From positions 233,521 to 297,520 of the forward strand of contig CAXXCL010000001.1 of assembly GCA_963668615.2 (NCBI GenBank): a stretch of 64,000 nt of DNA, written 5' to 3'. Made by a program: the position numbers and the translations under genes. This stretch comes from Paludibacteraceae bacterium. Its GTDB lineage: Bacteria > Bacteroidota > Bacteroidia > Bacteroidales > Paludibacteraceae. Positions 1-64,000 of this stretch are shown here, piece after piece. Numbering within the stretch: the stretch's first letter is position 1; every line of letters begins with the position of its first letter. Below the pieces are notes generated by a model. The model saw nothing but the letters and a program-made list of their open reading frames with translations. It did no database searches and had not been told where the DNA came from.

Positions 1-13
1 CCTTTTCATACCT

Positions 14-460
14 TTATAATTTTACAGCTTTGCCACCTGCTTTTTCTATTGCATCAACGGCAGCTTTAGAAAAGGCATGAGCCGAAACTTCTATTTTAGA
101 AGTTAACACACCATTACCTAAAACCTTAACATTATGCTTACGTGCAATAAATCCAGCTTCCAACAATTCCTCAACACCTATTTTTGAAAGCTTTCTTTCT
201 TCTGCTAATGTTTGTAATGTAGATATATTGATTGCTTTGTATTCGACACGATTGATATTGGTAAATCCAAACTTGGGTAATCTACGTTGTATTGGCATTT
301 GACCTCCCTCAAAACCAATTTTTTTAGAATAACCTGACCTAGACTTCTGTCCTTTATGTCCTTTTGTTGAAGTTCCACCTAATCCAGAACCTGTTCCACG
401 ACCAATTCTTTTGCAGGTTTTTACAGAACCTCCTGCTGGTTTTAAATTACTCAAATCCAT
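14..460 (-). CDS. rplO: 50S ribosomal protein L15
   Basis: 148-aa ORF with Gly-rich N-terminus (GRGTGSGLGGTSTKGHKGQKSRSG) typical of L15. It is the last gene of the spc-type order after L30. Confidence 0.95.
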   Translation of the reverse strand: MDLSNLKPAGGSVKTCKRIGRGTGSGLGGTSTKGHKGQKSRSGYSKKIGFEGGQMPIQRRLPKFGFTNINRVEYKAINISTLQTLAEERKLSKIGVEELLEAGFIARKHNVKVLGNGVLTSKIEVSAHAFSKAAVDAIEKAGGKAVKL

Positions 461-498
461 TTTTCGTTTCTTTATTAGTATATAAATTCAATAAAAGA

Positions 499-678
499 TT
501 ACTCTTCTACAACAAGGACTAAGTGTTTAACCTTATTTACCATCCCAAGAATTTGAGGAGTAGCTTCGTGTTCAACTACAGCATTTATTTTTCTCAATCC
601 CAAAGCATCCAACGTTCTCTTTTGATCTTTTGGACTACCTATCCTACTCTTTACTTGTTTTACTTTTATAGTTGCCAT
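499..678 (-). CDS. rpmD: 50S ribosomal protein L30
   Basis: Hand-translated 59-aa ORF below the track cut-off: [59 protein letters not shown]. It lies between rpsE and rplO as in spc operons. Confidence 0.85.
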
Positions 679-684
679 ATGTAT

Positions 685-1203
685 TTATCCTTTAAAAACT
701 CTCTCGATAGAGACTCCTCTATTTTGAGACACTGTGTAAACATCTCTTAACTCGCATAAAGCAGCAATTGTAGCTTTAACCAAATTGTGAGGGTTAGATG
801 AACCTTTTGATTTTGCCAAGACATCCGTTATACCAACACTTTCAAGTACAGCACGCATAGCCCCTCCCGCTTTAACTCCAGTACCAGCCGATGCTGGTTT
901 AATAAAGACTTCAGCGCCACCAAATTTAGCAAGTTGTTCATGAGGAATAGTTCCCTTATAAACAGGCACTTTAACCAAATTTTTCTTTGCAGCTTCAACT
1001 CCCTTTGCTATGGCAGTAGTTACTTCATTTGCTTTTCCTAATCCCCAGCCAACAATACCATCCTCATTGCCTACGACAACAATAGCGGAAAATGTAAATG
1101 CACGACCTCCCTTTGTAACCTTTGTTACTCTGTTGATAGCAACCAATCTATCTTTTAATTCGATATCATTAGTTGTCTTTACTATATTATTTTTACCTGC
1201 CAT
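685..1203 (-). CDS. rpsE: 30S ribosomal protein S5
   Basis: 172-aa ORF with [22 protein letters not shown], the classic S5 dsRBD region. Operon position is as expected. Confidence 0.96.
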
Positions 1204-1208
1204 AATTA

Positions 1209-1565
1209 TTAAAATTTGAGTCCTCCCTTACGAGCAGCTTCTGCTAATTCTTTTATTCTACCATGATACAAGAAACCATTTCTGTCAAATACAACAGCTT
1301 CAATTCCTATTTTCTTTGCTTCCCCTGCTATTAATTCTCCAACCTTCGCTGATTTTTCAGTCTTAGTCATTTTTTCTTTTATCTGTAATGAAGAAGTTGA
1401 CACTAAAGTCTTGCCTGAACCATCTAGTGCAACATCATCAATTATTTGCACATAAATTTGGCTATTACTTCTAAATACAGACATACGAGGCTTTTCAGCT
1501 GTGCCATTTATTTTATCTCTGACACCAGCTTTTATTTTTAATCTTCTTGCTATTTTTTCAGTCAT
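1209..1565 (-). CDS. rplR: 50S ribosomal protein L18
   Basis: 118-aa ORF with the [19 protein letters not shown] and [26 protein letters not shown] motifs of L18. Confidence 0.96.
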
Positions 1566-1582
1566 TATAGTACCTTTTTAAA

Positions 1583-2137
1583 TTACTTAGCACCTGCCGA
1601 TTTTCCGGCTTTTCTACGGATATGTTCTCCAACAAACTTAACACCTTTACCTTTATATGGTTCAGGTTTACGGAAAGATCGTATTTTAGCACACACTTGC
1701 CCAATTAATTGTTTATCGCATGATTCTAAAATAACAAGCGGATTTTGGTTCCTTTCACTTTTTGTATCCACCTTAATTTCAGAAGGCAATTTTAAAAAGA
1801 TATTGTGAGTATACCCTAACGAGAACTCCAACACCTGCCCATTGTTGGAAACACGATAACCAACCCCGACAAGTTCTAACGTTTTATTATACCCTTCAGA
1901 TACTCCTATCACCATATTGTTGATGAGAGATCTGTATAAGCCATGCATTGCTCTGTTTTGCCTTTCATCGTTCGGACGAACCACCCTAATAGTGTTCTCT
2001 TCAACTTCCACTCTTATTTCAGGATGAATTTCTTGCATCAATTCTCCCTTAGGACCCTTCACTGTTACAAGATTATCCTTTATTGTAATAGTAACCCCCT
2101 TGGGCAAATTAATTGGCAATTTTCCTATTCTTGACAT
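1583..2137 (-). CDS. rplF: 50S ribosomal protein L6
   Basis: 184-aa ORF starting MSRIGKLPI with PEPYKGKGVKFVGE. Operon position is as expected. Confidence 0.96.
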   Translation of the reverse strand: MSRIGKLPINLPKGVTITIKDNLVTVKGPKGELMQEIHPEIRVEVEENTIRVVRPNDERQNRAMHGLYRSLINNMVIGVSEGYNKTLELVGVGYRVSNNGQVLEFSLGYTHNIFLKLPSEIKVDTKSERNQNPLVILESCDKQLIGQVCAKIRSFRKPEPYKGKGVKFVGEHIRRKAGKSAGAK

Positions 2138-2159
2138 ATTATTTTCTCCTCAAATTTAA

Positions 2160-2555
2160 TTAATAAACATAACACAAAACTTCACCTCCGACATTCTGCT
2201 CACGAGCTTCTTTATCGGTCATTACTCCTTTTGAGGTAGAAATAATCGCTACTCCTAAACCATTCAATACACGAGGAAGATCTTTATGTCCTGTATATTT
2301 ACGCAATCCCGGAGTCGATATCCTCACTAGTTTTTTAATTGCGTTCACTTTGTTTACCGGGTCATATTTCAAAGCTATTTTAATCATGCCTTGAGGACCT
2401 TCTTCTTCAAACTTGTAATTCAAAATATAGCCTTTATCGAGCAATATTTTGGTAAGTTCTTTTTTTAAATTTGACGCAGGAACCTCCACCACTCTGTGGT
2501 TTGCTTTAATAGCATTTCTCAACCTTGTCAAATAATCTGCAATTGGATCTGTCAT
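2160..2555 (-). CDS. rpsH: 30S ribosomal protein S8
   Basis: 131-aa ORF starting [15 protein letters not shown] and ending GGEVLCYVY, typical of S8. Confidence 0.96.
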
Positions 2556-2637
2556 ATGTTCTTTAGATTAAATTGATCTGGACTACCCAGACAATATTTA
2601 AAAATTGATGCCTTTATTTTACAGAAAACCAGTAAAA

Positions 2638-2907
2638 CTACCAACTAGCTTTCTTAACTCCTGGAATTAATCCTTTAGAAGCCATTTCACGAAACTGGAT
2701 ACGAGAAATACCGAATATCCTCATATACCCCTTTGGTCGACCCGTAAGTTTGCAACGATTGTGCAATCTAACCGGTGAAGCATTTTTGGGAATACTTTGT
2801 AACCCTTCATAATCGCCTTCTGCCTTCAATTGTGTTCTTTTTGCAGCATATTTAGCGACCATTTTTGCTCTTTTCACTTCCCGAGCTTTCATTGATTCTT
2901 TTGCCAT
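2638..2907 (-). CDS. rpsN: 30S ribosomal protein S14 (long, non-zinc type)
   Basis: 89-aa ORF ending [17 protein letters not shown]. It has a single Cys, so it is not the CxxC zinc form. Confidence 0.95.
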
Positions 2908-2928
2908 ATCTATTTATTATTTCCTTTA

Positions 2929-3474
2929 TTATTTTTTAAAGGGTAATCCAAATTCTTTGAGCAAAGCAAATGCTTCTTCATCTGTTTTTGCAGAAGTCAC
3001 AAAGGTAATATTCATTCCCAAGATTTTAGTAATGTTATCGATATTTATTTCAGGAAAAATGATTTGTTCTTGTATACCAAGAGTATAGTTTCCTCTTCCA
3101 TCTAACTTATTATCTATACCTTTAAAATCTCTAATACGAGGCAATGCAACACGAATAAGTCTTTCTAGAAATTCATACATTTTCTCTCTTCTCAACGTAA
3201 CCCTCACACCGATAGGCATTTTTTTACGGAGCTTGAAGTTCGAGATGTCTTTTTTAGAATATGTTGCAATGGCTTTTTGCCCTGCAATAGCAGTCATTTC
3301 ATTTATTGCTACTTCTATTATTTTCTTATCAGCGACTGCAATTCCAAGCCCTTGATTCAAAACTATTTTTTCAAGAACAGGAACCTCCATTGTCGACTTA
3401 TAACCAAACTCTTTCATCAAAGTAGGAGCAATACGCTCCGTGTAATCCTTTTTAAGGCTTGCTGTATTACTCAT
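2929..3474 (-). CDS. rplE: 50S ribosomal protein L5
   Basis: 181-aa ORF with [10 protein letters not shown] and [18 protein letters not shown]. Confidence 0.96.
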
Positions 3475-3788
3475 TGTTTAATTTCCTCCCCTGTTTTTTT
3501 TGCATAACGCACTAATTTTTCATCTACGACTTTGCGTCCAACACGTGTAGGCTTATCACCTTTCACAACAGGATTCAAATTCGAGATATGAATAGATGCC
3601 TCCTTCTTCACGATCCCACCTTGAGGACTCTTTGAATTAGGTTTGGTGTGCTTTGACACCAGATTAACACCCTCTACGATAGCTCTCTGTTTGTCTATTA
3701 CAACTTCGAGCACGCGACCAACTGCACCTTTATCATCGCCCGCATTCACGTAAACAGTATCTCCTTTTTTTATGTGTAATTTACTCAT
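3471..3788 (-). CDS. rplX: 50S ribosomal protein L24
   Basis: 105-aa ORF with a KOW-like [25 protein letters not shown]. It overlaps rplE by 4 nt. Confidence 0.95.
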
Positions 3789-3809
3789 TTCTTAAATATT
3801 TTCGAAGGG

Positions 3810-4175
3810 TTAAAGCACTTCCGGTGCAAGGGAAACTATTTTCATATTAGCTACACGTAATTCTCTAGCAACAGGTCCAAAAATACGACTTCCTCTCATT
3901 TCTCCAGCCCCATTAAGAAGAACACACGCATTATCGTCAAAACGGATGTAAGAACCATCTTGACGCCTAACTTCTTTTTTCGTACGTACTATAATAGCTT
4001 TTGAAACAGCACCTTTTTTAACATCACTTGAGGGTATCACAGATTTAACTGCTACAACAATAATGTCCCCCACTGTTGCATATCTTTTCCCCGTTCCGCC
4101 CAAAACACGAATACAAAGTACTTCTTTTGCACCACTATTGTCTGCTACGATAAGTCTACTTTCTTGTTGTATCAT
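3810..4175 (-). CDS. rplN: 50S ribosomal protein L14
   Basis: 121-aa ORF starting [19 protein letters not shown], the canonical L14 N-terminus. Confidence 0.97.
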
Positions 4176-4176
4176 C

Positions 4177-4428
4177 TTATTTCGCTCTTTCGATTATTTC
4201 TACTAATCTCCATCTTTTAAGCTTGCTTAATGGACGGGTTTCCATAATTTTCACAGTATCACCAATACTACACTCATTCTTTTCATCATGAGCATGGTAT
4301 TTCTTTGTTTTACTTACGAACTTGCCGTAAATAGGGTGTTTTTCTTTCCATTTGATAGCAACAGTTATTGTTTTATCCATTTTATTGCTATAAACTACGC
4401 CTTGTCTTTCTTTTCTTAAATTTCTCAT
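4177..4428 (-). CDS. rpsQ: 30S ribosomal protein S17
   Basis: 83-aa ORF with [31 protein letters not shown]. Confidence 0.95.
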
Positions 4429-4439
4429 ATCAGGCTGAA

Positions 4440-4640
4440 TTAATTTTCTTTGTTGATTTCTCTTGCACGCAATTCAGTTTGGAGACGAGCAATTGTTTTA
4501 CGGACTTCTTTAATTTGATTCGGATTATCAAGAGGAGTAATACTGTGCCCCAACTTAAGTTGAGCCAACTGTACCTTTTCTCCTTCGATTCTTTCGATAA
4601 TTTCTTTACTAGATAATTCCTTTACTTCTGATGTTTTCAT
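4440..4640 (-). CDS. rpmC: 50S ribosomal protein L29
   Basis: 66-aa helical ORF located between rplP and rpsQ. Confidence 0.9.
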
Positions 4641-4646
4641 ACTACA

Positions 4647-5081
4647 TTACGCATTTTGAGATTCATAATCGTAATCACGTCTCGTTACAAACTTTGTAGT
4701 AACGGGGAGTTTCTGTGCAGCTAAACGCAATGCCTCTTTTGCAATATCAAAGGAAACCCCCTCCACTTCAATAATCATTCGACCAGGAGTAACAGGAGCG
4801 ACAAAACCCTCCGGAGATCCCTTTCCTTTACCCATACGTACTTCTGCTGGTTTCTTTGTAATCGGCTTATCTGGAAATATACGTATCCAAATTTGTCCTT
4901 GTCTCTGCATATAACGAGTTACCGCAATACGAGCAGCTTCTATTTGTCTTCCTGTAATCCACTTGGATTCTAAAGATTTTATTCCGAAAGAACCGAATGC
5001 CAACTGATTACCTCTTTGGGCATTACCCTTCATCCGGCCTTTCTGCTGTCTTCTGAACTTTGTTTTTTTAGGTTGTAACAT
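4647..5081 (-). CDS. rplP: 50S ribosomal protein L16
   Basis: 144-aa ORF starting [19 protein letters not shown] with [16 protein letters not shown]. Confidence 0.97.
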
Positions 5082-5110
5082 GTTTTCCTTAAGTAAAATT
5101 CGTTAACGGA

Positions 5111-5848
5111 TTATTTTCTTCTCTTTTTAAAGCCTTTGGCTCCATTATCATTACGGTTTCCACCAGCAACTTGTTGGCGACCACCCTCTTTTAAAACAGC
5201 AAATTGTGGCGTCAAATCTCTCTTTCCATAAACTTCACCACGACAAATCCATACTTTTACACCAATAAGACCTACTTTTGTTAAAGCTTCTGCATGAGCA
5301 TAATCAATATCGGCTCTGAAAGTATGAAGAGGGGTTCTTCCTTCTTTATACATCTCAGAACGAGCCATTTCTGCACCATTCAACCGTCCCGATACCTGCA
5401 CTTTAATACCTTCAGCACCAACACGCATCGTAGAAGCAATTGCCATCTTGGTTGCACGTCTGTAAGCAATTTTGCCTTCTATCTGACGGGCTATATTATT
5501 AGCTACGATAACAGCATCTATTTCCGGTTTTTTTACCTCGAAAATATTTATCTGAACATCTTTGTCGGTAACTTTTTTCAACTCCTCCTTTAACTTATCG
5601 ACTTCTTGACCTCCCTTTCCTATGATTATACCTGGACGAGCTGTACAGACAGTAATCGTTACGAGCTTCAATGTACGTTCTATAATAATACGAGATACAC
5701 TTGCTTTTGCAAGACGAGCATCTAAATACTTCCTGATTTTAGAGTCCTCAAGTATTGTATCACCATAGTTCTTACCACCATACCAATTGGAATCCCAACC
5801 TCTGATGATTCCTAAACGGTTACTTATTGGATTTACTTTTTGTCCCAT
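5111..5848 (-). CDS. rpsC: 30S ribosomal protein S3
   Basis: 245-aa ORF starting [23 protein letters not shown], with a KH domain GKGGQEV. Confidence 0.97.
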
Positions 5849-5854
5849 CTAACA

Positions 5855-6265
5855 TTAATTTTTAGTATCGTTAGTATTCACACTGTCTACATATATGGTT
5901 ATGTGATTCGAACGCTTACGAATTCTATAACCTCTTCCCTGCGGAGCAGGACGAAGACGTTTCAACATTCTCCCCGAATCCACATGAACTGCACTTACTA
6001 CTAAATTTGCATCTTCAGCTTTTTGCTCGGTTTTTTGTTCCCAATTAGCGATTGCAGAACGAAGTAGTTTTTCCATACTTCCAGCAGCTTCCTTTGTAGA
6101 GAACTTTAGTAAGCCAAGTGCCCTATAAACTTCTACACCTCTAATCATATCCGCAACAAGACGCATTTTACGAGGAGAAGTAGGTACATTTCTTAGCTTA
6201 GCATAGTGAAGATCCTTCTTTGCATCTTTCTTTTCTTCTGCTGATATTTTTTTTCTAGCACCCAT
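5855..6265 (-). CDS. rplV: 50S ribosomal protein L22
   Basis: 136-aa ORF with [14 protein letters not shown] and [20 protein letters not shown]. Confidence 0.95.
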
Positions 6266-6308
6266 TTTATTTTATTTTTATTTCCTAATTTTTACAACAA
6301 CGGATAAT

Positions 6309-6578
6309 TTACTTTTTCTTATTCCCTCCATGTCCTCTGAATACACGCGTTGGTGAAAACTCCCCAAGTTTATGACCTACCATGTTTTCTGTAACATACA
6401 CAGGTATAAATTTGTTACCGTTGTGAACTGCAATTGTATGACCGACGAAATCAGGTGATATCATCGAAGCTCTTGCCCATGTTTTAATGACATTTTTTTT
6501 GTTAACCTCATTTAGGGCTGCTACCTTTTTATCAAGTTTTACATTGATATACGGTCCTTTTTTTAATGAACGACTCAT
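6309..6578 (-). CDS. rpsS: 30S ribosomal protein S19
   Basis: 89-aa ORF starting [11 protein letters not shown] with [27 protein letters not shown]. Confidence 0.97.
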
Positions 6579-6602
6579 GTTACTTCTCTTAAATTAATCA
6601 AA

Positions 6603-7427
6603 TTACTTTTTCTTTCTCTCGATGATATATTTACTTGAAGCTTTTTTAGGAGCACGCGTTTTATACCCTTTAGCCAACAAACCTTTACGAGATCTAGGAT
6701 GTCCTCCTGAAGCACGACCTTCTCCTCCTCCCATTGGGTGATCCACGGGATTCATGACCACACCTCTTACACGAGGACGACGCCCTAACCATCTAGAACG
6801 ACCGGCTTTTCCTGAACGTTCCAATGCATGATCCGAATTGCCGACACTTCCAATAGTAGCCTTACAAGTACAAAGAACCATCCTCGTTTCTCCAGAAGGC
6901 AATTTAATAATTACATATTTGTCTTCCCTTGAAGTTACTTGAGCGAATGTTCCAGCAGAACGAACCAAAGCGGCACCCTGTCCAGGTTTTAATTCTACGT
7001 TATGAACAATTGTTCCCAATGGAATATTTTGTAATGGCAAAGCATTACCTATTTCAGGAGCAGCATCAACACCCGACAAAACCGTTTGTCCTACTTGCAA
7101 GCCATTAGGAGCAATAATGTATCGTTTTTCCCCATCAGCATAGAAAAGTAATGCAATACGAGCCGAACGATTGGGATCATATTCAACTGTTTTCACTACT
7201 GCAGGAACACCATCTTTTTCTCTTTTAAAATCAATTACTCTATATTTTCTCTTACTTCCACCTCCGATGTAACGCATGGTCATTTTACCATCATTGTTAC
7301 GTCCACCAGATCTGTTTATACCAAAAATAAGAGATTTCTCTGGAGCACTTGCAGTAATTGTGTCAAATGTTCCAATAACTTTATGTCTCTGCCCCGGTGT
7401 TGTGGGGTTTAATTTACGTACAGCCAT
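6603..7427 (-). CDS. rplB: 50S ribosomal protein L2
   Basis: 274-aa ORF with [24 protein letters not shown]. Confidence 0.97.
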
Positions 7428-7436
7428 TTTCTTTTA

Positions 7437-7727
7437 TTAGATGTTGCTATAATAATCTATTGTATCGCCTTCTTTCAATGTAACAACAGCTTTCTTGTAG
7501 TCAGAAGTCTTCCCAGAAACAATTCCACTTTTCGTAAAACGAGATTTATTCTTTCCCTTATGATTAAGCGTATTAACTGCTTCTACCGTTACATTATACA
7601 TTTTCTCAACAGCTTGACTAATTTGAAGCTTGTTTGCATCTTTATTCACTTTGAATGCATAACGATTGAGTTTATCTGTAAGTTTGGTTACTTTCTCAGT
7701 AACTATGGGTTTAATTATAATTTCCAT
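7437..7727 (-). CDS. rplW: 50S ribosomal protein L23
   Basis: 96-aa ORF located between rplB and rplD, with an L23-like KPIVTEK start. Confidence 0.92.
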   Translation of the reverse strand: MEIIIKPIVTEKVTKLTDKLNRYAFKVNKDANKLQISQAVEKMYNVTVEAVNTLNHKGKNKSRFTKSGIVSGKTSDYKKAVVTLKEGDTIDYYSNI

Positions 7728-7739
7728 ATTCCTAAACTC

Positions 7740-8369
7740 CTATGCATTAAAGTTTTTGACTAAATTTTCCACTGCCTTTTCCGTCAGCATCAAATACTGA
7801 GCATCTAAAATTTTATAAGTGTTTAATTCTGAAAGAATTATCACACTTGCTTTTTCCAAATTTCGAGCCGACAAATATACACTTTTATTTGATTCAGGTA
7901 AAACTAAAAGTGATTTTTTATTATCTACTTTTAGTTTTTTTGTTAAGCCTATATATTCTTTTGTTTTGGGAGTTTCAAAAGAGAAATCTTCCAATACAAT
8001 CAAACTACCATTTTGCACCTTGTAAGAAAGGGCTGATTTTCTAGCTAATTGCTTAACTTTCTTATTTAACTTGAAGCTATAATCTCTTGGAGTTGGACCA
8101 AAAACACGACCTCCACCTACACGTACCGGTGATTTAATATCACCAGGACGAGCACCGCCGCCACCTTTTTGTTTTCCTAACTTACGAGTACTTCCTGCCA
8201 ATTCACTTCTTCCTTTTGATTTGTGAGTTCCCTGACGCTTATTTGCCATATATTGCTTTACATCTAAATAAATGGCATGATCATTTGGCTCAACTCCGAA
8301 AATTGTTTCGTCTAACGAAACTTTTCTTCCGGTATCTTTTCCTTCTATATTATAAATATTTAGTTCCAT
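7740..8369 (-). CDS. rplD: 50S ribosomal protein L4
   Basis: 209-aa ORF with [31 protein letters not shown]. Confidence 0.95.
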
Positions 8370-8986
8370 TATTTATTAACAATTACGATTGAACCTTTAG
8401 CCCCTGGAACCGACCCTTTAACAAGAATGAGGTTATTTTCAGGAATTACTTTTAACACTTGAAGGTTTTGTACTGTAACTTGATCCCCCCCCATACGACC
8501 AGCCATTCTCATACCTTTGAACACTTTAGCCGGATAAGAACAAGCTCCTATAGAACCTGGTGCTCTTAAACGATTATGTTGTCCATGAGTCGCCTGCCCA
8601 ACACCGCCAAAACCATGGCGTTTTACCACACCTTGAAAGCCTTTACCTTTTGATGTACCGATCACATCTGCCCAAATAGTATCTGAGAACAAATCTACGG
8701 TAAATACATCTCCTAGTTTCACTTCGCCTTCAATTCCCTTGAACTCAACCAAGTGTCTTTGTGGAGCCACATTTGCTTTCTTGAAGTGACCTAATTCAGG
8801 CTTATTTGCAGCTTTTTCCTTTTTTTCGGAAAAACCTACTTGAATAGCTTCATAGCCATCTTTTTCAAGAGTTTTAATTTGTGTAACAACACAAGGACCA
8901 GCTTCAATAACAGTGCATGGAACATTTTTCCCATCAGCACTGAAAACGGATGTCATTCCGATTTTTTTCCCAATTAATCCTGGCAT
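8369..8986 (-). CDS. rplC: 50S ribosomal protein L3
   Basis: 205-aa ORF starting [15 protein letters not shown] with [15 protein letters not shown]. Confidence 0.97.
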
Positions 8987-9043
8987 TTCAATTTAATTTA
9001 TTAATTACTAGTTGTAAAAAAATACGATTTTTTACTTTATCTA

Positions 9044-9349
9044 TCACACTTTAATTTCTACTTCTACGCCACTTGGCAACTCCAATTTCATAAGAGCATC
9101 GACAGTTTTCGCTGTAGAACTATAGATATCTATCAATCTTTTATAAGAAGATAGCTGAAATTGCTCTCTCGATTTTTTGTTTACGAAAGTAGATCTGTTC
9201 ACAGTGAAGATACGTTTGTGAGTTGGAAGTGGGATTGGTCCACTTACTACTGCTCCTGTAGCTTTTACTGTTTTTACAATTTTCTCAGCTGATTTATCAA
9301 CTAAATTGTAATCATAAGATTTTAACTTGATTCTAATTTTTTGACTCAT
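9044..9349 (-). CDS. rpsJ: 30S ribosomal protein S10
   Basis: 101-aa ORF starting [13 protein letters not shown] and ending [11 protein letters not shown]. Confidence 0.97.
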
Positions 9350-9420
9350 TGTCTTTATTTATTTTATTATTTGAAAGAAAAGATGTATTAAGAATCATTT
9401 ACTAATCCATCTTCTATATT

Positions 9421-11538
9421 TTACAATAATTCGACTTTACCTTTTGCTTCAGCTACAACAGTTTTGGCTATAGCATTAGAAACTTCTGCATAATGAGAAA
9501 ATTCCATTGAGGAAGTTGCCCTACCTGAAGATATTGTACGCAAAGAAGTAACATATCCAAAAGTCTCTGCCAATGGCACTTTCGCCTTTACAATACGAGC
9601 ACCAGTTCTGCTAGATTCCATACCTTCTACTTGTCCACGACGTTTATTGAGGTCACCTATTACGTCACCCATACTTTCCTCAGGGGTAATAACTTCCATT
9701 TTCATAATCGGTTCAAGAAGAACAGGCTTTGCTTTTGCACAAGCATTTTTAAATGCTATTTGAGCACAAATTTCGAAAGAAAGTTGGTCAGAGTCAACGG
9801 GATGATAAGATCCATCAACCACAACAACTTTCAATTTATCTACTGGATAACCTGCTAAAACTCCATTTCTCATAGCAGCGTTGAATCCTTTTTGAATGGA
9901 TGGAATAAATTCTTTAGGAATATTACCACCTTTGACTTCATCTACGAATTGTAAAGTTCCCTCGAAACCTGCGTCAACTGGACCGACACGAAGAATCATA
10001 TCAGCAAACTTACCACGACCTCCCGATTGCTTTTTGTATACTTCTCGAAGTTCAACCGTTTGAGTAATTGCCTCCTTGTAGGACACTTGAGGACGCCCTT
10101 GATTACACTCAACTTTAAATTCTCTTTTCAAACGGTCTATAATAATCTCCAAGTGAAGTTCACCCATACCACTGATAATGGTTTGACCTGACTGTTCGTC
10201 AGTCTTAACAGTAAATGTGGGATCCTCCTCTGCTAGTTTAGATAAACCATTACCTAATTTGTCTAGATCTTTTTGGGTTTTCGGTTCAATAGCAATACCG
10301 ATAACTGGAGCAGGAAAATCCATTGATTCAAGTGTCACTGCATGATCTTCATCACAAAGAGTATCTCCTGTACGAATATCTTTAAATCCGACACCTGCAC
10401 CTATGTCTCCAGCACTAATTATCTCAACAGGATTTTGCTTATTTGAATGCATTTGGAAAAGCCGCGAAATACGTTCTTTCTTTCCAGAACGAGTATTGAA
10501 GATATATGATCCCGCATCAATTTTTCCAGAATAAACACGGAAGAAACACAAACGTCCTACGTACGGGTCTGTAGCAATCTTAAATGCCAATGCACATAAG
10601 GGCTCACTTGCGTCCGGATGACGAACAACTTGTTTATCGGGATAATCAACATCATGCCCAATAATTTCAGGAGTATCAAGAGGACTGGGTAAATATGCAC
10701 ATACAGCATCCAACATTGTTTGGACTCCTTTGTTTTTGAAAGAAGACCCACAAATCATTGGGTTAATTTGCATGCTCAACGTTCCCTTTCGAATAGCCGA
10801 TTTAATTTCATCCTGAGTTATTGTAGAAGGATCGTCAAAGAATTTTTGCATTAAAACATCATCAAATTCTGCTACTGCCTCAAGCATTTTTTCTCTCCAC
10901 TCTTTAGCTTCAGCAAGAAGATCTGCAGGAATTTCTTCGACAGAATATTCGGCTCCCATTGTCTCATCATGCCAAAAAATAGCTTTCATTGCAACAAGGT
11001 CAACAACTCCTTTAAATTTTTCTTCTGCTCCAATAGGAATTTGGATTGCACATGGGTTAGCACCAAGCACTTCTTTTACCTGACGAACAACATCATAAAA
11101 ATCGGCACCGGAACGGTCCATTTTGTTGACATATCCGATACGAGGCACATTATATTTATCCGCCTGACGCCATACTGTTTCAGATTGAGGTTCTACACCT
11201 CCTACTGCACAAAAAGTAGCAACAGCACCATCAAGAATACGCAAAGAACGCTCTACCTCGACAGTGAAATCGACGTGTCCCGGAGTATCTATTAGATTTA
11301 TCTTATATTTATTATCTTTGTAACTCCACCAAGTCGTAGTAGCTGCAGATGTAATGGTTATACCTCTTTCTTGTTCTTGTTCCATCCAGTCCATAGTAGC
11401 AGCACCATCGTGCACCTCACCTATTTTATGTGTAAGTCCTGTATAAAATAAGATACGCTCAGAAGTAGTAGTCTTACCAGCATCAATGTGAGCCATGATA
11501 CCAATATTCCGAGTATATGTTAAATCTCCTTTTGCCAT
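9421..11538 (-). CDS. fusA: Translation elongation factor G
   Basis: 705-aa ORF with GTPase motifs [14 protein letters not shown] and NKMD, and EF-G domain IV/V sequences. Confidence 0.97.
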
Positions 11539-11570
11539 TTTTAAATTCTCCTTAATTATTCATTTTCAAT

Positions 11571-12047
11571 TTAGAAACGGAAGTGTGCAAATGCACGATT
11601 AGCTTCTGCCATACGATGCATATCCTCCTTGCGTTTAAATGCAGCACCTTGCAAATTGTATGCATCTACAATTTCAGCAGCTAATTTATCCGCCATTGTC
11701 TTGCCTCCTCTCTTGCGAGAATAGAGGATTAAATTTTTCATTGAAATGGATTCTTTTCGTTCTGGACGAATTTCGGTAGGAACTTGGAATGTAGCACCAC
11801 CAATACGGCGCGACTTAACTTCTACCTGAGGGGTTATATTCTCTAAGGCTTTTTTCCAGATATCAAGTATGTTTTTATCTTCGTTCTGCAGCTTCGCCTT
11901 TACATTGTCAAGAGCAGTGTAAAATATAGTATAAGCAACAGTTTTTTTACCGTCATACATTAAATGGTTCACAAATCTTGTGACCATCACATCTCCGAAA
12001 ATAGGATCTGGTAAAACAATCCTTTTTTTAGGTTTTGCTTTTCTCAT
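11571..12047 (-). CDS. rpsG: 30S ribosomal protein S7
   Basis: 158-aa ORF with [11 protein letters not shown] and an [11 protein letters not shown]-terminus. Confidence 0.97.
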
Positions 12048-12182
12048 TTTGATTCAAAATTTTCCGTTTTGTCTTTGGTTGCTATTGTCTTCAATAAATT
12101 CCTCTGAACTTATTTACTCAACCCATAAAGCGTTATCCAAAATACTCAACAGCATTAATTAAACTGTTATTTTTTATTGAAA

Positions 12183-12590
12183 TTATTTTTTCTTTTTATC
12201 AGTCGTTGCAGGTTGACCCGGTTTTGGGCGTTTTGCTCCGTATTTAGAACGTCTTTGTTTACGTCCGTTAACCCCAGCTGTATCCAATGTGCCACGAACG
12301 ATGTGATAACGAACCCCCGGTAAATCCTTAACACGACCACCACGAATGAGAACAATTGAGTGTTCTTGTAAGTTATGACCTTCTCCCGGAATGTAAGAGT
12401 TTACTTCTTTTTGATTTGTTAAACGTACCCTCGCTACCTTACGCAAAGCCGAGTTAGGTTTTTTAGGGGTTGTTGTATAAACCCTTACGCAAACACCACG
12501 ACGTTGAGGACAAGAATCCAATGCAGGAGACTTACTATTGTCGACTTGTTTGGCCCTTCCTTTTCTTACTAATTGCTGAATTGTAGGCAT
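12183..12590 (-). CDS. rpsL: 30S ribosomal protein S12
   Basis: 135-aa ORF starting [12 protein letters not shown] with [16 protein letters not shown]. Confidence 0.97.
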
Positions 12591-12656
12591 TTTCTATCTT
12601 TTTTATTATAAATTATTTTGTTCGTTTTTTCGACCTTTTTCCGTAAATTCGGGTTG

Positions 12657-12664
12657 CAAAGATA
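12657..12664 (-). promoter_or_regulatory. Putative Bacteroidota -7 box (TATCTTTG) for the rpsL operon
   Basis: The reverse complement of caaagata matches the TAnnTTTG consensus. An ATTG lies 19 nt upstream on the minus strand, and the box is about 65 nt upstream of the rpsL ATG. Confidence 0.45.
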
Positions 12665-12743
12665 GGAAAAGTTTTCAACAAAACAATGTTTCTTGAATAA
12701 AAAAAATTTTATTTTATATTATTTTCTATAGGAGAGAGGGGCT

Positions 12744-13805
12744 TCAATACCATCTTTTAGACTTAAGCCAAAAAACAGTTGCTACAGCTGCCACAACTAT
12801 TATACCCCAAGCAAAAATATACCCGTGTTCCCACTCAAGTTCGGGCATACCAGTGAAATTCATTCCCCAGACGCCGGTCAGGAATGTCAGCGGAATGAAA
12901 ATAGTAGAAACGACTGTAAGCCTATGCATTATCTCATTGGTTCGCAAATTATTATTGGAAAGATACAAATTGGCAAGCGATCGAATCATTTCACGACAAT
13001 TATCGTTTAATTCTACGACATAGCGAAAGTGATCATTGATATCATAATAGTAGATAAGGTTCTGTTTTTGAATAAGGGGATTGTCTACTCTGAGCAACCG
13101 ATTGAATTGTTCTTTTAAAGGGCTGACACTTTTGTTAATTTGCATGTAATCGCGTTGCATTTGCTGAAGCTTCTTCCCTATATTTTTGTCTGTTTGGAAA
13201 GTAAAAAGTTTTTCTTCCAGTATTTGCAATTTTTCAACTAGCAATTCAGTATGACCTGTTAAATCTATCAATAAATTATTGAGGAGTAAATTGAATAGGT
13301 AGTCGGATGAATTAGATATTATTTTTTTGCTTCCATTGAAAGCATCAACTACATTATCGAAAATGGATGTATTTGCATCTTGTAGTGTCATTACAAAACT
13401 TTTTCCCAAGAACATGGAAGTATTATATGACTTCAACCGACCTTCTTGATTATGAAAAAGAGAGCTCATTATAGCAAAAAGGTAATGATTATATTCTTCT
13501 ATTTTGGGCAAATGATCGGGATTAAATGCATCCTTAATGTGCATGATATCTATACCGAAAAAGAGGCATAATTTTTCTACTTCTTCTACCTCTTTCAATC
13601 CTTTTACAATCACCCAATGGTTTGACCGGGTATTTTGTATTTTTTGAATTATTTTTTCTGCTACATTTGTCGTAAATGTCGAAAAATCAGAGTCTTTACC
13701 ATACGAAATAACTTGAAAAAGAGTCGGTATTTCTCCTTTTCCACGGTACGAAAGAGCAGCTAACTGGTTGTTTACAAGTTGACCCTTTTGATATTTTCCA
13801 TTCAT
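12744..13805 (-). CDS. corA: CorA-family magnesium/cobalt transporter
   Basis: 353-aa ORF with the GMN signature (GVWGMNFTGMPE) between two C-terminal TM helices. Confidence 0.9.
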   Translation of the reverse strand: MNGKYQKGQLVNNQLAALSYRGKGEIPTLFQVISYGKDSDFSTFTTNVAEKIIQKIQNTRSNHWVIVKGLKEVEEVEKLCLFFGIDIMHIKDAFNPDHLPKIEEYNHYLFAIMSSLFHNQEGRLKSYNTSMFLGKSFVMTLQDANTSIFDNVVDAFNGSKKIISNSSDYLFNLLLNNLLIDLTGHTELLVEKLQILEEKLFTFQTDKNIGKKLQQMQRDYMQINKSVSPLKEQFNRLLRVDNPLIQKQNLIYYYDINDHFRYVVELNDNCREMIRSLANLYLSNNNLRTNEIMHRLTVVSTIFIPLTFLTGVWGMNFTGMPELEWEHGYIFAWGIIVVAAVATVFWLKSKRWY

Positions 13806-13823
13806 TTTTCCAAAATTATAATA

Positions 13824-14129
13824 TTATGCCTCTCCTTGCATTCCCCCAAAGTTCATCGGAATGGGAGGCATCTTTTGATCGGAAAGGTTTATTTTCCCGT
13901 ATTGCTTTTCAAATTTAGCAATATTATCTTGTAAAGCTAACAATAATCGTTTGGCATGTTCTGCATTTAAAACGACTCTGGATTTCACTTTTGCTTTTGG
14001 TGTGTTTGGCATGACACGAGCAAAATCTATAACAAATTCACTGGCAGAATGTGCTATGATTGCCAAATTAGAGTATATACCTTCTGAGACTTCATCTGAT
14101 ATTTCGATGTTAAGTTGATTTTCTTCCAT
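13824..14129 (-). CDS. DUF3467-like small conserved protein
   Basis: 101-aa ORF. The GIYSNLAIIAHSASEFVIDFARVMP pattern recalls the DUF3467 family, assigned from memory only. Confidence 0.55.
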   Translation of the reverse strand: MEENQLNIEISDEVSEGIYSNLAIIAHSASEFVIDFARVMPNTPKAKVKSRVVLNAEHAKRLLLALQDNIAKFEKQYGKINLSDQKMPPIPMNFGGMQGEA

Positions 14130-14148
14130 TGCTTTATTTTTTATAAGA

Positions 14149-14967
14149 TTATATGATTCTTTTTATTAGACGTAATGAGTGAGTGTATTTATTTTGCTCA
14201 GCAGAAAAAATTCCTTGGGGGTAAAAAGCTTCGATTTTGACTCTGCCGGAAGCATGAATAATAGTTTTACTATCGAGTAAAATCCCTACATGAATAATTT
14301 TTCCTTCGGGATTATCAAAAAAAGCTAAATCACCAGCCTTGGCTTGACTAAAAAAATCAACTGTCTGCCCAACTTGGACTTGTTGACTTGCATCACGCGG
14401 GAGTTGTACACCGAACGCCCCAAATATTAGTTGGGTAAAACCAGAACAGTCAATTCCCAAAGCACTTTTTCCGCCCCAAAGGTATGGCACGTTAAGAAAA
14501 AGTGACGAGATTTCAAGTAATGCTTTTTCGGAAAAATCGACATTCCGACGGACAAGATTCTCTTTGCTAATCTTGTATGCTTGCCCTGCAAAAAAGGCTA
14601 TTTCTTTTTTTTCATCGTAATTATAAAACTTACTGCCAAACGTGAGCAGCATGTTTTGTCGTAATTTTTCAGAAAAACAAGGTGCTACAAGATTCTTCAC
14701 CTGCCAAAAATTATCATTTTCTAAATTATCATTTTCAGCTACGGATATTTTTGTTATCATTTTACTATCAACCCATCCATCATAAGAATGATTAATGTTA
14801 TGAATTTTCGTCCATTTTTCGGATTGGTCTTTCACAAAGCACAGCTCTCCGAAAAGCAACTGAGAAAGCATCTCGGCTTTTTCAGAGGGTTCGGCTCGCA
14901 TAGGCAAAAGCGGCACCAAACTTACAGCATAGTGACAATTTATAACTTCTTCAAAAGGAAAACCCAT
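14149..14967 (-). CDS. NlpC/P60 (C40) family peptidase with N-terminal SH3-like region
   Basis: 272-aa ORF with catalytic-type motifs GIDCSGFTQLIF and GKIIHVGILLDSKTIIHA. Confidence 0.85.
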   Translation of the reverse strand: MGFPFEEVINCHYAVSLVPLLPMRAEPSEKAEMLSQLLFGELCFVKDQSEKWTKIHNINHSYDGWVDSKMITKISVAENDNLENDNFWQVKNLVAPCFSEKLRQNMLLTFGSKFYNYDEKKEIAFFAGQAYKISKENLVRRNVDFSEKALLEISSLFLNVPYLWGGKSALGIDCSGFTQLIFGAFGVQLPRDASQQVQVGQTVDFFSQAKAGDLAFFDNPEGKIIHVGILLDSKTIIHASGRVKIEAFYPQGIFSAEQNKYTHSLRLIKRII

Positions 14968-15040
14968 AAGACTATTCTTGTTTTGACTTCACAAATTTAA
15001 GATTATTTACCTAAAATATTGTTGTTAAGATATAAAAAAT

Positions 15041-15048
15041 TAAATTTG
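15041..15048 (+). promoter_or_regulatory. Putative -7 box TAAATTTG
   Basis: Exact TAnnTTTG match. An ATTG lies 19 nt upstream, and the box is 35 nt upstream of the 15083 ATG. Confidence 0.5.
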
Positions 15049-15082
15049 CCTAAAATTACTTTCTTATAAATAAATATAGGAT

Positions 15083-17167
15083 ATGAGTGAGAGCTTAAAG
15101 GAAGGAAGAAAGAAAAAAATCTTTAACGAAATAATCAAGAATGCCTTGTTCGTTCTTGCAACGCTCCTTATTATTTGGTTTTTTCCTCATGACGCTCAAT
15201 ACAAATACCAATTTAGCGAAGGAAAGCCTTGGCAGTATGATTTATTAACTGCGACCTTTGACTTTCCCATCTATAAAACAGAAAGAGAACTAATTATTGA
15301 TCGGAATAATATTCTAAAGGCAAATAAACCATATTTTAAGGTTAATTCTTCGAAAGAAAACGAGAAAATAAATCTTTTGTATAAGGATATTGATAAAAAT
15401 ATTCAGGGAGACAGTTCTCTTGCCAACAATAACCTTTATTTTGATTTTCTAAAAAAACAGCTTCACTATGTTTATTCAGTAGGCGTTTTGGATGATGCAC
15501 AGTATATAAATTTAGCGAACAAACAGGTAAAGTATGTAGTTATTGTGGAACATAATGTGGGAAAAACCCGCAACATAGCGGATATTTTTACAGAATCCAA
15601 AGCCATTGAATATATCTTCAGCCAAATACCCAAGGGACTTTCAGTTTCAAAAATCAAAGATGTTCGACTTAGCAAATACATTGAAAGCAACTTAAGCTAC
15701 GATTTGGAAATCACCAATAAAATAAAATCAGATGAACTAAACAATATTTCCATCACCTCGGGGAGAGTACAAGCTGGGGAAAGAATTATAGATAGAGGGG
15801 AAATTGTAAGTCCTGAAAAGTTTAAAATTTTGGATTCCTTGAAGAAACAATACCAGCAAGAGGGCAGCAAAAAAAGTCAATACGTTGTTATTGCAGGTCA
15901 GTCCTTAATTGTATTTTGTCTTATATTACTTTTCTACTTGTATACTCGGCTATTTAGGAAGAAATTTTTTACCAGTAAACGGTTTGTAACGTTAACATTG
16001 CTTCTTATCGTTGGGTTTACACTCATAACGTCAGTGGTTGTACAACGCCTCAATCCAACATTTGTATATCTTATTCCCTATTGTTTGATTCCTATCGTAA
16101 TAAGTACATTTTTTGATACTCGAACGGGGCTTTTTTCTCACATCATCACTGTTTTACTGTGCTCTTTTATGGTTCCTCTTCCTTTTGAATTCGTATTGTT
16201 GGAAATAACAGCCGGCATGGTTGCCATCCATAGTTTGAAAGATCTTTCTCAACGATCTCAATTAGTACAATCCGCGATTATGATTTTCACGAGTTACTGC
16301 CTTATGTATTTTGGCTATGGTATGACGTTGGATGGTGATTTTTTGCAAATTAAATGGATTATCTTCATTTTTTTCTTAATCAATGGCATTTTGCTACTTT
16401 TTGCTTATCCGCTCATCTATATTTTCGAAAAAGCATTTGGGTTTATTTCCAATGTCACATTGGTCGAATTATCAAACATCAACAATCCCGTTTTGCGGAA
16501 ACTCTCAGAATTAGCACCCGGCACTTTTCAACATTCAATGCAAGTTTCTAATTTAGCTGCAGAGATTGCAGTTAAAACGAAGGCTAATCCACTTTTAGCA
16601 AGAACAGGAGCCATGTATCATGACATTGGCAAAATGAAAAACCCAGCTTTCTTTGCTGAAAATCAGAGTAAAGGAAATAATCCGCATGACCAATTGAGTT
16701 ATGAAGACAGTGCCAAAATCATTATTCAACATGTTGCAGATGGAGTAGAAATTGCTAAGGAAGCCAAGATTCCTAAAATGGTTATCGAATTTATAGAGAC
16801 ACACCATGGAAAAAATAAAGTACGGTATTTTTATAATTCTTTTAAAACGAAATTTCCGGACAAAAAAATTGACGAGGATATATTTACCTACAAAGGATTG
16901 ATTCCGTACACGAAAGAGACGGCTATTGTAATGTTATGTGATTCAGTAGAAGCGGCGTCTAGAAGCTTGCCCGAATATACCGACGGTTCCATCAATGATC
17001 TGGTTGAAAATATTATTAATTCCCTTTTGGCAGACGGGGCTCTAAATAATGCTCCTTTAACGCTAAAGCAAATTTCTTTAACAAAACATATTCTCAAAGA
17101 AAAGCTAAAGAATATTTATCATACACGTATTGCTTATCCTGAACTAACTAACAATATCAAACCATGA
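15083..17167 (+). CDS. 7TM-receptor/HDIG-domain metal-dependent phosphohydrolase (PgpH/YqfF-like)
   Basis: 694-aa ORF with an N-terminal extracytoplasmic region, a multi-TM block and a C-terminal HD domain (MYHDIGK, ETHHG). Confidence 0.85.
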   Translation: MSESLKEGRKKKIFNEIIKNALFVLATLLIIWFFPHDAQYKYQFSEGKPWQYDLLTATFDFPIYKTERELIIDRNNILKANKPYFKVNSSKENEKINLLYKDIDKNIQGDSSLANNNLYFDFLKKQLHYVYSVGVLDDAQYINLANKQVKYVVIVEHNVGKTRNIADIFTESKAIEYIFSQIPKGLSVSKIKDVRLSKYIESNLSYDLEITNKIKSDELNNISITSGRVQAGERIIDRGEIVSPEKFKILDSLKKQYQQEGSKKSQYVVIAGQSLIVFCLILLFYLYTRLFRKKFFTSKRFVTLTLLLIVGFTLITSVVVQRLNPTFVYLIPYCLIPIVISTFFDTRTGLFSHIITVLLCSFMVPLPFEFVLLEITAGMVAIHSLKDLSQRSQLVQSAIMIFTSYCLMYFGYGMTLDGDFLQIKWIIFIFFLINGILLLFAYPLIYIFEKAFGFISNVTLVELSNINNPVLRKLSELAPGTFQHSMQVSNLAAEIAVKTKANPLLARTGAMYHDIGKMKNPAFFAENQSKGNNPHDQLSYEDSAKIIIQHVADGVEIAKEAKIPKMVIEFIETHHGKNKVRYFYNSFKTKFPDKKIDEDIFTYKGLIPYTKETAIVMLCDSVEAASRSLPEYTDGSINDLVENIINSLLADGALNNAPLTLKQISLTKHILKEKLKNIYHTRIAYPELTNNIKP

Positions 17168-19254
17168 AAACCAAACACTTTTACTTCTGCGTTATACTTT
17201 GGATTTTATTTTCCATGAGTAACGCTTGTGCTCAGAAAATGGAATTTAAGCCTGTGAATGAAGAGTTAACGAAATATTATTCTTCTGATTTGCCTACCTC
17301 CTATATTCCACTTCCATTCAAAATAGAACATAATCAGGAAGGTAAACGTACTACAAAATCACTCCCCGCTTCTTATGATTTACGTAATTTAAATGGTGTT
17401 AGTTATGTACTATCCCCAAGAAATCAGGTAAATAACGGACCTTGTTGGGCATTTGCAGCAACCGATGCGGTACAATCAACATTCTATCTTCAAGGCTATA
17501 GAGAAGGCTATCTTTCTCCTCAATTACTAACAAATTGTCATGGATTTGAATACACAAAAACACAAGGAGGCAATTCATTAATTGCAACAGCTTGTTTTGC
17601 AAGATTGTTAGGTCCAGCATACGAAGATTCTGTCCCATATATTTTCGGAAATACTACATGCCCTACCGTAACTAAAGCTGATTTTCCTGCTTATGTGTCG
17701 GATATTATCATGTTACCGGATGATATTAGCACAGTCAAAGAAGCTATTATGGAAAATGGTTCTGTAACATCAAGAATGTTCTACAGTTCCTCATATTATA
17801 ACTCGTCAAATTACACCTATTATTACGATCATAGTGGCACTTATGGAGTTAATCACGGAATAAGTATTGTAGGATGGGATGATTCAAAGACGGTTACCGG
17901 AAACACTAGTGGCACACCGACAAGTACAGGAGCTTGGATTGTAAAAAATACGTGGGGAACAAACACCATGGATGGAGGATACTTTTATGTGTCTTATGAG
18001 GACAAATATGTTGGAACTGAATGTTTTTCTTTTACCAAAAGAGTTGATAAGGATGAAATTGACAATCTATACCTGTACGATTACTTGGGAATGACAAGTT
18101 GTATAGGATACGGAGTTGGGAATGCGGCATATGGGAAGGTAAAATACACAGCTCCAAAACGCGAAAAGGTAACGGATATAGGGACATTCCTCTCAGAGGA
18201 TAATACGCAAGTGAAATATTGGATTTTCAGTGATGCCAGTTTGACCAAAATGGTTGGCTATTCAGCAAATACTTCATTCGAAAATGCCGGATTTTACAGT
18301 ATAGATCCGGTAAATCCCACTTATGTTGAAGGAGATTTTTATATTGTAGTCCGTTATTTATCAACCACAAAGTCATACGTTCTTCCCATCGAAACAGTAA
18401 TTTCAGGATACAGTAACCCGACAATACAAAATTCCGGTTTGCAATGGGTTAGCTCAAACGGATCAACATGGAATAACGTAGGAACGGATATATCAGATAA
18501 ACAATTTAACTTGTGTATAAAAGCCTATACCAAGAATTCGACTCCTCCTGCAAATGATAGCATTAAAAATGCCTCTTTACTAAATGAGGATGTTCTATAC
18601 GAATCTCTCACCAATGAAGGTGCTACTGTAGAAACTAATGAACCTTGTCCTCCATACTCAACTGCTGATACAAGTTGCTACTCGCAAAAAACTTGGTGCC
18701 CTGAAGGAGGTTTACAAAATTCTGTTTGGTTTAAATTTGTTGCAACAACCAATTCCGTTTCGATTGAAACAGAGGGCTTTGATGATCAGATTGCACTTTG
18801 GACTGCGACAGACGATGATTGGAAAAATATAGTTAGTGGAAACACCTCCAACTATCAACTTATTGCAGCCAATGATGACAAGGACGCCTCAAATGCTTCA
18901 GGGACAATTACGAACACTAGCGGATTGACAATAGGCAAAACCTACTTTATACAGGTAGATGGCTCCTCGGGAGGAAAAGAAGGAACTTTTTCTATCATCA
19001 TTAATACAAATCCAACAGATATTACAGAACAAAAAAACAACTTGAATATATTTGATGAGAATGGAGAAATTAAGTCGGAAATTTTTCAAACAGTAGATAA
19101 AATTGAAGTGTATGAAATTGGCGGAAAATTGATGCAAACAATTACTTCGAACGATTCAAAAACAATTCAAAAACTTCCTTCTAAACAAGTATATATCCTT
19201 AAATTGTACAATAAAAATAATACTATACAAAGTATAAGCTTTGTAAATTCTTGA
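17164..19254 (+). CDS. Secreted papain-like (C1 family) cysteine peptidase with T9SS C-terminal sorting domain
   Basis: 696-aa ORF with a signal peptide, catalytic Cys context NNGPCWAFAATDAV and His context VNHGISIVGWDD. The C-terminal approx 80 aa is CTD-like (IEVYEIGGKLMQTI...VYILKLYNKNNTIQSISFVNS). The start overlaps the upstream stop (ATGA). Confidence 0.8.
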   Translation: MKTKHFYFCVILWILFSMSNACAQKMEFKPVNEELTKYYSSDLPTSYIPLPFKIEHNQEGKRTTKSLPASYDLRNLNGVSYVLSPRNQVNNGPCWAFAATDAVQSTFYLQGYREGYLSPQLLTNCHGFEYTKTQGGNSLIATACFARLLGPAYEDSVPYIFGNTTCPTVTKADFPAYVSDIIMLPDDISTVKEAIMENGSVTSRMFYSSSYYNSSNYTYYYDHSGTYGVNHGISIVGWDDSKTVTGNTSGTPTSTGAWIVKNTWGTNTMDGGYFYVSYEDKYVGTECFSFTKRVDKDEIDNLYLYDYLGMTSCIGYGVGNAAYGKVKYTAPKREKVTDIGTFLSEDNTQVKYWIFSDASLTKMVGYSANTSFENAGFYSIDPVNPTYVEGDFYIVVRYLSTTKSYVLPIETVISGYSNPTIQNSGLQWVSSNGSTWNNVGTDISDKQFNLCIKAYTKNSTPPANDSIKNASLLNEDVLYESLTNEGATVETNEPCPPYSTADTSCYSQKTWCPEGGLQNSVWFKFVATTNSVSIETEGFDDQIALWTATDDDWKNIVSGNTSNYQLIAANDDKDASNASGTITNTSGLTIGKTYFIQVDGSSGGKEGTFSIIINTNPTDITEQKNNLNIFDENGEIKSEIFQTVDKIEVYEIGGKLMQTITSNDSKTIQKLPSKQVYILKLYNKNNTIQSISFVNS

Positions 19255-19298
19255 TTGCTTGTCAATTAACACGGAACATTATACAGATTATTCCAGAT

Positions 19299-19336
19299 AC
19301 TCCATAAAGGAAATATTAATCTTCCTTTTATGGAGT
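19299..19336 (+). terminator. Hairpin downstream of the C1 peptidase gene
   Basis: ACTCCATAAAGGAA and TTCCTTTTATGGAGT form an inverted repeat with one bulge and a 9-nt loop. The T-tract is weak. Confidence 0.5.
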
Positions 19337-19358
19337 ATTTGATTAATTTTTAAAGTAT

Positions 19359-19793
19359 ATGAAAAAAATAACATTAATTATAGGCGTAATCTTTATGTGT
19401 TTTGCTGCAAAAGCAGAATATAATAAAGACATAATGATCGAACCTGTATTAAAAACCGATACGACTTCAATCGGGCAAAAAATTATTTTTCCGAATTTCA
19501 CCAATAACGAGGTTACAATATGTAAAATAACTATTCCGAAAGCAGCATCAACAGGTTGGCACAAGCACGAAACGCCTGTATTTGCCTATGTTTTAAAAGG
19601 CAATTTAACCATAGAATTAGAAAATGGAAAGAAAATGCGATTCCCTGAAAACTCATCATTTGCAGAAGTAATAAATACTTTTCATAACGGAGTAAACCAA
19701 GGAAATGAAGATGTTATTTTGATCGCTTTTTTCTTGGAAAATAAGGGTGAAAGATTATCTATACCAAGAAATAATCTTATTACAACTAAATGA
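19359..19793 (+). CDS. Secreted cupin-domain protein
   Basis: 144-aa ORF with a signal peptide and cupin-like GWHKHETPVFAYVLKG...FHNGVN motifs. Confidence 0.7.
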   Translation: MKKITLIIGVIFMCFAAKAEYNKDIMIEPVLKTDTTSIGQKIIFPNFTNNEVTICKITIPKAASTGWHKHETPVFAYVLKGNLTIELENGKKMRFPENSSFAEVINTFHNGVNQGNEDVILIAFFLENKGERLSIPRNNLITTK

Positions 19794-19799
19794 TTTAAC

Positions 19800-19807
19800 T
19801 ATTTTTG
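19800..19807 (+). promoter_or_regulatory. Putative -7 box TATTTTTG
   Basis: TAnnTTTG match 23 nt upstream of the 19830 ATG. Confidence 0.35.
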
Positions 19808-19829
19808 TTATACGTACTTATTATAATCA

Positions 19830-20756
19830 ATGGAGAGAAAGAATATCGAATCGAACAATAATGCAAATGTAAAAAAAACATTATTAGGCATTAACGATGT
19901 GGAAAATCTTTCTTCTATTTTTAAGGGAAGAATCGGGAATGAATTGGCTCGGCAACTAATGTATCTCTTTGGAATAAACAAAATAAATGCGGCATACGAA
20001 AGTGCTTGCGATTACACAGGAGCAGCCTTTGCAACAGAATTACTGAAAAATATAGGTGTTCAGTATCAAATTGGCAATGTAGAACGATTAAAGGAGCTGC
20101 CAGAAGGAGCTTTCATAACTATCTCCAATCACCCATACGGTGGCATTGACGGAATTATGTTAATTGACTTAATAGCAAGTATGCGTTCTGATTACAAGAT
20201 AATGGTAAACAAAATTCTTTCCCTTATTAAAACAATGGAAGAAAATTTCATTTCGGTAACCCCTACAACGAATAAAAAAGCCGAAGCAACGACTAACCTC
20301 AATGGTATTAGAGAAACGTTAGAACTTCTTAAAAATGGTCATCCCGTTGGATTTTTTCCTTCAGGAGCGGTCTCTGATTTCAGAATAAAAGATTTCAAAA
20401 TAAAAGATCGAGAATGGCAAGAGGGTATTATAAGACTTATTAAGATGGCAAAAGTCCCCATTGTTCCAATTCGCTTTTTTGACAGAAACTCTACTCTTTT
20501 CTACTTTTTAGGTGTTATTGATTGGAGAATAAGAAGCATACGAATGCCTCATGAAATTTTCAACAAACAAAACCAGAAACCTCGCATAGGTATTGGTTCG
20601 ATTATTTCTGTAGAAGAACAAAAACAATTTACAAACAATAAATCTTTTGGCGATTTTTTACGAAAATCCGTTTATGATATGCCCGAACCTGTTTTTTATA
20701 CTCCCCGAAAGGCACTGAACATTAATAGCAACTTAAATGAAAAAAACAAACGTTAA
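19830..20756 (+). CDS. Lysophospholipid (PlsC-type) acyltransferase family protein
   Basis: 308-aa ORF with an acyltransferase block I-like ISNHPYGGIDG and a block III-like FFPSGAVS. Confidence 0.6.
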   Translation: MERKNIESNNNANVKKTLLGINDVENLSSIFKGRIGNELARQLMYLFGINKINAAYESACDYTGAAFATELLKNIGVQYQIGNVERLKELPEGAFITISNHPYGGIDGIMLIDLIASMRSDYKIMVNKILSLIKTMEENFISVTPTTNKKAEATTNLNGIRETLELLKNGHPVGFFPSGAVSDFRIKDFKIKDREWQEGIIRLIKMAKVPIVPIRFFDRNSTLFYFLGVIDWRIRSIRMPHEIFNKQNQKPRIGIGSIISVEEQKQFTNNKSFGDFLRKSVYDMPEPVFYTPRKALNINSNLNEKNKR

Positions 20757-21192
20757 ATTGGAGTTACGAATTGATTGGAGTGAAATTGATGCCTTCGGAC
20801 ATGTGAACAATCTGTCTATTCTGAAATACGTACAAGCTGCAAGGGTCAACTATTTAGAAATAATAGGTTTAATGCAAATGCAAGCAACAATCAAGATTGG
20901 ACCAATTCTGGCTTCTACAACTTGCCAATTTCGAAAACCATTATTCTACCCGGGACAGGTTACCATATATACTAGCGTTGACAATGTGAAAAATTCCAGT
21001 TTTCACGTTCAACACCAAATTATGAACGACAAAAAAGAGTTGGTGGCAGAAGCTCAGGACGTTATCGTATTTTATGACTTTAATAAAAACACCAAATTGA
21101 CCATTTCTGCTGAGATTAAAGAAAAAATAGCAAAATTGGAAGGCACTGATTTTTGGAAGAATATTGATGAAAATGTACAACAAGATTATTAA
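20737..21192 (+). CDS. Acyl-CoA thioesterase, hotdog fold (YbgC/4HBT-like)
   Basis: 151-aa ORF with RIDWSEIDAFGHVNNLSILKYVQAARVNYL, typical of 4HBT thioesterases. It overlaps the upstream gene by 20 nt. Confidence 0.75.
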   Translation: MKKTNVKLELRIDWSEIDAFGHVNNLSILKYVQAARVNYLEIIGLMQMQATIKIGPILASTTCQFRKPLFYPGQVTIYTSVDNVKNSSFHVQHQIMNDKKELVAEAQDVIVFYDFNKNTKLTISAEIKEKIAKLEGTDFWKNIDENVQQDY

Positions 21193-21251
21193 AAAATTTA
21201 GGGTTGAGGAGATATGTGTTTTAGAAATATATCTACATATACCCATAAAAC

Positions 21252-21287
21252 AAAAAAAACTGTAAATCAATCGATTTACAGTTTTTT
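21252..21287. terminator. Bidirectional hairpin terminator
   Basis: An A-run, the stem AAAACTGTAAATC / GATTTACAGTTTT and a T-run. It lies between the convergent thioesterase (+) and tRNA-Gln (-) genes. Confidence 0.6.
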
Positions 21288-21297
21288 AAACTCATTG

Positions 21298-21368
21298 TTG
21301 TCTCACTAGGATTCGAACCTAGACAAGCAGATTCAGAAACTGATGTGCTACCATTACACCATGAGACA
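21298..21368 (-). tRNA. tRNA-Gln (anticodon CTG)
   Basis: Hand-folded cloverleaf. The acceptor is TGTCTCA/TGAGACA with U8, the D arm is GTGT..GCAC, the anticodon loop is TTCTGAA and the T arm is CTAGG-TTCGAAT-CCTAG. CCA is not encoded. The anticodon stem has U27-C43 and U31-U39 mispairs. Confidence 0.75.
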
Positions 21369-21450
21369 AAAAAAAACTAAATAAACTCTATCTACCAAAA
21401 GCATAAAAGCCTGACTATCCATTTTGACGATCAGACTTTTACCTATTTTG

Positions 21451-21521
21451 TTGTCTCACGAAGATTCGAACTTCGACAGGCAGAACCAAAAACTGCAGTG
21501 CTACCATTACACCATGAGACA
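21451..21521 (-). tRNA. tRNA-Gln (anticodon TTG)
   Basis: Hand-folded. The acceptor and D arm are identical to the neighbouring tRNA-Gln. The anticodon arm is GCAGT-TTTTGGT-TCTGC and the T arm is CGAAG-TTCGAAT-CTTCG. Confidence 0.85.
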
Positions 21522-21564
21522 AGGTAAAAATTACAGACCTACTAATTGAACTGTAATTTCGGGG

Positions 21565-21572
21565 CAAAGGTA
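21565..21572 (-). promoter_or_regulatory. Putative -7 box (TACCTTTG) for the tRNA-Gln pair
   Basis: The reverse complement of caaaggta matches TAnnTTTG. It lies 43 nt upstream of the tRNA 5' end. Confidence 0.45.
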
Positions 21573-21611
21573 GATTCTTTTGAAGAATTTACCAAATTTT
21601 TACTTGTGTTT

Positions 21612-22904
21612 TTACTTTATGCGTAGTAAATAATAATTCTTTTTCCCTTTCTGAACCAGGATAAACCGGTCATTTAAAAGCATCCCATTTAATACCGGCA
21701 ATTCAGCATCTACAACTTTTTCTTTATTTACAAATAAACCTCCATTTTGAAGCATCTTGCGAACTTCACCTTTAGAAGCAAACACAGGGGCTTGAGTTGT
21801 CAACAGATCAATTAGTTTAACTTCGGCACCAACATCAACTCTATCAATCTCAAATTGAGGAACACCTTCAAATATGGATAATAACGTATCAGCATCCAAC
21901 CTTTTCAGGGTATCCGAGGTGGCATTTCCAAACAATACAGAAGAGGCTTCTACAGCCAATTCGTAATCTTCTTGAGAATGCACCATAACCGTAACTTCTT
22001 GAGCCAAACGTTTTTGCAACATACGTAAATGAGGAGCTTCATGGTGTTGTTTAATTAACTCTTCTATTTCTTCCTTGCCTATGAATGTAAAAATTTTGAT
22101 ATATTTTTCAGCATCTAAGTCACTAACATTCAACCAAAATTGATAGAATTTATACGGCGAAGTATACTTTTTATCCAACCACACATTACCACTCTCTGTT
22201 TTCCCGAATTTGCCGCCATCTGCTTTTGTAATAAGCGGACAAGTAAGAGCAAAAGCATCACCCGACATTTTTCTGCGAATAAGTTCGGTTCCGGTAGTAA
22301 TATTTCCCCATTGGTCAGAACCACCCATTTGCAACTTACAATTTTTATTTTCATATAAATAAAGAAAATCATAACCTTGTACCAATTGATAGGTAAATTC
22401 GGTAAAAGACATTCCTACACTCGACTCAGCAGCAAGCCTTTTTTTTACGGAATCCTTTGCCATCATATAATTAACAGTTATATACTTACCAATATCACGA
22501 ATGAAATCCAAAAACGTAAAGTTTTTCATCCAATCGTAATTATTTACCATTTCGGCAGCGTTAGGAGCATCGCTATCAAAATCCAAAAAACGAGACAATT
22601 GTGCTTTAATCGCTTCTTGATTATGCCTTAAAACCTCTTCATTCAACAAATTGCGTTCAGCACTTTTACCAGATGGGTCTCCAATCATACCGGTAGCCCC
22701 ACCTACCAACGCGATAGGTTTATGTCCACAGCGTTGAAAATGCTTCAACATCATAACACCCACCAGATGTCCTATATGCAACGAATCCGCGGTGGGATCA
22801 ATACCAACATAAGCAGATGTCATTTCTTTTTCAAGCTGTTCCTTTGTCCCAGGCATCATGGTATGTATCATACCTCTCCATTCCAGTTCTTCTACAAAAT
22901 TCAT
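21612..22904 (-). CDS. tyrS: Tyrosine--tRNA ligase
   Basis: 430-aa ORF with a class I HIGH motif (SLHIGHL), a KMSKS-type KFGKT and a C-terminal S4-like domain. Confidence 0.95.
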
Positions 22905-22908
22905 TTTA

Positions 22909-23343
22909 TTATCTTTTCTGTTTAAAAAAATCTTTCATCAAGGCAGCACACTCATCTGCTACTATTCCCCCGACAACTTCTGTTTTTGGATGCATTGCGT
23001 ATGGAGCTTTTTTCGTAAAACCTTCTTTCTCTTCGCTTGCACCATATATAACCTTTGAAACCTTTGACCAAAAACACGCTCCCGCACACATTACACAAGG
23101 CTCCACAGTGACGTATAAAACACAGTCAATCAAATATTTAGAACCCAAATAATTGGCAGCAGAGGTAATAACCTGCATTTCAGCATGAGCAGTCGCATCA
23201 TTAAGAGTTTCGGTAAGATTGTGAGCTCTTGCTATAACTTGTTGGTTACATACAACTACTGCCCCTATCGGAACCTCACCCTTATCGTAAGCTTTTTTAG
23301 CCTCAGACAAAGCTTGTTTCATAAAATACGTATCGTCTAACAT
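22909..23343 (-). CDS. tadA: tRNA-specific adenosine deaminase
   Basis: 144-aa ORF with CDA zinc motifs HAEM and PCVMCAG. Confidence 0.9.
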
Positions 23344-23346
23344 CGA

Positions 23347-24678
23347 TTACAAGAGGTCTTCAGGTAAAATTTTAGATGTCTTTGCTCCTAATTGTTTCAT
23401 CTTTTCTGCCGTAACAAAAACATTTCCAGCTCCTGTTTGCATTTTCTTAATAGCATCATTATAAGAAACACCCGCCCTATCTATATTATTTTTCACCTTG
23501 ACAAGGTCTTCAATACAACCCGCAAGTTTGTCGTATAAAGCACCGCCCAAACGAGCTATTTCTTGTGCATTTTTTGTCTGATTTTCTTGTTTCCAAATGG
23601 AAGCAATTGTTCGCAAAGTAGCCAGCAGTGTGGTCGGACTAACAATCACAATTTTCTTATCCCAAGCATAAGAAAACAAATCAGCATCAGTTTGTACAGC
23701 AACCGAGAAAGAACCTTCAATAGGTAAAAACATCAAGACAAAATCAGGGGTATTGAGAGATGGGGAATTTTGATAGCATTTTTCGCTAAGTTCTTTCACA
23801 TGCTTGCGAAGAGACTCAACATGCCTTCTCAACGAAGCATCTTTCTCATCGTCTTCTGCACTTATAAATTGTTCGTAAGCAACTAAAGAAACTTTCGAAT
23901 CGACTATAATATGCTTATTATCAGGTAAATGAATGATAACGTCTGGACGATAGATTTGTCCACGATCTCCATCCACTACCTCTTCTCGGGTATATTCTTG
24001 GTCTTTCCTTAAGCCCGAACGCTCCAATACTCTTTCCAAAATAACTTCGCCCCAATTACCTTGCTTCTTTACATCTCCCTTTAAGGCCTTGGTCAAATTG
24101 TTGGCTTCTTCACTAATTCGGCCATTCAATTCGGTTAGTTTTTTGACTTCAGCACTCAGATTAAGCTTATCACGCAACTCCTTTTCATAAGTTTCTCCCA
24201 CAGTTTTCTCAAAGGTGGTAATTTTTTCTTTCAAAGGATTCAGTATCTCACTCAAATTCTTATGATTAGCCTCGGCAAACTCCACAGAATTCTGTTTCAA
24301 TATTCGATTAGCGATGTTTTCAAACTCTTTGGTAAATTGCTCTTGTAACTCCGTTAACTCTTTTTTTTGCGTAGCTAATTTTTCCGCCAAATTTTCATTA
24401 TGTGTTTCTAAAACAGCTACTTGCGAGAATAGTTTTTGTGCGGTTTCTGTTTCAACAGCCATTTTACCCAACAGCTCTCTATATTGCTCTTCTTTTTGTT
24501 TTAATCTTTCTATTAAAACAGATTTTTCATTTTCAAGAGAAGACAATGCGTTTGACAAAAAAACATCTTTCTGAGCCAAAGCATTTTTTTGCTTTTGTTC
24601 ATAATATTTTTTTGCAACAAACAGTACCAACCCGAAAAATGCAAGTCCTGCTAGAATATAAATAAAAGGGTTCGACAT
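23347..24678 (-). CDS. rmuC: DNA recombination protein RmuC
   Basis: 443-aa ORF with an N-terminal TM helix, a long coiled coil and a C-terminal RmuC nuclease-like region (PDVIIHLPDNKHIIVDSKVSL). Confidence 0.85.
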   Translation of the reverse strand: MSNPFIYILAGLAFFGLVLFVAKKYYEQKQKNALAQKDVFLSNALSSLENEKSVLIERLKQKEEQYRELLGKMAVETETAQKLFSQVAVLETHNENLAEKLATQKKELTELQEQFTKEFENIANRILKQNSVEFAEANHKNLSEILNPLKEKITTFEKTVGETYEKELRDKLNLSAEVKKLTELNGRISEEANNLTKALKGDVKKQGNWGEVILERVLERSGLRKDQEYTREEVVDGDRGQIYRPDVIIHLPDNKHIIVDSKVSLVAYEQFISAEDDEKDASLRRHVESLRKHVKELSEKCYQNSPSLNTPDFVLMFLPIEGSFSVAVQTDADLFSYAWDKKIVIVSPTTLLATLRTIASIWKQENQTKNAQEIARLGGALYDKLAGCIEDLVKVKNNIDRAGVSYNDAIKKMQTGAGNVFVTAEKMKQLGAKTSKILPEDLL

Positions 24679-24694
24679 CGTATTTTATTGTGGA

Positions 24695-24910
24695 TTAATC
24701 AAATAACGTAGGACTATCTTCTTCTAAACGCTTAATAACAGTAGTCATAAGTACCTCTCGCAAAAAGCGAGACTTATTTTTTACTTTGTACTTGGAAATA
24801 TAAAATTCTACTGCATTCATTTCTTTATCATTAAGCATAAAAGCAACCCTATTTGTACGAGGTAAAGATTTTTGTTTAACTTTGCCTATACGTTTTTCAG
24901 CTTTTTTCAT
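24695..24910 (-). CDS. Small basic hypothetical protein
   Basis: 71-aa ORF with good coding context downstream of a TAnnTTTG box. I do not recognise a family. Confidence 0.5.
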   Translation of the reverse strand: MKKAEKRIGKVKQKSLPRTNRVAFMLNDKEMNAVEFYISKYKVKNKSRFLREVLMTTVIKRLEEDSPTLFD

Positions 24911-25006
24911 CCATTAAATATGTTGTTGTGATTAATGAAAAATCAATGTTGATTATCGTTCGTCCTTTTAAAAATTAGTAAAAAACTTATTATTTGGTAT
25001 ATCTTG

Positions 25007-25014
25007 CAAAGGTA
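25007..25014 (-). promoter_or_regulatory. Putative -7 box (TACCTTTG) for the 24910 transcription unit
   Basis: The reverse complement of caaaggta matches TAnnTTTG. Confidence 0.4.
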
Positions 25015-25075
25015 CAATTCATTACAAAATAAAAAAAGTGGTTCTGACAAAAAAACCGAAGAAATGTAAAAAGAC

Positions 25076-25444
25076 ATGGCAAATCACAATAAATTAGGCA
25101 AAGAAGGCGAAAAAATAGCGACCGATTATTTACTAAAGAAGGGTTATTGGATTCGGCATTGTAATTGGAAAGCCGGCAATTTGGAATTGGACATTGTTGC
25201 CGAAACAAAAGATTATCTGGTTGTTGTAGAGGTAAAAACACGCAGTACAGAATATTTTGAGCACCCCAAAGACGCTATCAACAACGGAAAAATAAAACGA
25301 ATTGTCCATGCTACAGAAGAATATATTTATCTATTTAATGTCAACAAAGAAGTTCGTTTTGATGTAATCGCTCTTTTGCCAAACAAAAATAACGGATATA
25401 AAATAGAGCATATAGAAGACGCTTTTTTACCACCGGTAAACTGA
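25076..25444 (+). CDS. YraN-family (UPF0102) endonuclease-like protein
   Basis: 122-aa ORF with GEKIATDYLLKKGYWIRHCNWKAGNLELDIVA...VVVEVKTR, the typical YraN pattern. Confidence 0.85.
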   Translation: MANHNKLGKEGEKIATDYLLKKGYWIRHCNWKAGNLELDIVAETKDYLVVVEVKTRSTEYFEHPKDAINNGKIKRIVHATEEYIYLFNVNKEVRFDVIALLPNKNNGYKIEHIEDAFLPPVN

Positions 25445-25451
25445 AAGTATC

Positions 25452-25805
25452 ATGAATATTGAAGAAATACGCGAATATTGCTTGACCAAGAAAGGGACTA
25501 TAGAATGTTTTCCCTTTGATGGGGAAACGCTCGTTTTCAAGGTCAAGAACAAGATGTTCGTTTTGATTCCATTAGATGCGATTCCGAAAACGATAGCTGT
25601 GAAATGTGACCCCGAAAAAGCCCTCGTTTTGCGTGAAAAATATGCTTGCGTATATCCTGCATGGCACATGAGCAAGAAGCATTGGAACAGCATTTTAGTA
25701 GAAGATATGACTTCTAAAGAATTATTGAAGCAATGGATTGATGAATCGTACGAGTTAGTTGTAAAAAAATTAACAAAAAGGGAACAAGTAGACCTAAATT
25801 TGTAA
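25452..25805 (+). CDS. MmcQ/YjbR-family protein
   Basis: 117-aa ORF with IREYCLTKKGTIECFPFDGETLVFKVKNKMF and HMSKKHWNSI motifs. Confidence 0.7.
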   Translation: MNIEEIREYCLTKKGTIECFPFDGETLVFKVKNKMFVLIPLDAIPKTIAVKCDPEKALVLREKYACVYPAWHMSKKHWNSILVEDMTSKELLKQWIDESYELVVKKLTKREQVDLNL

Positions 25806-25845
25806 AAAAACAAATTTTATAAACCGCTTTTCACTACATATTTAA

Positions 25846-25853
25846 TATATTTG
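25846..25853 (+). promoter_or_regulatory. Putative -7 box TATATTTG for dapB
   Basis: Exact TAnnTTTG match. It overlaps the TTG start used by the ORF track (25851), which argues for the ATG at 25896. Confidence 0.5.
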
Positions 25854-25895
25854 CAGATTGTAGTTTATCTCTACAAAAGAATCATACAGAATAAA

Positions 25896-26612
25896 ATGAA
25901 AATAGCATTAATCGGATACGGGAAAATGGGCAAAATAATAGAACAAGTAGCTATTGCCCGTGGACATGAAATAGTTAGTAAGATTGACATTGACAATCAA
26001 GATGATTTTAATTCTCCAGCCTTTAAAAGTGCTGATATTGCCATCGAATTTACAGCACCGGCTGTGGCCATTCAAAATTACAAAAGGGCCTTTGCTTCAG
26101 GAGTTTCAGTAGTTTCCGGCACTACCGGTTGGACAGACAAAATAGAAGAAGTAAAAAGCATTTGCAACGAAAAAGAGCTGGCTTTCTTTTGGTCTTCTAA
26201 TTTCAGTTTAGGCGTGAATGTGTTCTTTGCCATCAATAAATATTTGGCAAAAATAATGAACCAATTTCCTAATTACAATGTAGAAATGACAGAGATTCAT
26301 CATACTCAAAAGTTAGATGCTCCAAGTGGCACAGCCATTACGTTAGCTGAAGATATTTTAGAGAACATTGATCGCAAATCAGCATGGGAACTTAATAATG
26401 AGTCTACTAAGGAGAAATTGGCCATACACGCTATCCGTGAAGGGCAAGTACCGGGAATCCATACGATAAAGTATGAATCCAATATTGATTCGATAAGCAT
26501 TACACACGATGCCAAAAATCGCGAAGGATTCGCTTTGGGTGCAGTATTGGCAGCCGAATTCACTCGTGGCAAAAAAGGATTTTTTGGCATGCAAGATTTG
26601 TTTAATTTTTAA
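25896..26612 (+). CDS. dapB: 4-hydroxy-tetrahydrodipicolinate reductase
   Basis: The ORF starts with the Rossmann motif MKIALIGYGKMGK and contains EIHHTQKLDAPSGTA. I trimmed the start from the track's TTG at 25851. Confidence 0.92.
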   Translation: MKIALIGYGKMGKIIEQVAIARGHEIVSKIDIDNQDDFNSPAFKSADIAIEFTAPAVAIQNYKRAFASGVSVVSGTTGWTDKIEEVKSICNEKELAFFWSSNFSLGVNVFFAINKYLAKIMNQFPNYNVEMTEIHHTQKLDAPSGTAITLAEDILENIDRKSAWELNNESTKEKLAIHAIREGQVPGIHTIKYESNIDSISITHDAKNREGFALGAVLAAEFTRGKKGFFGMQDLFNF

Positions 26613-26632
26613 ATAATCTAAAAACAGTAAAG

Positions 26633-28060
26633 ATGAGTCAAAATACAGAAGTAAAAAAGAAAAACTTGTTCCAAACATCAAAAAAGCAATGGATAAAAGC
26701 TTGCATTGCTTGTCTTTTATATATTTTGTTTATCGTTTGGGTAAACAATTTCTGGTGGTTGCTATTACTTCCGGTAATCTTTGATGTTTACATTACCAAA
26801 ATCATTCCTTGGAGTTTTTGGAAAAAAACAAAAAATAGGCACTTGTTGAAAGTAGCGGAATGGACTGATGCAATCGTTTTTGCACTTATTGCTGTCTATT
26901 TTATCAACCTATTCCTTTTTCAGAATTACAAAATACCCTCTTCATCCTTAGAAAAGAGCTTATTAGTGGGTGATTTTTTACTGGTTAGTAAGGTAAGTTA
27001 CGGGCCTAGAATTCCGAATACCCCTTTGTCTTTCCCTTTGGCACAACATACTTTACCATGGCTCAATTGCAAATCGTATATAGATTTTCCTCAATGGGAT
27101 TACAGGCGACTAAAAGGGTTGGACTCTATAAAATCGCAAGACATTGTTGTATTTAACTTTCCTGCCGGAGATACGGTAACAACAAAAGTTTCAAACCCTG
27201 ATTATTACACCTTATGTCATGATTATGGACGAAGCTTCGTACGAAATAATCCCCAAACATTTGGAGAAATAATTTATCGCCCTGTAGATAGACGTGAAAA
27301 TTACGTAAAACGCTGCGTCGGACTACCGGGAGAGACGCTTGAGGTGAAGAGCAATCACGTTTACATCAATGGCAAAGCACAAAAAGAAGCTTCCGGCATA
27401 CAACTTTGTTACTGGGTAGAAACCGATGGGAGAAAAATTTCGGAAATGCAATTCAAACGAGTTGGAGTAAGCAAAGATGACCAAACTTTCTTACTAAACA
27501 ATATCCCAAATGGAGACCAAGCATTGGATTATTGCGGGTATGAACGCAACAATGTTGGTGTCCACAATCCGGTATACCGATTACCTCTGACAAAAGAAGC
27601 ACTAAATAAAATAAAAAATTTACCGAATGTCATTAATGTAAAATTGGATAACGGACTTATTTCCGGACAGACATTTCCATTCGAGTACACCAATTGGACA
27701 AGAGACAATTACGGGCCTATTTACATTCCTCGAAAAGGAGTTAAGATTGCCATTAACATGAGAAATCTTCCTTTGTATAAAAGAGTTATAAAAAATTATG
27801 AAGGCAATAGTTTGGAAGTAAAAGACAGCGTAATTTACATTAATGGCAAAGTCGCCTCTTCTTATACATTCAAAATGAATTATTATTGGATGATGGGAGA
27901 TAACAGGCATAACTCAGCAGACTCTCGTTATTGGGGGTTCGTACCCGAAGACCACATTGTAGGAAAGCCTATATTTATTTGGTTATCACTGGACAAAGAC
28001 GAAACATTCATCAATCAAGTAAGATGGAATCGGCTCTTTAAAATGGTTCACAAGAATTAA
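26633..28060 (+). CDS. lepB: Signal peptidase I
   Basis: 475-aa ORF with SSSLEKSLLVGDFLLVSK (Ser box) and GDNRHNSADSRYWGFVP. Confidence 0.92.
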   Translation: MSQNTEVKKKNLFQTSKKQWIKACIACLLYILFIVWVNNFWWLLLLPVIFDVYITKIIPWSFWKKTKNRHLLKVAEWTDAIVFALIAVYFINLFLFQNYKIPSSSLEKSLLVGDFLLVSKVSYGPRIPNTPLSFPLAQHTLPWLNCKSYIDFPQWDYRRLKGLDSIKSQDIVVFNFPAGDTVTTKVSNPDYYTLCHDYGRSFVRNNPQTFGEIIYRPVDRRENYVKRCVGLPGETLEVKSNHVYINGKAQKEASGIQLCYWVETDGRKISEMQFKRVGVSKDDQTFLLNNIPNGDQALDYCGYERNNVGVHNPVYRLPLTKEALNKIKNLPNVINVKLDNGLISGQTFPFEYTNWTRDNYGPIYIPRKGVKIAINMRNLPLYKRVIKNYEGNSLEVKDSVIYINGKVASSYTFKMNYYWMMGDNRHNSADSRYWGFVPEDHIVGKPIFIWLSLDKDETFINQVRWNRLFKMVHKN

Positions 28061-28065
28061 CAGTG

Positions 28066-28704
28066 ATGCAAAACATATTGCTTCCATCCGTTTATTTGGG
28101 TAATGTTCAATATTTTAGCAAGTTTATTCATTTTCCGATTATTCATATTGAACAACACTGTAATTACATAAAACAAACCTACCATAACCGGTGCAAAATA
28201 GCCACCGCAAATGGTGTAATGCAATTGTCAATTCCAACAGAGAAGTCAAAAACGGAAAAGTGTAAAATCAAAGATATTCGGATTGCCACGAACGAAAATT
28301 GGCAATTAATACATTGGAGAGCAATTGAAGCGGCTTATAATTCGAGCCCATTTTTTGAGTATTACAAAGACGATTTGTTGCCATTTTACACAAAAAAATA
28401 CGAATTTTTACTTGATTTTAACACCGAGATACAACAAGTCGTTTTAGAGCTGTTGGACATTGAGACAAAACCTTTATTAACAGCCGAATACGAACATATT
28501 GTAACAAAGAACGAAATTGATTTTAGGGAACAAATTTCTCCGAAAAAAGAAATTGTTGATAAGTCCTTTGTTTCACAGCCCTACTATCAGATTTTCGAAC
28601 ATAAATTTGGTTTTTTACCCAATTTAAGTGTTATAGATTTACTCTTCAACATGGGAAATGAATCTTTACTTGTACTAAAAAAATGTTGCTCCTATGAAAA
28701 ATAA
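28066..28704 (+). CDS. WbqC-family protein
   Basis: About 212-aa ORF with LPSVYLGNVQYFSKF, HWRAIEAAYNSSPFFEYY and SVIDLLFNMG. It occupies the dapB-lepB-wbqC context common in Bacteroidota. The start could be ATG 28066 or GTG 28063. Confidence 0.8.
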   Translation: MQNILLPSVYLGNVQYFSKFIHFPIIHIEQHCNYIKQTYHNRCKIATANGVMQLSIPTEKSKTEKCKIKDIRIATNENWQLIHWRAIEAAYNSSPFFEYYKDDLLPFYTKKYEFLLDFNTEIQQVVLELLDIETKPLLTAEYEHIVTKNEIDFREQISPKKEIVDKSFVSQPYYQIFEHKFGFLPNLSVIDLLFNMGNESLLVLKKCCSYEK

Positions 28705-30907
28705 AATTCTATTTTTAATAACATTTTGCATTAGCACACAATTGGTTTTCAGTCAGATACAGACGAATAGCGGGTCTCCTCTTCCCTTTCAAGGGGATAA
28801 TAATGTTGCTAAAAAATCTCTTTTGGAGAAAAATACATCTTCAGATTTCTTCCAGAAAATTCCTTTCGATAGCATCTCCCAAACAAACTCCGAGAAAAAC
28901 GGAAAATTCATTGTCGGCAAAAATTTTTCTGTTGATTATACACCCGAAAATTCAGGAACAACATTTATTACTGATGAGGGACAATTTGTTTGGCGTTTGG
29001 GCATTTACTCTCCGGGTGCGGCTGCTATCGGGTTGGTTTTTTCAGAGTTTGAAATTCCGGAGGAAGGAAAATTATTTATTTACAACCCTGACCAAACTAA
29101 TATTTTAGGAGCATTTACTAGCATTAACAATAACAGCAATAAGATTTTACCCATTTCTCCTCTTTCGGGAGACAGTATAATAATTGAATACCAAGAACCT
29201 TGGAAATCAAAACTGCAAGCACAACTAAAAATAGGAAAGGTAAGTCATAACACATTGGACATTGCTACTAAAAACGTTTTGGGAACAGGTACTTTTGGAG
29301 CATCAGAAGCATGCAGCACACATGCTGCTTTTGTCGAAAAAGCAAAAGATATACGTAGGGCAACGTGTTTGTTGTATGTTACAGGGAATACCTATACGTG
29401 GTTGGGCTCAGGGACACTTATCAATAATTCGGAAGGAAAGCCCTATTTACTCACAGCGGCACACAACGTAGACGAAACCGATTGCGAAAAAACAATTATT
29501 AGTTATTTTAACTATGAGGTACCTGTCATTGACTCGCTCATAAGAGGATCGCAAGAGTTTACCCTCGGCGGAGCAACATTGATAGCCAGGGCATTCAATA
29601 TCGACTTTGCCTTACTCGAATTAACTCAAATGCCACCTGTTGATTATCGTCCCTACCTAGCAGGATGGAATAGAGAAACAACTGTTCCTGCACCCCTTAT
29701 GGGAGTACAACACCCTGAAGGAGACATCAAACGAGTTTCTTTTGAGAATGACGTACCGGCAAATACGACTTACCCATATGAAGACTTGAAAGAAACGGTC
29801 TTAACCGACTCTCATTGGAAAATAAACAAATGGGATAAAGGGACAACGGAACCAGGTTCATCAGGTTCTGCTTTATTTGACAATGACAATTTAATTGTTG
29901 GAGGGCTTACCGGGGGAGAATCGGAATGCAGTAATCCTATTCTGGATTATTATTTTCGTCTTAATAAAGCATGGGATTATTATGCACTCTCGAGCAAACA
30001 ATTAAAATGCTGGTTGGATTCTGATAACAGCAATGTTACAAAAATGGTGGGCAAAGACCCTTACGAATCAAATCCTTGCGTACGCATTAATAACATAAAC
30101 GCCTCTGAAGAATTAGGGAAAGAATACATTGAAAATGGCAAAACAGGACTTTTATCAGGTCATAACGAATTACTATATACTGAATTTGCGGAAAAATTTG
30201 TTAGAGATACAAATAGTTATTTATATGGCGTTTATATTGTTCCTGCTATTGGAAAAAGAGATGTCAATTCCAAAGTATACGTCAAGGTCTATAATGGTAC
30301 GGATGCTCCTGCAAACTTATTAACCTCTGTGGAATTTAATCCGAAAGAAATGAAATACCGTGCAACAGGTTTTTATTACGATAACAAATCAACTTTCTTA
30401 GAAAAGGAAAACTACATTCGTTTTGAAAACCCGATATGTGTTGACAGCAGTTTTTTCGTATCCTACGAAATAACCTATGAAACCGTTGATTCGTTTGCAG
30501 TTTATATGGTAAACAACCGTAATATGAGTGTAACGAACACTGCTTATTATAAAAATGGAGACACGTGGAAACCGTTTACAGAACATCCCTATCGACCAAT
30601 ATCTACCTCGTTATGGATTGAGCCCGTATTGAAAAAAGACGATGGCACTTACATTTATGACCCACTGGCAGACGAAACCAGCACCGTTATTTACCCAAAT
30701 CCATGCAATGACCATGTTACGGTGCACAATGTTGATGCAAAAGCTCGAACATATAAAATGTACGATTTGCAAGGCAAATTAGTGTTGCAAACGACAGGCT
30801 CCTCTATTTCTGTGAATATAAATACAAATAGATTGCCTATAGGCATTTATTTCTTGCGTATTACATCCGACAATACTCACGAAACGCACAAAATAATAAA
30901 ACAATAA
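28694..30907 (+). CDS. Secreted trypsin-fold serine endopeptidase with T9SS C-terminal sorting domain
   Basis: 737-aa ORF with a signal peptide. The catalytic-triad contexts are LLTAAHNV (His), IDFALLEL (Asp) and GSSGSALF (Ser). The C-terminus is CTD-like: IYPNPCNDHVTVHN...LPIGIYFLRITSDNTHETHKIIKQ. Confidence 0.8.
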   Translation: MKNKILFLITFCISTQLVFSQIQTNSGSPLPFQGDNNVAKKSLLEKNTSSDFFQKIPFDSISQTNSEKNGKFIVGKNFSVDYTPENSGTTFITDEGQFVWRLGIYSPGAAAIGLVFSEFEIPEEGKLFIYNPDQTNILGAFTSINNNSNKILPISPLSGDSIIIEYQEPWKSKLQAQLKIGKVSHNTLDIATKNVLGTGTFGASEACSTHAAFVEKAKDIRRATCLLYVTGNTYTWLGSGTLINNSEGKPYLLTAAHNVDETDCEKTIISYFNYEVPVIDSLIRGSQEFTLGGATLIARAFNIDFALLELTQMPPVDYRPYLAGWNRETTVPAPLMGVQHPEGDIKRVSFENDVPANTTYPYEDLKETVLTDSHWKINKWDKGTTEPGSSGSALFDNDNLIVGGLTGGESECSNPILDYYFRLNKAWDYYALSSKQLKCWLDSDNSNVTKMVGKDPYESNPCVRINNINASEELGKEYIENGKTGLLSGHNELLYTEFAEKFVRDTNSYLYGVYIVPAIGKRDVNSKVYVKVYNGTDAPANLLTSVEFNPKEMKYRATGFYYDNKSTFLEKENYIRFENPICVDSSFFVSYEITYETVDSFAVYMVNNRNMSVTNTAYYKNGDTWKPFTEHPYRPISTSLWIEPVLKKDDGTYIYDPLADETSTVIYPNPCNDHVTVHNVDAKARTYKMYDLQGKLVLQTTGSSISVNINTNRLPIGIYFLRITSDNTHETHKIIKQ

Positions 30908-30914
30908 CTTGAGT

Positions 30915-31640
30915 ATGCTTTACAAAACGCAAGGCATCGTTCTTCATCATACTAAATACAACGATAACAACTACATTCTACACCTTTTTACAGAAGAATT
31001 TGGGAAGGTCTCATACATTATCTATAACCCAAATAGCAAACGGGCAAAAGTAAAATCATCTTATATTCAACCATTTAGCATTCTAGATATTGAGGTTGAA
31101 CATCACCCTAAAAAAGACCTTCAGCAAATAAAGGAAGCTAAAATGCAATTTTTCGGGAATAATATTTTGAATAACCCGATTAAAAGTTCTATCGTTCTAT
31201 TTCTATCCGAAGTCCTGTATAAGTGCTTGTCCGAAACAGAAAAAGACACTGAGTTGTTTTCGTTCGTGAAAAATTCAATTCTCTCCCTAGAAGGAAACAA
31301 TACCGATTATGCCAATTTTCATCTCGTATTTTTGTTACAACTTACCCATTTTTTTGGCTTCTACCCGAATGCAAAAACCATCTGTAAAGGAGCATATTTT
31401 GATATGTTGAATGGCGTTTTTTGTGGTGAGCAACCATCACACAATCATTATCTCAACCGTTCAGAGAGTGATATATTCTACAAATTACTGCAAGTCGATT
31501 ATACAACCATGAAGAATTTGAAAATAAGCAGAGCCGAAAAGCAAATCTTATTACGTTACATGATGGAATTCTACCAATTACATTTACAGACTCTGAATAA
31601 AATTAAATCCTTAGATGTCCTTCAGACAATTTTCGACTGA
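30915..31640 (+). CDS. recO: DNA repair protein RecO
   Basis: The ORF starts MLYKTQGIVLHHTKYNDNNYILHLFTEEFGKVSY (OB-fold N-terminus). ATG 30915 is preferred over the track's TTG at 30909. Confidence 0.85.
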   Translation: MLYKTQGIVLHHTKYNDNNYILHLFTEEFGKVSYIIYNPNSKRAKVKSSYIQPFSILDIEVEHHPKKDLQQIKEAKMQFFGNNILNNPIKSSIVLFLSEVLYKCLSETEKDTELFSFVKNSILSLEGNNTDYANFHLVFLLQLTHFFGFYPNAKTICKGAYFDMLNGVFCGEQPSHNHYLNRSESDIFYKLLQVDYTTMKNLKISRAEKQILLRYMMEFYQLHLQTLNKIKSLDVLQTIFD

Positions 31641-31676
31641 TTAAGGGTAAAATTTGTTACTCCCGACAAAAAAAAC

Positions 31677-31684
31677 TACTTTTG
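31677..31684 (+). promoter_or_regulatory. Putative -7 box TACTTTTG for tRNA-Arg
   Basis: TAnnTTTG match with a TTTG -33-like element 20 nt upstream (31653-31656). It lies 15 nt before the tRNA 5' end. Confidence 0.5.
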
Positions 31685-31698
31685 CAAACGAAATTTAT

Positions 31699-31770
31699 GC
31701 CTCCGTAGTTCAATGGATAGAACAAAAGTTTCCTAAACTTTAGATCCGGGTTCGATTCCCGGCGAAGGTA
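31699..31770 (+). tRNA. tRNA-Arg (anticodon CCT)
   Basis: Hand-folded. It has U8, D arm GTTC-AATGGATA-GAAC, anticodon arm AAAGT-TTCCTAA-ACTTT and T arm CCGGG-TTCGATT-CCCGG. The acceptor stem has a G1-U72 wobble and a C5-A68 mismatch. Confidence 0.8.
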
Positions 31771-31846
31771 CTTTTCTCCTTCCCCTTTTTATTTTCAGAA
31801 ATAATACAAAAACTTCTCAACAACGGCAATATTTAAAATATTCTTG

Positions 31847-31854
31847 TATTTTTG
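31847..31854 (+). promoter_or_regulatory. Putative -7 box TATTTTTG
   Basis: TAnnTTTG match 27 nt upstream of the 31881 ATG. Confidence 0.4.
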
Positions 31855-31880
31855 ATACAGATTAAAAAAAAATCAAGTCA

Positions 31881-32459
31881 ATGACATCAAAACTTCACGA
31901 AAAAAAAACTTTTGACAACATTGATTATTCAGACCAAAGTTTGAGTAAAAACGAATTCATTGACTGTAAATTCACAAATTGTGACTTTTCAAAAAGCAAA
32001 CTGAACGATACCGATTTCATAAATTGCGACTTTACAAACTGCAATTTTTCTTTAGCCCTGTTACAAAACACAGGATTAAAGGATATCCGTTTTACAAAAT
32101 GTAAACTGTTGGGCATTGACTTTAGTTGTTGCAATGATTTCTTGTTTACGGTAAATTTTCAAGATTGCATCCTTGATTATTCGTCATTTTTTAAAAAGAA
32201 AATAAAAAACACAAAGTTCGTGAATTGCTCCATCAAAGAAGCCGATTTTGGAGAAGTAGACCTATCAATGTCGATGTTCGACAATTGCGATTTACTTAAT
32301 ACCTCTTTTGTACAAACAAATCTTGAAAAAACTGATTTTCGCACCGCAAGAAATTATTCGATTGACCCTGAAATGAACCGAATGAAAAATGCTAAATTCT
32401 CGAATCTCGGTCTTGCGGGTTTATTGTACAAGTACTATCTCGACATTGAACTCATGTGA
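31881..32459 (+). CDS. Pentapeptide-repeat protein
   Basis: 192-aa ORF that is almost entirely A(D/N)LxX-type repeats (FIDCKFTNCDFSKSKLNDTDFINCDFTNCNFSLALLQNTGL...). Confidence 0.85.
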   Translation: MTSKLHEKKTFDNIDYSDQSLSKNEFIDCKFTNCDFSKSKLNDTDFINCDFTNCNFSLALLQNTGLKDIRFTKCKLLGIDFSCCNDFLFTVNFQDCILDYSSFFKKKIKNTKFVNCSIKEADFGEVDLSMSMFDNCDLLNTSFVQTNLEKTDFRTARNYSIDPEMNRMKNAKFSNLGLAGLLYKYYLDIELM

Positions 32460-32498
32460 TTTCACAACCTATTGATTTTTAAATAATTAAAATACAAA

Positions 32499-33182
32499 AT
32501 GAAAAAAGAAAATATTGAAAAAATACCTTGCATTGGAAAATGTTCTATAAACCTTTACCGATGGCTAAAAGGCGTTTCTCCTTTCACAACATCGAATGAA
32601 TATTGGGAGAAACGGTATAAAAAAGGCGGAAATTCGGGGGCTGGATCATACAATAATCTTGCAGAATTCAAGGGTGAAATAATCAACGATTTTGTTGTTA
32701 AAAACGACATTGAAACTGTAATAGAATTTGGCTGTGGTGACGGGAATCAGCTCAAATACTTCCAAATAAAATCATATATTGGTTTTGATGTCAGTGAAAC
32801 AGCCATTGCTCGCTGTGCTGCTTTATACAAAGAGGACAGTTCAAAACATTTTCAATTATTGAACAACCATAAGGACGAAAACGCCGATTTGGTAATGAGT
32901 TTGGATGTTATCTATCATTTGGTAGAAAATGAAACTTTTGAGAAATATATGGAAAAAGTATTTTCTTCTTCAATGAAATTTGTCATTATATACTCATCAA
33001 ATTTTGATGATGGAGAAGACAGAAAAGCACCTCATGTAAGACATCGAATATTTTCCAATTGGGTGGAAGAAAATGCTAAAAACTTCAAGCTTATTAAGCA
33101 TATTCCTAATAAATATCCATTCGATGGGAATGGCGAAAGAACGTCTTTGGCTGATTTCTATATTTTTCAAAAACAGCAATAA
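32499..33182 (+). CDS. Class I SAM-dependent methyltransferase
   Basis: 227-aa ORF with a motif I-like VIEFGCGDGNQL and the N-terminal YWEKRYKKGGNSGAGSY pattern. Confidence 0.75.
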   Translation: MKKENIEKIPCIGKCSINLYRWLKGVSPFTTSNEYWEKRYKKGGNSGAGSYNNLAEFKGEIINDFVVKNDIETVIEFGCGDGNQLKYFQIKSYIGFDVSETAIARCAALYKEDSSKHFQLLNNHKDENADLVMSLDVIYHLVENETFEKYMEKVFSSSMKFVIIYSSNFDDGEDRKAPHVRHRIFSNWVEENAKNFKLIKHIPNKYPFDGNGERTSLADFYIFQKQQ

Positions 33183-33196
33183 GATATTTCAACTAT

Positions 33197-33230
33197 AAAA
33201 GCCAAACTAAAAGATATTAGTTTGGCTTTT
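33197..33230. terminator. Bidirectional hairpin terminator
   Basis: Perfect 14-bp stem AAAAGCCAAACTAA / TTAGTTTGGCTTTT with a 6-nt loop. It lies between the convergent methyltransferase and aroB genes. Confidence 0.65.
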
Positions 33231-33254
33231 ATAGTATATAAATTGGGATGAAAA

Positions 33255-34319
33255 TTACATGCCCATCATTTCCCTATAAAAATCCAATGAATCGAAAATA
33301 GCCTCTTTTTCAATGTTTTGGTTAAGACTCAATTGCCCAATGCCCGAAAGCAAGGTGAAATTTATCACTTTATCAACGGTATTCTTTTTATCGTGAAGCA
33401 TCAGTTCGTATAGACAGTCGTAATCTTTGCAAGAAACAGCCAACCCTCGATAGTTTACTTTCACAAAATCAACAACCTGCATCATAATTTCTTTAGGAAA
33501 GCCCAAGTATTTATATGACAAATACAATTCACACACCATACCCCATGCTACAGCATATCCGTGTAAAGCCGGTTGATTTTTTTTGTATGAGAAACTTTCA
33601 AAGGCATGCCCAATAGTGTGTCCGAAATTTAGGGCTTTCCGCAAGCCTTGTTCATTTGGGTCTTGCAAAACAATATTTTCCTTTATTTGTATAGACGATT
33701 GTACCAAAGAGTTAAGTTTTTGATAGTCAATCTCATCAAAATCAAGCTGAAAAAGATTTTTCAATTCCTCTTCCGAAAAAATAAGAGCATGCTTTATCAT
33801 TTCGGCATAGCCCGACAAAAGATTGTTTTTATCCAGCGTTTGCAAAAATTGTGTATCAATCAACACACTTTTACTGGGATTAATGACTCCTATTTCATTT
33901 TTCAATCCATTGAAATTAATCCCTGTTTTGCCACCCACAGCAGCATCAATCATTGCCAACAAAGTAGTCGGAATATTGATAAAACTCATGCCACGCTTAA
34001 ACGTAGAGGCTGCAAAACCGCCCAAATCAGTAATCATGCCACCACCCAAATTTATCATCAACGATTTTCTGGTTGCACCATGCTCACTCAAATATTTCCA
34101 AATAGAAACGAGCGTTTCTACATTTTTACTGTTATCTCCGGATTCAACTTCTATCAAAGAGGCTTTTCTGATTTTCTCTACCTTGGCTAAAAAAGGAAAA
34201 CAGTGTTTTTTTGTTTCCTTATCGGTCAGTATAAATATATACTGAGGTTGAATGTTTTCAACCTCAGCTAAAATATCTTTCGATATATCGGAACAAAAAA
34301 CGACACGTTGTTGTGACAT
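33255..34319 (-). CDS. aroB: 3-dehydroquinate synthase
   Basis: 354-aa ORF with LGGGMITDLGGFAASTFKRG, DAAVGGKTGINF and GHTIGHAFE motifs. Confidence 0.93.
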   Translation of the reverse strand: MSQQRVVFCSDISKDILAEVENIQPQYIFILTDKETKKHCFPFLAKVEKIRKASLIEVESGDNSKNVETLVSIWKYLSEHGATRKSLMINLGGGMITDLGGFAASTFKRGMSFINIPTTLLAMIDAAVGGKTGINFNGLKNEIGVINPSKSVLIDTQFLQTLDKNNLLSGYAEMIKHALIFSEEELKNLFQLDFDEIDYQKLNSLVQSSIQIKENIVLQDPNEQGLRKALNFGHTIGHAFESFSYKKNQPALHGYAVAWGMVCELYLSYKYLGFPKEIMMQVVDFVKVNYRGLAVSCKDYDCLYELMLHDKKNTVDKVINFTLLSGIGQLSLNQNIEKEAIFDSLDFYREMMGM

Positions 34320-34350
34320 ATTTCGTGAATTAGAAAATCAATCTTGAAAA

Positions 34351-35358
34351 CTAAATATTTCCTTCTGCAATAAGGTATTCAGCTATCTGAACAGCATTAA
34401 GGGCAGCACCTTTTTTAATTTGATCGCTTACAGACCAAAAAAACAGGCCATTTGGATTAGTAAGGTCTTTTTTTACTCTTCCCACATATACAGGATCCTT
34501 GCCTGCCACAAACAATGGCATCGGATATTCTTTTTCCGCAGGATTATCTTGCAAAATAACTCCTTCCGCAGATAAAAAAGCCTTATGTGCTTCCTCTACC
34601 GAAATAGGGCGACTGGTTTCTATCCAAGTAGCTTCCGAATGTGCACGCAAAGAAGGAACACGAACACACATGGCACTCACCTCAATATCGGAATGCATGA
34701 TTTTACGCGTTTCATTATACATTTTCATTTCTTCCTTCGTGTAACCATTATCGGTAAACACATCTATCTGAGGAATAACATTATAAGCCAACTGATAAGC
34801 AAATTTTGATACGGTCGGTTTTTCGCCGTTTAGTACTTGCTTGTATTGTAATTCCAATTCGTCCATAGCAGCAGCACCCGCACCACTGGCTGCTTGATAA
34901 GTAGACACATGCACTTTTTTAATGTGTGATAATTTTTCTATCGCCTGCAATGCTACAACCATTTGAATGGTAGTGCAATTAGGATTGGCAATGATACCAC
35001 GAGGACGCACTTTTGCATCCGGAGCATTCACTTCGGGCACTACCAAAGGAACATCCGAATCCATACGAAATGCACTTGAATTATCTATCATTACAGCACC
35101 AAATTTGGTAATATCGGCTGCAAATTCTTTAGAAATACTTGCTCCGGCAGATGTAAAGGCAATATCAATTCCTTTAAAATCATCTCCATGTTTTAATTCT
35201 TTGACAGTATATTTTTTACCCTTAAAGGTGTATTCCGTTCCGGCACTACGAGAAGAACCGAATAATACTAACTCACTAATGGGAAAATTGCGTTCTGCAA
35301 GAACTCTCAAAAATTCTTGTCCAACCGCACCACTGGTTCCGACAATTGCTACTTTCAT
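34351..35358 (-). CDS. asd: Aspartate-semialdehyde dehydrogenase
   Basis: 335-aa ORF starting [16 protein letters not shown], with active-site context [12 protein letters not shown] and a SGAG motif. Confidence 0.94.
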
Positions 35359-35402
35359 CTTTCTGTACTATTTATTAAATGGTTAAGAATTAAAAACTGG
35401 CA

Positions 35403-35410
35403 CAAAAATA
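35403..35410 (-). promoter_or_regulatory. Putative -7 box (TATTTTTG) for asd-aroB
   Basis: The reverse complement of caaaaata matches TAnnTTTG. It lies 45 nt upstream of the asd ATG. Confidence 0.35.
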
Positions 35411-35477
35411 CAAATTAATTATCAATTTTTAAATTCTGATGAATATGAATGAACGACAAAACTTTCTTTTGAATTAA

Positions 35478-35521
35478 CTTCTGTTAAACAAGTCCTGAAA
35501 AATATTGCTTCTGTTAACAAA
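35478..35521 (+). repeat. Direct repeat CTTCTGTTAA(A)CAA x2, 30-nt register, overlapping the promoter of the toxin-like locus
   Basis: 35478-35491 is cttctgttaaacaa and 35508-35521 is cttctgttaacaaa. The second copy lies between the -33-like ATTG (35504-35507) and the -7 box (35528). Confidence 0.5.
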
Positions 35522-35527
35522 TGTGGC

Positions 35528-35535
35528 TACTTTTG
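35528..35535 (+). promoter_or_regulatory. Putative -7 box TACTTTTG driving the 35.5-41.8 kb locus
   Basis: Exact TAnnTTTG match with ATTG 20 nt upstream. It lies 36 nt before the ATG at 35571. Confidence 0.5.
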
Positions 35536-35570
35536 CTCTGCAATTAAAAAACACTTTAACACAAAATACA

Positions 35571-35784
35571 ATGAAAAAAATATTATTCTCGGTTTTTCTA
35601 TGTTGTAGCATCAACTTTTCATCTGTTGAATAACCTTATACAGGGTATAAAATTAGAGGAACGGACGTTGAGAGGTAGCCGTTGGTATAGGGAGAATTAT
35701 CAAGAAACGCTACCAAGCGGGCAGTACGTGTTACAAATGATAACGGAGACTGTTCGTGCAACCTATAAGCTGATTATACGATAG
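35571..35784 (+). pseudogene. Collapsed remnant of a T9SS cargo gene (signal peptide plus C-terminal sorting-domain tail in different frames)
   Basis: ATG 35571 gives MKKILFSVFLCCSINFSSVE then a stop. The +1 frame is open over 35575-35781 and ends ...ERTLRGSRWYRENYQETLPSGQYVLQMITETVRATYKLIIR then a stop, which resembles the last strands of a T9SS CTD. Confidence 0.55.
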
Positions 35785-35786
35785 AG

Positions 35787-38700
35787 ATGAGAATGACACA
35801 CAGACAACATACCATTTCGTTTAGGTTTATACTTTGCTTAACGGTATTCTTTTTTGCAAAGAGTATTTTTTTGCAAGCCCAGTTACGCAGTACCTATCCG
35901 GTACAGGTAAGTACGGTGGTGTTAAGTCCGGCACCTATCTATTTGGTAGATTATAGCGGAGGCGAGACGGACAAGCTATCCGTTACGTTGCTGAGTCGGG
36001 ATTTGAACCAATCGAGTTTGAAAGTTAAATTGCGACTTACCCTCAAATGTTCGATGGGACAGGAGTTGGTTACCAAGACCGAAGCCTATTTCGAGGCGAT
36101 AACCTTGGAACCGGGTGTGCCGTTGCGTTTGACCATGCAAGAGTTGGCACCGTATTTCAGGCAAGAAAATTTGAATAGTTACGGAAGCCTTTCGCAAGGG
36201 AAATTGCCGTTGGGCAGCACGCAGTTTTGTTTTGAGGCGGTGGAATATTATACCGGCAAAGTTCTTTCGACACAAAGTTGCGGTTCCACGTTTTTAGCTT
36301 TGCAGAAGCCTCCGCTTTTGGTACAACCGGCTGTTGGGAAAAAGCAATATGCAAGCGATAATTTGAATATACTTTTTCAGTGGTCGCCGCAACATTCTTT
36401 GGGAGTAGGTACGGTAGAATATGAGTTTACGCTGAAAGAAATAGAGGATAATACAGCTTCATTGGAAACGGCCTATAGCTATTCTCCTGTCATTTACAGC
36501 ACCACCACGGGAGCTACCGGTTTGGCGTATACAATGGCCAATCCGCCCCTGTCAGCCAATAAGAAATATGCCTGGAGCGTTCGAGCTTTTTTGCCCTTTT
36601 CAGCCAATGCAAGCAATATTCCCTTTGAAAATAATGGCAACAGTACCATTTCGTGGTTTCAAATGAAATCACCCTGCACGGCACCCACCAACGTACAAGC
36701 CGCCACATCGGATGATAAGTTGATATTGGAATGGACACCTTCGAGAGAATACAGCTCCTACGAAGTAAGCTACCGCCGTAGTGATTTTGACAAACAAACC
36801 TGGTACCAACAGCAAACACAAGACGCCACCATTACCTTGAAAGACCTTACCCCGGGACATACGTACCTTTATCGGGTAGGAGGCGTTTGTGAAGGACAAA
36901 CGGAAGTAACATACGGCAGCTCGGATAGCCTTGCCCTTCCTTTAAATGACAGCATTATTTTGGCACATTGCGGAGAAAAACCTTCAATAGAACTCTCCAA
37001 CCAAGAACCCAAAGAATCTTTGACACAGGGGGATAAGATTAAGGCAGGTGATTTTTCCGTTACCTTGACAAGCGTTAATGGAAGCCATGGCATTTTCAGT
37101 GGAGAAGGATATGCGGTTGTCCCTTTTGTGGGTAATTTGCCCTTAGCGGTACATTTTACGGGCATAGGCGTAAACACGGACAATCAGCTGATATCAGGGT
37201 TTATCGAAACAAAATATGATGCATCCAATTCGGGTATTGTAAGTACCGATGTTCTCTTTTATGGCGGAACGGCAACCGCCCAGGCAGGTATTATAAAGCC
37301 CGATGTAACGTTAGCGTTCAGCGTGTCGGAACAAACCCGGGTGCAGTACGACCCAGAGAGTCATACCTTGCTTTTTTATGATGCCACGGGAAATTTGATA
37401 GGAAGCGTAGAACCTTCGGGAGATGAATCCGATGTTTCTTTTCCTGTTATCATACAAGATAAAGACGGCAATACGTACGAGGTAGCTCCTGCCGATGGAG
37501 CCTCGTCTGCGGGCGGTACCACGCAAAAGTGTGTGCTTACCCCTTTGGGAAAACAAGGAGCCGCTTTGTCCGATAATGCCTTTAATTACAATACATTGGA
37601 TACGAATAAAGGCATGGTGACCTTTTTTGATGAGGGCGGAACATACAGTTTTGATACCTTTTTGCCGTATTACGATAATGTTTCTTTAATCCGTTATGCC
37701 AATGGTCAGGATGGCGATCGTCTTTATCCTAAACTTTCCGCTACCTATTATGTGCCCTGGAAGTTTATTCCAACAGGAAAGAAAGATAAAGTCAACGCTT
37801 CTGTCAGTTTGTCGGACAAGACCTTAGAGGCAACCAAAATTGTTTTTGAAACCAAGGAAGGCTTGGTTGTTCCGTCTGTATATGATGCCAAGAAAAAGGA
37901 ATTTGAACTTACCTTAACCGGCACCCAGGAGGGTAGCAGTCAGAGTGTTTATGCTCTATATCCATGCGGCAGCGATAAATATTACCAGTTGGGACAGTTG
38001 CGTACCGACTCCCACAGTACACAGACATACAAAGTGGTGTTGGTCAATGCAGGAGGCAGTTATCAAACCAATACCATTGGCAAAGAACTCAATGCCCTGT
38101 ACAACAAAATAGGCATTAATTGGGAAGTGGAAGAAGTTACGGATTTTAGTTACGACGCCGACCAAATAAAGAACCTGTTTGACAAAAACAGCGGCTTGTT
38201 GAGTGCCTATAACAGCGAAATGGTAAGTCTGAACAATGAGCTGAAAACCTTTTTGGGCAGCCGATACGATGCGACGGCTTGTTACGTGTTTATGGCAGAT
38301 AAGAATGCCGCAGGAAAGAAACGCGATGTGGTAGGTTTTATGCCCCGAGGCAGACAGTTTGCCTATATGTATGCGGGTGATATGGCAAAAGATGAAATCT
38401 CGGCAGCCATAGCCCATGAGCTGGCACATGGTAAGTTTAAGCTACGCCATACCTTTGATGCGTCGTATGGCTCCGACAGAAAAGAGGGCGAAAATCCTAC
38501 GAACCTGATGGACTACCGGGGTGGTACCCATATAGCCAAATGGCAATGGAGTCAGGTATATGACCCTGCTATTTTGAATGGCATCTTTGATAGCGACGAA
38601 GAGGGACAATTGGCTATCCTTGGGGGCATTACTTGGTTAGGCGACTTGTTTTGGGGTCTGGCTCCCGATGCACAAGAAAAAAGTATAGAAAAAGATATAT

Positions 38701-39806
38701 CTTTGTTTAACCATGTTTACCAAAAATATGACAGCTATTTTGCTGCTTCAACCACAAAAAATACGGCTATAGGTTTAACCGCTTATAAGAAATGGTCGGT
38801 AAGAAAAGAATCGCATGCACAAACGATATGTAAGAAAATATTTGAGAAATTAGTCAAAAAAGAAAACGAGCATTACACCCTGGTGTCAAAAGGGGTTTAT
38901 GTGGAAAAATACACCCTGGAAAACATACCTTACCGAATTGCTGTTTATAGTCCGAAAGGCTCTTTTGAATTGGATTACGACAAGATTCGTTTGGGCAGTA
39001 TCAGTGAATTGGCAGATTGCCAATACGTAAAAGCGGGATATACAAATACGTATGGTTTAATTTCGTTTTATAACGCCAAGCAAGAGTCGATTATGACCAT
39101 TCAAATAATGGGCGGCGAACCTGAAACAGCCATGTTGCGATGGTTAAATTACCTGGGTTTAGTGGTTGCTTCGGATAAACAAAAGGAGGCGGATAAGAAA
39201 AATGAAGAAAAACTGGATGCCGTAAATGTTAAAGTACATACTGAGGCGGATGTGAAGGATTATTGGGACGGGAAAGAAGAAAAAGGAATAAAAATAGCTT
39301 TAGACTCAATTGCTACCTATGTAGAAGCAACTGAATATAAGCAGGAAACAGGCTCTCTTCGTACTGGTAAAGATAAATTAGCATTAACTTATATGGATTG
39401 TACGGAGTTAGTAGCTCGATTTGTTCAGTTAGCTTGTGAACAAAAAGATGTCCAATCATTCTCCACATTAATGTTAGCTCCATATGCCAAAGAAAATGGA
39501 GTTTATGGAGGCTATTTAGAATTTGTATCGGGAAGTGCTTCTGAAAGTCATGTTGATATACGACCTGGAGATATTTTTATATGGAGGAGAAAATCGGATG
39601 GACATGTTGGTGTGGTAGAGTCTTACAAGGAACCATATGTCCATGTTATAGAAGCCTTGACAAGTGGATGTGAAGGAAGCCTGAATGTTGGCAGTTGCAA
39701 TCGGTGTGTAAGAAGATCAAAATATACACGGAATGGTAAGGCTTTATTTAAGCATGAGGGATGGAAAGGATATTTTAGAACTATAATTAAAAATGAGAAA
39801 AAATGA
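35787..39806 (+). CDS. Giant secreted modular protein: signal peptide, FN3-like module, HExxH zincin motif, C-terminal NlpC/P60-like Cys/His module (polymorphic-toxin-like)
   Basis: 1339-aa ORF. The signal peptide ends ..SIFLQAQ. The FN3-like segment (res about 297-375) reads CTAPTNVQAATSDDKLILEWTPS...YEVSYRR...LTPGHTYLYRV. HELAH lies at res 877-881 (nt 38415-38429), followed by NLMDY. The C-terminal motifs are MDC(1205)TELV, PGDIFIW, DGH(1273)VGVV and HVIEA. No T9SS CTD is present at the C-terminus. Confidence 0.8.
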   Translation: MRMTHRQHTISFRFILCLTVFFFAKSIFLQAQLRSTYPVQVSTVVLSPAPIYLVDYSGGETDKLSVTLLSRDLNQSSLKVKLRLTLKCSMGQELVTKTEAYFEAITLEPGVPLRLTMQELAPYFRQENLNSYGSLSQGKLPLGSTQFCFEAVEYYTGKVLSTQSCGSTFLALQKPPLLVQPAVGKKQYASDNLNILFQWSPQHSLGVGTVEYEFTLKEIEDNTASLETAYSYSPVIYSTTTGATGLAYTMANPPLSANKKYAWSVRAFLPFSANASNIPFENNGNSTISWFQMKSPCTAPTNVQAATSDDKLILEWTPSREYSSYEVSYRRSDFDKQTWYQQQTQDATITLKDLTPGHTYLYRVGGVCEGQTEVTYGSSDSLALPLNDSIILAHCGEKPSIELSNQEPKESLTQGDKIKAGDFSVTLTSVNGSHGIFSGEGYAVVPFVGNLPLAVHFTGIGVNTDNQLISGFIETKYDASNSGIVSTDVLFYGGTATAQAGIIKPDVTLAFSVSEQTRVQYDPESHTLLFYDATGNLIGSVEPSGDESDVSFPVIIQDKDGNTYEVAPADGASSAGGTTQKCVLTPLGKQGAALSDNAFNYNTLDTNKGMVTFFDEGGTYSFDTFLPYYDNVSLIRYANGQDGDRLYPKLSATYYVPWKFIPTGKKDKVNASVSLSDKTLEATKIVFETKEGLVVPSVYDAKKKEFELTLTGTQEGSSQSVYALYPCGSDKYYQLGQLRTDSHSTQTYKVVLVNAGGSYQTNTIGKELNALYNKIGINWEVEEVTDFSYDADQIKNLFDKNSGLLSAYNSEMVSLNNELKTFLGSRYDATACYVFMADKNAAGKKRDVVGFMPRGRQFAYMYAGDMAKDEISAAIAHELAHGKFKLRHTFDASYGSDRKEGENPTNLMDYRGGTHIAKWQWSQVYDPAILNGIFDSDEEGQLAILGGITWLGDLFWGLAPDAQEKSIEKDISLFNHVYQKYDSYFAASTTKNTAIGLTAYKKWSVRKESHAQTICKKIFEKLVKKENEHYTLVSKGVYVEKYTLENIPYRIAVYSPKGSFELDYDKIRLGSISELADCQYVKAGYTNTYGLISFYNAKQESIMTIQIMGGEPETAMLRWLNYLGLVVASDKQKEADKKNEEKLDAVNVKVHTEADVKDYWDGKEEKGIKIALDSIATYVEATEYKQETGSLRTGKDKLALTYMDCTELVARFVQLACEQKDVQSFSTLMLAPYAKENGVYGGYLEFVSGSASESHVDIRPGDIFIWRRKSDGHVGVVESYKEPYVHVIEALTSGCEGSLNVGSCNRCVRRSKYTRNGKALFKHEGWKGYFRTIIKNEKK

Positions 39807-40420
39807 GAAAAATAGTATTTATTTTATTTTTGGTGAGTTTCGCGGATTGTAGTTTAGCGAAACAACAAGAGACCAGTGCCGTTAATTTTTTTGATTTTTT
39901 TCTGTATGAGGAGGGTGTGTCACTCTCAGATTGTAAATTAAATGAAAAACCACTCAAAAAAATTCCTTTTATTTATTATGAATTTTATTGTGAAGATACA
40001 AATTTGAATGGGTCAGGGTGTTTTTTTGCTATACCAAAGGATACTTCAGTTTGGAAAATCAGCGATGAGGAAAATAAAAAAAATATAAAAAGGGAAGAAA
40101 AATATCAACAAACTCTTGCAAGAGAAAAAGAAGCAGTTCGTTTTTTGTTTTCTCAAAGGACGGTTCTTGCAAATAAATTTGATTTGTATGTATTTTATGT
40201 GCCTCAAAAATATATCAAGGTTCTTCCTGATGGGTTGTCGAAAGATGATGGCACTATTGCTGATTATTATTATGAATCTGATAATTCAATTATTTCGGTT
40301 TATCAATATAAGGATGGTGTATGGATAAAAAATGGTGAGTTTAAAAGTAAAGGTGAAACAACTAGAACAGCAGGAATGCTGTTTGCCGAAAAGTTGTTAA
40401 AGAAAAAGTTTTTTCAATGA
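39803..40420 (+). CDS. Secreted small protein, candidate cognate immunity protein
   Basis: 205-aa ORF whose ATG overlaps the upstream stop (ATGA at 39803-39806). It has an N-terminal signal peptide (MRKIVFILFLVSFADCSLAKQ), is AT-rich, and I do not recognise a family. Confidence 0.6.
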   Translation: MRKIVFILFLVSFADCSLAKQQETSAVNFFDFFLYEEGVSLSDCKLNEKPLKKIPFIYYEFYCEDTNLNGSGCFFAIPKDTSVWKISDEENKKNIKREEKYQQTLAREKEAVRFLFSQRTVLANKFDLYVFYVPQKYIKVLPDGLSKDDGTIADYYYESDNSIISVYQYKDGVWIKNGEFKSKGETTRTAGMLFAEKLLKKKFFQ

Positions 40421-41077
40421 AAAGACCCTTTGCTTTCGCACGAATCTTTTCGTGTGGAAGTGTTATAAAAGTAGGATATTTACAATGCAAAAAATAGATA
40501 TGGTTATGCCCACTATTGTGATTTATTTGTTGGATTTGATTGTGTAGATTTTAATGCATGTGCAACAAGTACACAAACAGTTAAGTGTAAACAAGGAACG
40601 CCAAATAAAAGCGAAGAAATCAAGAGTAAATACATTTGTACGCCTGATTTATTTGATTATGTTTACTCATGCTCTGCACGTTTAAAAGGTGGTAGATATG
40701 ATTTGGGAAATGGACCACCTACATCAAAGGATGGGTCAACATTTTTAGGACGTGGTTTTATTCAATTGACAGGCAAGTATAATTACAAAGAATTAAGCAA
40801 AGCCTGGAATGAAGATTCTGAGAATGCCAACAATAAAAAATATTTTCATATACAAACTAAAGATGGAGGACATATTGATGAGTTAGTAACTGACTTAGAT
40901 GTAGCTATGAAAGCGAGTATGTACTTTTGGAGATTAAAAGGATGTAATACGTATGCAGATAAGGATGATACAGCTGGGGTAACAAAAAAAGTTAAGGGGA
41001 CAGACAAGGATTTAAAAGAAATTATAAATAGAGGAAATATAAAAGACAAAGCATTAAAAGCATTAAAATTTAAATGA
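40421..41077 (+). pseudogene. Orphan GH19-family lysozyme/chitinase-like domain, 5'-truncated and interrupted
   Basis: One reading frame gives KDPLLSHESFRVEVL, stop (TAA 40466), K, stop (TAG 40472), then DIYNAKNRYGYAHYC...RYDLGNGPPTSKDGSTFLGRGFIQLTGKYNY...ASMYFWRLKGCNTYADKDD...VTKKVKG. No ATG precedes the track's TTG at 40703. GRGxIQLTG.NY and the xxWFW-like motif are GH19 signatures. Confidence 0.65.
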
Positions 41078-41820
41078 TTATGAAATTTAAACAACTACTA
41101 GCGATTGCGATTTTATCTACGAGTGTTTGTAATGCTCAAATAGTAAAATTATCAGATTTGAATGGCACTTGGGTTAGTGGTTTGAGAGAATCTAGTTTTA
41201 TTGTATTTGTAAAAGACACAATGGTAGGATTGGATTTTTTTAAACTTCCAGATGTTTATATTAATTATACAAAAGTTGGATTTGTTGATAAAAACAATCA
41301 AGATTTAATAAATATATATAGGAAGGAGTTTAATATGAATTCGAATTCTAATGAAGATATACGCATGGTAAATTTTGATGTTCCTGAAGACATGAAAATT
41401 GAAATTATGGATGAACAAATTAATGAAAATGATTATTTTTATTATGGAGGTACATTATGTAGTTTAGGTATTGACCCAGAGGATTTACCCTCTAAAGTAG
41501 GTTCTAGGTTTGAATTGATAAATTCTAATGTTTTTGTTTATATCAAAGTCGAGAGCTTGCCCAACGAGTATTTAAAGGCGTTGTATAAAAAAGGGAAAAA
41601 TGATAAAAAGGATTATCTAAAAGATTTCTTTAATATGGAATTTAAAGAAATCAAAGCAACAAAGTCCATTATTTATTCTACCCCCAACAAACCCACTAAA
41701 ATGTATCTTCTCAAGGGTGACGTAGTAGAAATATTGCAAGAAAAAGATGATTGGTTACAAATCAGGTATTATGGCAAGAAAACCATAGAAGGCTGGATAA
41801 AGAAGGGTGATGTGGAGTAA
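41074..41820 (+). CDS. Secreted protein with SH3b-like C-terminus, candidate immunity partner of the GH19-like remnant
   Basis: 248-aa ORF whose ATG overlaps the upstream stop (ATGA at 41074-41077). The signal peptide is MIMKFKQLLAIAILSTSVCNAQ. The C-terminal KGDVVEILQEKDDWLQIRYYGKKTIEGWIKKGDV is SH3-like. Confidence 0.6.
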   Translation: MIMKFKQLLAIAILSTSVCNAQIVKLSDLNGTWVSGLRESSFIVFVKDTMVGLDFFKLPDVYINYTKVGFVDKNNQDLINIYRKEFNMNSNSNEDIRMVNFDVPEDMKIEIMDEQINENDYFYYGGTLCSLGIDPEDLPSKVGSRFELINSNVFVYIKVESLPNEYLKALYKKGKNDKKDYLKDFFNMEFKEIKATKSIIYSTPNKPTKMYLLKGDVVEILQEKDDWLQIRYYGKKTIEGWIKKGDVE

Positions 41821-42044
41821 TGAAATAATGGATCAAAAGGAGAACTATTTGTATCAGAATCCCCGTCCAATGCGATTTAATTAATCCCATTACTCTATGT
41901 TATAAGAAATTGCATTTCGTAAAAGAACCAAATATATGGAAGAGGAAAATCAAAAAATAATTTATTTTCCCGTCAAGCAATATTTACCAATCCTGTTTTT
42001 TTTATTTTTGAAATGAATAACCAACATATTTCCAAATAAAGAGG

Positions 42045-42052
42045 TACTTTTG
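42045..42052 (+). promoter_or_regulatory. Putative -7 box TACTTTTG
   Basis: TAnnTTTG match 29 nt upstream of the 42081 ATG. Confidence 0.45.
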
Positions 42053-42080
42053 CATTGATTTTTCCTAAATAAATTTACAC

Positions 42081-42917
42081 ATGAATAAGAAAATTATCCT
42101 CATCTGCACTATATGTTGCGGATTAGTCATTTCAGGATGCAACAAGGCTACCAAAAATGATGCAAAAGCGGAAGTTGCACATACTCCAGTTGTAAAACAA
42201 GATACCGTTGTTGCCGCTCCAACCATGAACACGCCTGAACAAATTTTGGCAAAGCCCGAAGTTCCGGTTCTTTGTTATCACCGTATCACAGAAGGTCACG
42301 AAGGCACTTATACGGTAACACCTGCCACATTTGCGGCACACATGAAAATTTTGGCTGATAGTGGTTATCACTCCATTTCCCCTGATCAATTGTATGATTA
42401 TCTTGTGTACAACAAAAATTTACCCGAAAAACCTTTCATGATAACTTTTGATGACTCGAGAGTAGAACACCGTGAAATAGCCGCTCCGACGATGGAAAAA
42501 TACGGATTCAGAGGCGTTTTCTTCATCATGACTATTACGTACAACAAAAAAAATTACATGACAACAGACCAAATTGCACAATTAGCTAAAAATGGACATA
42601 CTGTTGGTATGCATAGTTGGGATCATACAATGGTAACAAAATACAAAGATTCGATTGATTGGCAAAAAGAAGTCGTTGCACCAAAAGCAAAGTTAGAAAC
42701 AATAATTGGCAAACCTGTTGAATATTGGGCTTACCCAAATGGCGTTTACAACCACGAAGGAGCTGAAGAATTGAGCAAATATTTTAAAATTTCGTTTATA
42801 CTTTCATCAAAACGCGATTCTATACAGCCGTTGCAAACAGTACACCGGATGATTACAACCGAATGTTCACCGGAAAAATTGTTAAAAACAATGAACCGAA
42901 CATTTAAAATGAAGTGA
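42081..42917 (+). CDS. Polysaccharide deacetylase (NodB-homology) lipoprotein
   Basis: 278-aa ORF with a lipoprotein signal (..VISGCNK) and NodB motifs TFDDSRVEH and HSWDH. Confidence 0.8.
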   Translation: MNKKIILICTICCGLVISGCNKATKNDAKAEVAHTPVVKQDTVVAAPTMNTPEQILAKPEVPVLCYHRITEGHEGTYTVTPATFAAHMKILADSGYHSISPDQLYDYLVYNKNLPEKPFMITFDDSRVEHREIAAPTMEKYGFRGVFFIMTITYNKKNYMTTDQIAQLAKNGHTVGMHSWDHTMVTKYKDSIDWQKEVVAPKAKLETIIGKPVEYWAYPNGVYNHEGAEELSKYFKISFILSSKRDSIQPLQTVHRMITTECSPEKLLKTMNRTFKMK

Positions 42918-42937
42918 AAAACAATTGTGGCAAACAG

Positions 42938-42967
42938 AGCAGGATGAATAGTCCTGCTTTTTTTATT
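42938..42967 (+). terminator. Rho-independent terminator
   Basis: AGCAGGA-tgaatag-TCCTGCT followed by a T7 tract. Confidence 0.6.
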
Positions 42968-43107
42968 TCATCTTTTCGAAAAAAAAAGAACGATGTGAGA
43001 TTTTTGATAACCTCCCTATAAGTTCAATTCCTTAGAAATGTAAACAAATTCGCATTTTTTATTTGCTTAAAAATATGTTATTTACAATATTATCAATAAA
43101 AAAAAAT

Positions 43108-43115
43108 TACTTTTG
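43108..43115 (+). promoter_or_regulatory. Putative -7 box TACTTTTG
   Basis: This TAnnTTTG match lies inside the 5' extension of the track ORF starting at 43063, which supports the internal ATG at 43165. Confidence 0.45.
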
Positions 43116-43164
43116 CACTGCAATTTTTAACATAAAGAAATCCAAAAACAGTCAACAATTATTT

Positions 43165-44193
43165 ATGAAAAAACTTTTTATTTCCTTAGCCATCTCAATC
43201 ATTTTTATCCTTAGCGGATGTTCGGGCAAGACAGAAACAAATAAGGTTGAAAAGACCGAAAAACAAGATTCTATTACCCTTCCGGAGAAAAAAGAAGTAA
43301 AACCTATCACATTAGATACATTGGCCTACAACCAAAAAATAGCCGCTTTGGCAAATGGGGACACCACGGGTCGATGGCCTGTTCAGGGTCAACCCTATCC
43401 CTTAGATGGAGCTATTTTGCCATTCAAAAGGATTGTTGCCTATTATGGTAACCTATATTCTAAAAGAATGGGCGTTTTGGGAGAATATCCACCTGCAGAA
43501 CTATGGCAAAAGTTAAATACCGAAATCAAAGCATGGGAAGCCGCTGACCCAACCACTCCGGTAATACCTGCTATTCACTATATTGCTGTAGTAGCACAAG
43601 GCAATCCTTCAAAAGACGGAAAATACCGCACGCGTATGCCCGACTGCCAAATTGATTCGGCTTTATCAATAGCCAAAATGGGAAATGCCATCGTCTTTTT
43701 AGATGTTCAAGTAGCCTTGAGCAACGTACAAGAAGAAGTCCCTTTATTAGAAAAATATCTCAAAATGCCTAATGTACATTTGGGTATCGACCCCGAATTT
43801 TCAATGAAAGACGGAAGTTTGCCGGGGAGAAAAATCGGCACAATGGATGCAACAGATGTTAACTTCTGTGCCGAATATTTAGCAAAACTGGTAAAAGAAA
43901 ACAATTTACCTCCTAAAATTCTTATCGTACATCGTTTTACTCAAGGAATGATTAGAAATTACAAAAACATTGTTTTGCATCCTGAAGTTCAAATTGTTAT
44001 GAATATGGACGGCTGGGGAGAACCTGTCTTAAAATATGATACATACAGACAATATATTTACAAAGAACCGGTACAATTTACAGGGTTTAAACTCTTTTAT
44101 AAGAATGACTTAAAGAAAAAGCCAAACCGTATGCTAACGCCTACAGAGCTTATGCAATTAAAACCTCTGCCAATTTATATTCAGTATCAGTAA
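43165..44193 (+). CDS. Hypothetical lipoprotein
   Basis: From ATG 43165 the ORF reads MKKLFISLAISIIFILSGCSGK, a lipobox. I could not confidently assign a family from the sequence. Confidence 0.6.
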   Translation: MKKLFISLAISIIFILSGCSGKTETNKVEKTEKQDSITLPEKKEVKPITLDTLAYNQKIAALANGDTTGRWPVQGQPYPLDGAILPFKRIVAYYGNLYSKRMGVLGEYPPAELWQKLNTEIKAWEAADPTTPVIPAIHYIAVVAQGNPSKDGKYRTRMPDCQIDSALSIAKMGNAIVFLDVQVALSNVQEEVPLLEKYLKMPNVHLGIDPEFSMKDGSLPGRKIGTMDATDVNFCAEYLAKLVKENNLPPKILIVHRFTQGMIRNYKNIVLHPEVQIVMNMDGWGEPVLKYDTYRQYIYKEPVQFTGFKLFYKNDLKKKPNRMLTPTELMQLKPLPIYIQYQ

Positions 44194-44199
44194 AAACAT

Positions 44200-44234
44200 A
44201 TAACCCTTCGCCAGACAGCGAAGGGTTATTTTTT
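44200..44234 (+). terminator. Rho-independent terminator
   Basis: 12-bp stem ATAACCCTTCGC / GCGAAGGGTTAT with a 6-nt loop and a T-tract. Confidence 0.7.
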
Positions 44235-44338
44235 CTATAAATTTATTTCAGCAAAAATAAAAATAGTATTTTCTTTGCCGACGTTTTATGAGAGCAAAAC
44301 CCTATTTGCTCTTTTACCAAAATAAATAAGACAAGGCA

Positions 44339-46651
44339 ATGCAAAAATATATTCTTCTTTTTTATTTCTTTTTATCCATTTCTATTTCAGCTCAAGTTTC
44401 CGATAATTTCTTTGATAATGACTTCTCAAATAACCCCGAATGGAAAGGAAATGCAGAAAAGTTCATTATTAACACATCTCAACAATTACAACTCAATGCC
44501 ACAGCCGAAAACGGAACTGCCTATTTATCAACCTCCTCGCAAGTAACCAAAAACGCCTCCTGGGAATGCTTTGTAAAAATCGCATTTACACCAAGTTCAT
44601 CCAATCTGGCAAAAATTTATCTTATTTCCGACAAAGAAGACCTAACAGCCCCATTAAACGGTTATTATATTCTGATTGGAAACAACACAAAAGACATTAG
44701 CCTTTACCGACAAGAAGAAACAACCTCCACCAAAATTATTGATGGCACAGACAATCGATTAAATGGCTCTACCAATGAAGTTTTCATCAAGGCTACCCGT
44801 TCATCAACGGGCGAATGGAAGCTATCCTCAAAATTATTAACCGAAACAGAATACTACACAGAAGGATCGACAATTGACACAAAACTGGAAGCTTGTTATT
44901 TTTCAGGCATCGTGTGCAAATACACTTCAACACGCAGTACCGAATTTTATTTTGATGATTTTCTCATTTCGGGCGATTTATATGAACCACCTGTTTTGCC
45001 AACCTACAAAGCCATTCGCGGCGATATTGTTTTCAATGAATTAATGGTCAAACCAACCCCAACAGTTGGACTCCCCGACGCTGAATATATCGAATTATAC
45101 AATAATACAAACGAAGCTGTCAACCTCCAAAATTTCACGCTTAACGGATTTTCTAAAACCTGTACATTTCCTCTTTATGTTATTCAACCGAACAATTTTG
45201 TTATTGTCTGTAGCAAAACAGTTTTGCCATCAATGCAACAATTTGTCAATTGCATCGGGTTAGAAAATTTTCCTCCACTTAGCAATTCAAGTGGACTTTT
45301 ATCTCTCTATAATGCCGAAAATGAACTCATTTCTTGGGTAGAATACTCGGAAAATTGGCTCACTGACTCTTTCAAGAAGAATGGGGGCTGGAGCTTGGAA
45401 TGTATTGACCCGACAAATTTTATAGGCAATTCTTCCAATTGGAATTCAAGCCAAAATCCACAAGGAGGAACACCCAACGCCACAAACAGCATTCAAGCCA
45501 CAAATGAGGATGTAACGGAACCTATTATCAAAAACATTGATGTAATTGACAATCAGAATATTACATTATATTTCGACAAACCGATGAATACCTCTCTGCT
45601 ATCGGACATAAGCAAATATATTTTGAGCCCAATAACAAACCTCTCTCTAGCTACTTCTAACGCACCTCAAGGAAATACCGTAAGTCTCCAATTTGCTGAA
45701 AAACTGCAAGAAAACACGGTTTATACACTGCAAATACCTGAAATAAAAGATGTTAATGGCAACAAAACCGATAAAACATATCGAATAGCAATTCCGGAAG
45801 ATATCGAACCGAATGATATTATCATCAATGAAGTTTTATTCAATCCATATAGTAACGGCGTTGATTTTGTTGAAATATACAACCGTTCCGACAAAGTTTT
45901 GAACCTAAAACAATTGATGCTTGCCAATAAAAATAGTGATGGAAAATTAAATGCCTTTCCCGTAATTGCACCAAACGGATTTCTAATCTTTCCACAAGAT
46001 TATGTTGTTTTGACAACCGAAAAACAAGCCGTCTGCAATTTCTACACATGTCCTGAGAACGACCATTTTTTAGAAATAAATTCATTCCCTAGCTTCCCCG
46101 ACAATGAAGGAACTGTTGTACTTACCACCCTAACCGAAACCATCATTGACGAATTTTCTTATTCGGAAAAATTTCACCATGCACTAATTAATAACCCAGA
46201 AGGCGTTTCCTTGGAACGTATCAGTTTCAATCGTCCATCCAACGAAGCAAGCAATTGGCATTCTGGGTCTTTTAATACAAACTACGCGACTCCGGGCTAC
46301 AAAAACGCACATACCACCGAAAAATCGACATCCGACGCTGAAATCTGGTTATCTCCAAAAACATTTTCACCGGATAATGATGGACAGGAAGATATTTTGA
46401 CCATTAATTACAAATTTACAGCAGCAGGTTACATAGCGAACCTAACCATCTACGATGCAAACGGAAACAAAGTAAAACAACTGTACAACAATGCCCTATT
46501 AAGCGACGAAGGTTCCACCACATGGGACGGCACAGACGAACAATCAAAAGTTGCTCCGGTGGGTATTTATATTGCCTACTTCGAAGCATTTAAAACAGAT
46601 GGGTCTATAGTGAAAGAAAAAATGGCTTTTGTGCTTTCTGCAAAAAAATAA
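44339..46651 (+). CDS. Secreted lamin-tail-domain (LTD) protein with Ig-like C-terminal domain
   Basis: 770-aa ORF with a signal peptide and two LTD-like segments (IVFNELMVKP...AEYIELYNNTNEAVNL and IIINEVLFNP...VDFVEIYNRSDKVLNL). The C-terminal FSPDNDGQEDILTINY...LTIYDANGNKVKQL...WDGTDE...GIYIAYFEA resembles a FlgD-Ig or T9SS type-B CTD. Confidence 0.7.
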   Translation: MQKYILLFYFFLSISISAQVSDNFFDNDFSNNPEWKGNAEKFIINTSQQLQLNATAENGTAYLSTSSQVTKNASWECFVKIAFTPSSSNLAKIYLISDKEDLTAPLNGYYILIGNNTKDISLYRQEETTSTKIIDGTDNRLNGSTNEVFIKATRSSTGEWKLSSKLLTETEYYTEGSTIDTKLEACYFSGIVCKYTSTRSTEFYFDDFLISGDLYEPPVLPTYKAIRGDIVFNELMVKPTPTVGLPDAEYIELYNNTNEAVNLQNFTLNGFSKTCTFPLYVIQPNNFVIVCSKTVLPSMQQFVNCIGLENFPPLSNSSGLLSLYNAENELISWVEYSENWLTDSFKKNGGWSLECIDPTNFIGNSSNWNSSQNPQGGTPNATNSIQATNEDVTEPIIKNIDVIDNQNITLYFDKPMNTSLLSDISKYILSPITNLSLATSNAPQGNTVSLQFAEKLQENTVYTLQIPEIKDVNGNKTDKTYRIAIPEDIEPNDIIINEVLFNPYSNGVDFVEIYNRSDKVLNLKQLMLANKNSDGKLNAFPVIAPNGFLIFPQDYVVLTTEKQAVCNFYTCPENDHFLEINSFPSFPDNEGTVVLTTLTETIIDEFSYSEKFHHALINNPEGVSLERISFNRPSNEASNWHSGSFNTNYATPGYKNAHTTEKSTSDAEIWLSPKTFSPDNDGQEDILTINYKFTAAGYIANLTIYDANGNKVKQLYNNALLSDEGSTTWDGTDEQSKVAPVGIYIAYFEAFKTDGSIVKEKMAFVLSAKK

Positions 46652-46681
46652 ATTGACAATTATTCTAATAAAAAAATATCG

Positions 46682-46689
46682 TATCTTTG
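46682..46689 (+). promoter_or_regulatory. Putative -7 box TATCTTTG for gpmI
   Basis: TAnnTTTG match 49 nt upstream of the ATG. Confidence 0.45.
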
Positions 46690-46737
46690 CAAAACAATTG
46701 AAAAAAGAACGAAAACAAAATAAAACATTTAATTTTT

Positions 46738-48249
46738 ATGAAAAAAGCATTGCTAATGATTCTTGACGGATGGGGAATAGGAAACCACTCTAAGTCAGAT
46801 GTTATATTCAATACACCAACCCCTTACTGGGATTATCTGACAGAAACCTACCCCAACTCCCAGTTACAAGCTTCCGGCGAAAATGTAGGGTTGCCTGATG
46901 GACAAATGGGAAATTCAGAAGTTGGACACTTAAACATTGGTGCGGGACGTATCGTATACCAAGATTTAGTAAAAATAAACTTGGCTTGCCGCGACAATTC
47001 CATTCTTGAAAATCCGGAAATAGTAAAAGCTTTCTCCTACGCAAAAAATAACAAAAAATCAGTTCATTTCATGGGATTAGTTTCCGATGGAGGTGTTCAC
47101 AGCTCATTGGATCATTTACTCAAACTATGCGATATCGCCAAAGAATACAACATCGAAAATACATTCATTCACTGTTTTATGGATGGCAGAGACACCGACC
47201 CTCGCAGCGGAAAAGGATTTATCGCTGAGTTGGAAGACCACACCAAAAAATCTACCGGTAAAATAGCCTCTATAGTGGGAAGGTATTACGCTATGGACCG
47301 CGATAAACGTTGGGAACGCGTAAAAGAAGCATACGACTTGTTGGTAAAAGGTATCGGTAAACCTGCCGATTGCATGGAAAGTGCTGTACAAGCATCTTAC
47401 GACGAAGGCGTTACCGATGAATTTATCAAACCTATCGTAAACAAAAATGTAGATGGTAGAATCAAAGAGGGAGATATGGTTATTTTCTTTAATTATAGAA
47501 ACGACCGTGCAAAGGAATTAACACTGGTTTTGACTCAAAAAGATATGCCCGAAGTTGGAATGAATACCATTCCTAACTTGCATTTTTGTTCGATGACTCC
47601 TTATGATGCCTCGTTTAAAGGAATCCACATTCTATTCGATAAAGACAATGTAAACAACACATTGGGAGAATATCTTTCTTCTTTAAACAAAACTCAATTG
47701 CATATTGCCGAAACTGAAAAATATGCACACGTAACATTCTTTTTCAATGGTGGTCGCGAAGCTCCTTTCGACAAGGAAGAACGCATTTTAATCAATTCTC
47801 CAAAAGTAGCTACCTACGATTTAAAACCCGAAATGAGTGCCCCCGAAGTAAAAGATGCGTTGGTTGCTGAAATCAATAAAAACAAATTCGATTTCATTGT
47901 AGTAAACTACGCCAACTGCGATATGGTAGGGCATACAGGAGTGTACGAAGCTATCGAAAAAGCCATAATAACAATCGACTTTTGCGTAAAAGAAACCGTA
48001 GAAGCTGCCAAAGCTAACGGATACGAAGTAATCATTATTGCCGATCACGGAAATGCCGATTATGCGGTAAATGAAGATGGTTCTGCCAATACGGCTCACT
48101 CGCTCAACCCTGTTCCTTTCGTGTATGTTACTGAAAACAAAAACGCGAAAGTCAAAAACGGAATTTTAGCTGATGTAGCTCCCTCCATTTGCAAAATTAT
48201 GGGAATAGAACAACCAAAAGAAATGACTGGCAAAGTGCTAATAGGCTAA
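46738..48249 (+). CDS. gpmI: 2,3-bisphosphoglycerate-independent phosphoglycerate mutase
   Basis: 503-aa ORF with [21 protein letters not shown] and ADHGNAD motifs. Confidence 0.95.
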
Positions 48250-48306
48250 AAAACAAAATATTTCATCGAAAACAGATAAAGATTTTGGAAATTAAAAAAT
48301 TATATC

Positions 48307-48314
48307 TACTTTTG
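48307..48314 (+). promoter_or_regulatory. Putative -7 box TACTTTTG for rpmH
   Basis: TAnnTTTG match 41 nt upstream of the rpmH ATG. Confidence 0.45.
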
Positions 48315-48354
48315 CCAACCCAATTTTACACAAAAAAAACAAAATATTTAGGCA

Positions 48355-48513
48355 ATGAAAAGGACATTTCAACCATCGAACAAAAAAAGAAAAAACAAAC
48401 ACGGCTTTCGTGAAAGAATGGCTAGTGCTAATGGTCGTAGAGTTTTAGCTGCTCGTAGAGCTAAAGGAAGAACGAAGCTAACTGTTTCTGACGAACCTTC
48501 TTTAAGAAAATAA
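48355..48513 (+). CDS. rpmH: 50S ribosomal protein L34
   Basis: Hand-translated 52-aa ORF below the track cut-off: [52 protein letters not shown]. It has the canonical L34 N-terminus. Confidence 0.9.
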
Positions 48514-48537
48514 TAAAGTAAAACATACTTACATATA

Positions 48538-48571
48538 AAGAGAGTAAAGGTCATAACCTTTACTCTCTTTT
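48538..48571 (+). terminator. Rho-independent terminator of rpmH
   Basis: AAAGAGAGTAAAGGT-cata-ACCTTTACTCTCTTT forms a perfect 15-bp stem followed by T residues. Confidence 0.75.
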
Positions 48572-48599
48572 AGTATAACCATAAAACACAAAAAAACGT

Positions 48600-48607
48600 T
48601 ACCTTTG
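48600..48607 (+). promoter_or_regulatory. Putative -7 box TACCTTTG
   Basis: TAnnTTTG match 30 nt upstream of the 48637 ATG. Confidence 0.45.
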
Positions 48608-48636
48608 CTCTCAGTAAACTTAAAGCTTTTCGCACC

Positions 48637-49467
48637 ATGAAAAACAAAAAGATGAACATCTTTGTCAAACACCTTCTCATCGCGGCAGGAGTGCTTGTTG
48701 TTCTAGTAATTGCGGTATTATTGGCATTAAACAGTTATACTCATCATGGAGAAGAAGAAGTTGTTCCTAATGTAAAAAATATGAGCATTGAAAAAGCGGC
48801 TAATATCTTAAAAGCAAAAAATCTTACGTACGAAGTTGTCGATTCTATTTTCAATAGAGATGCCCTTCCCGGCAATGTGGTAGAACAAGACCCTTTGGAA
48901 GGCTCCATCGTTAAAAGAAACAGAAAAATATACATTGTCCTTAATTCGAGTTCTGTACAAAAGATGCCTCTTCCTGAGGTAAAAGATATTTCTTTGCGAC
49001 AAGCCATGTCTATGCTACAAGCTATTGAATTCAAAGTTGCCAATATAGAATATAAAAATTCCGAATACAAAGATTTAGTACTAGGAGTAAAGTACAACGG
49101 ACGTGTAGTAAACCTTGGTGACAAAATACCTGTACGTTCGGCTCTTACCTTAGTTGTAGGAAATGGGCAAACAGGAGCATTGGCAAAAGTTCCAAATCTT
49201 ATAGGATTAACCTATGCTCAAGCTCTGCAAACCACAGAAGAAAACGCATTTTATTTGAATGAAGGCACCTTTGACAAGACTCCTTCCAACAAAAACGACG
49301 AAGCTAAATTTGTCATTTACAAACAAGAGCCAAAACCAAATTCTTCCCTAACTACGGGAGAATACATACAAGTTTGGCTTTCAAAAACACCGGATTTATA
49401 TCCACCTCAAGTACCCGATTCATCAAGTCAAGGGGAAAAATCGATGGAAGAAACCATATCATTTTAA
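48637..49467 (+). CDS. PASTA-domain membrane protein
   Basis: 276-aa ORF with an N-terminal TM helix followed by repeated PASTA-like units (VPNVKNMSIEKAANILKAKNL.., LPEVKDISLRQAMSMLQAIEF.., VPNLIGLTYAQALQ..). Confidence 0.8.
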   Translation: MKNKKMNIFVKHLLIAAGVLVVLVIAVLLALNSYTHHGEEEVVPNVKNMSIEKAANILKAKNLTYEVVDSIFNRDALPGNVVEQDPLEGSIVKRNRKIYIVLNSSSVQKMPLPEVKDISLRQAMSMLQAIEFKVANIEYKNSEYKDLVLGVKYNGRVVNLGDKIPVRSALTLVVGNGQTGALAKVPNLIGLTYAQALQTTEENAFYLNEGTFDKTPSNKNDEAKFVIYKQEPKPNSSLTTGEYIQVWLSKTPDLYPPQVPDSSSQGEKSMEETISF

Positions 49468-49468
49468 G

Positions 49469-50533
49469 ATGCCGATAGAAAATACGGAAGACATCGAGGA
49501 AGAACTTTTTTCGGACAATTTAGATAATTCCGAACAGGAAGTTTACGAGCATTATCGGTTTGTAAGTGATAATGGGCAAAGTCTGACGCGTATTGATAAA
49601 TTCTTGGCAGACAGAATAACCAATGCCTCTCGCACTAAAATACAAACAGCTGCAGAAGCAGGTAACATATTAGCAAACGGAATAGCGGTAAAGGCCAACT
49701 ACCGAGTGAAGCCCAATGATGTTATCACCATTGTAATGGCTTATCCTCCGAGAGAAGTCGAAATTATCCCACAGGACATCCCGATAGACATCGTCTACGA
49801 AGATGCGGATTTGCTAATAGTTAACAAATCTGCGGGAATGGTTGTTCATCCCGGACACGGAAATTATGATCAAACATTAGTCAATGCTTTGGCATTTCAT
49901 TTTCGCAATAGTCCCGATTACAAGGTAGAAGACCCACGCTTCGGCTTGGTTCATCGAATAGATAAAGACACTTCTGGCCTTTTAGTTATAGCAAAAAATG
50001 AATATGCAAAAATGTTCCTTGCCAAACAGTTTTTCGACAAAACAACTGAACGTGTTTATAATGCACTCGTTTGGGGAAATTTCGAAGAAAAACGAGGTAC
50101 TATTATCGGCAATATAGGTAGAAGCCCAAAAGATAGAATGCAAATGGCGGTATTTCCTGATGGAGAAATGGGAAAACATGCTGTCACTCATTACATTGTT
50201 TTGGAAGATTTCAATTATGTTTCCCTCATCGAATGCCACTTGGAAACAGGAAGGACGCACCAAATTCGTGCTCATATGAAGCATATTGGTCATCCACTAT
50301 TTAATGATGAGCGATACGGTGGAAATGAAATATTAAAAGGAACAACATTTACTAAATATAAGCAGTTTATCAATAATTGTTTTGAAATTTGTCCACGACA
50401 AGCCTTACATGCCAAAACATTGGGATTTGTGCATCCTACAACCAAAGAAAGAATGTTTTTCAATTCTGAAATTCCCGATGACATGTCCCTATTAATCGAA
50501 AAATGGAGAAATTACACAGAATTTGCAAAGTAA
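49469..50533 (+). CDS. rluD: RluA-family 23S rRNA pseudouridine synthase (RluD-like)
   Basis: 354-aa ORF with an S4-like N-terminal domain, the catalytic HRIDKDTSGLL and GRTHQIRAH. Confidence 0.88.
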   Translation: MPIENTEDIEEELFSDNLDNSEQEVYEHYRFVSDNGQSLTRIDKFLADRITNASRTKIQTAAEAGNILANGIAVKANYRVKPNDVITIVMAYPPREVEIIPQDIPIDIVYEDADLLIVNKSAGMVVHPGHGNYDQTLVNALAFHFRNSPDYKVEDPRFGLVHRIDKDTSGLLVIAKNEYAKMFLAKQFFDKTTERVYNALVWGNFEEKRGTIIGNIGRSPKDRMQMAVFPDGEMGKHAVTHYIVLEDFNYVSLIECHLETGRTHQIRAHMKHIGHPLFNDERYGGNEILKGTTFTKYKQFINNCFEICPRQALHAKTLGFVHPTTKERMFFNSEIPDDMSLLIEKWRNYTEFAK

Positions 50534-50563
50534 TACTCGACAATAACACAATAACTTTAACCG

Positions 50564-51226
50564 ATGAAAAAAATAGCATCAACCTTCGTAGCTTTATTTG
50601 CTTTAAGCACCCTATCAAAAGCATATACACTGACCGGAAACATTGTCGACAAACAAGGCAATGGCATCGATAGCATTTTACTCAACACAAACAAAACAAA
50701 AGATGTTGCCTTAACTGATAAAAAGGGATACTTTAGTATTGATGGAATAGAAGCAGAAGACACCCTTATATTCAAGAAAAGTGCTACGAAAATTGTTAGA
50801 ATTCCAATTAATGGAATGAAAAAGACGAAAATAATTTTGGGAGAAAAGGTAGAGATTGAGGAATTTGTGAATGAAAAATTAGACATCATTTTTCAAAATT
50901 TAGAAAATAGAGAAAGTACAGTCTCTGCAGATGTTTTTACAAATGACCGTTTACTTGCTACAAAAGAACCCAATTTGGAAGAAGCTCTGTTAAAGCTAAG
51001 TTCTTCTCTTATGCGTAATAAAAACGGGAAACTTGCTATATCCGAAACACTGTCAGCTACCGAAGAAGAAAATCCATTATTTGTTGTTAATGGAGAACCG
51101 ATCTCTTCTATCAAAGACATTGCCATAAATACCGTGAAGGTCGTGGAAATCCTGAAAGACCCGACCTCATGTGCCATTTATGGAGAAAAAGGCACTTATG
51201 GGGTTATTTTAATAAATTTGAAATAA
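50564..51226 (+). CDS. Secreted carboxypeptidase-regulatory-like domain protein ending in a TonB-receptor plug-like N-terminal motif
   Basis: 220-aa ORF with a signal peptide and a CarboxypepD_reg-like YTLTGNIVDKQGNGIDSILL. The C-terminal NPLFVVNGEPISSIKDIAINTVKVVEILKDPTSCAIYGEKGTYGVILINLK resembles the start of SusC/TonB receptor plugs. Confidence 0.55.
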   Translation: MKKIASTFVALFALSTLSKAYTLTGNIVDKQGNGIDSILLNTNKTKDVALTDKKGYFSIDGIEAEDTLIFKKSATKIVRIPINGMKKTKIILGEKVEIEEFVNEKLDIIFQNLENRESTVSADVFTNDRLLATKEPNLEEALLKLSSSLMRNKNGKLAISETLSATEEENPLFVVNGEPISSIKDIAINTVKVVEILKDPTSCAIYGEKGTYGVILINLK

Positions 51227-51253
51227 CCGTCTTTTTTATTCAATTGTATTATT

Positions 51254-51261
51254 TATCTTTG
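51254..51261 (+). promoter_or_regulatory. Putative -7 box TATCTTTG for pyrE
   Basis: TAnnTTTG match 25 nt upstream of the ATG. Confidence 0.45.
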
Positions 51262-51285
51262 TAACCAACACCAAAACCTATAACG

Positions 51286-51918
51286 ATGGAAAGTTTAGAA
51301 ATGCAAATAGCCGCTAGGCTATTAAAAATCAAAGCAATAAAGCTACAACCTGCAAATCCGTTCACGTGGGCTTCAGGATGGAAATCTCCCATCTATTGCG
51401 ATAACCGCAAAACGTTGTCGTATCCCGATCTTCGCAACTTTATCAAATTAGAAATAGCCCGTATTATCTTGGAAAAATATCCTGAAACAGAGGCTATTGC
51501 AGGAGTTGCCACCGGAGCAATCGCTCAAGGAGCGATGGTAGCCAACGAATTAAATTTACCTTTTGTATATATTCGTTCGTCAAAAAAAGACCACGGTTTA
51601 GAAAATCTTATCGAAGGAGATTTGCGTCCGGGACAAAAAGTGGTGGTAATTGAAGACCTAATATCAACTGGAGCAAGTAGTTTAAAAGCGGTGGAAGCTA
51701 TTCGCAAAGACGGATGTGAAGTGTTGGGTATGCTTGCTATCTTCACCTATGGATTTCCAATTGCAGAAGACCAATTTAAAGATGAAAAAGTCGAATTGAC
51801 AACACTTTCAAACTATGAATCTGTTTTGAAATTAGCACTACAAACTAATTACATCAAAGAATCTGACATCAAGGCATTGCAAGAATGGAGAAAAGATCCT
51901 GCTAATTGGCAAAAATAA
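51286..51918 (+). CDS. pyrE: Orotate phosphoribosyltransferase
   Basis: 210-aa ORF with FTWASGWKSPIYCDNR and the PRPP motif VVVIEDLISTGASS. Confidence 0.93.
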   Translation: MESLEMQIAARLLKIKAIKLQPANPFTWASGWKSPIYCDNRKTLSYPDLRNFIKLEIARIILEKYPETEAIAGVATGAIAQGAMVANELNLPFVYIRSSKKDHGLENLIEGDLRPGQKVVVIEDLISTGASSLKAVEAIRKDGCEVLGMLAIFTYGFPIAEDQFKDEKVELTTLSNYESVLKLALQTNYIKESDIKALQEWRKDPANWQK

Positions 51919-51931
51919 AACCAACTACTGA

Positions 51932-52342
51932 ATGACGACATTTGAAAGCAAGACTGAAAGTATTTCAGCATCAAGTAAAGATATTTTTATAAAACTCTCA
52001 AACCTTGAAAATTTACAGGAAATAACCGAAAAAATTAACGATGATAGAGTAAAAAATATCAAATTAACTCCCGACACTTGTTATTTTCACGTAGACCCAA
52101 TTGGCGAAGTAGGTATTAAGGCAATCGAAAAAACGGAATTTAAATCAATAAAATTCGAATCAGACAAATCGCCTGTTGTTTTCAATATTTGGATAGAATT
52201 AGAAGAAGTTTCTTCATCTGAAACAAACGTAAAAGTCGTATTAAAAGCCGATTTACCAATGATGTTAAAAATGATGGTGAGTGATCCCATCAACAAATTC
52301 ATTAATATATTAGCCTCTTCATTGACAAAAATTTCTTACTGA
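51932..52342 (+). CDS. Small conserved hypothetical protein (possibly SRPBCC/START-like fold)
   Basis: 136-aa ORF between pyrE and argH. The fold assignment is from memory of similar Bacteroidota contexts only. Confidence 0.45.
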   Translation: MTTFESKTESISASSKDIFIKLSNLENLQEITEKINDDRVKNIKLTPDTCYFHVDPIGEVGIKAIEKTEFKSIKFESDKSPVVFNIWIELEEVSSSETNVKVVLKADLPMMLKMMVSDPINKFINILASSLTKISY

Positions 52343-52343
52343 A

Positions 52344-53681
52344 ATGGCAAAAAAACTTTGGGAAAAGAGCACCCAAATAAACGCTGAAATCGAAAGATTT
52401 ACTATTGGAAAAGATAGAGAAATGGATATGTACCTCGCAAAATACGATGTACTAGGTTCCATTGCTCATATCATCATGCTCGAAAGTATCGGATTACTTT
52501 CCAAAAAAGAATTGGACTTGTTGTGCAAAGCCCTCAAGGAAATTTATATTGATATCGAAAAGAATAACTTTTCTATCAACGAAGACGTAGAAGATATTCA
52601 TTCTCAAGTAGAGCTTCTCCTCACAGAGAAATTAGGTGACATAGGAAAAAAAATACATAGCGGACGTTCTCGTAACGACCAAGTGTTACTTGATTTAAAA
52701 CTGTTTACCCGTGCTAAAATAGAAGAAATCACCCTCGAAATAGAAGGACTCTTTCAAACATTGATTGCACAAAGTAATCGTTATAAAGGCGTATTAATGC
52801 CGGGGTATACGCACTTGCAAATAGCCATGCCATCGTCCTTTGGTTTGTGGTTTGGAGCATATGCAGAAAGTCTCGTTGACGACATGCAATTGCTTCTTAG
52901 TGCATACAAAATTTGCAACCGCAACCCACTTGGTTCAGCAGCAGGCTATGGTTCGTCGTTCCCCCTTAACAGACAAATGACAACTGATTTATTGGGATTT
53001 GACAACATGAATTACAATGTCATTTATGCACAAATGGGACGTGGAAAAATGGAACGTACCGTTGCCAATGCATTAGCCTCAGTGGCGGCCACTATTTCGA
53101 AATTAGCTTTTGATAGTTGTATGTTTACAAGCCAAAATTTCGGTTTTTTAAAATTGGCAGATGAATTTACAACAGGTTCCAGCATCATGCCTCACAAGAA
53201 AAATCCTGATGTTTTTGAACTAACTCGTTCAAAATGCAACAAAATACAAGGCATTCCTCAACAGATAATGTTAATAACCAACAATTTACCCTCGGGATAT
53301 TTCCGTGACTTACAAATCCTAAAAGAAATATTTTTACCTATGTTTGATGAACTAAAGGATTGCATCAAAATGACTCATTACATCATCGAAAGAGTAAAAA
53401 TCAACGAAAATATTTTTGACGATAAAAAATACACACCCATTTTCAGTGTCGAAGAAGTGAACAGGCAAGTATTATCAGGAATTCCTTTCAGAGATGCATA
53501 CAAAAATGTCGGATTAGCTATAGAAGAAGGATGTTTCAATCCAGACACGAAAATCAATCATACGCACGAAGGTAGTATAGGAAACCTTTGTAACGAAAAA
53601 GTTGAAAACCTAATGGCGGATATTATTAGGCAATTTGATTTTCAAAAAGTAGAAAATGCAGAAAACAATCTGCTCAAATAA
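52344..53681 (+). CDS. argH: Argininosuccinate lyase
   Basis: 445-aa ORF with SGRSRNDQV, the GYTHLQIAMP fumarate-lyase signature and SSIMPHKKNPD. Confidence 0.94.
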   Translation: MAKKLWEKSTQINAEIERFTIGKDREMDMYLAKYDVLGSIAHIIMLESIGLLSKKELDLLCKALKEIYIDIEKNNFSINEDVEDIHSQVELLLTEKLGDIGKKIHSGRSRNDQVLLDLKLFTRAKIEEITLEIEGLFQTLIAQSNRYKGVLMPGYTHLQIAMPSSFGLWFGAYAESLVDDMQLLLSAYKICNRNPLGSAAGYGSSFPLNRQMTTDLLGFDNMNYNVIYAQMGRGKMERTVANALASVAATISKLAFDSCMFTSQNFGFLKLADEFTTGSSIMPHKKNPDVFELTRSKCNKIQGIPQQIMLITNNLPSGYFRDLQILKEIFLPMFDELKDCIKMTHYIIERVKINENIFDDKKYTPIFSVEEVNRQVLSGIPFRDAYKNVGLAIEEGCFNPDTKINHTHEGSIGNLCNEKVENLMADIIRQFDFQKVENAENNLLK

Positions 53682-53692
53682 TCACTTACACT

Positions 53693-54463
53693 ATGTTTTT
53701 TAATTCTATTGTTTTCGGTCCCATAAAAAGCAGAAGATTAGGTACTTCTCTGGGGGTTAATTTACTCCCCGACAATGCAAAACTTTGCTCATTTGACTGT
53801 GTCTATTGTGAATGCGGTTTGAATGATAATAGTATAAAAAAAGACCCGATTCCTACACGCACCGAGGTAAAAACAGCTTTAAATCAAGCATTACAAGAAT
53901 TAAAGTCTCAAAATAAACCTATTGACACCATTACTTTTGCAGGAAATGGAGAGCCAACTATGCACCCGGAATTTAAAGAGATTATAGAGGACACCATTAT
54001 TCTTCGCAACCAATATGCAAGTGGTGCTGTCATTTCGGTTTTATCAAATGCGTGGCATATCTCAAATCCCAATATTTTTTCTGCCTTACGCAAAATTGAT
54101 AATAATATTCTAAAGCTTGATAGTGCGATAAAAGAAACCATTATCGTTATAAATCAACCGAACAATACAAACTTTGAAGTTGAAGATATTATCAAAAATC
54201 TCACCAAATTCAATGGAGAATGCATTATCCAAACACTTTTCGTTCGGGGGTACTACAATGGCAAAAAAATCGACAATACAACCGAAGAAGAAATCGAAGC
54301 ATGGCTAAACGCCCTAAAAATAATACAGCCGAAACAAGTCATGATTTATGCAATAGACAGAGCTACTCCTGTTAAAACATTGGAAAAAATACCGTTGGAA
54401 GAACTAAAATCTATTGCTACAAGAGGTAAAAAACTCGGTTTTGACATGACCGTCTCTGCATGA
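53693..54463 (+). CDS. Radical SAM protein
   Basis: 256-aa ORF with a CSFDCVYCEC (CxxxCxxC) cluster motif near the N-terminus and GNGEPT. Confidence 0.8.
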   Translation: MFFNSIVFGPIKSRRLGTSLGVNLLPDNAKLCSFDCVYCECGLNDNSIKKDPIPTRTEVKTALNQALQELKSQNKPIDTITFAGNGEPTMHPEFKEIIEDTIILRNQYASGAVISVLSNAWHISNPNIFSALRKIDNNILKLDSAIKETIIVINQPNNTNFEVEDIIKNLTKFNGECIIQTLFVRGYYNGKKIDNTTEEEIEAWLNALKIIQPKQVMIYAIDRATPVKTLEKIPLEELKSIATRGKKLGFDMTVSA

Positions 54464-55527
54464 AACCTTCAAAGCGAATATTGATTTGTCCTCTCAATTG
54501 GGGATTAGGTCACGCTTCTCGTTGCATACCTATTATTCGATATTTATTAAACAATGGACATGATGTAATCATTGCCTCGTGTGGCGTTTCAGGCGAATTG
54601 TTACGACAAGAATTTCCGTTATTACAACATGTCAATTTCCCTTCTTTTCGGGTAAGATACAGTCAAAGAAACACACAAATATTTGCTATCCTGGGTTGCC
54701 TTCCGAATATCATAGAGGTTTCAATCAAAGAACATTTTCAACTAAAAAAATTGGTTAAACAATGGAATATTGACATGGTTATTTCCGACAACAGATTTGG
54801 CTTATGGAACCAACGGATAACTTCGGTCTATATAACGCACCAATTAATGGTAAAAATGCCAAAATCAGTTCAATTCATGGAGCCTATTATTTCGCGGTTT
54901 CATCGATTTGTCATTGAAAAATATGATTATTGCCTTATTCCGGATTTCTCGGACAAAGAAAATTCGATTGCCGGTGATTTAACACACAAATACAAACTGC
55001 CATCAAACGCAAATTTTATTGGTACAATATCACGTTTTAATAAAAATTCAGAAGACATATTAAGAAAAGAAAAATACAAATCAGATATTCTAATCATCCT
55101 ATCAGGGATTGAACCTCAAAGGAGTATTTTAGAAAAGGAATTGATCCGAGAAATACAGAAAACAAATCTTTCTACTGTATTGATCCAAGGAATTTTTAGC
55201 CCCCCAAAAAACATTCGGACAGAAAATAATATAACAATCATCTCCCATGAAACTCAAGATGAGATAGAACAACGTTTAGCCAATGCAGAAACAATTATTT
55301 GCCGTTCCGGCTATAGCAACCTCATGGATTTAATTTCCTTGCAGAAATCCGCAATAATAATACCGACACCCGGACAAACAGAACAAGAATACTTGGCCGA
55401 TTACCTTTCTAAAAAGGATTTTTTTGTTTCTCAATACCAGGACGAAATTAATATTGAGGAAGGAATTAGAAACCTATCTTCAAAAAAAATAATGATTCCG
55501 AGAGAACCTCTCAAATTACCTTTCTAA
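54460..55527 (+). CDS. Glycosyltransferase (MurG/GT28 C-terminal-domain-like)
   Basis: 355-aa ORF with NWGLGHASRCIPI at the N-terminus and CRSGYSNLMDLISLQKSAIIIPTPGQTEQEYLA at the C-terminus. Its start overlaps the radical SAM stop (ATGA). Confidence 0.7.
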   Translation: MKPSKRILICPLNWGLGHASRCIPIIRYLLNNGHDVIIASCGVSGELLRQEFPLLQHVNFPSFRVRYSQRNTQIFAILGCLPNIIEVSIKEHFQLKKLVKQWNIDMVISDNRFGLWNQRITSVYITHQLMVKMPKSVQFMEPIISRFHRFVIEKYDYCLIPDFSDKENSIAGDLTHKYKLPSNANFIGTISRFNKNSEDILRKEKYKSDILIILSGIEPQRSILEKELIREIQKTNLSTVLIQGIFSPPKNIRTENNITIISHETQDEIEQRLANAETIICRSGYSNLMDLISLQKSAIIIPTPGQTEQEYLADYLSKKDFFVSQYQDEINIEEGIRNLSSKKIMIPREPLKLPF

Positions 55528-55534
55528 AAAACCT

Positions 55535-56191
55535 CTATATTTTTTGCCCATAAGCCAAATCTCCTGCATCTCCCAAACCGGGCACAATGTAGGAATGTTC
55601 GTTTAACTCAGGATCGATAGCCGCTACCCATAGTGTAATGTTAGTTTCATTTGCAAAATTCTTTTCCAAATAGTCAATTGCATTTTGACTTGCAATAATG
55701 GTCGCAAAATGTATTTCTTTGGGTAATCCTTTTGTTTTTAGAGCATGAAAAGCCAATTCCATCGAAGAACCAGTAGCCAACATTGGATCGCCTAAAATAA
55801 GCGTCTTCCCATCTAAATTAGGAGAAGCGATATATTCAATAAAAACTTCAAATTTTAAGGCATCTTTATACTTTCTATAAGCTGATATAAAAGCATTTTC
55901 TGCCATATCAAAATAAGAAAGAAGTCCTTGATGGAAAGGTAACCCCGCACGAAAGATAGTACCCAAAACAATTTCGTCATCAAATGTATGAATAGGGGCA
56001 ACTCCCAATGGAGTTACAACGTTTTTGGAGGAATAACTTAATGATTTGCTTATTTCATAGGCCATGACCTCTCCTATTCTTTCAATGTTACGTCTAAACT
56101 TTAATCGGTCCTTCTGAATTTCAACTGAACGTATCTGTTCCAAAAAACTATTTAGTACAGAATTATTTTCTGAAAGATTATGAACTATCAT
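55535..56191 (-). CDS. upp: Uracil phosphoribosyltransferase
   Basis: 218-aa ORF with the LGDPMLATGSS PRPP motif and YIVPGLGDAGDLAYG. Confidence 0.92.
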   Translation of the reverse strand: MIVHNLSENNSVLNSFLEQIRSVEIQKDRLKFRRNIERIGEVMAYEISKSLSYSSKNVVTPLGVAPIHTFDDEIVLGTIFRAGLPFHQGLLSYFDMAENAFISAYRKYKDALKFEVFIEYIASPNLDGKTLILGDPMLATGSSMELAFHALKTKGLPKEIHFATIIASQNAIDYLEKNFANETNITLWVAAIDPELNEHSYIVPGLGDAGDLAYGQKI

Positions 56192-56203
56192 ATTACATAT
56201 TTT

Positions 56204-57553
56204 TTATCTTGACTTTTCTAAAGCGTCCTCTTTGTCATATATCTCTAACAAAGAAATATAGCGAATTGCTTTTTGGTATTGCTCCCTCCAACCTCTCCAA
56301 AAATTGTCATCGGAAAGCGATTCATTATGAAAAAGGGAGACAAATTCACCATTAACCTTTTTTATTTTTTCTGCATATTCAGACATAATATCGAAAAGTT
56401 CCTCACTATTTTTGCCCATATACTTTTTAAGAGTCACATCCATAATTACCAAAGGGTGCAATTTCAAAGAAGAAATTCTATCTTGGGTCAAATCATAAAA
56501 ATAGAAAGGAGTACTTGTACTCGCTCTAAACCCTGTATAATGGGAGTACCCAAGTGAATAATCACTAGTTATCCCTATTTGTTCCAACATTCGAAAACTT
56601 TGAGGAAACGAAAATTTAAGGAAATGAAACCTATTCATCTGAACTTTCACTTTGGTCAAATTTTCCAACCTCCTTTTCTCTTGGATGAGTTTTTTTATAT
56701 TCAAATCAACACTATACGAAGGATGGAAACCAACGATAAGAGTGCGATAAAAAATCCTTTTGATTCTGTAGTACGGATGATAAAAAGAGTACCCATCATA
56801 CTTACCTCTAGGACCGACATGAAGAAAAAAGACAGGTATTACTCCATTTTTATTATGTATATCAACAATATAACTAACATTAAAAAAAGGATCCTCCTCT
56901 AAATGCAACAAAACTCTCAATTGGAATCTAAAACCAGGCCAATTCCCCTTAAAAAGCTTCTGTGCCATTCTGAAGAGATTGACACACAAAAATTTAGATC
57001 TAAATTTATAGACATGGTCGATATCAACTGTTGGGCAAAAACGGAAACGAGATTTTTCTTTCGTCTTAAAATCAGAAAATTTCTTGACCAATAAACCCTC
57101 GAGTAAATAAGCCCATTGATCAACTAGTGGTTCATCTAAGAAATTATTTCTAAAAGCTAAACTATTTTCAGCCTTATACCTTCCATGCTCATCCAAATCG
57201 AAATTTTCATATTCTTCGTATCTGGTAATCAAATAAAAAGCGGCAGAAAACATATCAAAAGGTAAATCAAAATCAGGGGAAGACGCTTTAAAAAATATCT
57301 TAGTATTACTCCACTCAGTAACCTCTGGAAAAATTTCTCTTATACCTTTCGAAAATAGTAAACCATTGGGTTCAATAGTAAATGCATTTGGAACTTTTTG
57401 TGCTCGACTATAACAAATAACTGGAATTACACTTTCCTCTGCGACCTCAATTTTGTTCGTAAAAGAGACCTCCACCTTGAGAATATCCCGAAAAATATGT
57501 TCAAAGATGTACTTTACGCGAGGTGTATATTTTTCTGTATAAACCAGTACCAT
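56204..57553 (-). CDS. Polysaccharide-deacetylase-like conserved protein
   Basis: The ORF is taken from the internal ATG giving MVLVYTEKYTPRVKYIFEHIF, an N-terminus I recall in Bacteroidota proteins annotated this way. The track start at 57601 would overlap radC. Confidence 0.5.
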   Translation of the reverse strand: MVLVYTEKYTPRVKYIFEHIFRDILKVEVSFTNKIEVAEESVIPVICYSRAQKVPNAFTIEPNGLLFSKGIREIFPEVTEWSNTKIFFKASSPDFDLPFDMFSAAFYLITRYEEYENFDLDEHGRYKAENSLAFRNNFLDEPLVDQWAYLLEGLLVKKFSDFKTKEKSRFRFCPTVDIDHVYKFRSKFLCVNLFRMAQKLFKGNWPGFRFQLRVLLHLEEDPFFNVSYIVDIHNKNGVIPVFFLHVGPRGKYDGYSFYHPYYRIKRIFYRTLIVGFHPSYSVDLNIKKLIQEKRRLENLTKVKVQMNRFHFLKFSFPQSFRMLEQIGITSDYSLGYSHYTGFRASTSTPFYFYDLTQDRISSLKLHPLVIMDVTLKKYMGKNSEELFDIMSEYAEKIKKVNGEFVSLFHNESLSDDNFWRGWREQYQKAIRYISLLEIYDKEDALEKSR

Positions 57554-57560
57554 ATAAATT

Positions 57561-58259
57561 CTACAATAAATTTTGGTCAGCAAAACTAAAATAACTTTCA
57601 CCTGATATTATGATGTGATCCAATACAGCTATATCGAAAAGTTTAGCTCCTTCTCTAATCTTATCAGTTATCATTTTATCTTCCTTGCTAGGAGCATTTG
57701 TACCTGATGGATGATTATGACACAAAATCAAAGCCGAAGCCGTATACTGGATGGCATATTTGAAAATAATGCGGCAATCTACAACCGTCTGAGAAACACC
57801 TCCGCTTGAAACCTTCATTTTAGCCATCACCTTGTTTCCTCTATTCAAGAGCAAAATCCAAAACTCTTCATGCGGCAAATCAGACAAAATCGGATAAAAA
57901 AATTCCGCAACCTGCTGACTTGATTGTATCGAACTTTGCACCGAAAGGGTTGTCTTTTTTCTCCTTCTTCCTAGCTCTAAAGCTGCTACAATACTAATTG
58001 CCTTTGCATCCCCAATACCTTTTACCTCTTTGGTCAATTCCTTAACAGTAAATTTACTCAACTCATTTAAATCATTATGAGCCTGCAACAACAATTTTTT
58101 TCCTAATTCAACGGCTGTTTCGTTGCGAGTTCCCGAGCCAATAATAATAGCAATAAGTTCAGCGTCTGTAAGAGAAAAAATTCCTTTTTGTAATAATTTC
58201 TCCCTCGGCCTATCCTCTTCCGACCATTGCTTAATGCTAAGATTTTTATTTTGTAACAT
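57561..58259 (-). CDS. radC: RadC-family JAB-domain protein
   Basis: 232-aa ORF with an HhH region and the JAMM-like motif LILCHNHPSG. Confidence 0.9.
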   Translation of the reverse strand: MLQNKNLSIKQWSEEDRPREKLLQKGIFSLTDAELIAIIIGSGTRNETAVELGKKLLLQAHNDLNELSKFTVKELTKEVKGIGDAKAISIVAALELGRRRKKTTLSVQSSIQSSQQVAEFFYPILSDLPHEEFWILLLNRGNKVMAKMKVSSGGVSQTVVDCRIIFKYAIQYTASALILCHNHPSGTNAPSKEDKMITDKIREGAKLFDIAVLDHIIISGESYFSFADQNLL

Positions 58260-58320
58260 TTACTTTCAAAAATACATTTTTTAAGATATAGAACAAAATA
58301 TTATTAATTATTTCGTATAA

Positions 58321-58360
58321 TAAAACAAAAAAGGCTTCTCTGAAATTCAGAAAGCCTTTT
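58321..58360 (-). terminator. Rho-independent terminator of rpsT
   Basis: On the minus strand, GGCTTTCTGAA-t-TTCAGAGAAGCC (one bulge) is followed by TTTTTTGTTTT. Confidence 0.65.
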
Positions 58361-58384
58361 CCATTAATTTTAAAAAACAAAATA

Positions 58385-58639
58385 TTAATCCAACTTATTC
58401 ACGCGCAAAGCTAACTTTGATTTCAAATTATTAGCTTTATTCTTATGAATGATACTTTTCTTTGCTAACTTATCCAACATTGCAATAACCGTAGGCAACA
58501 AAGCTTGTGCTTCTTCTTTCTGACGCATAGAACGCAAAGTTCTTACGGCATTACGAGCTGTTTTAGCATAATACTTATTATGCAACCTTCTTTTTTCGGT
58601 CTGTCGAATTCTTTTTTCTGATGATTTATGATTTGCCAT
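58385..58639 (-). CDS. rpsT: 30S ribosomal protein S20
   Basis: [24 protein letters not shown] is the classic S20 start. The upstream in-frame ATG at 58648 is an alternative. Confidence 0.92.
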
Positions 58640-58665
58640 CTTTTTCAAATAAATTATAAACTTTG

Positions 58666-58737
58666 TAGCCCCTAGGGGAATCGAACCCCTCTTTCAAGAA
58701 TGAAAATCTTGCGTCCTAACCGATAGACGAAGGGGCC
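58666..58737 (-). tRNA. tRNA-Glu (anticodon TTC)
   Basis: Hand-folded as GGCCCCT-TC-GTC..GAC, anticodon arm CAAGA-TTTTCAT-TCTTG, T arm AGGGG-TTCGATT-CCCCT and acceptor 3' strand AGGGGCT. It is very similar to E. coli tRNA-Glu. Confidence 0.88.
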
Positions 58738-58780
58738 ATCGGTGCAACCTATCAGAGGACGTAATCCCCAATTGCGGGTG

Positions 58781-58788
58781 CAAATATA
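58781..58788 (-). promoter_or_regulatory. Putative -7 box (TATATTTG) for tRNA-Glu (and probably rpsT)
   Basis: The reverse complement of caaatata matches TAnnTTTG. It lies 44 nt upstream of the tRNA 5' end. Confidence 0.45.
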
Positions 58789-58848
58789 CGCCTCTTTTTC
58801 ATTTCTGCAAAATTTTATTTGCTTTTTTTAAAAAATATATAAAGAGCT

Positions 58849-59463
58849 CTATCCATAGAGATTATATAGGGGATAAATACCCATAAAGAGGACTCCTACA
58901 AAAAACCCGGCAACCAATTGACAAGGGGTATGTGCCTTTAGTCGCAAGCGAGACCAAGCAATCAACCCTGCACAAAAAACAACGGTTATATATAACCACA
59001 TCTCATTTTGATGGAAATAATACGTAATCGCAAAAACAGCTCCGGTTAAGCCTCCAATGGCACTCATATGAGCACTGATCTTCCATTTTGTATTCACCAC
59101 CATAACAACAGCTAAAGAAAGTACGAGTCCTAAAACCAAATAAATCATGAAAGGTGGCACCCGTAAAAAGAAATAGAAAACAACGAGTAATGATGTACTG
59201 AGAAAACTGTAAAGGTATGGAAGAAATCGCTCTTTGCGATCTGATATTTGGAGAGTATTTACCTTCCCCTTTTTATAGAGAATGATAATAATAAATAATG
59301 GCAATACGCAACAAAAAAGCACAGGAGCTCCCAACACAAATAACTTACCATACTGATTATACATGAACAAATAGGGAGAATTTGCCAACAACAAAACTCC
59401 ATATATTGGGATAAAAAGGGGTTGAAATAGTATGCTTATAATCTGGGCAATTGTTTTTTCCAT
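58849..59463 (-). CDS. PAP2-superfamily membrane phosphatase-like protein
   Basis: 204-aa polytopic ORF. SAHMSA and SRLRLKAHTPCQ resemble PAP2 motifs C2/C3 (SGH, SRxxxxxHxxxD). Confidence 0.55.
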   Translation of the reverse strand: MEKTIAQIISILFQPLFIPIYGVLLLANSPYLFMYNQYGKLFVLGAPVLFCCVLPLFIIIILYKKGKVNTLQISDRKERFLPYLYSFLSTSLLVVFYFFLRVPPFMIYLVLGLVLSLAVVMVVNTKWKISAHMSAIGGLTGAVFAITYYFHQNEMWLYITVVFCAGLIAWSRLRLKAHTPCQLVAGFFVGVLFMGIYPLYNLYG

Positions 59464-59478
59464 ATTTGTGTTTTTAAA

Positions 59479-61347
59479 CTATTCTTTTTCTTGCCAATCT
59501 CCGTTATCCTTGATAAGTTGTATGAGTTTTTCCACGGCATTTGATTCAGGAATATTCCTTTCCATGCAAATTTGTTTTTTATATAGGCTGATTGTTCCCT
59601 TTCCTGCTCCTACATATCCATAATCAGCATCAGCCATTTCACCGGGTCCATTCACGATGCAACCCATAATGCCTATCTTCAGTTTTTTCAGATGACCGGT
59701 TTCTGCCTTGATTGTAGCAATAGCTGCTTGTATATCAAATAATGTTCTCCCACAACTGGGACAAGAGATATATTCTGTTTTACTCATCCTTGCACGGGTA
59801 GCTTGCAAAATAGAGAATGACAAAGCAATTATTTCAGACATTTGCACATTACCTCTACTTTCAATAGAGATTCCATCTCCAAATCCATCTAAGAAAAAAA
59901 CTCCCAAATCTATGCTCGCTTTTATTTGTAATAATGCTATATCCGAATCTGTAAATTTTCGAGCCAGAATGACGCTGTTTTTAATTTTGCGAGTATAAAA
60001 AGAGGCAAAAACGGCTCGTCCTTCTCCTAAAGTATTTATGTGTTCTAATTCCAGATAAACTACTACATTGGGGGTTCTCTCCAAAAATTGAATTACTTCA
60101 TCGGTAATTTCAGAATATTTCAGTTTCAAAAAAATTATGGATGCTTTATTCTTTGGGATATTAGAGAAAGTCCGGGCGGAAAACATAGGATAGGTGTTTT
60201 CTTCTGCCTTCCAATTTTCACTATCCAAGATTTGAGGGATATTTTTCAAACCATGTCCGACATTTTTCCTACCAGAATAAACAAAATCTGGCAAAGGAGA
60301 CTTATTATCAAAACAACATTGTTCAAAAGATTCCGTTATATCTAAAATAACAACAGGAGATTGCCCACCTCCGATATTTTGAACGGCAGTTGACTCTCTT
60401 TTTTGAAAATTGTACGGATGAAAAAAATCTGTATGAAAAGCATGTTCTATTTTCTCCGCATGCTTTCTTCTTTCGATGAAATCAACAATTTTGCGTGCTA
60501 CAGGTATTTCATTTTGTGGATTTTCACTTAAAGAAACACGAATAGTGTCTCCAATGCCATCGGACAATAAGGATCCGATTCCGACTGCCGACTTCACTCT
60601 ACCATCTTCTCCATCACCAGCCTCCGTAACACCCAAATGGAGGGGAAAATGCATATTTTCTTTGTCCATCGTTGCTACCAATAGACGAACAGTGTGCACC
60701 ATTACCAACGTATTGGAAGCTTTAATAGAGATAACGACATTTTGAAAATTTTGTTCCACACAAATACGCAAAAATTCCATGCACGAGAAAACCATTCCCT
60801 CCGGAGTATCTCCATACCGACTCATAATCCTATCGCTGAGCGAGCCATGGTTGACTCCGATACGTACAGCGGTATTATTTTTTTTACAAATATCGATAAA
60901 AGGAATAAATTTTGCTCGTATCTTATTAATTTCCAAAATATACTCTGCATCAGTATATTCAAACTTTTTAAAAGTTTTTACACTATCAACATAATTGCCA
61001 GGATTAACACGCACCTTTTCGACATACAATGCAGCTACATCGGCAACTTTCGGGTTAAAATGGACATCAGCAACAAGAGGCACGAAAACATTTTTTCGTG
61101 CCAAAGCAGCCTTAATATTCTGCAAATTTTCTGCTTCACGCACACCTTGAGTTGTTAAACGCACATATTCTCCACCTGCATTGGCTATTTCAATACATTG
61201 ATTAACACTTCCTTGAGTATCCAATGTGGAAGTATTGGTCATTGATTGCAAACGAACAGGATTTTTTCCACCAAGAGGGACATTTCCTATTGCCACCTCA
61301 TCGGAATGACGTCGTGAATAATTAAAAAGGTCTAAGCAATAATTCAT
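59479..61347 (-). CDS. ispG: 4-hydroxy-3-methylbut-2-en-1-yl diphosphate synthase (long form)
   Basis: 622-aa ORF with RVNPGN, GVTEAGDG and a C-terminal ISCPSCGRT...GCIVNGPGE Fe-S domain. It has the large central insertion seen in Bacteroidota-type IspG. Confidence 0.93.
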   Translation of the reverse strand: MNYCLDLFNYSRRHSDEVAIGNVPLGGKNPVRLQSMTNTSTLDTQGSVNQCIEIANAGGEYVRLTTQGVREAENLQNIKAALARKNVFVPLVADVHFNPKVADVAALYVEKVRVNPGNYVDSVKTFKKFEYTDAEYILEINKIRAKFIPFIDICKKNNTAVRIGVNHGSLSDRIMSRYGDTPEGMVFSCMEFLRICVEQNFQNVVISIKASNTLVMVHTVRLLVATMDKENMHFPLHLGVTEAGDGEDGRVKSAVGIGSLLSDGIGDTIRVSLSENPQNEIPVARKIVDFIERRKHAEKIEHAFHTDFFHPYNFQKRESTAVQNIGGGQSPVVILDITESFEQCCFDNKSPLPDFVYSGRKNVGHGLKNIPQILDSENWKAEENTYPMFSARTFSNIPKNKASIIFLKLKYSEITDEVIQFLERTPNVVVYLELEHINTLGEGRAVFASFYTRKIKNSVILARKFTDSDIALLQIKASIDLGVFFLDGFGDGISIESRGNVQMSEIIALSFSILQATRARMSKTEYISCPSCGRTLFDIQAAIATIKAETGHLKKLKIGIMGCIVNGPGEMADADYGYVGAGKGTISLYKKQICMERNIPESNAVEKLIQLIKDNGDWQEKE

Positions 61348-61356
61348 ATTTTTATA

Positions 61357-62655
61357 TTACAAGCAATCCACTACAGATTCCATTTTCATACTTCTTGACC
61401 CTTTTATCAAAATGTAATTGTCTACTATTGGATTAACTTTCAAATAGGCAATTAATTCATCCGTGGTTTGAAAAATAGAAAATTTGGAAAAAACTACACT
61501 AAAATTCTTTCCTACAAGAAAAACGTTTTGAAAAGCACTCCTATTGAGCAAATCAACAATTTTTTGATGTTCGTATTTAGCATCGTTTCCCAATTCGAAC
61601 ATATCTCCTAAAATAACAGTCTTGCTTTTGTCGGTTTGTATATTCTTAAAATTTCGTAAAGCAGCATCCATACTGGTTGGATTCGCATTATAAGAATCTA
61701 GTATCAGCTCATTCTTTTCGGTTTTTTTGAGTTGGGAACGATTGTTTTCGGGGGTATAATCTTCGAGTCCTTTTTTTATGGCTTGTTGCGAAACTCCAAA
61801 ATATGAGCCAATGCAGACAGCTGATAATAAGTTGGATAAATTATATTCACCTATCAACTTTGTTGATATGACATTCTGATTCGAGGAACCCTGTTGCCAA
61901 ACAAAAGAGACGAAAGGAGATGCAGATACAATTTTGCCCGACACATAAAAGCCTTCATTTGTGCCATAGATTATTTTTTCTATTCCTTCAGACATTCTTT
62001 GCAAATAGGGATTTTCTCCATCGATGAAAATTTTACCATTTTTAGCTTTTATAAAATCATACAACTCTTTTTTCGTATTCATTACCCCTTCAAAAGAGCC
62101 AAACCCTTCGAGATGGGCTTTGCCAACATTCGTAATCAACCCATAATCAGGCAAAGCTATATTTACCAAAGTTTTAATTTCCCCAGGATGATTCGCTCCC
62201 ATCTCAACAATTGCAAATTCAGTTTTATCAGTCATTCCAAGCAAGGTCAATGGGACACCGATATGGTTATTCAAATTTCCATGGGTATAGTGCAAATTGT
62301 ATTTTTGTTTTAACACAGCGGCACAAAGCTCTTTTGTTGTTGTTTTTCCGTTTGTACCTGTAATAGCCAAAATGGGCAACCCCAATTTTTTTCGATGAAA
62401 TCGAGCCAAATCTTGAAGAGCGGTCAAACAATCATCGACCAAAAGAAACCTGTCATCCACAACATATTCAGGTTCATCGACCACGGCAAGGACAGATCCT
62501 TTTTCAAGAGCAGAAAGAGCGAATTTATTTCCATTAAACGATTCTCCTTTCAATGCAAAGAAAATGGAGTTCTCAGGACAAATTCGGCTATCAATTGTAA
62601 TAGTAGGGGATAGTATAAAACGCCTGTAAAGTTCTTCTATGTTCATCTTAGACAA
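61357..62655 (-). CDS. murF: UDP-N-acetylmuramoyl-tripeptide--D-alanyl-D-alanine ligase
   Basis: 432-aa ORF with the Mur ligase P-loop ITGTNGKTTTKE and DSYNANPTSM. Confidence 0.92.
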   Translation of the reverse strand: MSKMNIEELYRRFILSPTITIDSRICPENSIFFALKGESFNGNKFALSALEKGSVLAVVDEPEYVVDDRFLLVDDCLTALQDLARFHRKKLGLPILAITGTNGKTTTKELCAAVLKQKYNLHYTHGNLNNHIGVPLTLLGMTDKTEFAIVEMGANHPGEIKTLVNIALPDYGLITNVGKAHLEGFGSFEGVMNTKKELYDFIKAKNGKIFIDGENPYLQRMSEGIEKIIYGTNEGFYVSGKIVSASPFVSFVWQQGSSNQNVISTKLIGEYNLSNLLSAVCIGSYFGVSQQAIKKGLEDYTPENNRSQLKKTEKNELILDSYNANPTSMDAALRNFKNIQTDKSKTVILGDMFELGNDAKYEHQKIVDLLNRSAFQNVFLVGKNFSVVFSKFSIFQTTDELIAYLKVNPIVDNYILIKGSRSMKMESVVDCL

Positions 62656-62736
62656 TATTATATCTTACAAAAGTAAAAAAAGCATTGCAATTATCTGAAA
62701 AAAACATAAAAAAAACCGTCTTGATATAAAAAAGGC

Positions 62737-62744
62737 TACCTTTG
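62737..62744 (+). promoter_or_regulatory. Putative -7 box TACCTTTG
   Basis: TAnnTTTG match 35 nt upstream of the 62779 ATG. Confidence 0.45.
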
Positions 62745-62778
62745 TGAAAACGTTATAACGAATTTAAACTCACATCTT

Positions 62779-64000
62779 ATGAGAAGAATCGGTTTCTTTA
62801 TTTTGTCCTTAGTTGCAATTTCTTCGTTTTTTATCTCCTGTTTGGACAGTGACGTTACCTACTCCAACAATCCTCACGTAGCAACTTTCTCAATACAATC
62901 AGACACATTGGTACCGGGCATTGAAAACACTGTGTTTACAGTTGATACACTCAGTAAAAAAATCTATAATGTAGATTCTATTGACTATGGTACAAAAGTA
63001 ACAAAACTCGTACCTACCGTAACATTCTGTAAAGGGGCTTCAAAAATTTTAGTAAATGGTGTAGAATGGAATTCGACTGATTCACTAGACTTTTCATCTC
63101 CATTTACTATGACCATTGTTGCTAAAGATGGCAAAACATCTGCCGACTACGAAGTTAGGCTGAACAAGCATACAGTGAATCCTGATGAAATAATTTGGAC
63201 GGAAAAGAGTTCTTCTATCAGCAGCTTAACAGGAATAAAAAGCCAAAAAGCCATTTGGTTTAACAGTAAAGCTTACTTTTTTGCACAAGACAATAGTAAT
63301 ACTGTTATTTTTACGAGTCAAGATGCCAGCTCTTGGGCAAATATTGGTTCTACATCTGTTGCAATTGACGTAAATTCAATCATTCAACACAACTCCAAAT
63401 TATTTGCTATTACTACAAGCAATGTGCTCATAAGCTCAATTGACGGGATTGAATGGGTAAATGGAACAACTGAATCGAATATTAAATTTATGAACACCTT
63501 GTGCTCACTTTCCGGCAAATTATGGATTGCGGGGGAAGATGAGAATAACCAATTATATCTATATTCTTCAACGGACGGAACAACTTGGACAAAAAGCAAT
63601 GCTTTGGCAAGTAATTTCCCCTATTTAAACCAAGTAAAGACGACTCTCACTACGAAAACAAACATTGCAAAAGCCTACTTGTTAGGAGGCACATCTCAAA
63701 ATTCAGAATATTCAGAAGGAGTCTTTTCATCGATGAACGGTTCTTATTGGATAAATACCCTTTCAGATGTTAACGGATTTTCTTTCGGATTACGAAAAAA
63801 TGCAGCGGGCTTTTCCCTGGATAAAAAAATATTCTTTTGGGGTGGTCTAAACACAACAAATGAGATTGTCAGTGATTTTTATGTGTCAATTGATGAAGGC
63901 TGCACTTGGAAAGCGGCAGCTGATTATCAAAAATTTCCGGACAAATTCGGGGCTAGAAAAAACGCATCTGCTTTTGTTGACGACAACAAAAATATTTGGA
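62779..64000 (+). CDS. Lipoprotein, 3'-partial (runs off window), beta-propeller-like repeats
   Basis: Hand-translated and open from ATG 62779 to the window end with no stop, so it is absent from the ORF track. The N-terminus MRRIGFFILSLVAISSFFISCLDSD is a lipobox followed by acidic residues. Later sequence has repeated ...W..G....-type segments. Confidence 0.7.
   Translation, partial: MRRIGFFILSLVAISSFFISCLDSDVTYSNNPHVATFSIQSDTLVPGIENTVFTVDTLSKKIYNVDSIDYGTKVTKLVPTVTFCKGASKILVNGVEWNSTDSLDFSSPFTMTIVAKDGKTSADYEVRLNKHTVNPDEIIWTEKSSSISSLTGIKSQKAIWFNSKAYFFAQDNSNTVIFTSQDASSWANIGSTSVAIDVNSIIQHNSKLFAITTSNVLISSIDGIEWVNGTTESNIKFMNTLCSLSGKLWIAGEDENNQLYLYSSTDGTTWTKSNALASNFPYLNQVKTTLTTKTNIAKAYLLGGTSQNSEYSEGVFSSMNGSYWINTLSDVNGFSFGLRKNAAGFSLDKKIFFWGGLNTTNEIVSDFYVSIDEGCTWKAAADYQKFPDKFGARKNASAFVDDNKNIW

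Follow-up and report, generated by a model that had tools for sequence, protein, structure and literature searches.

What is encoded by the one-strand block around a 1339-aa exported protein in this DNA, and does it belong to a known kind of system? The block, from a Bacteroidota bacterium, is very probably a polymorphic toxin-immunity locus of the TANFOR class. Because residues 38-170 and the fibronectin type III (FN3) module of its main protein correspond to the N-terminal marker of a class described in 2020 (PMC7073777), the architecture is already published, and the locus is a good further example, not a novel system type.

Layout of the locus

ORF calling in the window (the whole 64-kb stretch of DNA that was analysed) yielded three ATG-initiated ORFs and one ATG-less frame on one strand, surrounded by housekeeping genes. 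All four lay where the original prediction had placed them, as did the two ATGA overlaps, the HELAH motif, the FN3 module and, at the C-terminus, the CHAP module with its Cys, His and Glu. The features are as follows:

35528..35535, + strand: TACTTTTG, match to the Bacteroidetes -7 promoter motif TAnnTTTG (motif scan)
35787..39806, + strand: TANFOR-class polymorphic toxin gene, 1339 aa, intact (ORF call and homology)
35787..35879, + strand: Sec-type signal peptide, about residues 1-31 (...FLQA/QL; by eye)
35898..36296, + strand: divergent TANFOR domain, residues 38-170 (profile of the homologues' TANFOR regions)
36681..36893, + strand: FN3 module, residues 299-369 (Pfam fn3)
38064..38576, + strand: metzincin-like zinc peptidase domain, about residues 760-930 (invariant residues, profiles, AF2)
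38607..39281, + strand: pre-toxin/linker region, residues 941-1165, subfamily-level (identity to relatives)
39282..39803, + strand: CHAP (NlpC/P60-clan) papain-fold toxin tip, residues 1166-1339 (Pfam CHAP, conservation)
39803..40420, + strand: exported 205-aa ORF, putative immunity protein of the CHAP tip (ATGA overlap, co-occurrence with the tip)
40475..41077, + strand: orphan GH19-endolysin-type tip, 5'-truncated, without ATG (open frame, homologue comparison)
41074..41820, + strand: exported 248-aa ORF with C-terminal SH3_3, putative immunity protein of the displaced GH19 tip (Pfam, neighbours)

In the first overlap the 205-aa ORF begins at 39803 and the stop codon of the 1339-aa ORF occupies 39804-39806; in the second, the 248-aa ORF begins at 41074 and the GH19 remnant stops at 41075-41077. 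The GC content is 43-47% in the toxin body, 26-34% in tips and partners, and about 33-35% in the flanks. The claim that the block has its own TAnnTTTG promoter held for the motif, which lies 259 nt upstream of the ATG of the 1339-aa ORF. As this motif is frequent in the window (112 found, about 92 expected), a single copy is weak promoter evidence, and a role of TACTTTTG as promoter of the 1339-aa ORF is only plausible.

Architecture of the 1339-aa protein

Signal peptides at the locus were assigned by eye only; for the 1339-aa protein, the AF2 model contains a lone N-terminal helix at residues 4-32, and 'AQxYPVQ' is retained in the family consensus. TIGR02542, the curated TANFOR model, does not match this protein directly, is matched by 10 of 26 homologues at E up to 0.01, and scores 34-41 bits with the homologues that are named TANFOR, against a cut-off of 67 bits; the proposed TANFOR membership is therefore one of transitive homology. 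It is carried by matches of residues 38-170 to a profile built from the TIGR02542-matched regions of three homologues (P0015, P0019, P0022; E 3e-27) and to a profile from 24 homologues (E 1e-44). The FN3 module (Pfam, E 1.4e-7) is embedded in a beta-sandwich stalk of about residues 171-756, which consists mainly of beta strands in the AF2 model and for which the top Foldseek matches are tandem FN3 arrays.

Pfam and NCBIfam-type profile searches gave no match of the protein to Rhs/YD, TPS, LXG or T9SS CTD families, bearing out what had been read from the letters. The accompanying statement that the locus has no recognisable delivery machinery needs qualification: with a divergent TANFOR domain followed by FN3, the protein does carry a recognisable trafficking module.

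The metzincin-like domain carries the HELAH motif at nt 38415-38429, with H888 as third histidine and M908 as the methionine (confirmed in the sequence), and A876, H877, E878, H881, H888 and M908 are invariant in an alignment across 26 homologues. Reprolysin_5 matches the isolated region (E 6e-4), Reprolysin_5/4 and metzin_BF0631 match several homologues of the protein, and the region is alpha/beta in the AF2 model. This HExxH domain is invariant in the family and immediately precedes the variable region; by analogy with the releasing peptidases of polymorphic toxins, it is probably a peptidase that releases or processes the toxin tip. The pre-toxin region that follows runs out into a charged linker. 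Both breakpoints of recombination that were observed lie in it, at about nt 39198 and at about nt 39281; beyond a sister protein (P0001, 98% identity) and the contig L074, the region was found only in L005, L025 and L032, at 32-45% identity.

At the C-terminus, CHAP matches residues 1202-1289 with 26.1 bits in the whole protein, and with 30 bits (E 7e-7, Pfam) in the isolated tip, in agreement with the predicted papain-fold module of NlpC/P60-CHAP type. The corresponding residues are Cys1205 (MDCTE; MDCTEL is encoded at nt 39393-39410), His1273 (DGHVGVV) and Glu1289 (VIEA). The tip's family has 135 representatives, which with few exceptions occupy the extreme C-terminus of host proteins of 100 to 1600 aa. 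Cys and His are invariant in it and Glu is retained in at least 90%; among the 27 long members, 25 are matched by CHAP and five carry the PAAR-like DUF4280. The AF2 model of the tip is poor (pLDDT 63.6) and gave no significant Foldseek match, so that the CHAP assignment is by sequence profiles only. Judged by its family, the tip would be a cysteine amidase/endopeptidase cutting the peptide stems of peptidoglycan.

Replaceable tips and their partners

Residues 1 to about 945 of the toxin are common to 30 proteins and 70 Bacteroidota genomic loci, some of them named TANFOR domain-containing protein. P0001 shows 98% identity across residues 3-1165 and no relation beyond, with a tip that was not identified by family and profile searches. 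A metagenome contig (L074) shares 66/68 nt as far as window position 39197, beyond which a GH19-endolysin-like tip abruptly takes over. In the full-length alignment the mean column identity is 22%, with 44 invariant columns, all within residues 38-921; in the tails of 52 loci it is 8%, with no invariant column. The tail types comprise AHH, WHH, deaminase, ADP-ribosyltransferase, GH19, Ntox46 and PT-HINT, nucleases among them, and a coupled downstream ORF is found in 47 of 53 related loci. An invariant C-terminus across homologous loci, named beforehand as the outcome that would speak against a polymorphic toxin, was thus not seen; on the contrary, over 70 loci the body is conserved and the tails are variable.

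These alleles bear on the idea of a housekeeping or surface-remodelling autolysin/adhesin, in which a cell-surface FN3 adhesin and metalloprotease would supply a wall hydrolase for the growth or division of the cell itself. Autolysins and surface proteins, too, can have signal peptides, FN3 stalks, protease-like domains and CHAP, and housekeeping genes flank the locus. However, the C-terminus is swapped outright between near-identical bodies (P0001, L074) and is hypervariable over 52 loci, nucleases and deaminases included, and the partner co-varies with the tip (L072, L073). Such replacement and hypervariability of the C-terminus are at odds with a conserved housekeeping role of the protein; the autolysin is already largely refuted by the allele comparison, and we regard it as extremely improbable.

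The 205-aa ORF matched no Pfam or NCBIfam family. Its relatives follow the CHAP-tip homologues of two other contigs, L072 (30% identity, E 4e-27) and L073 (25% identity, E 9e-8), so that tip and ORF occur together there as well. This pairing points to the 205-aa protein as the cognate immunity protein of the CHAP tip.

The GH19 remnant contains a single start codon, an internal TTG at 40703. Pfam GH19 matches it below the cut-off (E 0.003-0.009), and a profile of its family matches solved GH19-type endolysins with E 1e-41 to 1e-22; of the predicted GH19-like lysozyme/chitinase, GH19 stands and the branch is corrected to GH19 endolysin, a peptidoglycan hydrolase. Compared with its homologues, it lacks the N-terminal 'AHFLGQIGTETGG...KEIPCY' stretch ('ETGG' and the 'KEIPCY' segment are lost), which presumably carries both catalytic glutamates. 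In five loci (L016, L019, L044, L047, L052), TANFOR-type ORFs end C-terminally with the same GH19 domain. The 248-aa ORF ends in SH3_3 (Pfam, E 4e-6); its residues 141-248 are 57% identical to a gene behind the GH19 tip in L076, and residues 143-248 match genes behind GH19-tailed TANFOR-type ORFs in L019, L044, L047 and L070. A DNA repeat shared by the remnant and the main toxin gene was not found. The downstream orphan toxin/partner cassette has accordingly been recovered as a 5'-truncated tip copy and a partner with relatives behind GH19-tailed toxins, which suggests that the remnant was displaced from the main gene and that the SH3-tailed protein would be the immunity protein of this displaced tip.

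Of the three tips seen on this body, two can be identified as wall hydrolases, and so can the displaced one (CHAP in the window, GH19-endolysin type in L074 and the remnant). These enzymes are similar to the phage endolysins that attack Gram-positive walls from outside, and family searches of the toxin gave no outer-membrane translocation module for target entry. The protein might therefore be a bacteriolytic enzyme that is secreted to attack bacteria with exposed walls (e.g. Gram-positive neighbours) or for foraging, and not a contact-dependent anti-kin weapon, with exported partners that merely protect the producer's wall during its periplasmic passage. We consider this unlikely: the CHAP tip family also occurs on PAAR-like DUF4280 carriers, a kind linked to type VI secretion; the wider TANFOR family bears nucleases, deaminases and ADP-ribosyltransferases, which need to reach the inside of target cells; and a kept orphan immunity gene suits anti-kin defence better than mere self-protection during export. 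The original prediction of a polymorphic toxin with a peptidoglycan-cleaving tip, a coupled exported partner and, downstream, an orphan cassette of tip and partner was upheld by each comparative test run.

Export, proposed mechanism and comparison with known systems

In 27 of 36 related loci, the TANFOR-type gene is preceded, directly or with one gene between, by a conserved, unannotated gene of about 575 aa with outer-membrane-like character; this gene was not found in the 64-kb window (best profile E 0.78). Should export require it, toxin delivery from the window locus may fail or may use a copy elsewhere. T9SS substrates are encoded in the window (Por_Secre_tail at 28694..30907, CHU_C at 44339..46651); the host genome thus makes such substrates, yet the toxin has no T9SS C-terminal signal. 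T9SS export of TANFOR toxins, the sole published proposal, is a hypothesis only (PMC7073777).

With this gene lost and delivery gone, an intact toxin gene could stand in a decaying, non-functional locus, in line with the 430-nt spacer 5' of the toxin gene, which holds only a 20-codon signal-peptide-like ORF, and with the truncated tip as a trace of past rearrangement. Decay is nonetheless distinctly improbable in our judgement, as the 1339-aa frame is uninterrupted with HExxH, the CHAP Cys/His/Glu and the other invariant residues all retained, the body is 98% identical in the sister strain (P0001), and intact toxins with coupled partners are kept in the closest clade (L001, L002, L005), where the adjacent gene is missing as well; moreover, the gene could sit beyond the window.

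For a functional toxin-immunity locus, we propose that the Sec signal peptide takes the 1339-aa protein across the inner membrane. Comparison with relatives shows the protein to be ordered as TANFOR domain, FN3/Ig-like beta-sandwich stalk, conserved metzincin-like HExxH domain, linker and replaceable tip; in the window strain, the tip would cut peptidoglycan peptide stems. The 205-aa protein would act as periplasmic immunity, shielding the producer during export as well as its kin. The GH19 fragment and the 248-aa protein may represent a former tip with its immunity gene, displaced by the incoming CHAP/immunity cassette, and the kept 248-aa gene may still guard against relatives with a GH19 tip.

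Among known systems, the Tae/Tai and Tge/Tgi pairs of type VI secretion (T6SS) comprise papain-fold amidase or lysozyme-like effectors that hit the target's periplasmic peptidoglycan and are neutralised by exported immunity proteins. A point in common is that relatives of the CHAP tip occur on PAAR-like DUF4280 carriers. T6SS effectors normally lack a Sec signal peptide, unlike the window toxin; T6SS genes were not found around the locus in the window, and the tip has no sequence match to solved effectors.

The locus resembles Rhs/CDI (CdiA) toxins in several respects: the N-terminal body is conserved and gives way at sharp recombination breakpoints to an exchangeable C-terminal toxin, this toxin is tightly coupled to an immunity gene, and displaced orphan tips, truncated at the 5' end, retain their immunity genes. 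The framework for those toxins also includes an NlpC/P60 class, and a releasing peptidase is often placed before the tip (Zhang et al., 2012; PMC3482391). Unlike these toxins, the window protein has no YD/Rhs or filamentous-haemagglutinin repeats, TPS, VENN, PAAR or CdiB partner, and its body comes from another family (TANFOR, FN3, metzincin-like).

The polymorphic toxins with a TANFOR domain that Jana, Salomon and Bosis described in Bacteroidetes (Life Sci Alliance 2020; PMC7073777) are confined to Bacteroidota and include peptidoglycan-hydrolase tips alongside nucleases and ADP-ribosyltransferases, with signal peptides in 87% and immunity genes downstream; the example tested, BaCT, is a DNase and not a wall hydrolase. 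CHAP or GH19 tips, orphan cassettes and an invariant metzincin-like domain are not mentioned in the main text, nor is the conserved upstream gene of about 575 aa in the text; among the supplement matches listed, CHAP or GH19 is never assigned to a TANFOR protein. The window protein differs from the published toxins in a TANFOR domain too divergent for direct detection by TIGR02542. It has in common with them the signal peptide, TANFOR and Fn3, the long body, the polymorphic C-terminal toxin, the immunity gene directly 3', and T9SS substrates in the neighbourhood.

Layout and composition of the locus

The four-part layout described in the original prediction was recovered, three parts in the ORF list and the fourth as an open frame without ATG. 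The ATGs of the 205-aa and 248-aa ORFs both overlap the preceding stop codon as ATGA, and the succession of an FN3-like module, a HELAH motif and a C-terminal Cys/His module in the 1339-aa protein was confirmed by Pfam matches to fn3 and CHAP and by the motif positions:

35787..39806, + strand: big toxin ORF, 1339 aa (ORF list)
38064-38576: metzincin-like domain, about residues 760-930 (invariant residues and weak profile matches)
38415-38429: HELAH motif
39393-39410: MDCTEL motif
39803..40420, + strand: 205-aa ORF (ORF list)
40475..41077: GH19-type open frame without ATG, its sole start an internal TTG at 40703
41074..41820, + strand: 248-aa ORF (ORF list), with SH3_3 at its C-terminal end (Pfam)

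The promoter of TAnnTTTG type (Bacteroidetes -7 motif) that had been assigned to this block has a motif match, TACTTTTG at 35528-35535, which proves little because 112 such motifs were found in the window against about 92 expected. The motif also occurs inside the GH19-type remnant, at 40631-40638 and at 40922-40929, the latter 145 nt upstream of the ATG of the 248-aa ORF; a match of this kind could supply the orphan immunity gene with a promoter of its own, the motif being too common to count alone. The 259-nt leader between the motif match and the toxin ATG contains a 20-codon ORF resembling a signal peptide (MKKILFSVFLCCSINFSSVE, then stop; 35573-35635), followed by a stretch (35640-35786) that is more GC-rich by eye. 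This stretch (frame 3, '...ETLPSGQYVLQMITETVRATYKLIIR', then stop) was considered as a remnant of a T9SS CTD or of the upstream gene of related loci, and both readings were dropped; tblastn against all loci and Pfam searches at E values up to 1 gave nothing significant, and no significant similarity appeared to the large proteins encoded upstream in L001, L002, L005 (the nearest relatives) and other loci.

GC content is 43-47% in the toxin body, 26-34% in the tips and partner genes, and about 33-35% in the flanks and background, which is a mosaic signature. The contrast is sharp within one transcription unit (36000-38500 against 39500-41900).

Membership of the TANFOR class

A search of 5.8 billion proteins returned 30 homologues sharing about the first 70% of the 1339-aa query; the database name of several of them is 'TANFOR domain-containing protein' or 'polymorphic toxin-type HINT domain-containing protein', and the C-termini of the homologues include ART, Endonuclea_NS_2, EndoU and PT-HINT domains. 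One scan of species-representative genomes yielded 70 related loci, all from Bacteroidota (Paludibacteraceae, Dysgonomonas, Cyclobacteriaceae, Ohtaekwangia, Saprospiraceae and others), and in almost all of them the match to the query stops at residue 935-971.

The curated TANFOR model, TIGR02542, gave no match to the query, either with the whole protein at E values up to 0.1 or with residues 1-238 at E values up to 10. The model is insensitive for this branch, since even homologues that NCBI or JGI call TANFOR reach only 34-41 bits against its cut-off of 67 bits. It matches 10 of the 26 aligned homologues, covering residues 28-157 of P0015, 26-163 of P0019 and 43-175 of P0022. A profile built from these three regions alone matched query residues 38-170 with an E value of 3e-27, a 24-homologue profile matched the query N-terminus with 1e-44, and P0015, P0019 and P0022 matched the query over residues 1 to about 945 with 1e-87 to 1e-100. 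By these profile matches, the query N-terminus is a divergent TANFOR domain, and it follows immediately on the signal peptide, the position that the domain has in accepted members too; the signal peptide was read by eye and from the N-terminal helix of the AF2 model. The fn3 domain (residues 299-369, E value 1.4e-7, Pfam) is found in 24 of the 26 homologues.

The absence of Rhs/YD, TPS, LXG and T9SS CTD elements from the big protein also stood: Pfam and NCBIfam searches at E values up to 0.1 detected no YD repeats, TPS, FHA repeats, MafB-N, LXG, Por_Secre_tail or CHU_C. Overall, we regard it as highly probable that the locus is a polymorphic toxin-immunity locus of the TANFOR class. The published class comprises 339 proteins, 87% with Sec signals, which end in nucleases, peptidoglycan hydrolases or ADP-ribosyltransferases and are followed by downstream immunity genes (Jana, Salomon and Bosis, 2020; PMC7073777).

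Polymorphic tips, partners and the orphan cassette

Homologous loci were expected to show a variable C-terminus on a conserved body, and this pattern, the opposite of an invariant C-terminus, was seen at three levels. First, the sister-strain protein P0001, from another assembly, is 98% identical to the query over residues 3-1165, and its last 173 residues are unrelated. Second, L074, the only contig obtained in one metagenome scan for the sister-strain locus, matches the window at 39129-39197 in 66 of 68 nt, beyond which the similarity breaks off abruptly; the L074 tip is similar to GH19 endolysins (PDB 9ms7, E value 6e-11), and the next gene encodes a signal-peptide protein of 279 aa whose SH3-like tail is that of the 248-aa ORF. 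The near-identical bodies of the window, P0001 and L074 carry three different tips. Third, mean column identity beyond the HExxH domain is 8% in 52 loci, with no invariant column, against 22% and 44 invariant columns, all within residues 38-921, for the full-length alignment. The tails of these loci match the AHH, WHH, Toxin-deaminase, ADPrib_exo_Tox, Ntox46, GH19, Peptidase_C39_2, DUF5675, PT-HINT and other families, and a coupled downstream ORF (same strand, at least 80 aa, start between -30 and +150 nt relative to the toxin stop codon) is present in 47 of 53 loci. Between body and tip, residues 941-1165 form a subfamily-level linker common to the related loci L005, L025 and L032. The polymorphic-toxin interpretation is correct, and with three tips on one body and breakpoints mapped to about nt 39198 and 39281 the locus is a clean, naturally polymorphic example from a class for which the record to date consists mainly of bioinformatics and a single DNase. 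Assignment of the P0001 tip to LAS/M15-type peptidases, from the pattern 'SAHS..D...H.E', was backed by neither Pfam nor PDB and was rejected.

The window's own tip (residues 1166-1339) had been read as a papain-type module of the NlpC/P60-CHAP kind, and the CHAP profile together with conserved Cys, His and Glu residues bears out the CHAP assignment. CHAP (PF05257, cut-off 26 bits) matches residues 1202-1289 with 26.1 bits in the whole protein, and the isolated tip with 30 bits (E value 7e-7). An exhaustive HMMER search gave 135 cluster representatives of the tip, in nearly all of which it forms the extreme C-terminus of proteins of about 100 to 1600 aa. In the tip family the D-C and G-H columns do not vary, and at least 90% conserve the Glu; the query counterparts of these residues are Cys1205, His1273 and Glu1289. 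Among the 27 long members, 25 match CHAP, 5 carry DUF4280, a PAAR-like domain of type VI effectors, and one, P0059, has fn3 as well and a tip 63% identical to the window's. The tip had no match among PDB sequences. Its AF2 model, computed from 3 sequences, is weak (pLDDT 63.6), and Foldseek returned no match at E values up to 0.001; the best matches, the C39 domain of PCAT1 and the CHAP endolysin PlyGRCS (probability 0.87-0.96, TM 0.38-0.51), are suggestive of a papain fold.

Close homologues of the tip were found on two short contigs (L072 and L073; 59% and 45% identity), and the genes downstream of them are related to the 205-aa ORF (30% identity, E value 4e-27, and 25% identity, E value 9e-8). 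Co-variation of 205-aa relatives with the CHAP tip is the signature of a toxin-immunity pair, here a putative one, and neither Pfam nor NCBIfam has a family for the 205-aa protein. As a pair, the CHAP tip and the putative immunity protein are unannotated and could join the toxin/immunity catalogues used in microbiome profiling.

The start-less remnant downstream had been described as GH19-like and as a lysozyme or chitinase. The lack of an ATG and the GH19 homology held; of the label, the endolysin branch fits and chitinases match weakly. The remnant-family profile matches solved GH19-type endolysins with E values of 1e-41 to 1e-22 and plant chitinases with 1e-9 or weaker, and since it favours endolysins, the substrate of this tip family is predicted to be peptidoglycan. 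Homologues of the remnant (60-93% identity) extend N-terminally via 'AHFLGQIGTETGG...KEIPCY', and the window copy is without this 'ETGG'/'KEIPCY' segment. Because the missing stretch presumably holds both GH19 catalytic Glu residues, the copy is a truncated GH19 domain that is presumably inactive.

At five related loci (L016, L019, L044, L047, L052), TANFOR-type ORFs end C-terminally in a domain of this GH19 type, and signal-peptide partners are present at 5 of 5 GH19-tailed loci. The gene after the toxin matches residues 143-248 of the 248-aa ORF in L019, L044, L047 and L070, and the gene after the GH19 tip in Cellulophaga (L076) is 57% identical to its residues 141-248. In the simplest history, a CHAP/immunity cassette would have replaced a GH19 tip, of which the 3' part and its immunity gene were left behind. 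A search for DNA repeats shared by the main gene and the orphan cassette gave short AT-rich chance matches and nothing else, and there is no repeat at the junction.

Between distant loci, the presumed immunity proteins share 48-77% identity in their SH3-like C-terminal 60-110 residues or so, and their N-terminal halves are unrelated, as seen in the following proteins:

41494-41817: residues 141-248 of the window's 248-aa ORF
L074:793-1629: SH3-tailed protein on the metagenome contig
L076:2849-3520: SH3-tailed protein of Cellulophaga
L077:761-1726: SH3-tailed protein in an assembly labelled Halteria grandinella

This suggests that the immunity proteins are modular and share a wall-binding or anchoring tail, and the putative SH3-tailed immunity family for GH19 tips is a further candidate for toxin/immunity catalogues. 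In the assembly labelled Halteria grandinella, a ciliate, a GH19-tip homologue (P0039, 69% identity) adjoins the SH3-tailed protein; bacterial contamination or a symbiont is a more likely source of this contig than a eukaryotic gene. At L075:1-9000, on a 477 kb JGI metagenome contig, a 1984-aa gene precedes at least 10 small or medium ORFs on the same strand, one of them a GH19-like tip homologue, and transposase genes come after these; the arrangement resembles a long array of orphan toxin and immunity genes.

The metzincin-like domain and delivery

For the question of delivery, the comparison of loci provides two testable leads: an invariant metzincin-like domain and a conserved upstream gene for an outer-membrane-like protein. 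An AF2 model of the body from 25 sequences (pLDDT 77.6) comprises a signal helix, beta-sandwich modules to about residue 756 and an alpha/beta domain at about residues 760-930; Foldseek with the 955-residue body matched tandem FN3 arrays alone, with no match specific to the metzincin-like domain. In this domain, A876, H877, E878, H881, H888 and M908 are invariant in 26 homologues, giving the spacing HExxHx6H, which exceeds that of the classic metzincin motif by one residue, and a Met downstream of it. Profile matches are sub-threshold for Reprolysin_5 (E value 6e-4 in the query) and weak for metzin_BF0631 (three homologues, best E value 0.0014). As the domain sits exactly where conservation ends, at the border of conserved body and variable tail in 26 of 26 aligned homologues, we infer a processing or releasing peptidase. 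Such peptidases are carried by polymorphic toxins (Zhang et al., 2012; PMC3482391), in a text in which the word TANFOR has no occurrence; the main text of the 2020 TANFOR paper (PMC7073777) makes no mention of a metzincin-like domain.

The second lead, a conserved gene for a protein of about 575 aa, precedes the TANFOR-type gene in 27 of the 36 loci that have enough upstream sequence, and was seen in 29 loci in all; it is usually within -20 to +76 nt of the toxin gene and sometimes with a protein of 500-1400 aa in between. Examples are:

L003:5484-7124: about 575-aa gene
L015:8289-9962: about 575-aa gene
L021:8251-9972: about 575-aa gene
L045:8252-9982: about 575-aa gene

Identity among the encoded proteins is 31-63%; they carry a signal peptide and end mostly in '...G[YT].Y.F' (the '...YSYSF' type), like an outer-membrane beta-signal. 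The family has no Pfam or PDB sequence match, and NCBIfam gave stray weak matches to unrelated families. From just the signal peptide and this C-terminal ending, the protein is a candidate outer-membrane barrel and may serve the toxin as a dedicated partner in the outer membrane. No copy of the gene is present in the 64-kb window (best profile E value 0.78) or in the nearest relatives L001, L002 and L005. We consider it unlikely that TANFOR is a self-contained export-and-release system, in which the barrel-like protein would carry or anchor the toxin over the outer membrane, on the model of two-partner secretion, and the metzincin-like domain would free the tip. Under such a system, the sub-lineage of the window, with L001, L002 and L005, would have lost or relocated the barrel gene, and the window locus would depend on a different route or on a copy of that gene in trans.

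For TANFOR toxins, T9SS substrates have been reported as enriched near their genes, and T9SS export has been put forward as an explicit hypothesis (PMC7073777); the later literature searched contained no report of an export route. In the window, two predicted T9SS substrates flank the toxin locus within about 5 kb:

28694..30907: trypsin-like protease with the T9SS-type sorting domain Por_Secre_tail (type A signal), E value 1e-14
44339..46651: Lamin-tail/Big_5 protein with the T9SS-type sorting domain CHU_C (type B signal), E value 2e-8

From these sorting domains, the host is predicted to possess a T9SS. As in the class described in 2020, T9SS-substrate genes lie near the toxin gene in the window; the toxin itself is without such a sorting domain. 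As the TANFOR architecture was published in that year (PMC7073777), the present locus adds a member to a known class, not a new kind of system.

Follow-up and report, generated by a model that had tools for sequence, protein, structure and literature searches.

A 1339-aa ORF within the 64-kb stretch of DNA analysed here (the window) changes its base composition along its own length. The initial annotation had placed this break at about 39170, at the start of a C-terminal Cys/His module, and had attributed it to an exchange of toxin tips by recombination. The question is whether such a seam exists, where exactly it is located and whether recombination has generated it. We consider it probable (about 0.85) that the product of the ORF is a modular TANFOR-class toxin whose tips and immunity genes are swapped as cassettes by recombination. 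The host is an uncultured Bacteroidales bacterium related to Paludibacteraceae; the product of asd, the gene flanking the toxin island, is 84-87% identical to homologues from Paludibacteraceae MAGs. The ORF and its parts are as follows.

35640..35786, plus strand: GC-rich leader upstream of the ORF (GC 0.435 vs 0.25 upstream)
35787..39806, plus strand: 1339-aa ORF, putative polymorphic toxin of the TANFOR class by homology to proteins named TANFOR by NCBI
35787..38621, plus strand: conserved body, aa 1-945, where alignments of full-length homologues mostly end
38415..38450, plus strand: zinc-binding-type motif HELAHGKFKLRH, aa 877-888, in the metzincin-like domain
38622..39197, plus strand: mid-domain, aa 946-1137, reusable module between body and tip, GC3 0.391
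38661..38690 (best 38673), no strand: change point of total G+C, 0.456 to 0.373
39171..39281, plus strand: Lys/Glu-rich linker, aa 1129-1165, SDKQKEADKKNEEK...DYWDGKEE, with the two observed crossover points 39196 and 39275 at its edges
39273..39273, no strand: change point of GC3 at codon 1162/1163, 0.451 to 0.209
39282..39803, plus strand: predicted CHAP-type cysteine peptidase/amidase tip, aa 1166-1339, by Pfam CHAP and invariant Cys/His/Glu

Two compositional seams within one ORF

The window has an overall GC of 0.361. Optimal partitioning of the whole window yields one aberrant segment at 35881-38670 (GC 0.458 vs 0.354-0.358 on either side), which was the same at 3/3 penalties tried. Plain binary segmentation of the 64 kb finds no split, because the GC-rich block is interior to the window. 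The 13 counts of G+C made by hand on 60-nt lines in the initial annotation all match the recomputed values exactly, and the change inside the ORF which they indicated is real, as optimal partitioning and a test on third codon positions (GC3) demonstrate. Its position, however, has to be corrected. Within 36000-41900 a single split of total GC fits best at nt 38673 (support interval 38661-38690 for a log-likelihood drop of 2), and 39170 lies 5.4 log-likelihood units below this optimum. The hand counts could not place the drop since no line was sampled between 38461 and 39181. A model with two splits sets them at 38673 and 39765 (GC 0.456 / 0.373 / 0.304). The change point at 38673 is found ~50 nt past the body-end motif DPAILNGIFDSDEEG (aa 926-940) and marks a second seam, older than the other, where the family-wide body ends.

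The other seam is seen at third codon positions. GC3 is 0.451 in codons 1-1162 vs 0.209 in codons 1163-1339, with the split at nt 39273 (log-likelihood ratio 19.9; maximum of 2000 permutations 11.6). Tested in codons 946-1339 alone the split gives p = 0.0065. It is located nine bases upstream of the CHAP tip. Hence the proposed coincidence of the break with the Cys/His module applies to the GC3 seam but not to the total-GC seam. Body, mid-domain and tip have a GC3 of 0.466, 0.391 and 0.213, respectively; the 43 other ORFs of the window show 0.309 +/- 0.039 (range 0.219-0.376). The heterogeneity of the ORF is far above chance and comprises two seams, neither of them at 39170. The left edge of the rich block, previously put at ~35640, was confirmed: the best split is 35872 with support from 35633 to 35914, and the leader contrasts with a GC of 0.25-0.26 upstream. 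Possibly the leader is what is left of the 3’ end of a gene with a T9SS C-terminal sorting domain (...LPSGQYVLQMITETVRATYKLIIR*); its translation of 51 residues has no Pfam match.

Could the break merely reflect which amino acids the domains contain, the beta-sheet body being rich in Gly/Ala/Thr and the linker and tip in Lys/Glu, with no recombination involved? The GC2 of the body (0.413; total GC 0.452) is indeed raised above that of typical window genes, the linker shows extreme values (GC1 0.64, GC2 0.18) and the gap in total GC between mid-domain and tip is small (0.387 vs 0.360). The strongest signal, however, resides in the synonymous-dominated third positions, GC1 and GC2 of the tip are as high as those of the body, and homology breakpoints coincide with the GC3 seam. 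The GC3 step at 39273 together with a drop from 98% identity to unrelated sequence at aa 1165 (see below) contradicts this account, which we regard as extremely improbable.

A scan of a genome collection gave 70 family loci of ≤ 46% identity, mostly 25-40%, the species of the window not being among them. Body GC3 exceeds tip GC3 in 51/51 related loci with a mean difference of 0.187. The body is richer in GC than the flanks in 37/40 loci, the tip is poorer in 38/40, and the downstream 1.5 kb are below flank GC in all 39 loci, in hosts that span a GC of 0.34-0.52. The excess of body GC over the host in 37/40 loci indicates a systematic cause, which could be a separate gene pool or a constraint on the body; history alone may be insufficient to explain the excess. 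This bears on a further explanation, namely that tips and immunity genes became AT-rich in place by selection or mutation bias, such that the seam marks a functional boundary and not a recombination boundary. The systematic nature of the pattern, with tip and downstream region below flank GC across this range of hosts, speaks for it and is not predicted by a single historical accident. Yet it accounts neither for a body of higher GC than the host nor for the stepwise loss of identity at the same nucleotides. We consider it unlikely as the explanation of the seam. A bias of this kind, for instance in toxin modules that evolve rapidly or are weakly expressed or silenced, may well operate alongside cassette exchange.

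Architecture of the putative TANFOR toxin

TANFOR polymorphic toxins of Bacteroidetes were described by Jana, Salomon and Bosis (2020, Life Sci Alliance, PMC7073777). These large proteins carry a Sec signal, a conserved N-terminal region and fn3, and their C-terminal toxin domains vary and include peptidoglycan hydrolases; an immunity gene lies downstream, and T9SS substrates are found nearby in Bacteroidota (PMC7073777). The window protein resembles these toxins in architecture but is without a TIGR02542 match of its own. Its body consists of a hydrophobic N-terminal signal-like segment, a TANFOR-homologous region, an fn3 domain (aa 299-369) and a metzincin-like domain (aa ~721-945). The N-terminus MRMTHRQHTISFRFILCLTVFFFAKSIFLQAQ has the look of a Sec signal peptide as judged by eye. 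A T9SS substrate is encoded nearby as well, a 770-aa CHU_C protein (T9SS type-B sorting domain) at 44339-46651.

Thirty homologues were found, some of them named TANFOR by NCBI. Residues 14-942 align with P0015 at E ~1e-105 and similarly with P0019 and P0022, which are named TANFOR by NCBI or JGI. The aligned N-terminal regions of TANFOR-named homologues reach 34-41 bits with TIGR02542, under its cut-off of 67, and the window protein gives no match to this model, nor do its aa 31-200 on their own with an E limit of 10. Other NCBIfam models match neither the toxin nor the immunity genes nor the orphan tip described below. The window protein would thus be a TANFOR polymorphic toxin by transitive homology only. 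The homologues carry ART, Endonuclea_NS_2, EndoU, PT-HINT and other domains at their C-termini, and this combination of a conserved N-terminal part with diverse predicted toxin domains is what the class is expected to show. The alignment of most full-length family homologues ends at query aa 937-952. P0002 and P0003, two proteins of a sister lineage, share 95% identity in aa 1-947 and are unrelated beyond.

The C-terminal part of the body, aa ~721-945, is metzincin-like and a putative peptidase. H877, E878, H881, H888 and M908 are invariant across 19 sequences; Met908 is part of an NLMDY motif downstream of the zinc-type motif. The latter reads HExxHGxxxxxH, the third His being one residue later than in the canonical HExxHxxGxxH. 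A model of aa 721-960 (pLDDT 83) has fragilysin and archaemetzincin as best Foldseek matches, with a probability of 1.0, E 2.5e-5 and a TM of only 0.47. One relative has a sub-threshold match to Reprolysin_5.

The mid-domain has no Pfam match, and a fold search with its models (best pLDDT 63.8, the other four 37-42) gave no match at E ≤ 0.001. It has 58 representatives among 1.84 billion proteins and is found at residues ~850-1140 in every listed protein longer than ~1240 aa. A copy of 45% identity is located behind the body in another locus (L033). C39-like and M23 tips also occur behind the same mid-domain. As predicted from their sequences, the identifiable tips of this subfamily are cell-wall hydrolases.

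The window tip fits this set. Taken alone it scores 30.0 bits against Pfam CHAP (PF05257, cut-off 26, E 7e-7), and the full protein 26.1 bits. Cys1205 (39399-39401), His1273 (39603-39605) and Glu1289 (39651-39653) correspond to columns C40, H108 and E124, which are invariant in an alignment of six sequences (A7). The module that the initial annotation had called NlpC/P60-like is accordingly placed in CHAP by Pfam. By profile score and conserved Cys/His the tip is a CHAP domain. It resembles CHAP / NlpC-P60 cell-wall amidase or endopeptidase effectors in its CHAP score above cut-off and its invariant Cys-His-Glu, and differs in that it has no detectable sequence relative in the PDB, where a sequence search returned chance matches only.

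Probable tip exchange and the remnant downstream

The toxin gene resides in an island whose surroundings are given below.

34351-35358, minus strand: asd, left flank of the island
35566..41921, no strand: strain-variable island between asd and a polysaccharide deacetylase gene
38936..39275, plus strand: homology block, putative recombination substrate, with copies ahead of orphan tips (fullest common form)
39803..40420, plus strand: putative cognate immunity gene 1, 205 aa, role based on position, GC3 0.224
40425..40501, plus strand: cassette junction element, 77 nt, small hairpin CACGAA..TTCGTG
40502..41077, plus strand: 5’-truncated orphan GH19-like (endolysin-type) tip, by amino-acid and DNA identity to intact copies
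41074..41820, plus strand: putative immunity gene 2, 248 aa, signal-like N-terminus and C-terminal SH3_3
42081-42917: polysaccharide deacetylase gene, right flank of the island

A sister protein (P0001) is 98% identical to the window protein over aa 3-1165, while its last ~173 aa are unrelated; for the expressed gene this pattern is seen at the protein level, and the DNA breakpoints are derived from orphan cassettes. Seven copies of the homology block are present in five metagenome contigs (two each in L071 and L083, one each in L072, L082 and L084), which are short and assumed to belong to the same species. They are 93-99% identical, and the L082 copy reaches left to 38726. Identity ends at 39275 in 5/7 copies and at 39196 in 2/7, with a different tip and immunity gene beyond. 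Moreover, the near-identical pre-tip segment is fused to at least five other tips (in P0052, P0056, P0039, P0040, P0043, P0045, P0047 and P0048), P0052 apparently being an orphan in the sister strain of P0001, consistent with a listed longest contig of 154,921 nt for both. Conversely, a CHAP tip of 60% identity follows an unrelated pre-tip region in P0037 and P0038. The tip of P0001 and most alternative tips have no Pfam match. Body and tip are hence uncoupled, and the differing tip of P0001 together with the ends of the block copies supports the original idea that the seam is the scar of recombinational tip swapping. Neither of the two findings that the initial annotation had named as counter-evidence applies: a significant GC3 change point exists near 39.2 kb, and body and tip do not always occur together. 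The crossover points are 39196 and 39275, both ends of the Lys/Glu linker, and thus 26 and 105 nt downstream of the position proposed earlier.

Immunity gene 1 overlaps the toxin stop codon with its start (ATGA). Its product has an N-terminal signal/lipoprotein-like segment and no match in family profile searches, and its GC3 is cassette-like; an immunity role is suggested by its position. It is followed by the junction element, copies of which are found with 91% identity (78 aligned columns) behind unrelated immunity genes in L071 and L072. A 16-nt similarity of this element to the left edge of the island (35567-35582), considered as a target-site repeat, has an E of 0.21 and was taken as chance.

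Exactly at the end of the junction element starts the 3’ two-thirds of a GH19-like tip. It is 98% identical in amino acids to aa 180-371 of P0052 and 94% identical in DNA to 914-1495 of L082. Missing from it are the homology block and the initial ~78 codons of the tip, among them those for the HFLGQIGAETG motif. Its frame is open from 40475, with TTG at 40703 as first start codon. The intact GH19-like tip matches GH19-type phage endolysins in the PDB (E 1.3e-16 to 3e-4); Pfam GH19 scores are 15-18 bits, under the cut-off of 25.5. Immunity gene 2 overlaps the stop codon of the orphan tip with its start. GC3 is 0.204 in the remnant and 0.270 in immunity gene 2. Tip-immunity cassettes led by a stretch identical to the pre-tip region thus exist downstream or dispersed, of which the window holds only a truncated, blockless one. 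A repeat search of the island found no second copy of the homology block within the window. Hence simple homologous recombination cannot at present bring this strain's own orphan tip into the expressed gene. Direction and timing of the exchange in this strain are matters we infer: either a CHAP cassette displaced a GH19-like tip or a deletion truncated an orphan.

Contigs of other strains are 96-98% identical to the window up to 35565 and from 41922 on and differ in between; one strain (L078) has ~1 kb in the island position without a toxin. A scan for sigma-70 promoters gave a count equal to the shuffled-sequence level, and terminator-like sites numbered 9 vs 5.0 +/- 2.5 expected, none of them informative for a Bacteroidota locus. 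The absence of the island from L078, its sharp homology edges and the start of the GC-rich block at ~35640, upstream of the ORF, would also fit a single horizontal transfer of 35566-41921 whose compositional gradient was inherited from the donor and never remodelled. One donor composition, however, misfits a body with GC3 above and a tip with GC3 below the host. In addition, P0001 combines the same body and mid-domain (98%) with another tip, and the truncated GH19-like tip abutting the junction element shows remodelling within the island. We judge a transfer without later remodelling to be very unlikely. As an earlier step, a transfer is compatible with cassette exchange.

According to the preferred reading, cassette exchange in a modular toxin, the protein would be built in four layers: a ~945-aa delivery body ending in the metzincin-like peptidase domain, a ~190-aa mid-domain common to a subfamily with cell-wall-hydrolase tips where identifiable, the short Lys/Glu linker and the ~175-aa CHAP tip, with the immunity gene behind it being translationally coupled. 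A cassette would comprise a leader, a block of 260-550 nt identical to the 3’ end of mid-domain plus linker, a tip, an immunity gene and the junction element, so that tip and immunity move together. Homologous recombination between the block of the expressed gene and that of a silent or incoming cassette would then replace the tip at 39196 or 39275. A second, older exchange point would be located at the body end, ~38621. Since body, mid-domain and cassettes would differ in history and base composition, their joins become visible as the GC step at 38673 and the GC3 step at 39273. The tip would attack the cell wall in the periplasm and the downstream gene would protect from it; release of the tip by the metzincin-like domain and the route of export are likewise presumed.

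Relation to known systems and implications

Cassette exchange of this kind is familiar from other polymorphic toxins. In Rhs / YD-repeat toxins a conserved motif connects a core of higher GC than the host with AT-rich variable tips, which have immunity genes; displaced tip fragments occur, as do orphan tip-immunity pairs further downstream in which part of the core is retained for recombination. The locus studied here is alike in these respects. Its body, however, is unrelated to Rhs, with neither YD repeats nor a PxxxxDPxGL motif, and ends instead in a metzincin-like domain and the motif DPAILNGxFDxDxEG. Unlike Rhs, the window toxin moreover has an additional exchangeable mid-domain, which results in two nested junctions. 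Silent arrays of tips plus immunity genes are also known from CdiA-CT/CdiI orphan modules and the alternative C-terminal cassettes of Neisseria MafB, again similar to what we find. Each of those cassettes lies behind a stretch identical to the expressed pre-tip region, through which homologous recombination can replace the tip. They use other delivery machinery and their proteins are not homologous to the window toxin; unlike those arrays, the window retains only a truncated cassette without the homology stretch. The compositional step at the core/tip junction, as seen in Rhs, CDI and MafB-type toxins, is present in the window and in 51/51 family loci.

For TANFOR toxins, domains encoded just downstream were suggested to be separate interacting proteins (PMC7073777); the words orphan, recombination, GC content, metallopeptidase and CHAP are absent from that study. 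In the lineage of the window, by contrast, downstream toxin genes are orphan cassettes with a homology block. Tentatively, and with somewhat less than even confidence, we propose a dedicated cassette-exchange system in this lineage with two fixed points flanking the linker, a family-wide junction behind a payload-releasing metzincin and the mid-domain as a delivery module restricted to effectors that act in the periplasm, on the cell wall. Such a system may not yet have been described for the TANFOR class.

The TANFOR class dates only from 2020 and has received little study. The locus provides a nucleotide-resolved view of their payload exchange, with two nested junctions, a homology block and a junction element. 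This leaves the broader view of polymorphic toxins as it was; the exchange is of a known kind, and is well resolved here. Our data suggest that genes just downstream of TANFOR genes are orphan cassettes rather than separate partner proteins. In TANFOR genes without annotation, payload boundaries can be located by the GC3 step between body and tip. The metzincin-like domain, located directly ahead of the variable region, is a candidate protease for payload release. The subfamily with the mid-domain suggests a group of effectors targeting the cell wall, which would fit a toxin that needs to cross the outer membrane of the target only.

The toxin ORF and its composition

The toxin ORF (35787-39806, +) encodes 1339 aa; the N-terminus is hydrophobic, fn3 spans aa 299-369 and a CHAP domain lies at the C-terminus. 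The CHAP domain scores 30 bits (cut-off 26) when the tip is scanned alone, and Cys1205, His1273 and Glu1289 are invariant across six relatives. The last ~225 residues of the body (aa 1-945) contain invariant HExxHGxFxLxH and NLMDY motifs; their model (pLDDT 83) best matches the folds of fragilysin and archaemetzincin (Foldseek probability 1.0, E 2.5e-5, TM 0.47). A database search returned 30 homologues aligned over the N-terminal ~70% of the query. For most full-length homologues the alignment ends at aa 937-952, motif DPAILNGIFDSDEEG, and the C-terminal domains are diverse (ART, non-specific endonuclease, EndoU, PT-HINT).

Several homologues are named 'TANFOR domain-containing protein'. Jana, Salomon and Bosis (2020, PMC7073777) described TANFOR proteins as Bacteroidetes polymorphic toxins that have their immunity genes downstream and for which a connection to T9SS is suspected. 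A TIGR02542 search with the window protein gave no match and all matches of the TANFOR-named relatives are sub-threshold, hence membership rests on full-length homology. Judged by sequence, the toxin is a well-resolved further member of this known class. The host, an uncultured member of the Bacteroidales, shares 84-87% identity in its asd product with Paludibacteraceae MAGs.

The window has a GC of 0.361. Optimal partitioning yields a sole aberrant segment at 35881-38670 with all penalties tried (GC 0.458 vs 0.354-0.358 on both flanks). The initial annotation had placed a composition break at ~39170, based on 60-nt G+C counts, all 13 of which we reproduced exactly. The drop is real, but a single split at nucleotide resolution puts it at nt 38673 (support 38661-38690), and a break at 39170 is 5.4 log-likelihood units worse. 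Total G+C falls ~500 nt further upstream than proposed. None of the sampled lines lies between 38461 and 39181. A two-step model sets the steps at 38673 and 39765 (GC 0.456 / 0.373 / 0.304). The left edge proposed at ~35640 is confirmed (support 35633-35914), and 35640-35786 has a GC of 0.435.

The one break described earlier resolves into two, in total G+C at 38673 and in GC3 at 39273. GC3 is 0.451 in codons 1-1162 and 0.209 in codons 1163-1339, with a log-likelihood ratio of 19.9 vs a permutation maximum of 11.6 (2000 permutations); restricted to the last 394 codons, the step has p = 0.0065. The body is higher and the tip lower in GC3 than all 43 background ORFs. As the signal is found at third positions and GC1 and GC2 of the tip equal those of the body, amino-acid composition cannot account for this signal.

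GC3 of the toxin layers, the downstream genes and the other ORFs of the window
Body (aa 1-945): 0.466
Mid-domain (aa 946-1137): 0.391
Tip: 0.213
Immunity gene 1: 0.224
Orphan remnant: 0.204
Immunity gene 2: 0.270
43 other window ORFs: 0.309 +/- 0.039, range 0.219-0.376

Junctions and orphan cassettes

The first junction falls where the body ends (aa ~945, nt ~38621), ~50 nt upstream of the total-GC step. All family members diverge here; two homologues from a sister lineage, P0002 and P0003, share 95% identity over aa 1-947, beyond which they are unrelated. The adjoining mid-domain (38622-39197) is a reusable module in its own right. At one family locus (L033) a 45% identical copy follows the body and is itself followed by a Lys/Glu linker and a Peptidase_C39_2 tip. 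Among 1.84 billion proteins, 58 representatives contain the mid-domain; in all those listed with more than ~1240 aa it occupies residues ~850-1140, immediately behind a body of ~900 aa. The tips that follow it and can be assigned to a family are cell-wall enzymes (CHAP, GH19-like, C39-like, M23). Profile and structure searches with the mid-domain itself gave no Pfam family and no recognisable fold match.

The second junction is located at the linker. The sister-strain protein P0001 is 98% identical to the window protein over aa 3-1165 and unrelated beyond. Moreover, at least five other tips are joined to a near-identical mid-domain end plus linker (proteins P0039, P0040, P0043/P0045, P0047/P0048 and P0052/P0056). 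Seven DNA copies of this block, 93-99% identical to the window, are found in five metagenome contigs (L071, L072, L082, L083, L084). They start at 38936, 38726 or 39006 and end at 39275 (n=5) or 39196 (n=2), the two ends of the Lys/Glu linker flagged in the initial annotation; the former coincides with the GC3 step. Upstream of each copy lies a common leader or the end of an immunity gene, downstream a different tip with its immunity gene. This orphan-cassette architecture with nested junctions parallels the Rhs, CDI and MafB systems and is not mentioned in the TANFOR paper (PMC7073777).

In the window, putative immunity gene 1 (205 aa, signal-like N-terminus) overlaps the toxin stop codon with its start. 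It is followed by a 77-nt intergenic element (40425-40501) with a short hairpin, CACGAA..TTCGTG. The element is 91% conserved behind unrelated immunity genes in L071 and L072 and may represent a right-hand cassette boundary or a terminator. Directly behind it, a frame open from 40502 (first start codon 40703) shares 98% identity with aa 180-371 of P0052, a GH19-like tip protein whose intact form matches phage endolysins (E 1.3e-16). P0052 would fit an orphan cassette of the strain that carries P0001. Both the homology block and the initial 233 nt of the tip, present in the intact L082 cassette, are missing from the window remnant. The accompanying immunity gene (41074-41820) is complete, with a signal-like N-terminus and SH3. 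In this strain, either the CHAP cassette displaced a GH19-like tip or a deletion truncated an orphan. The window contains no second homology block, hence simple homologous recombination cannot bring the strain's own remnant into the toxin gene.

Variation among strains and across the family

The whole island (35566-41921) is strain-variable, with flanks 96-98% identical in other strains. Its counterpart in contig L078 (1636-2713) spans ~1 kb and holds no toxin, just a 167-aa Por_Secre_tail protein and a 200-aa gene. In L073 (1-4362) and L079 (1-4811) the interval is occupied by arrays of short genes that weakly match WapI, DUF8192 and MORN_2 and may form immunity-gene islands. The asd-to-deacetylase interval is a hotspot whose contents differ among strains.

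The GC-rich stretch 35640-35786, in the frame of 35503, translates to a product ending in YQETLPSGQYVLQMITETVRATYKLIIR before the stop, reminiscent of the terminus of a T9SS C-terminal sorting domain. The stretch is possibly what remains of a T9SS-substrate gene just upstream of the toxin ORF; a Pfam search with the 51 encoded residues gave no match. T9SS-substrate genes occur next to TANFOR genes (Jana et al., PMC7073777). The gene at 44339-46651, 2.4 kb downstream of the island, encodes 770 aa with LTD, Big_5 and CHU_C domains, the last being a T9SS type-B sorting domain (annotation taken from the 100% identical contig L081).

Body GC3 exceeds tip GC3 in 51/51 family loci (mean difference 0.187, Wilcoxon p 5e-10). 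Compared to the flanks, GC is higher in the body (37/40 loci) and lower in the tip (38/40) and the 1.5 kb downstream (39/39). Body GC weakly tracks host GC (slope 0.47, r 0.57), ranging from ~0.37 to 0.52 in L001-L070 with host flanks of 0.34-0.48. Hence the seam is a family property. In low-GC hosts the TANFOR body looks foreign, and in nearly all hosts the AT content of tips and downstream genes exceeds that of the genome. Rhs elements have a GC-rich core and AT-rich tips, a contrast to which the body/tip seam seems analogous. Repeats of 3' main-gene sequence also occur downstream in L006, L030 and L041; in L006 the gene's own C-terminal region recurs as a 1.1-kb repeat (93% identical) 3.5 kb downstream. 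In L008, two TANFOR gene bodies ~4.9 kb apart are arranged in tandem, with 99% identity over 2.7 kb.

Proposed tip exchange

Taken together our data show modular homology with stepwise breaks, fixed breakpoints, block-bearing cassettes, strain variability and compositional layering. The recombinational swapping of toxin tips suggested in the initial annotation is supported by these observations. The expressed gene and a resident or incoming cassette would undergo homologous recombination through their shared block; this would replace tip and immunity gene and leave displaced or truncated remnants such as 40502-41077. Export possibly involves T9SS, with the CHU_C protein at 44339-46651 in the vicinity; a T9SS role in TANFOR export is a speculation of Jana et al. 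(PMC7073777). The metzincin-like domain would release the payload, the CHAP tip would attack the periplasmic peptidoglycan of a competitor, and the exported product of the downstream gene would protect kin.

Follow-up and report, generated by a model that had tools for sequence, protein, structure and literature searches.

We conclude with high confidence that positions 35787-41820 of the window (the whole 64-kb stretch of DNA that was analyzed) encode, in a Cytophagales-like bacterium, a polymorphic toxin of the TANFOR class known from Bacteroidetes, with no match to the TIGR02542 profile itself, and that this tip-swapping locus very probably carries a displaced, front-truncated orphan toxin tip with its immunity gene retained. 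A displaced orphan tip beside a kept immunity gene is an ordinary, well-known pattern of bacterial toxin loci. The features are as follows, with the kind of evidence in brackets.

35787..39806, + strand: main polymorphic toxin gene, 1339 aa (Pfam and homologue alignments)
39803..40420, + strand: 205-aa ORF with a signal- or lipoprotein-like N-terminus (ORF list)
40437..40457, no strand assigned: single REP-like palindromic unit, CGCACGAATCTTTTCGTGTGG (unique in the window; folding)
40458..40500, + strand: junction filler, non-homologous, holding both in-frame stops (pairwise comparison)
40501..41077, + strand: 5'-truncated GH19-type toxin tip remnant (DNA homology and profile matches)
40703..41077, + strand: only start-bearing ORF in the remnant, TTG start, 124 aa, as gene callers report it (ORF list)
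40981..41077, + strand: last ~30 codons of the tip, variant boundary (sliding identity and protein alignments)
41074..41820, + strand: 248-aa ORF with a signal peptide, presumed periplasmic immunity protein for the GH19 tip (homologue adjacency)
41821..41849, + strand: short spacer after the immunity gene (comparison with contig L001)
41922..41951, + strand: right edge of the variable island (comparison with related strains)

The main toxin gene encodes a protein with a hydrophobic, Sec-type N-terminus (seen in the ORF translation), fn3, a HELAH metalloprotease-like motif, and then a pre-toxin region, which closes with the junction DVKDYWDGK(E) near position 39281 and is followed by a CHAP-domain tip (about 39282-39803); fn3 and CHAP were the Pfam matches. 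CHAP tips are peptidoglycan amidases/peptidases. Homologues aligned to the N-terminal ~70% of the 1339-aa protein, and the 30 that share this part bear differing C-terminal Pfam toxins (ART, EndoU, Endonuclea_NS_2, and PT-HINT). Several of them are named TANFOR domain-containing, and three so named (P0035, P0039, and P0042) matched the window protein with E-values of 1e-87 to 1e-100 over ~70% of its length. The NCBIfam TANFOR profile, TIGR02542, had no match to the window protein at E<=1, and on these three homologues it covered residues ~26-175 with 34-41 bits, under its 67-bit cut-off. The scaffold of P0021 was 98% identical to the window protein up to residue 1165 and then continued into a different, third tip. 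In P0062, a scaffold C-terminus with a pre-toxin region nearly identical to that of the window protein was fused to the same GH19 tip as the remnant. These three near-identical scaffolds bear three different tips after one common junction, DVKDYWDGK; that is, interchangeable C-terminal toxin domains stand on a conserved N-terminal scaffold. The start of the 205-aa ORF overlaps the stop codon of the main gene, and Pfam and NCBIfam profile searches gave it no family match; from its position, it is presumed to encode the cognate immunity protein of the CHAP tip.

Downstream of this main toxin-immunity pair, the first-pass annotation had described a decayed GH19 module that lacked both a start and a delivery part, and both were indeed absent. 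The frame across 40421-41077 translated as it had reported: KDPLLSHESFRVEVL, a stop (TAA 40466), K, a second stop (TAG 40472), and then 200 open codons (40475-41074), which terminate at TGA 41075-41077 and in which both quoted motifs, GRGFIQLTGKYNY and ASMYFWRLKGCNTYADKDD..VTKKVKG, were found. The chance of 200 open codons given the base composition of the window is only about 8e-7, so this stretch is a real coding remnant. Past both stops the first in-frame ATG, GTG, or TTG was TTG 40703, in agreement with the statement that no ATG precedes it; the 124-aa ORF that begins there has zero catalytic residues, and the public collection contains its exact product (P0057). The ATG at 40486 is out of frame and starts an ORF of just 20 codons.

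The loss of function was real, but its cause was 5' truncation and not nonsense decay, since both stops lie in the non-homologous junction. DNA homology to L001 begins abruptly, exactly at position 40501 (breakpoint 40500/40501). The remnant is the C-terminal ~190 residues of the tip: it equals ~95-284 of the full tip P0002, and 189 of 192 residues are identical in P0058 (residues 180-371). The first ~90 residues of the tip are missing, together with the N-terminal helices and both catalytic Glu. In P0002 these are E73 and E82, which are nearly invariant across the family alignment and lie upstream of the first homologous residue of the remnant, about 13 residues beyond the second Glu; the subfamily catalytic motif G(T/A)ETGG..K-E is wholly deleted in the window copy. 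Because both glutamates are absent, the window copy is a GH19-derived pseudogene and not a functional member. The frame of the retained part is still open because it is recent, with 98-100% DNA identity to an intact relative (sliding identity). At 40981 the identity to the variant of L001 and P0062, 98-100% up to there, drops sharply to about 70% and does not recover across the immunity gene; this position marks the boundary of a block that differs between the window and the L001/P0062 variants. The HES segment (40439-40447), which had been likened to the region of the catalytic Glu, is not homologous to it: its codons lie inside the REP-like palindrome, upstream of the breakpoint, and in neither DNA nor protein comparison did they show homology with the catalytic region that L001, P0001, and P0058 retain. 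Pairwise alignment also gave no support for aligning TAA 40466 with a Glu codon, and the filler (40458-40500) could not be convincingly matched to GH19 coding sequence, either in L001 or elsewhere among the loci compared.

The GH19 affinity that had been proposed held. A profile of the fragment and its homologues matched the solved GH19 endolysins 9ms7 (5e-42, a value inflated by the three canonical GH19 sequences that the profile includes) and 4ok7 (1e-22), and it also matched plant and bacterial GH19 chitinases. Against the fragment alone PF00182 was sub-threshold (E 0.009, 16.2 bits against a 25.5 cut-off), and it matched 6 of the 13 family members; phmmer with the fragment found the PF00182-bearing proteins P0017 (1e-8) and P0018 (5e-8). 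The family shares the motifs GRGxIQLTG, W..N..AD.DD, and VT..ING with the GH19 (COG3179-type) phage endolysins PWe2 (9ms7) and SPN1S (4ok7), and its full-length relatives have the two-Glu catalytic motif with 9-residue spacing. It differs from these endolysins in a Cys-rich insert of ~55 residues, which lies between the Glu pair and the LGNG motif and is absent from the canonical P0017, P0018, and P0020 in the alignment, in serving as a toxin tip that has its own immunity protein, and, for the window copy, in having no catalytic part. The full tip is predicted from these similarities to be a peptidoglycan glycosidase/hydrolase.

A search of related genomes for the tip on a full-length protein returned P0062 and, from other genera, two fusions of scaffold and GH19 in a single ORF (1307 aa in L013 and 1024 aa in L010), each followed by a small ORF. 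P0058, which is encoded on the same 154,921-bp contig as P0021, is a complete GH19 tip in the form of an orphan, preceded by a ~100-aa arm homologous to the scaffold pre-toxin region. The window cassette has no such recombination arm upstream of the tip, its homology beginning only within the tip, at 40501, and is a degenerate orphan. Remnants in various states of decay were found in other arrays (L002 3592-3825, L007 13753-13896, and L011 2101-2205). The nearest named genera among the best 80 homologous loci were Lacihabitans, Runella, Pseudarcicella, and Flectobacillus.

The 248-aa ORF was intact, as had been stated: its ATG at 41074 overlaps the TGA of the remnant (ATGA), and a second ATG at 41080 (246 aa) agrees with the start of the homologues. 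Full-length homologues were 62-80% identical. The protein has a beta-rich N-domain (about residues 21-185) and closes with a bacterial SH3 tail (about 41647-41817; Pfam SH3_3, E 4e-6). A fold search of the PDB with its AF2 model (pLDDT 88) matched the SH3 part only, with no known immunity or lysozyme-inhibitor fold for the N-domain. Between immunity proteins, the N-domains were 19-79% identical and the SH3 tails 62-96%. In about 18 other loci (L001-L009, L011, L013-L019, and L021) a GH19 tip is directly followed by a homologue of the 248-aa protein, an adjacency which, with the signal peptide, suggests that the protein would neutralize the GH19 tip. The gene may have been retained because its product would still neutralize GH19 tips sent into the periplasm by kin strains. 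The fusion in P0062, the armed orphan P0058, the swaps at DVKDYWDGK, the L013 and L010 fusions, and the pairing at about 18 loci strongly support the displaced orphan tip with retained immunity that the first-pass annotation had put forward.

The REP-like unit lies directly upstream of the truncation point. It occurs once in the 64-kb window, where 0.04 would be expected by chance, and its hairpin folds at -8.5 kcal/mol (z -3.9). At the equivalent junction of L001 the unit is present as an inverted pair (REPIN-like), and in L139 inverted units flank an intact REP-associated tyrosine transposase (RAYT) gene (NF047646, 90.5 bits, E 9e-26, above the cut-off). Short RAYT remnant peptides had no match in Pfam and NCBIfam, and it was the intact L139 copy that settled the assignment. 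At least 120 metagenome contigs carry the unit; the window copy is a diverged single one, with 15 of 17 stem and flank bases kept and one compensatory stem change. In L091 the scaffold gene itself is cut beside such an element. A cassette-specific, integron attC-like site was considered for the hairpin and rejected, since the unit is dispersed over those contigs and flanks a RAYT gene. The unit resembles described REP/REPIN and RAYT systems in its ~21-nt palindrome, its inverted doublets, its many copies per metagenome contig, and its position on both sides of a RAYT gene; unlike in those systems, it is linked with toxin-gene truncation points (window, L001, and L091), which is an observation and not a described property. 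The element may have had a causal role in the deletion, a link that is circumstantial because the window has only one diverged unit.

The 69 bp at 41781-41849 were 96% identical to L001, where this stretch precedes the next REPIN and GH19 cassette. Positions 41922-41951 are the last ~10 codons (..NIWKRKIKK, stop) of a 200-aa gene that is present here in related strains, and from this edge onward the window is 96-97% identical to L087-L092. A sigma-70 promoter/terminator scan, which was not designed for Bacteroidetes promoters, gave counts at or near shuffle level. Near the toxin locus, at 44339-46651, a T9SS-type substrate with a CHU_C domain is encoded; T9SS-type substrates are also close by in published TANFOR neighbourhoods (PMC7073777).

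An assembly or sequencing artefact, in which the true genome would have a complete GH19 orphan or fusion and 40421-40500 would be a chimeric join of strain variants, is very unlikely. The island is strain-hypervariable, its edge is where many metagenomic contigs stop (L086 starts at 41832, and L087, L088, and L090 start roughly 240 nt ahead of the deacetylase gene), and the repeated SH3-tail and spacer sequences are of the kind that breaks or collapses assemblies. However, no repeat is involved at the junction, whose sequence is unique, and calls of a 123-124-aa 'MGNGPP..' ORF recur on several independent contigs. Contig L001, also independent, has a different 5' truncation of the same tip beside the same REP family, so such truncations do occur. 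We likewise give only slight credence to a phage origin, and indeed almost none: the pair would then be the remnant of a lysis cassette (GH19 endolysin and accessory gene) and not of an interbacterial toxin module, as might be thought from the closest solved structures, which are phage GH19 endolysins, and from the SH3 domains that are common in endolysins. Against this, in P0062, L013, and L010 the toxin scaffold and this tip form one polypeptide chain, the SH3 protein bears a signal peptide but lacks any catalytic domain, and the Cys-rich insert is missing from the three canonical GH19 sequences aligned. The neighbouring genes are housekeeping ones (asd, aroB, and polysaccharide deacetylase), and zero phage genes were found among the neighbours of the toxin locus.

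It is also highly improbable that translation from TTG 40703, or from ATG 40486 with a slip, still turns the remnant into a non-enzymatic protein such as an immunity-titrating decoy or a scaffold partner. Its 200 codons remain open, one A added in the A6 run at 40490-40495 (+1 slip) joins ATG 40486 to the GH19 frame, and Jana et al. (PMC7073777) raise the possibility that TANFOR proteins interact with toxins encoded separately downstream. However, the open frame is accounted for by recency, similar remnants sit in varied decay in the other arrays, and from any start the catalytic Glu pair and the N-terminal helices are missing, as are a signal peptide and a homology arm. Rescue by a frameshift in the A6 run, starting from ATG 40486, was set aside although formally possible, since the product would still be without catalytic residues, signal, and arm.

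The displaced orphan tip with retained immunity has counterparts in known systems. Orphan toxin-immunity (CT/I) modules reportedly lie downstream of rhs and cdiA. As in those orphans, a start-less tip and an intact immunity gene follow the main pair, the tips are fused to a full-length protein elsewhere, the swap junction is conserved (DVKDYWDGK here; VENN or PxxxxDPxGL there), and the retained immunity is presumed to be protective against kin. The window locus differs from them in its scaffold and presumed secretion route, and its target would be the periplasmic peptidoglycan. Because the homology arm and the catalytic half are lost, the window orphan is a dead end and not a reservoir. Orphan immunity genes and arrays also occur in T6SS loci, in Vibrio cholerae and in the acquired interbacterial defence clusters of Bacteroidales. 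The immunity gene of the window was likewise kept after toxin loss or displacement; unlike in the T6SS cases, a large toxin remnant is still attached and delivery is not by T6SS. Orphan immunity genes or arrays in Pantoea T6SS loci are described in PMC9796082, in which Rhs orphans are cited.

Toxins of the TANFOR class have peptidoglycan-hydrolase tips, downstream immunity genes, and Sec signals (Jana, Salomon and Bosis, 2020; PMC7073777). Like them, the window protein is large, has a Sec signal, a conserved N-terminal ~900 aa, fn3, and variable tips, and is followed directly by a presumed immunity gene; unlike the class, it has no TIGR02542 score. Its secretion would be through Sec and possibly T9SS. 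In PMC7073777, GH19 and CHAP tips are not named and the word 'orphan' is absent; stand-alone toxin genes downstream are read there as possible partners of the TANFOR protein, whereas P0058 shows that a downstream toxin can instead belong to an orphan cassette of the classical type, complete with homology arm.

The homology, the point of truncation, the exchange of tips between near relatives, and the conserved toxin-immunity adjacency were all observed, and the following history is very probable. Tips are exchanged by recombination at the DVKDYWDGK junction. The scaffold now carries the CHAP tip, followed by the 205-aa gene, its presumed own immunity gene, and then by the leftover second (GH19) cassette; in sister strains the GH19 tip either arms this scaffold or stands apart as an orphan, complete and with the ~100-aa arm. 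The orphan in this genome has lost its arm and catalytic half through the deletion at 40500/40501, beside the REP-like palindrome, and from what remains no enzyme could result and no recombination back into the scaffold would be possible. The immunity protein, with its signal peptide, variable binding domain, and SH3 tail, would have been kept against GH19-armed kin.

A broader proposal, which we hold to be speculative and rather unlikely, is that cassettes turn over via two arms, the 5' pre-toxin region ending in DVKDYWDGK and the 3' SH3-tail coding sequence, with REP/RAYT elements seeding the deletions that kill old cassettes. In its favour are the higher identity of the SH3 tails than of the N-domains between immunity proteins (62-96% vs 19-79%) and the 96% likeness of 41781-41849 to the end of a different L001 cassette. 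If it were true, recombination could draw on the stand-alone downstream toxins of TANFOR loci as a reservoir, and the SH3 tail would be a protein domain and a DNA homology arm at once.

The locus reveals no new kind of system. It is a clean case of tip displacement in the little-studied TANFOR class, in which the GH19 tip is found in three states (fused, armed orphan, and truncated), and the "separately encoded downstream toxins" of the 2020 TANFOR paper may be reinterpreted as orphan cassettes. The junction motif DVKDYWDGK could be useful for engineering or tip prediction, and a candidate pair of GH19 toxin and SH3-tailed immunity protein is defined.

The frame of the GH19-type remnant was examined by translation and against the ORF list. 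Downstream of the 205-aa ORF (39803-40420), the presumed immunity gene of the CHAP tip, the same frame gives KDPLLSHESFRVEVL, TAA (40466), K and TAG (40472), and then 200 open codons ending at TGA 41075-41077; the chance probability of such a run, computed from the composition of the window (36% G+C), is about 8e-7. The frame, both stops, the roughly 200 open codons and the motifs quoted in the first-pass annotation were all present on translation. The earliest canonical start in the GH19 frame is TTG 40703, which gives a 124-aa ORF, and the ORF list bore out the earlier claim that no ATG precedes it. The 248-aa ORF (41074-41820), the presumed immunity gene of the GH19 tip, is intact as had been described, its ATG at 41074 overlapping the stop of the remnant, and the alignment showed that homologues of its product begin at the second ATG, 41080.

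The open codons had also been likened to GH19 lysozymes. Pfam GH19 against the fragment (40501-41077) alone stayed below threshold (E 0.009, 16.2 bits against a cut-off of 25.5, with residues 82-116 aligned to positions 99-133 of the profile), and the GH19 affinity stood through the family profile. A database search found 20 relatives of the fragment, which range from 93% identity to canonical members of PF00182. Their alignment, A2, showed a GH19 subfamily bearing a Cys-rich insert of about 55 residues. Used as a profile, A2 matched the solved GH19 endolysins 9ms7 (5e-42, a value aided by three canonical GH19 sequences included in the profile) and 4ok7 (1e-22), and also classical GH19 chitinases. 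In the window the insert lies at 40520-40690 (fragment residues about 16-72) and reads CDLF..C.D..AC....KC...........YIC......YSCS; it is specific to this toxin subfamily and missing from P0017, P0018, and P0020, the three canonical proteins in A2. The insert suggests disulfide stabilisation outside the cytoplasm.

Upstream of the region kept in the window, the full-length relatives in A2 have ..PLRMAHFLGQIGTETGGLK..KE.., and two glutamates, E73 and E82 of the homologue P0002, are nearly invariant; on the basis of the established mechanism of GH19 enzymes, we take these to be the catalytic pair. The window copy starts about 13 residues past the second glutamate. The DNA of L001, a contig of a relative, is 98-100% identical to window 40501-40980, with identity beginning exactly at 40501 and unrelated sequences upstream, and the fragment matches residues 180-371 of the homologue P0058 at 189 of 192 residues. 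Both stops (40466 and 40472) thus belong to the junction rather than to decayed GH19 coding sequence, so that the proposed decay through stop codons was not upheld. The HES segment, previously compared with the catalytic Glu region, was also rejected as a catalytic remnant: its codons sit in a 21-nt palindrome (40437-40457) without counterpart in the catalytic region of the relatives, whose motif is G(T/A)ETGG. Two Pseudarcicella hirudinis assemblies carry the same GH19 orphan (L003, 9744-10522; L008, 3271-4050), which is intact in one, while in the other it has a frameshift near residue 95, not far from where the window copy is truncated; this difference could be a sequencing error or real.

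The scaffold and the surroundings of the remnant were then compared with those of relatives, using the following features:

39252-39281: tip-swapping junction ..DVKDYWDGKE within the 1339-aa ORF; the CHAP (window), unrelated (P0021) and GH19 (P0062/P0058) tips start right after DVKDYWDGK
41647-41817: SH3 tail of the 248-aa ORF, from the immunity-protein alignment A3
41922-41951: remnant of a 200-aa lipoprotein-like gene, its last approximately 10 codons; in contigs L089 and L092 the gene is located at this site
44339-46651: 770-aa protein 2.5 kb downstream of the toxin island; carries LTD, Big_5 and a type IX secretion signal, CHU_C

In Pfam, the 1339-aa ORF (35787-39806) shows fn3 together with a CHAP domain at the C-terminus. 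Its 30 homologues have the N-terminal 70% or so in common and diverse toxin ends (ART, EndoU, Endonuclea_NS_2, PT-HINT), and several are named TANFOR domain-containing. The TIGR02542 model gave no match to the window's 1339-aa protein and only sub-cut-off matches to the named homologues, so its assignment to the TANFOR class depends on homology over the full length. Up to and including ..DVKDYWDGKE (residue 1165), P0021 is 98% identical to the scaffold, and beyond that point it has an unrelated tip. P0062 and P0058 both cluster at 90% with the window's 124-aa ORF. P0062 comprises the last 459 aa of a scaffold of this kind, in which DVKDYWDGK runs directly into TNASFPITGKQL.. and a complete GH19 tip, while P0058, which shares a 154,921-bp contig with P0021, consists of about 100 aa of pre-toxin region and a complete GH19 tip with a C-terminus identical to the window's. 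Three tips are therefore found on near-identical scaffolds, all joined at the same residue, and the GH19 tip occurs in three states: fused, complete orphan and, in the window, truncated orphan. A similar DVK..Y motif is found in the more distant GH19 tips P0002 and P0011. The search for a full-length protein carrying this tip yielded P0062 on a near-identical scaffold, together with single-ORF fusions of the scaffold N-terminus and GH19 tip in other genera (L013, 1307 aa; L010, 1024 aa). In Runella, Pseudarcicella, and Flectobacillus, GH19 orphans form arrays with partner genes, and decayed remnants are common inside these arrays. From these sequence comparisons, the main reading of the first-pass annotation, a displaced orphan toxin tip with a retained immunity gene, was judged correct.

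In L001-L009, L011, L013-L019, and L021, GH19 tips are followed directly by homologues of the 248-aa protein. The protein has a signal peptide, a beta-rich N-domain and a C-terminal SH3 domain (Pfam SH3_3, 4e-6). Comparison of its AF2 model (pLDDT 88) with solved structures gave a match to the SH3 part only and none for the N-domain. The N-domain of the window protein shares 19-79% identity with those of 19 relatives, and its SH3 tail 62-96%; for P0102 the values are 25% and 95%. The putative immunity proteins of these arrays are mosaics, in which a conserved SH3 tail is joined to divergent N-domains. The tail may serve these proteins as a common functional anchor, act as a recombination arm, or do both. 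In Flectobacillus longus (L009), at least five cassettes end with it. The segment 41781-41849, the last 40 nt of the gene and a 29-nt spacer, matches the end of a different L001 cassette at 96% identity. Two tip and immunity variants, with the toxin otherwise identical, were distinguished: A (window/P0058) and B (P0001/P0062). When the window is compared with the L001/P0062 variant, identity drops abruptly from 98-100% to about 70% at 40981, 30 codons short of the tip end, and remains low through the immunity gene (window 40981-41340, L001 720-1046). This is the pattern that would be expected if the toxin end and the immunity protein co-diversify.

The palindrome at 40437-40457 is the window's one copy of the unit CGCACGA..TCGTGTGG, of which 0.04 copies are expected by chance. 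At the equivalent junction, L001 has two inverted copies (79-160) forming a long hairpin (z -7.9), and in L091 (1150-1415) and L092 (1-160) the unit flanks gene remnants. A metagenome scan found it in at least 120 contigs, frequently with several copies in one contig, and in L139 (111-744) two inverted units surround an intact 182-aa REP-associated tyrosine transposase (NF047646, E 9e-26, 90.5 bits against an 80-bit cut-off; Y1_Tnp, 6e-9). The unit is therefore a general REP/REPIN element, and its identity as a cassette-specific site was ruled out. Copies lie at toxin-gene truncation points in three strains (window, L001, and L091), the scaffold gene of L091 being cut at the equivalent of 38880. 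The REP element may have caused the toxin-gene deletions. L091 1-1153 corresponds to window 37728-38880; there the scaffold ends after ..KKENEHY at an element with a transposase remnant, and all tips and cassettes are deleted up to the right flank.

The island is bounded by housekeeping genes, asd and aroB upstream and a polysaccharide deacetylase gene downstream; aroB likewise adjoins the Pseudarcicella array. From 41922 onward, the window matches six related contigs at 96-97% identity; these have other small genes in the cassette's place. In L089 and L092, a 139-aa ORF, which matches WapI (immunity) weakly, precedes the 200-aa gene. In the independent assemblies L086-L090, the sequence breaks either at the island's right edge or just within it, L086 beginning at 41832 with 100% identity. 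These breaks indicate strain heterogeneity or repeats and call for caution over the assembly across the locus; the toxin locus is assembly-fragile.

An association with type IX secretion has been proposed for TANFOR toxins, T9SS substrates being enriched near their genes (PMC7073777), and the CHU_C substrate at 44339-46651 fits this proposal. The same paper describes TANFOR toxins with peptidoglycan-hydrolase tips and downstream immunity genes and never mentions orphans (PMC7073777). The window module, with its putative toxin and immunity roles, is the classical orphan toxin-immunity pattern already known from rhs and cdi loci, here within the TANFOR class.
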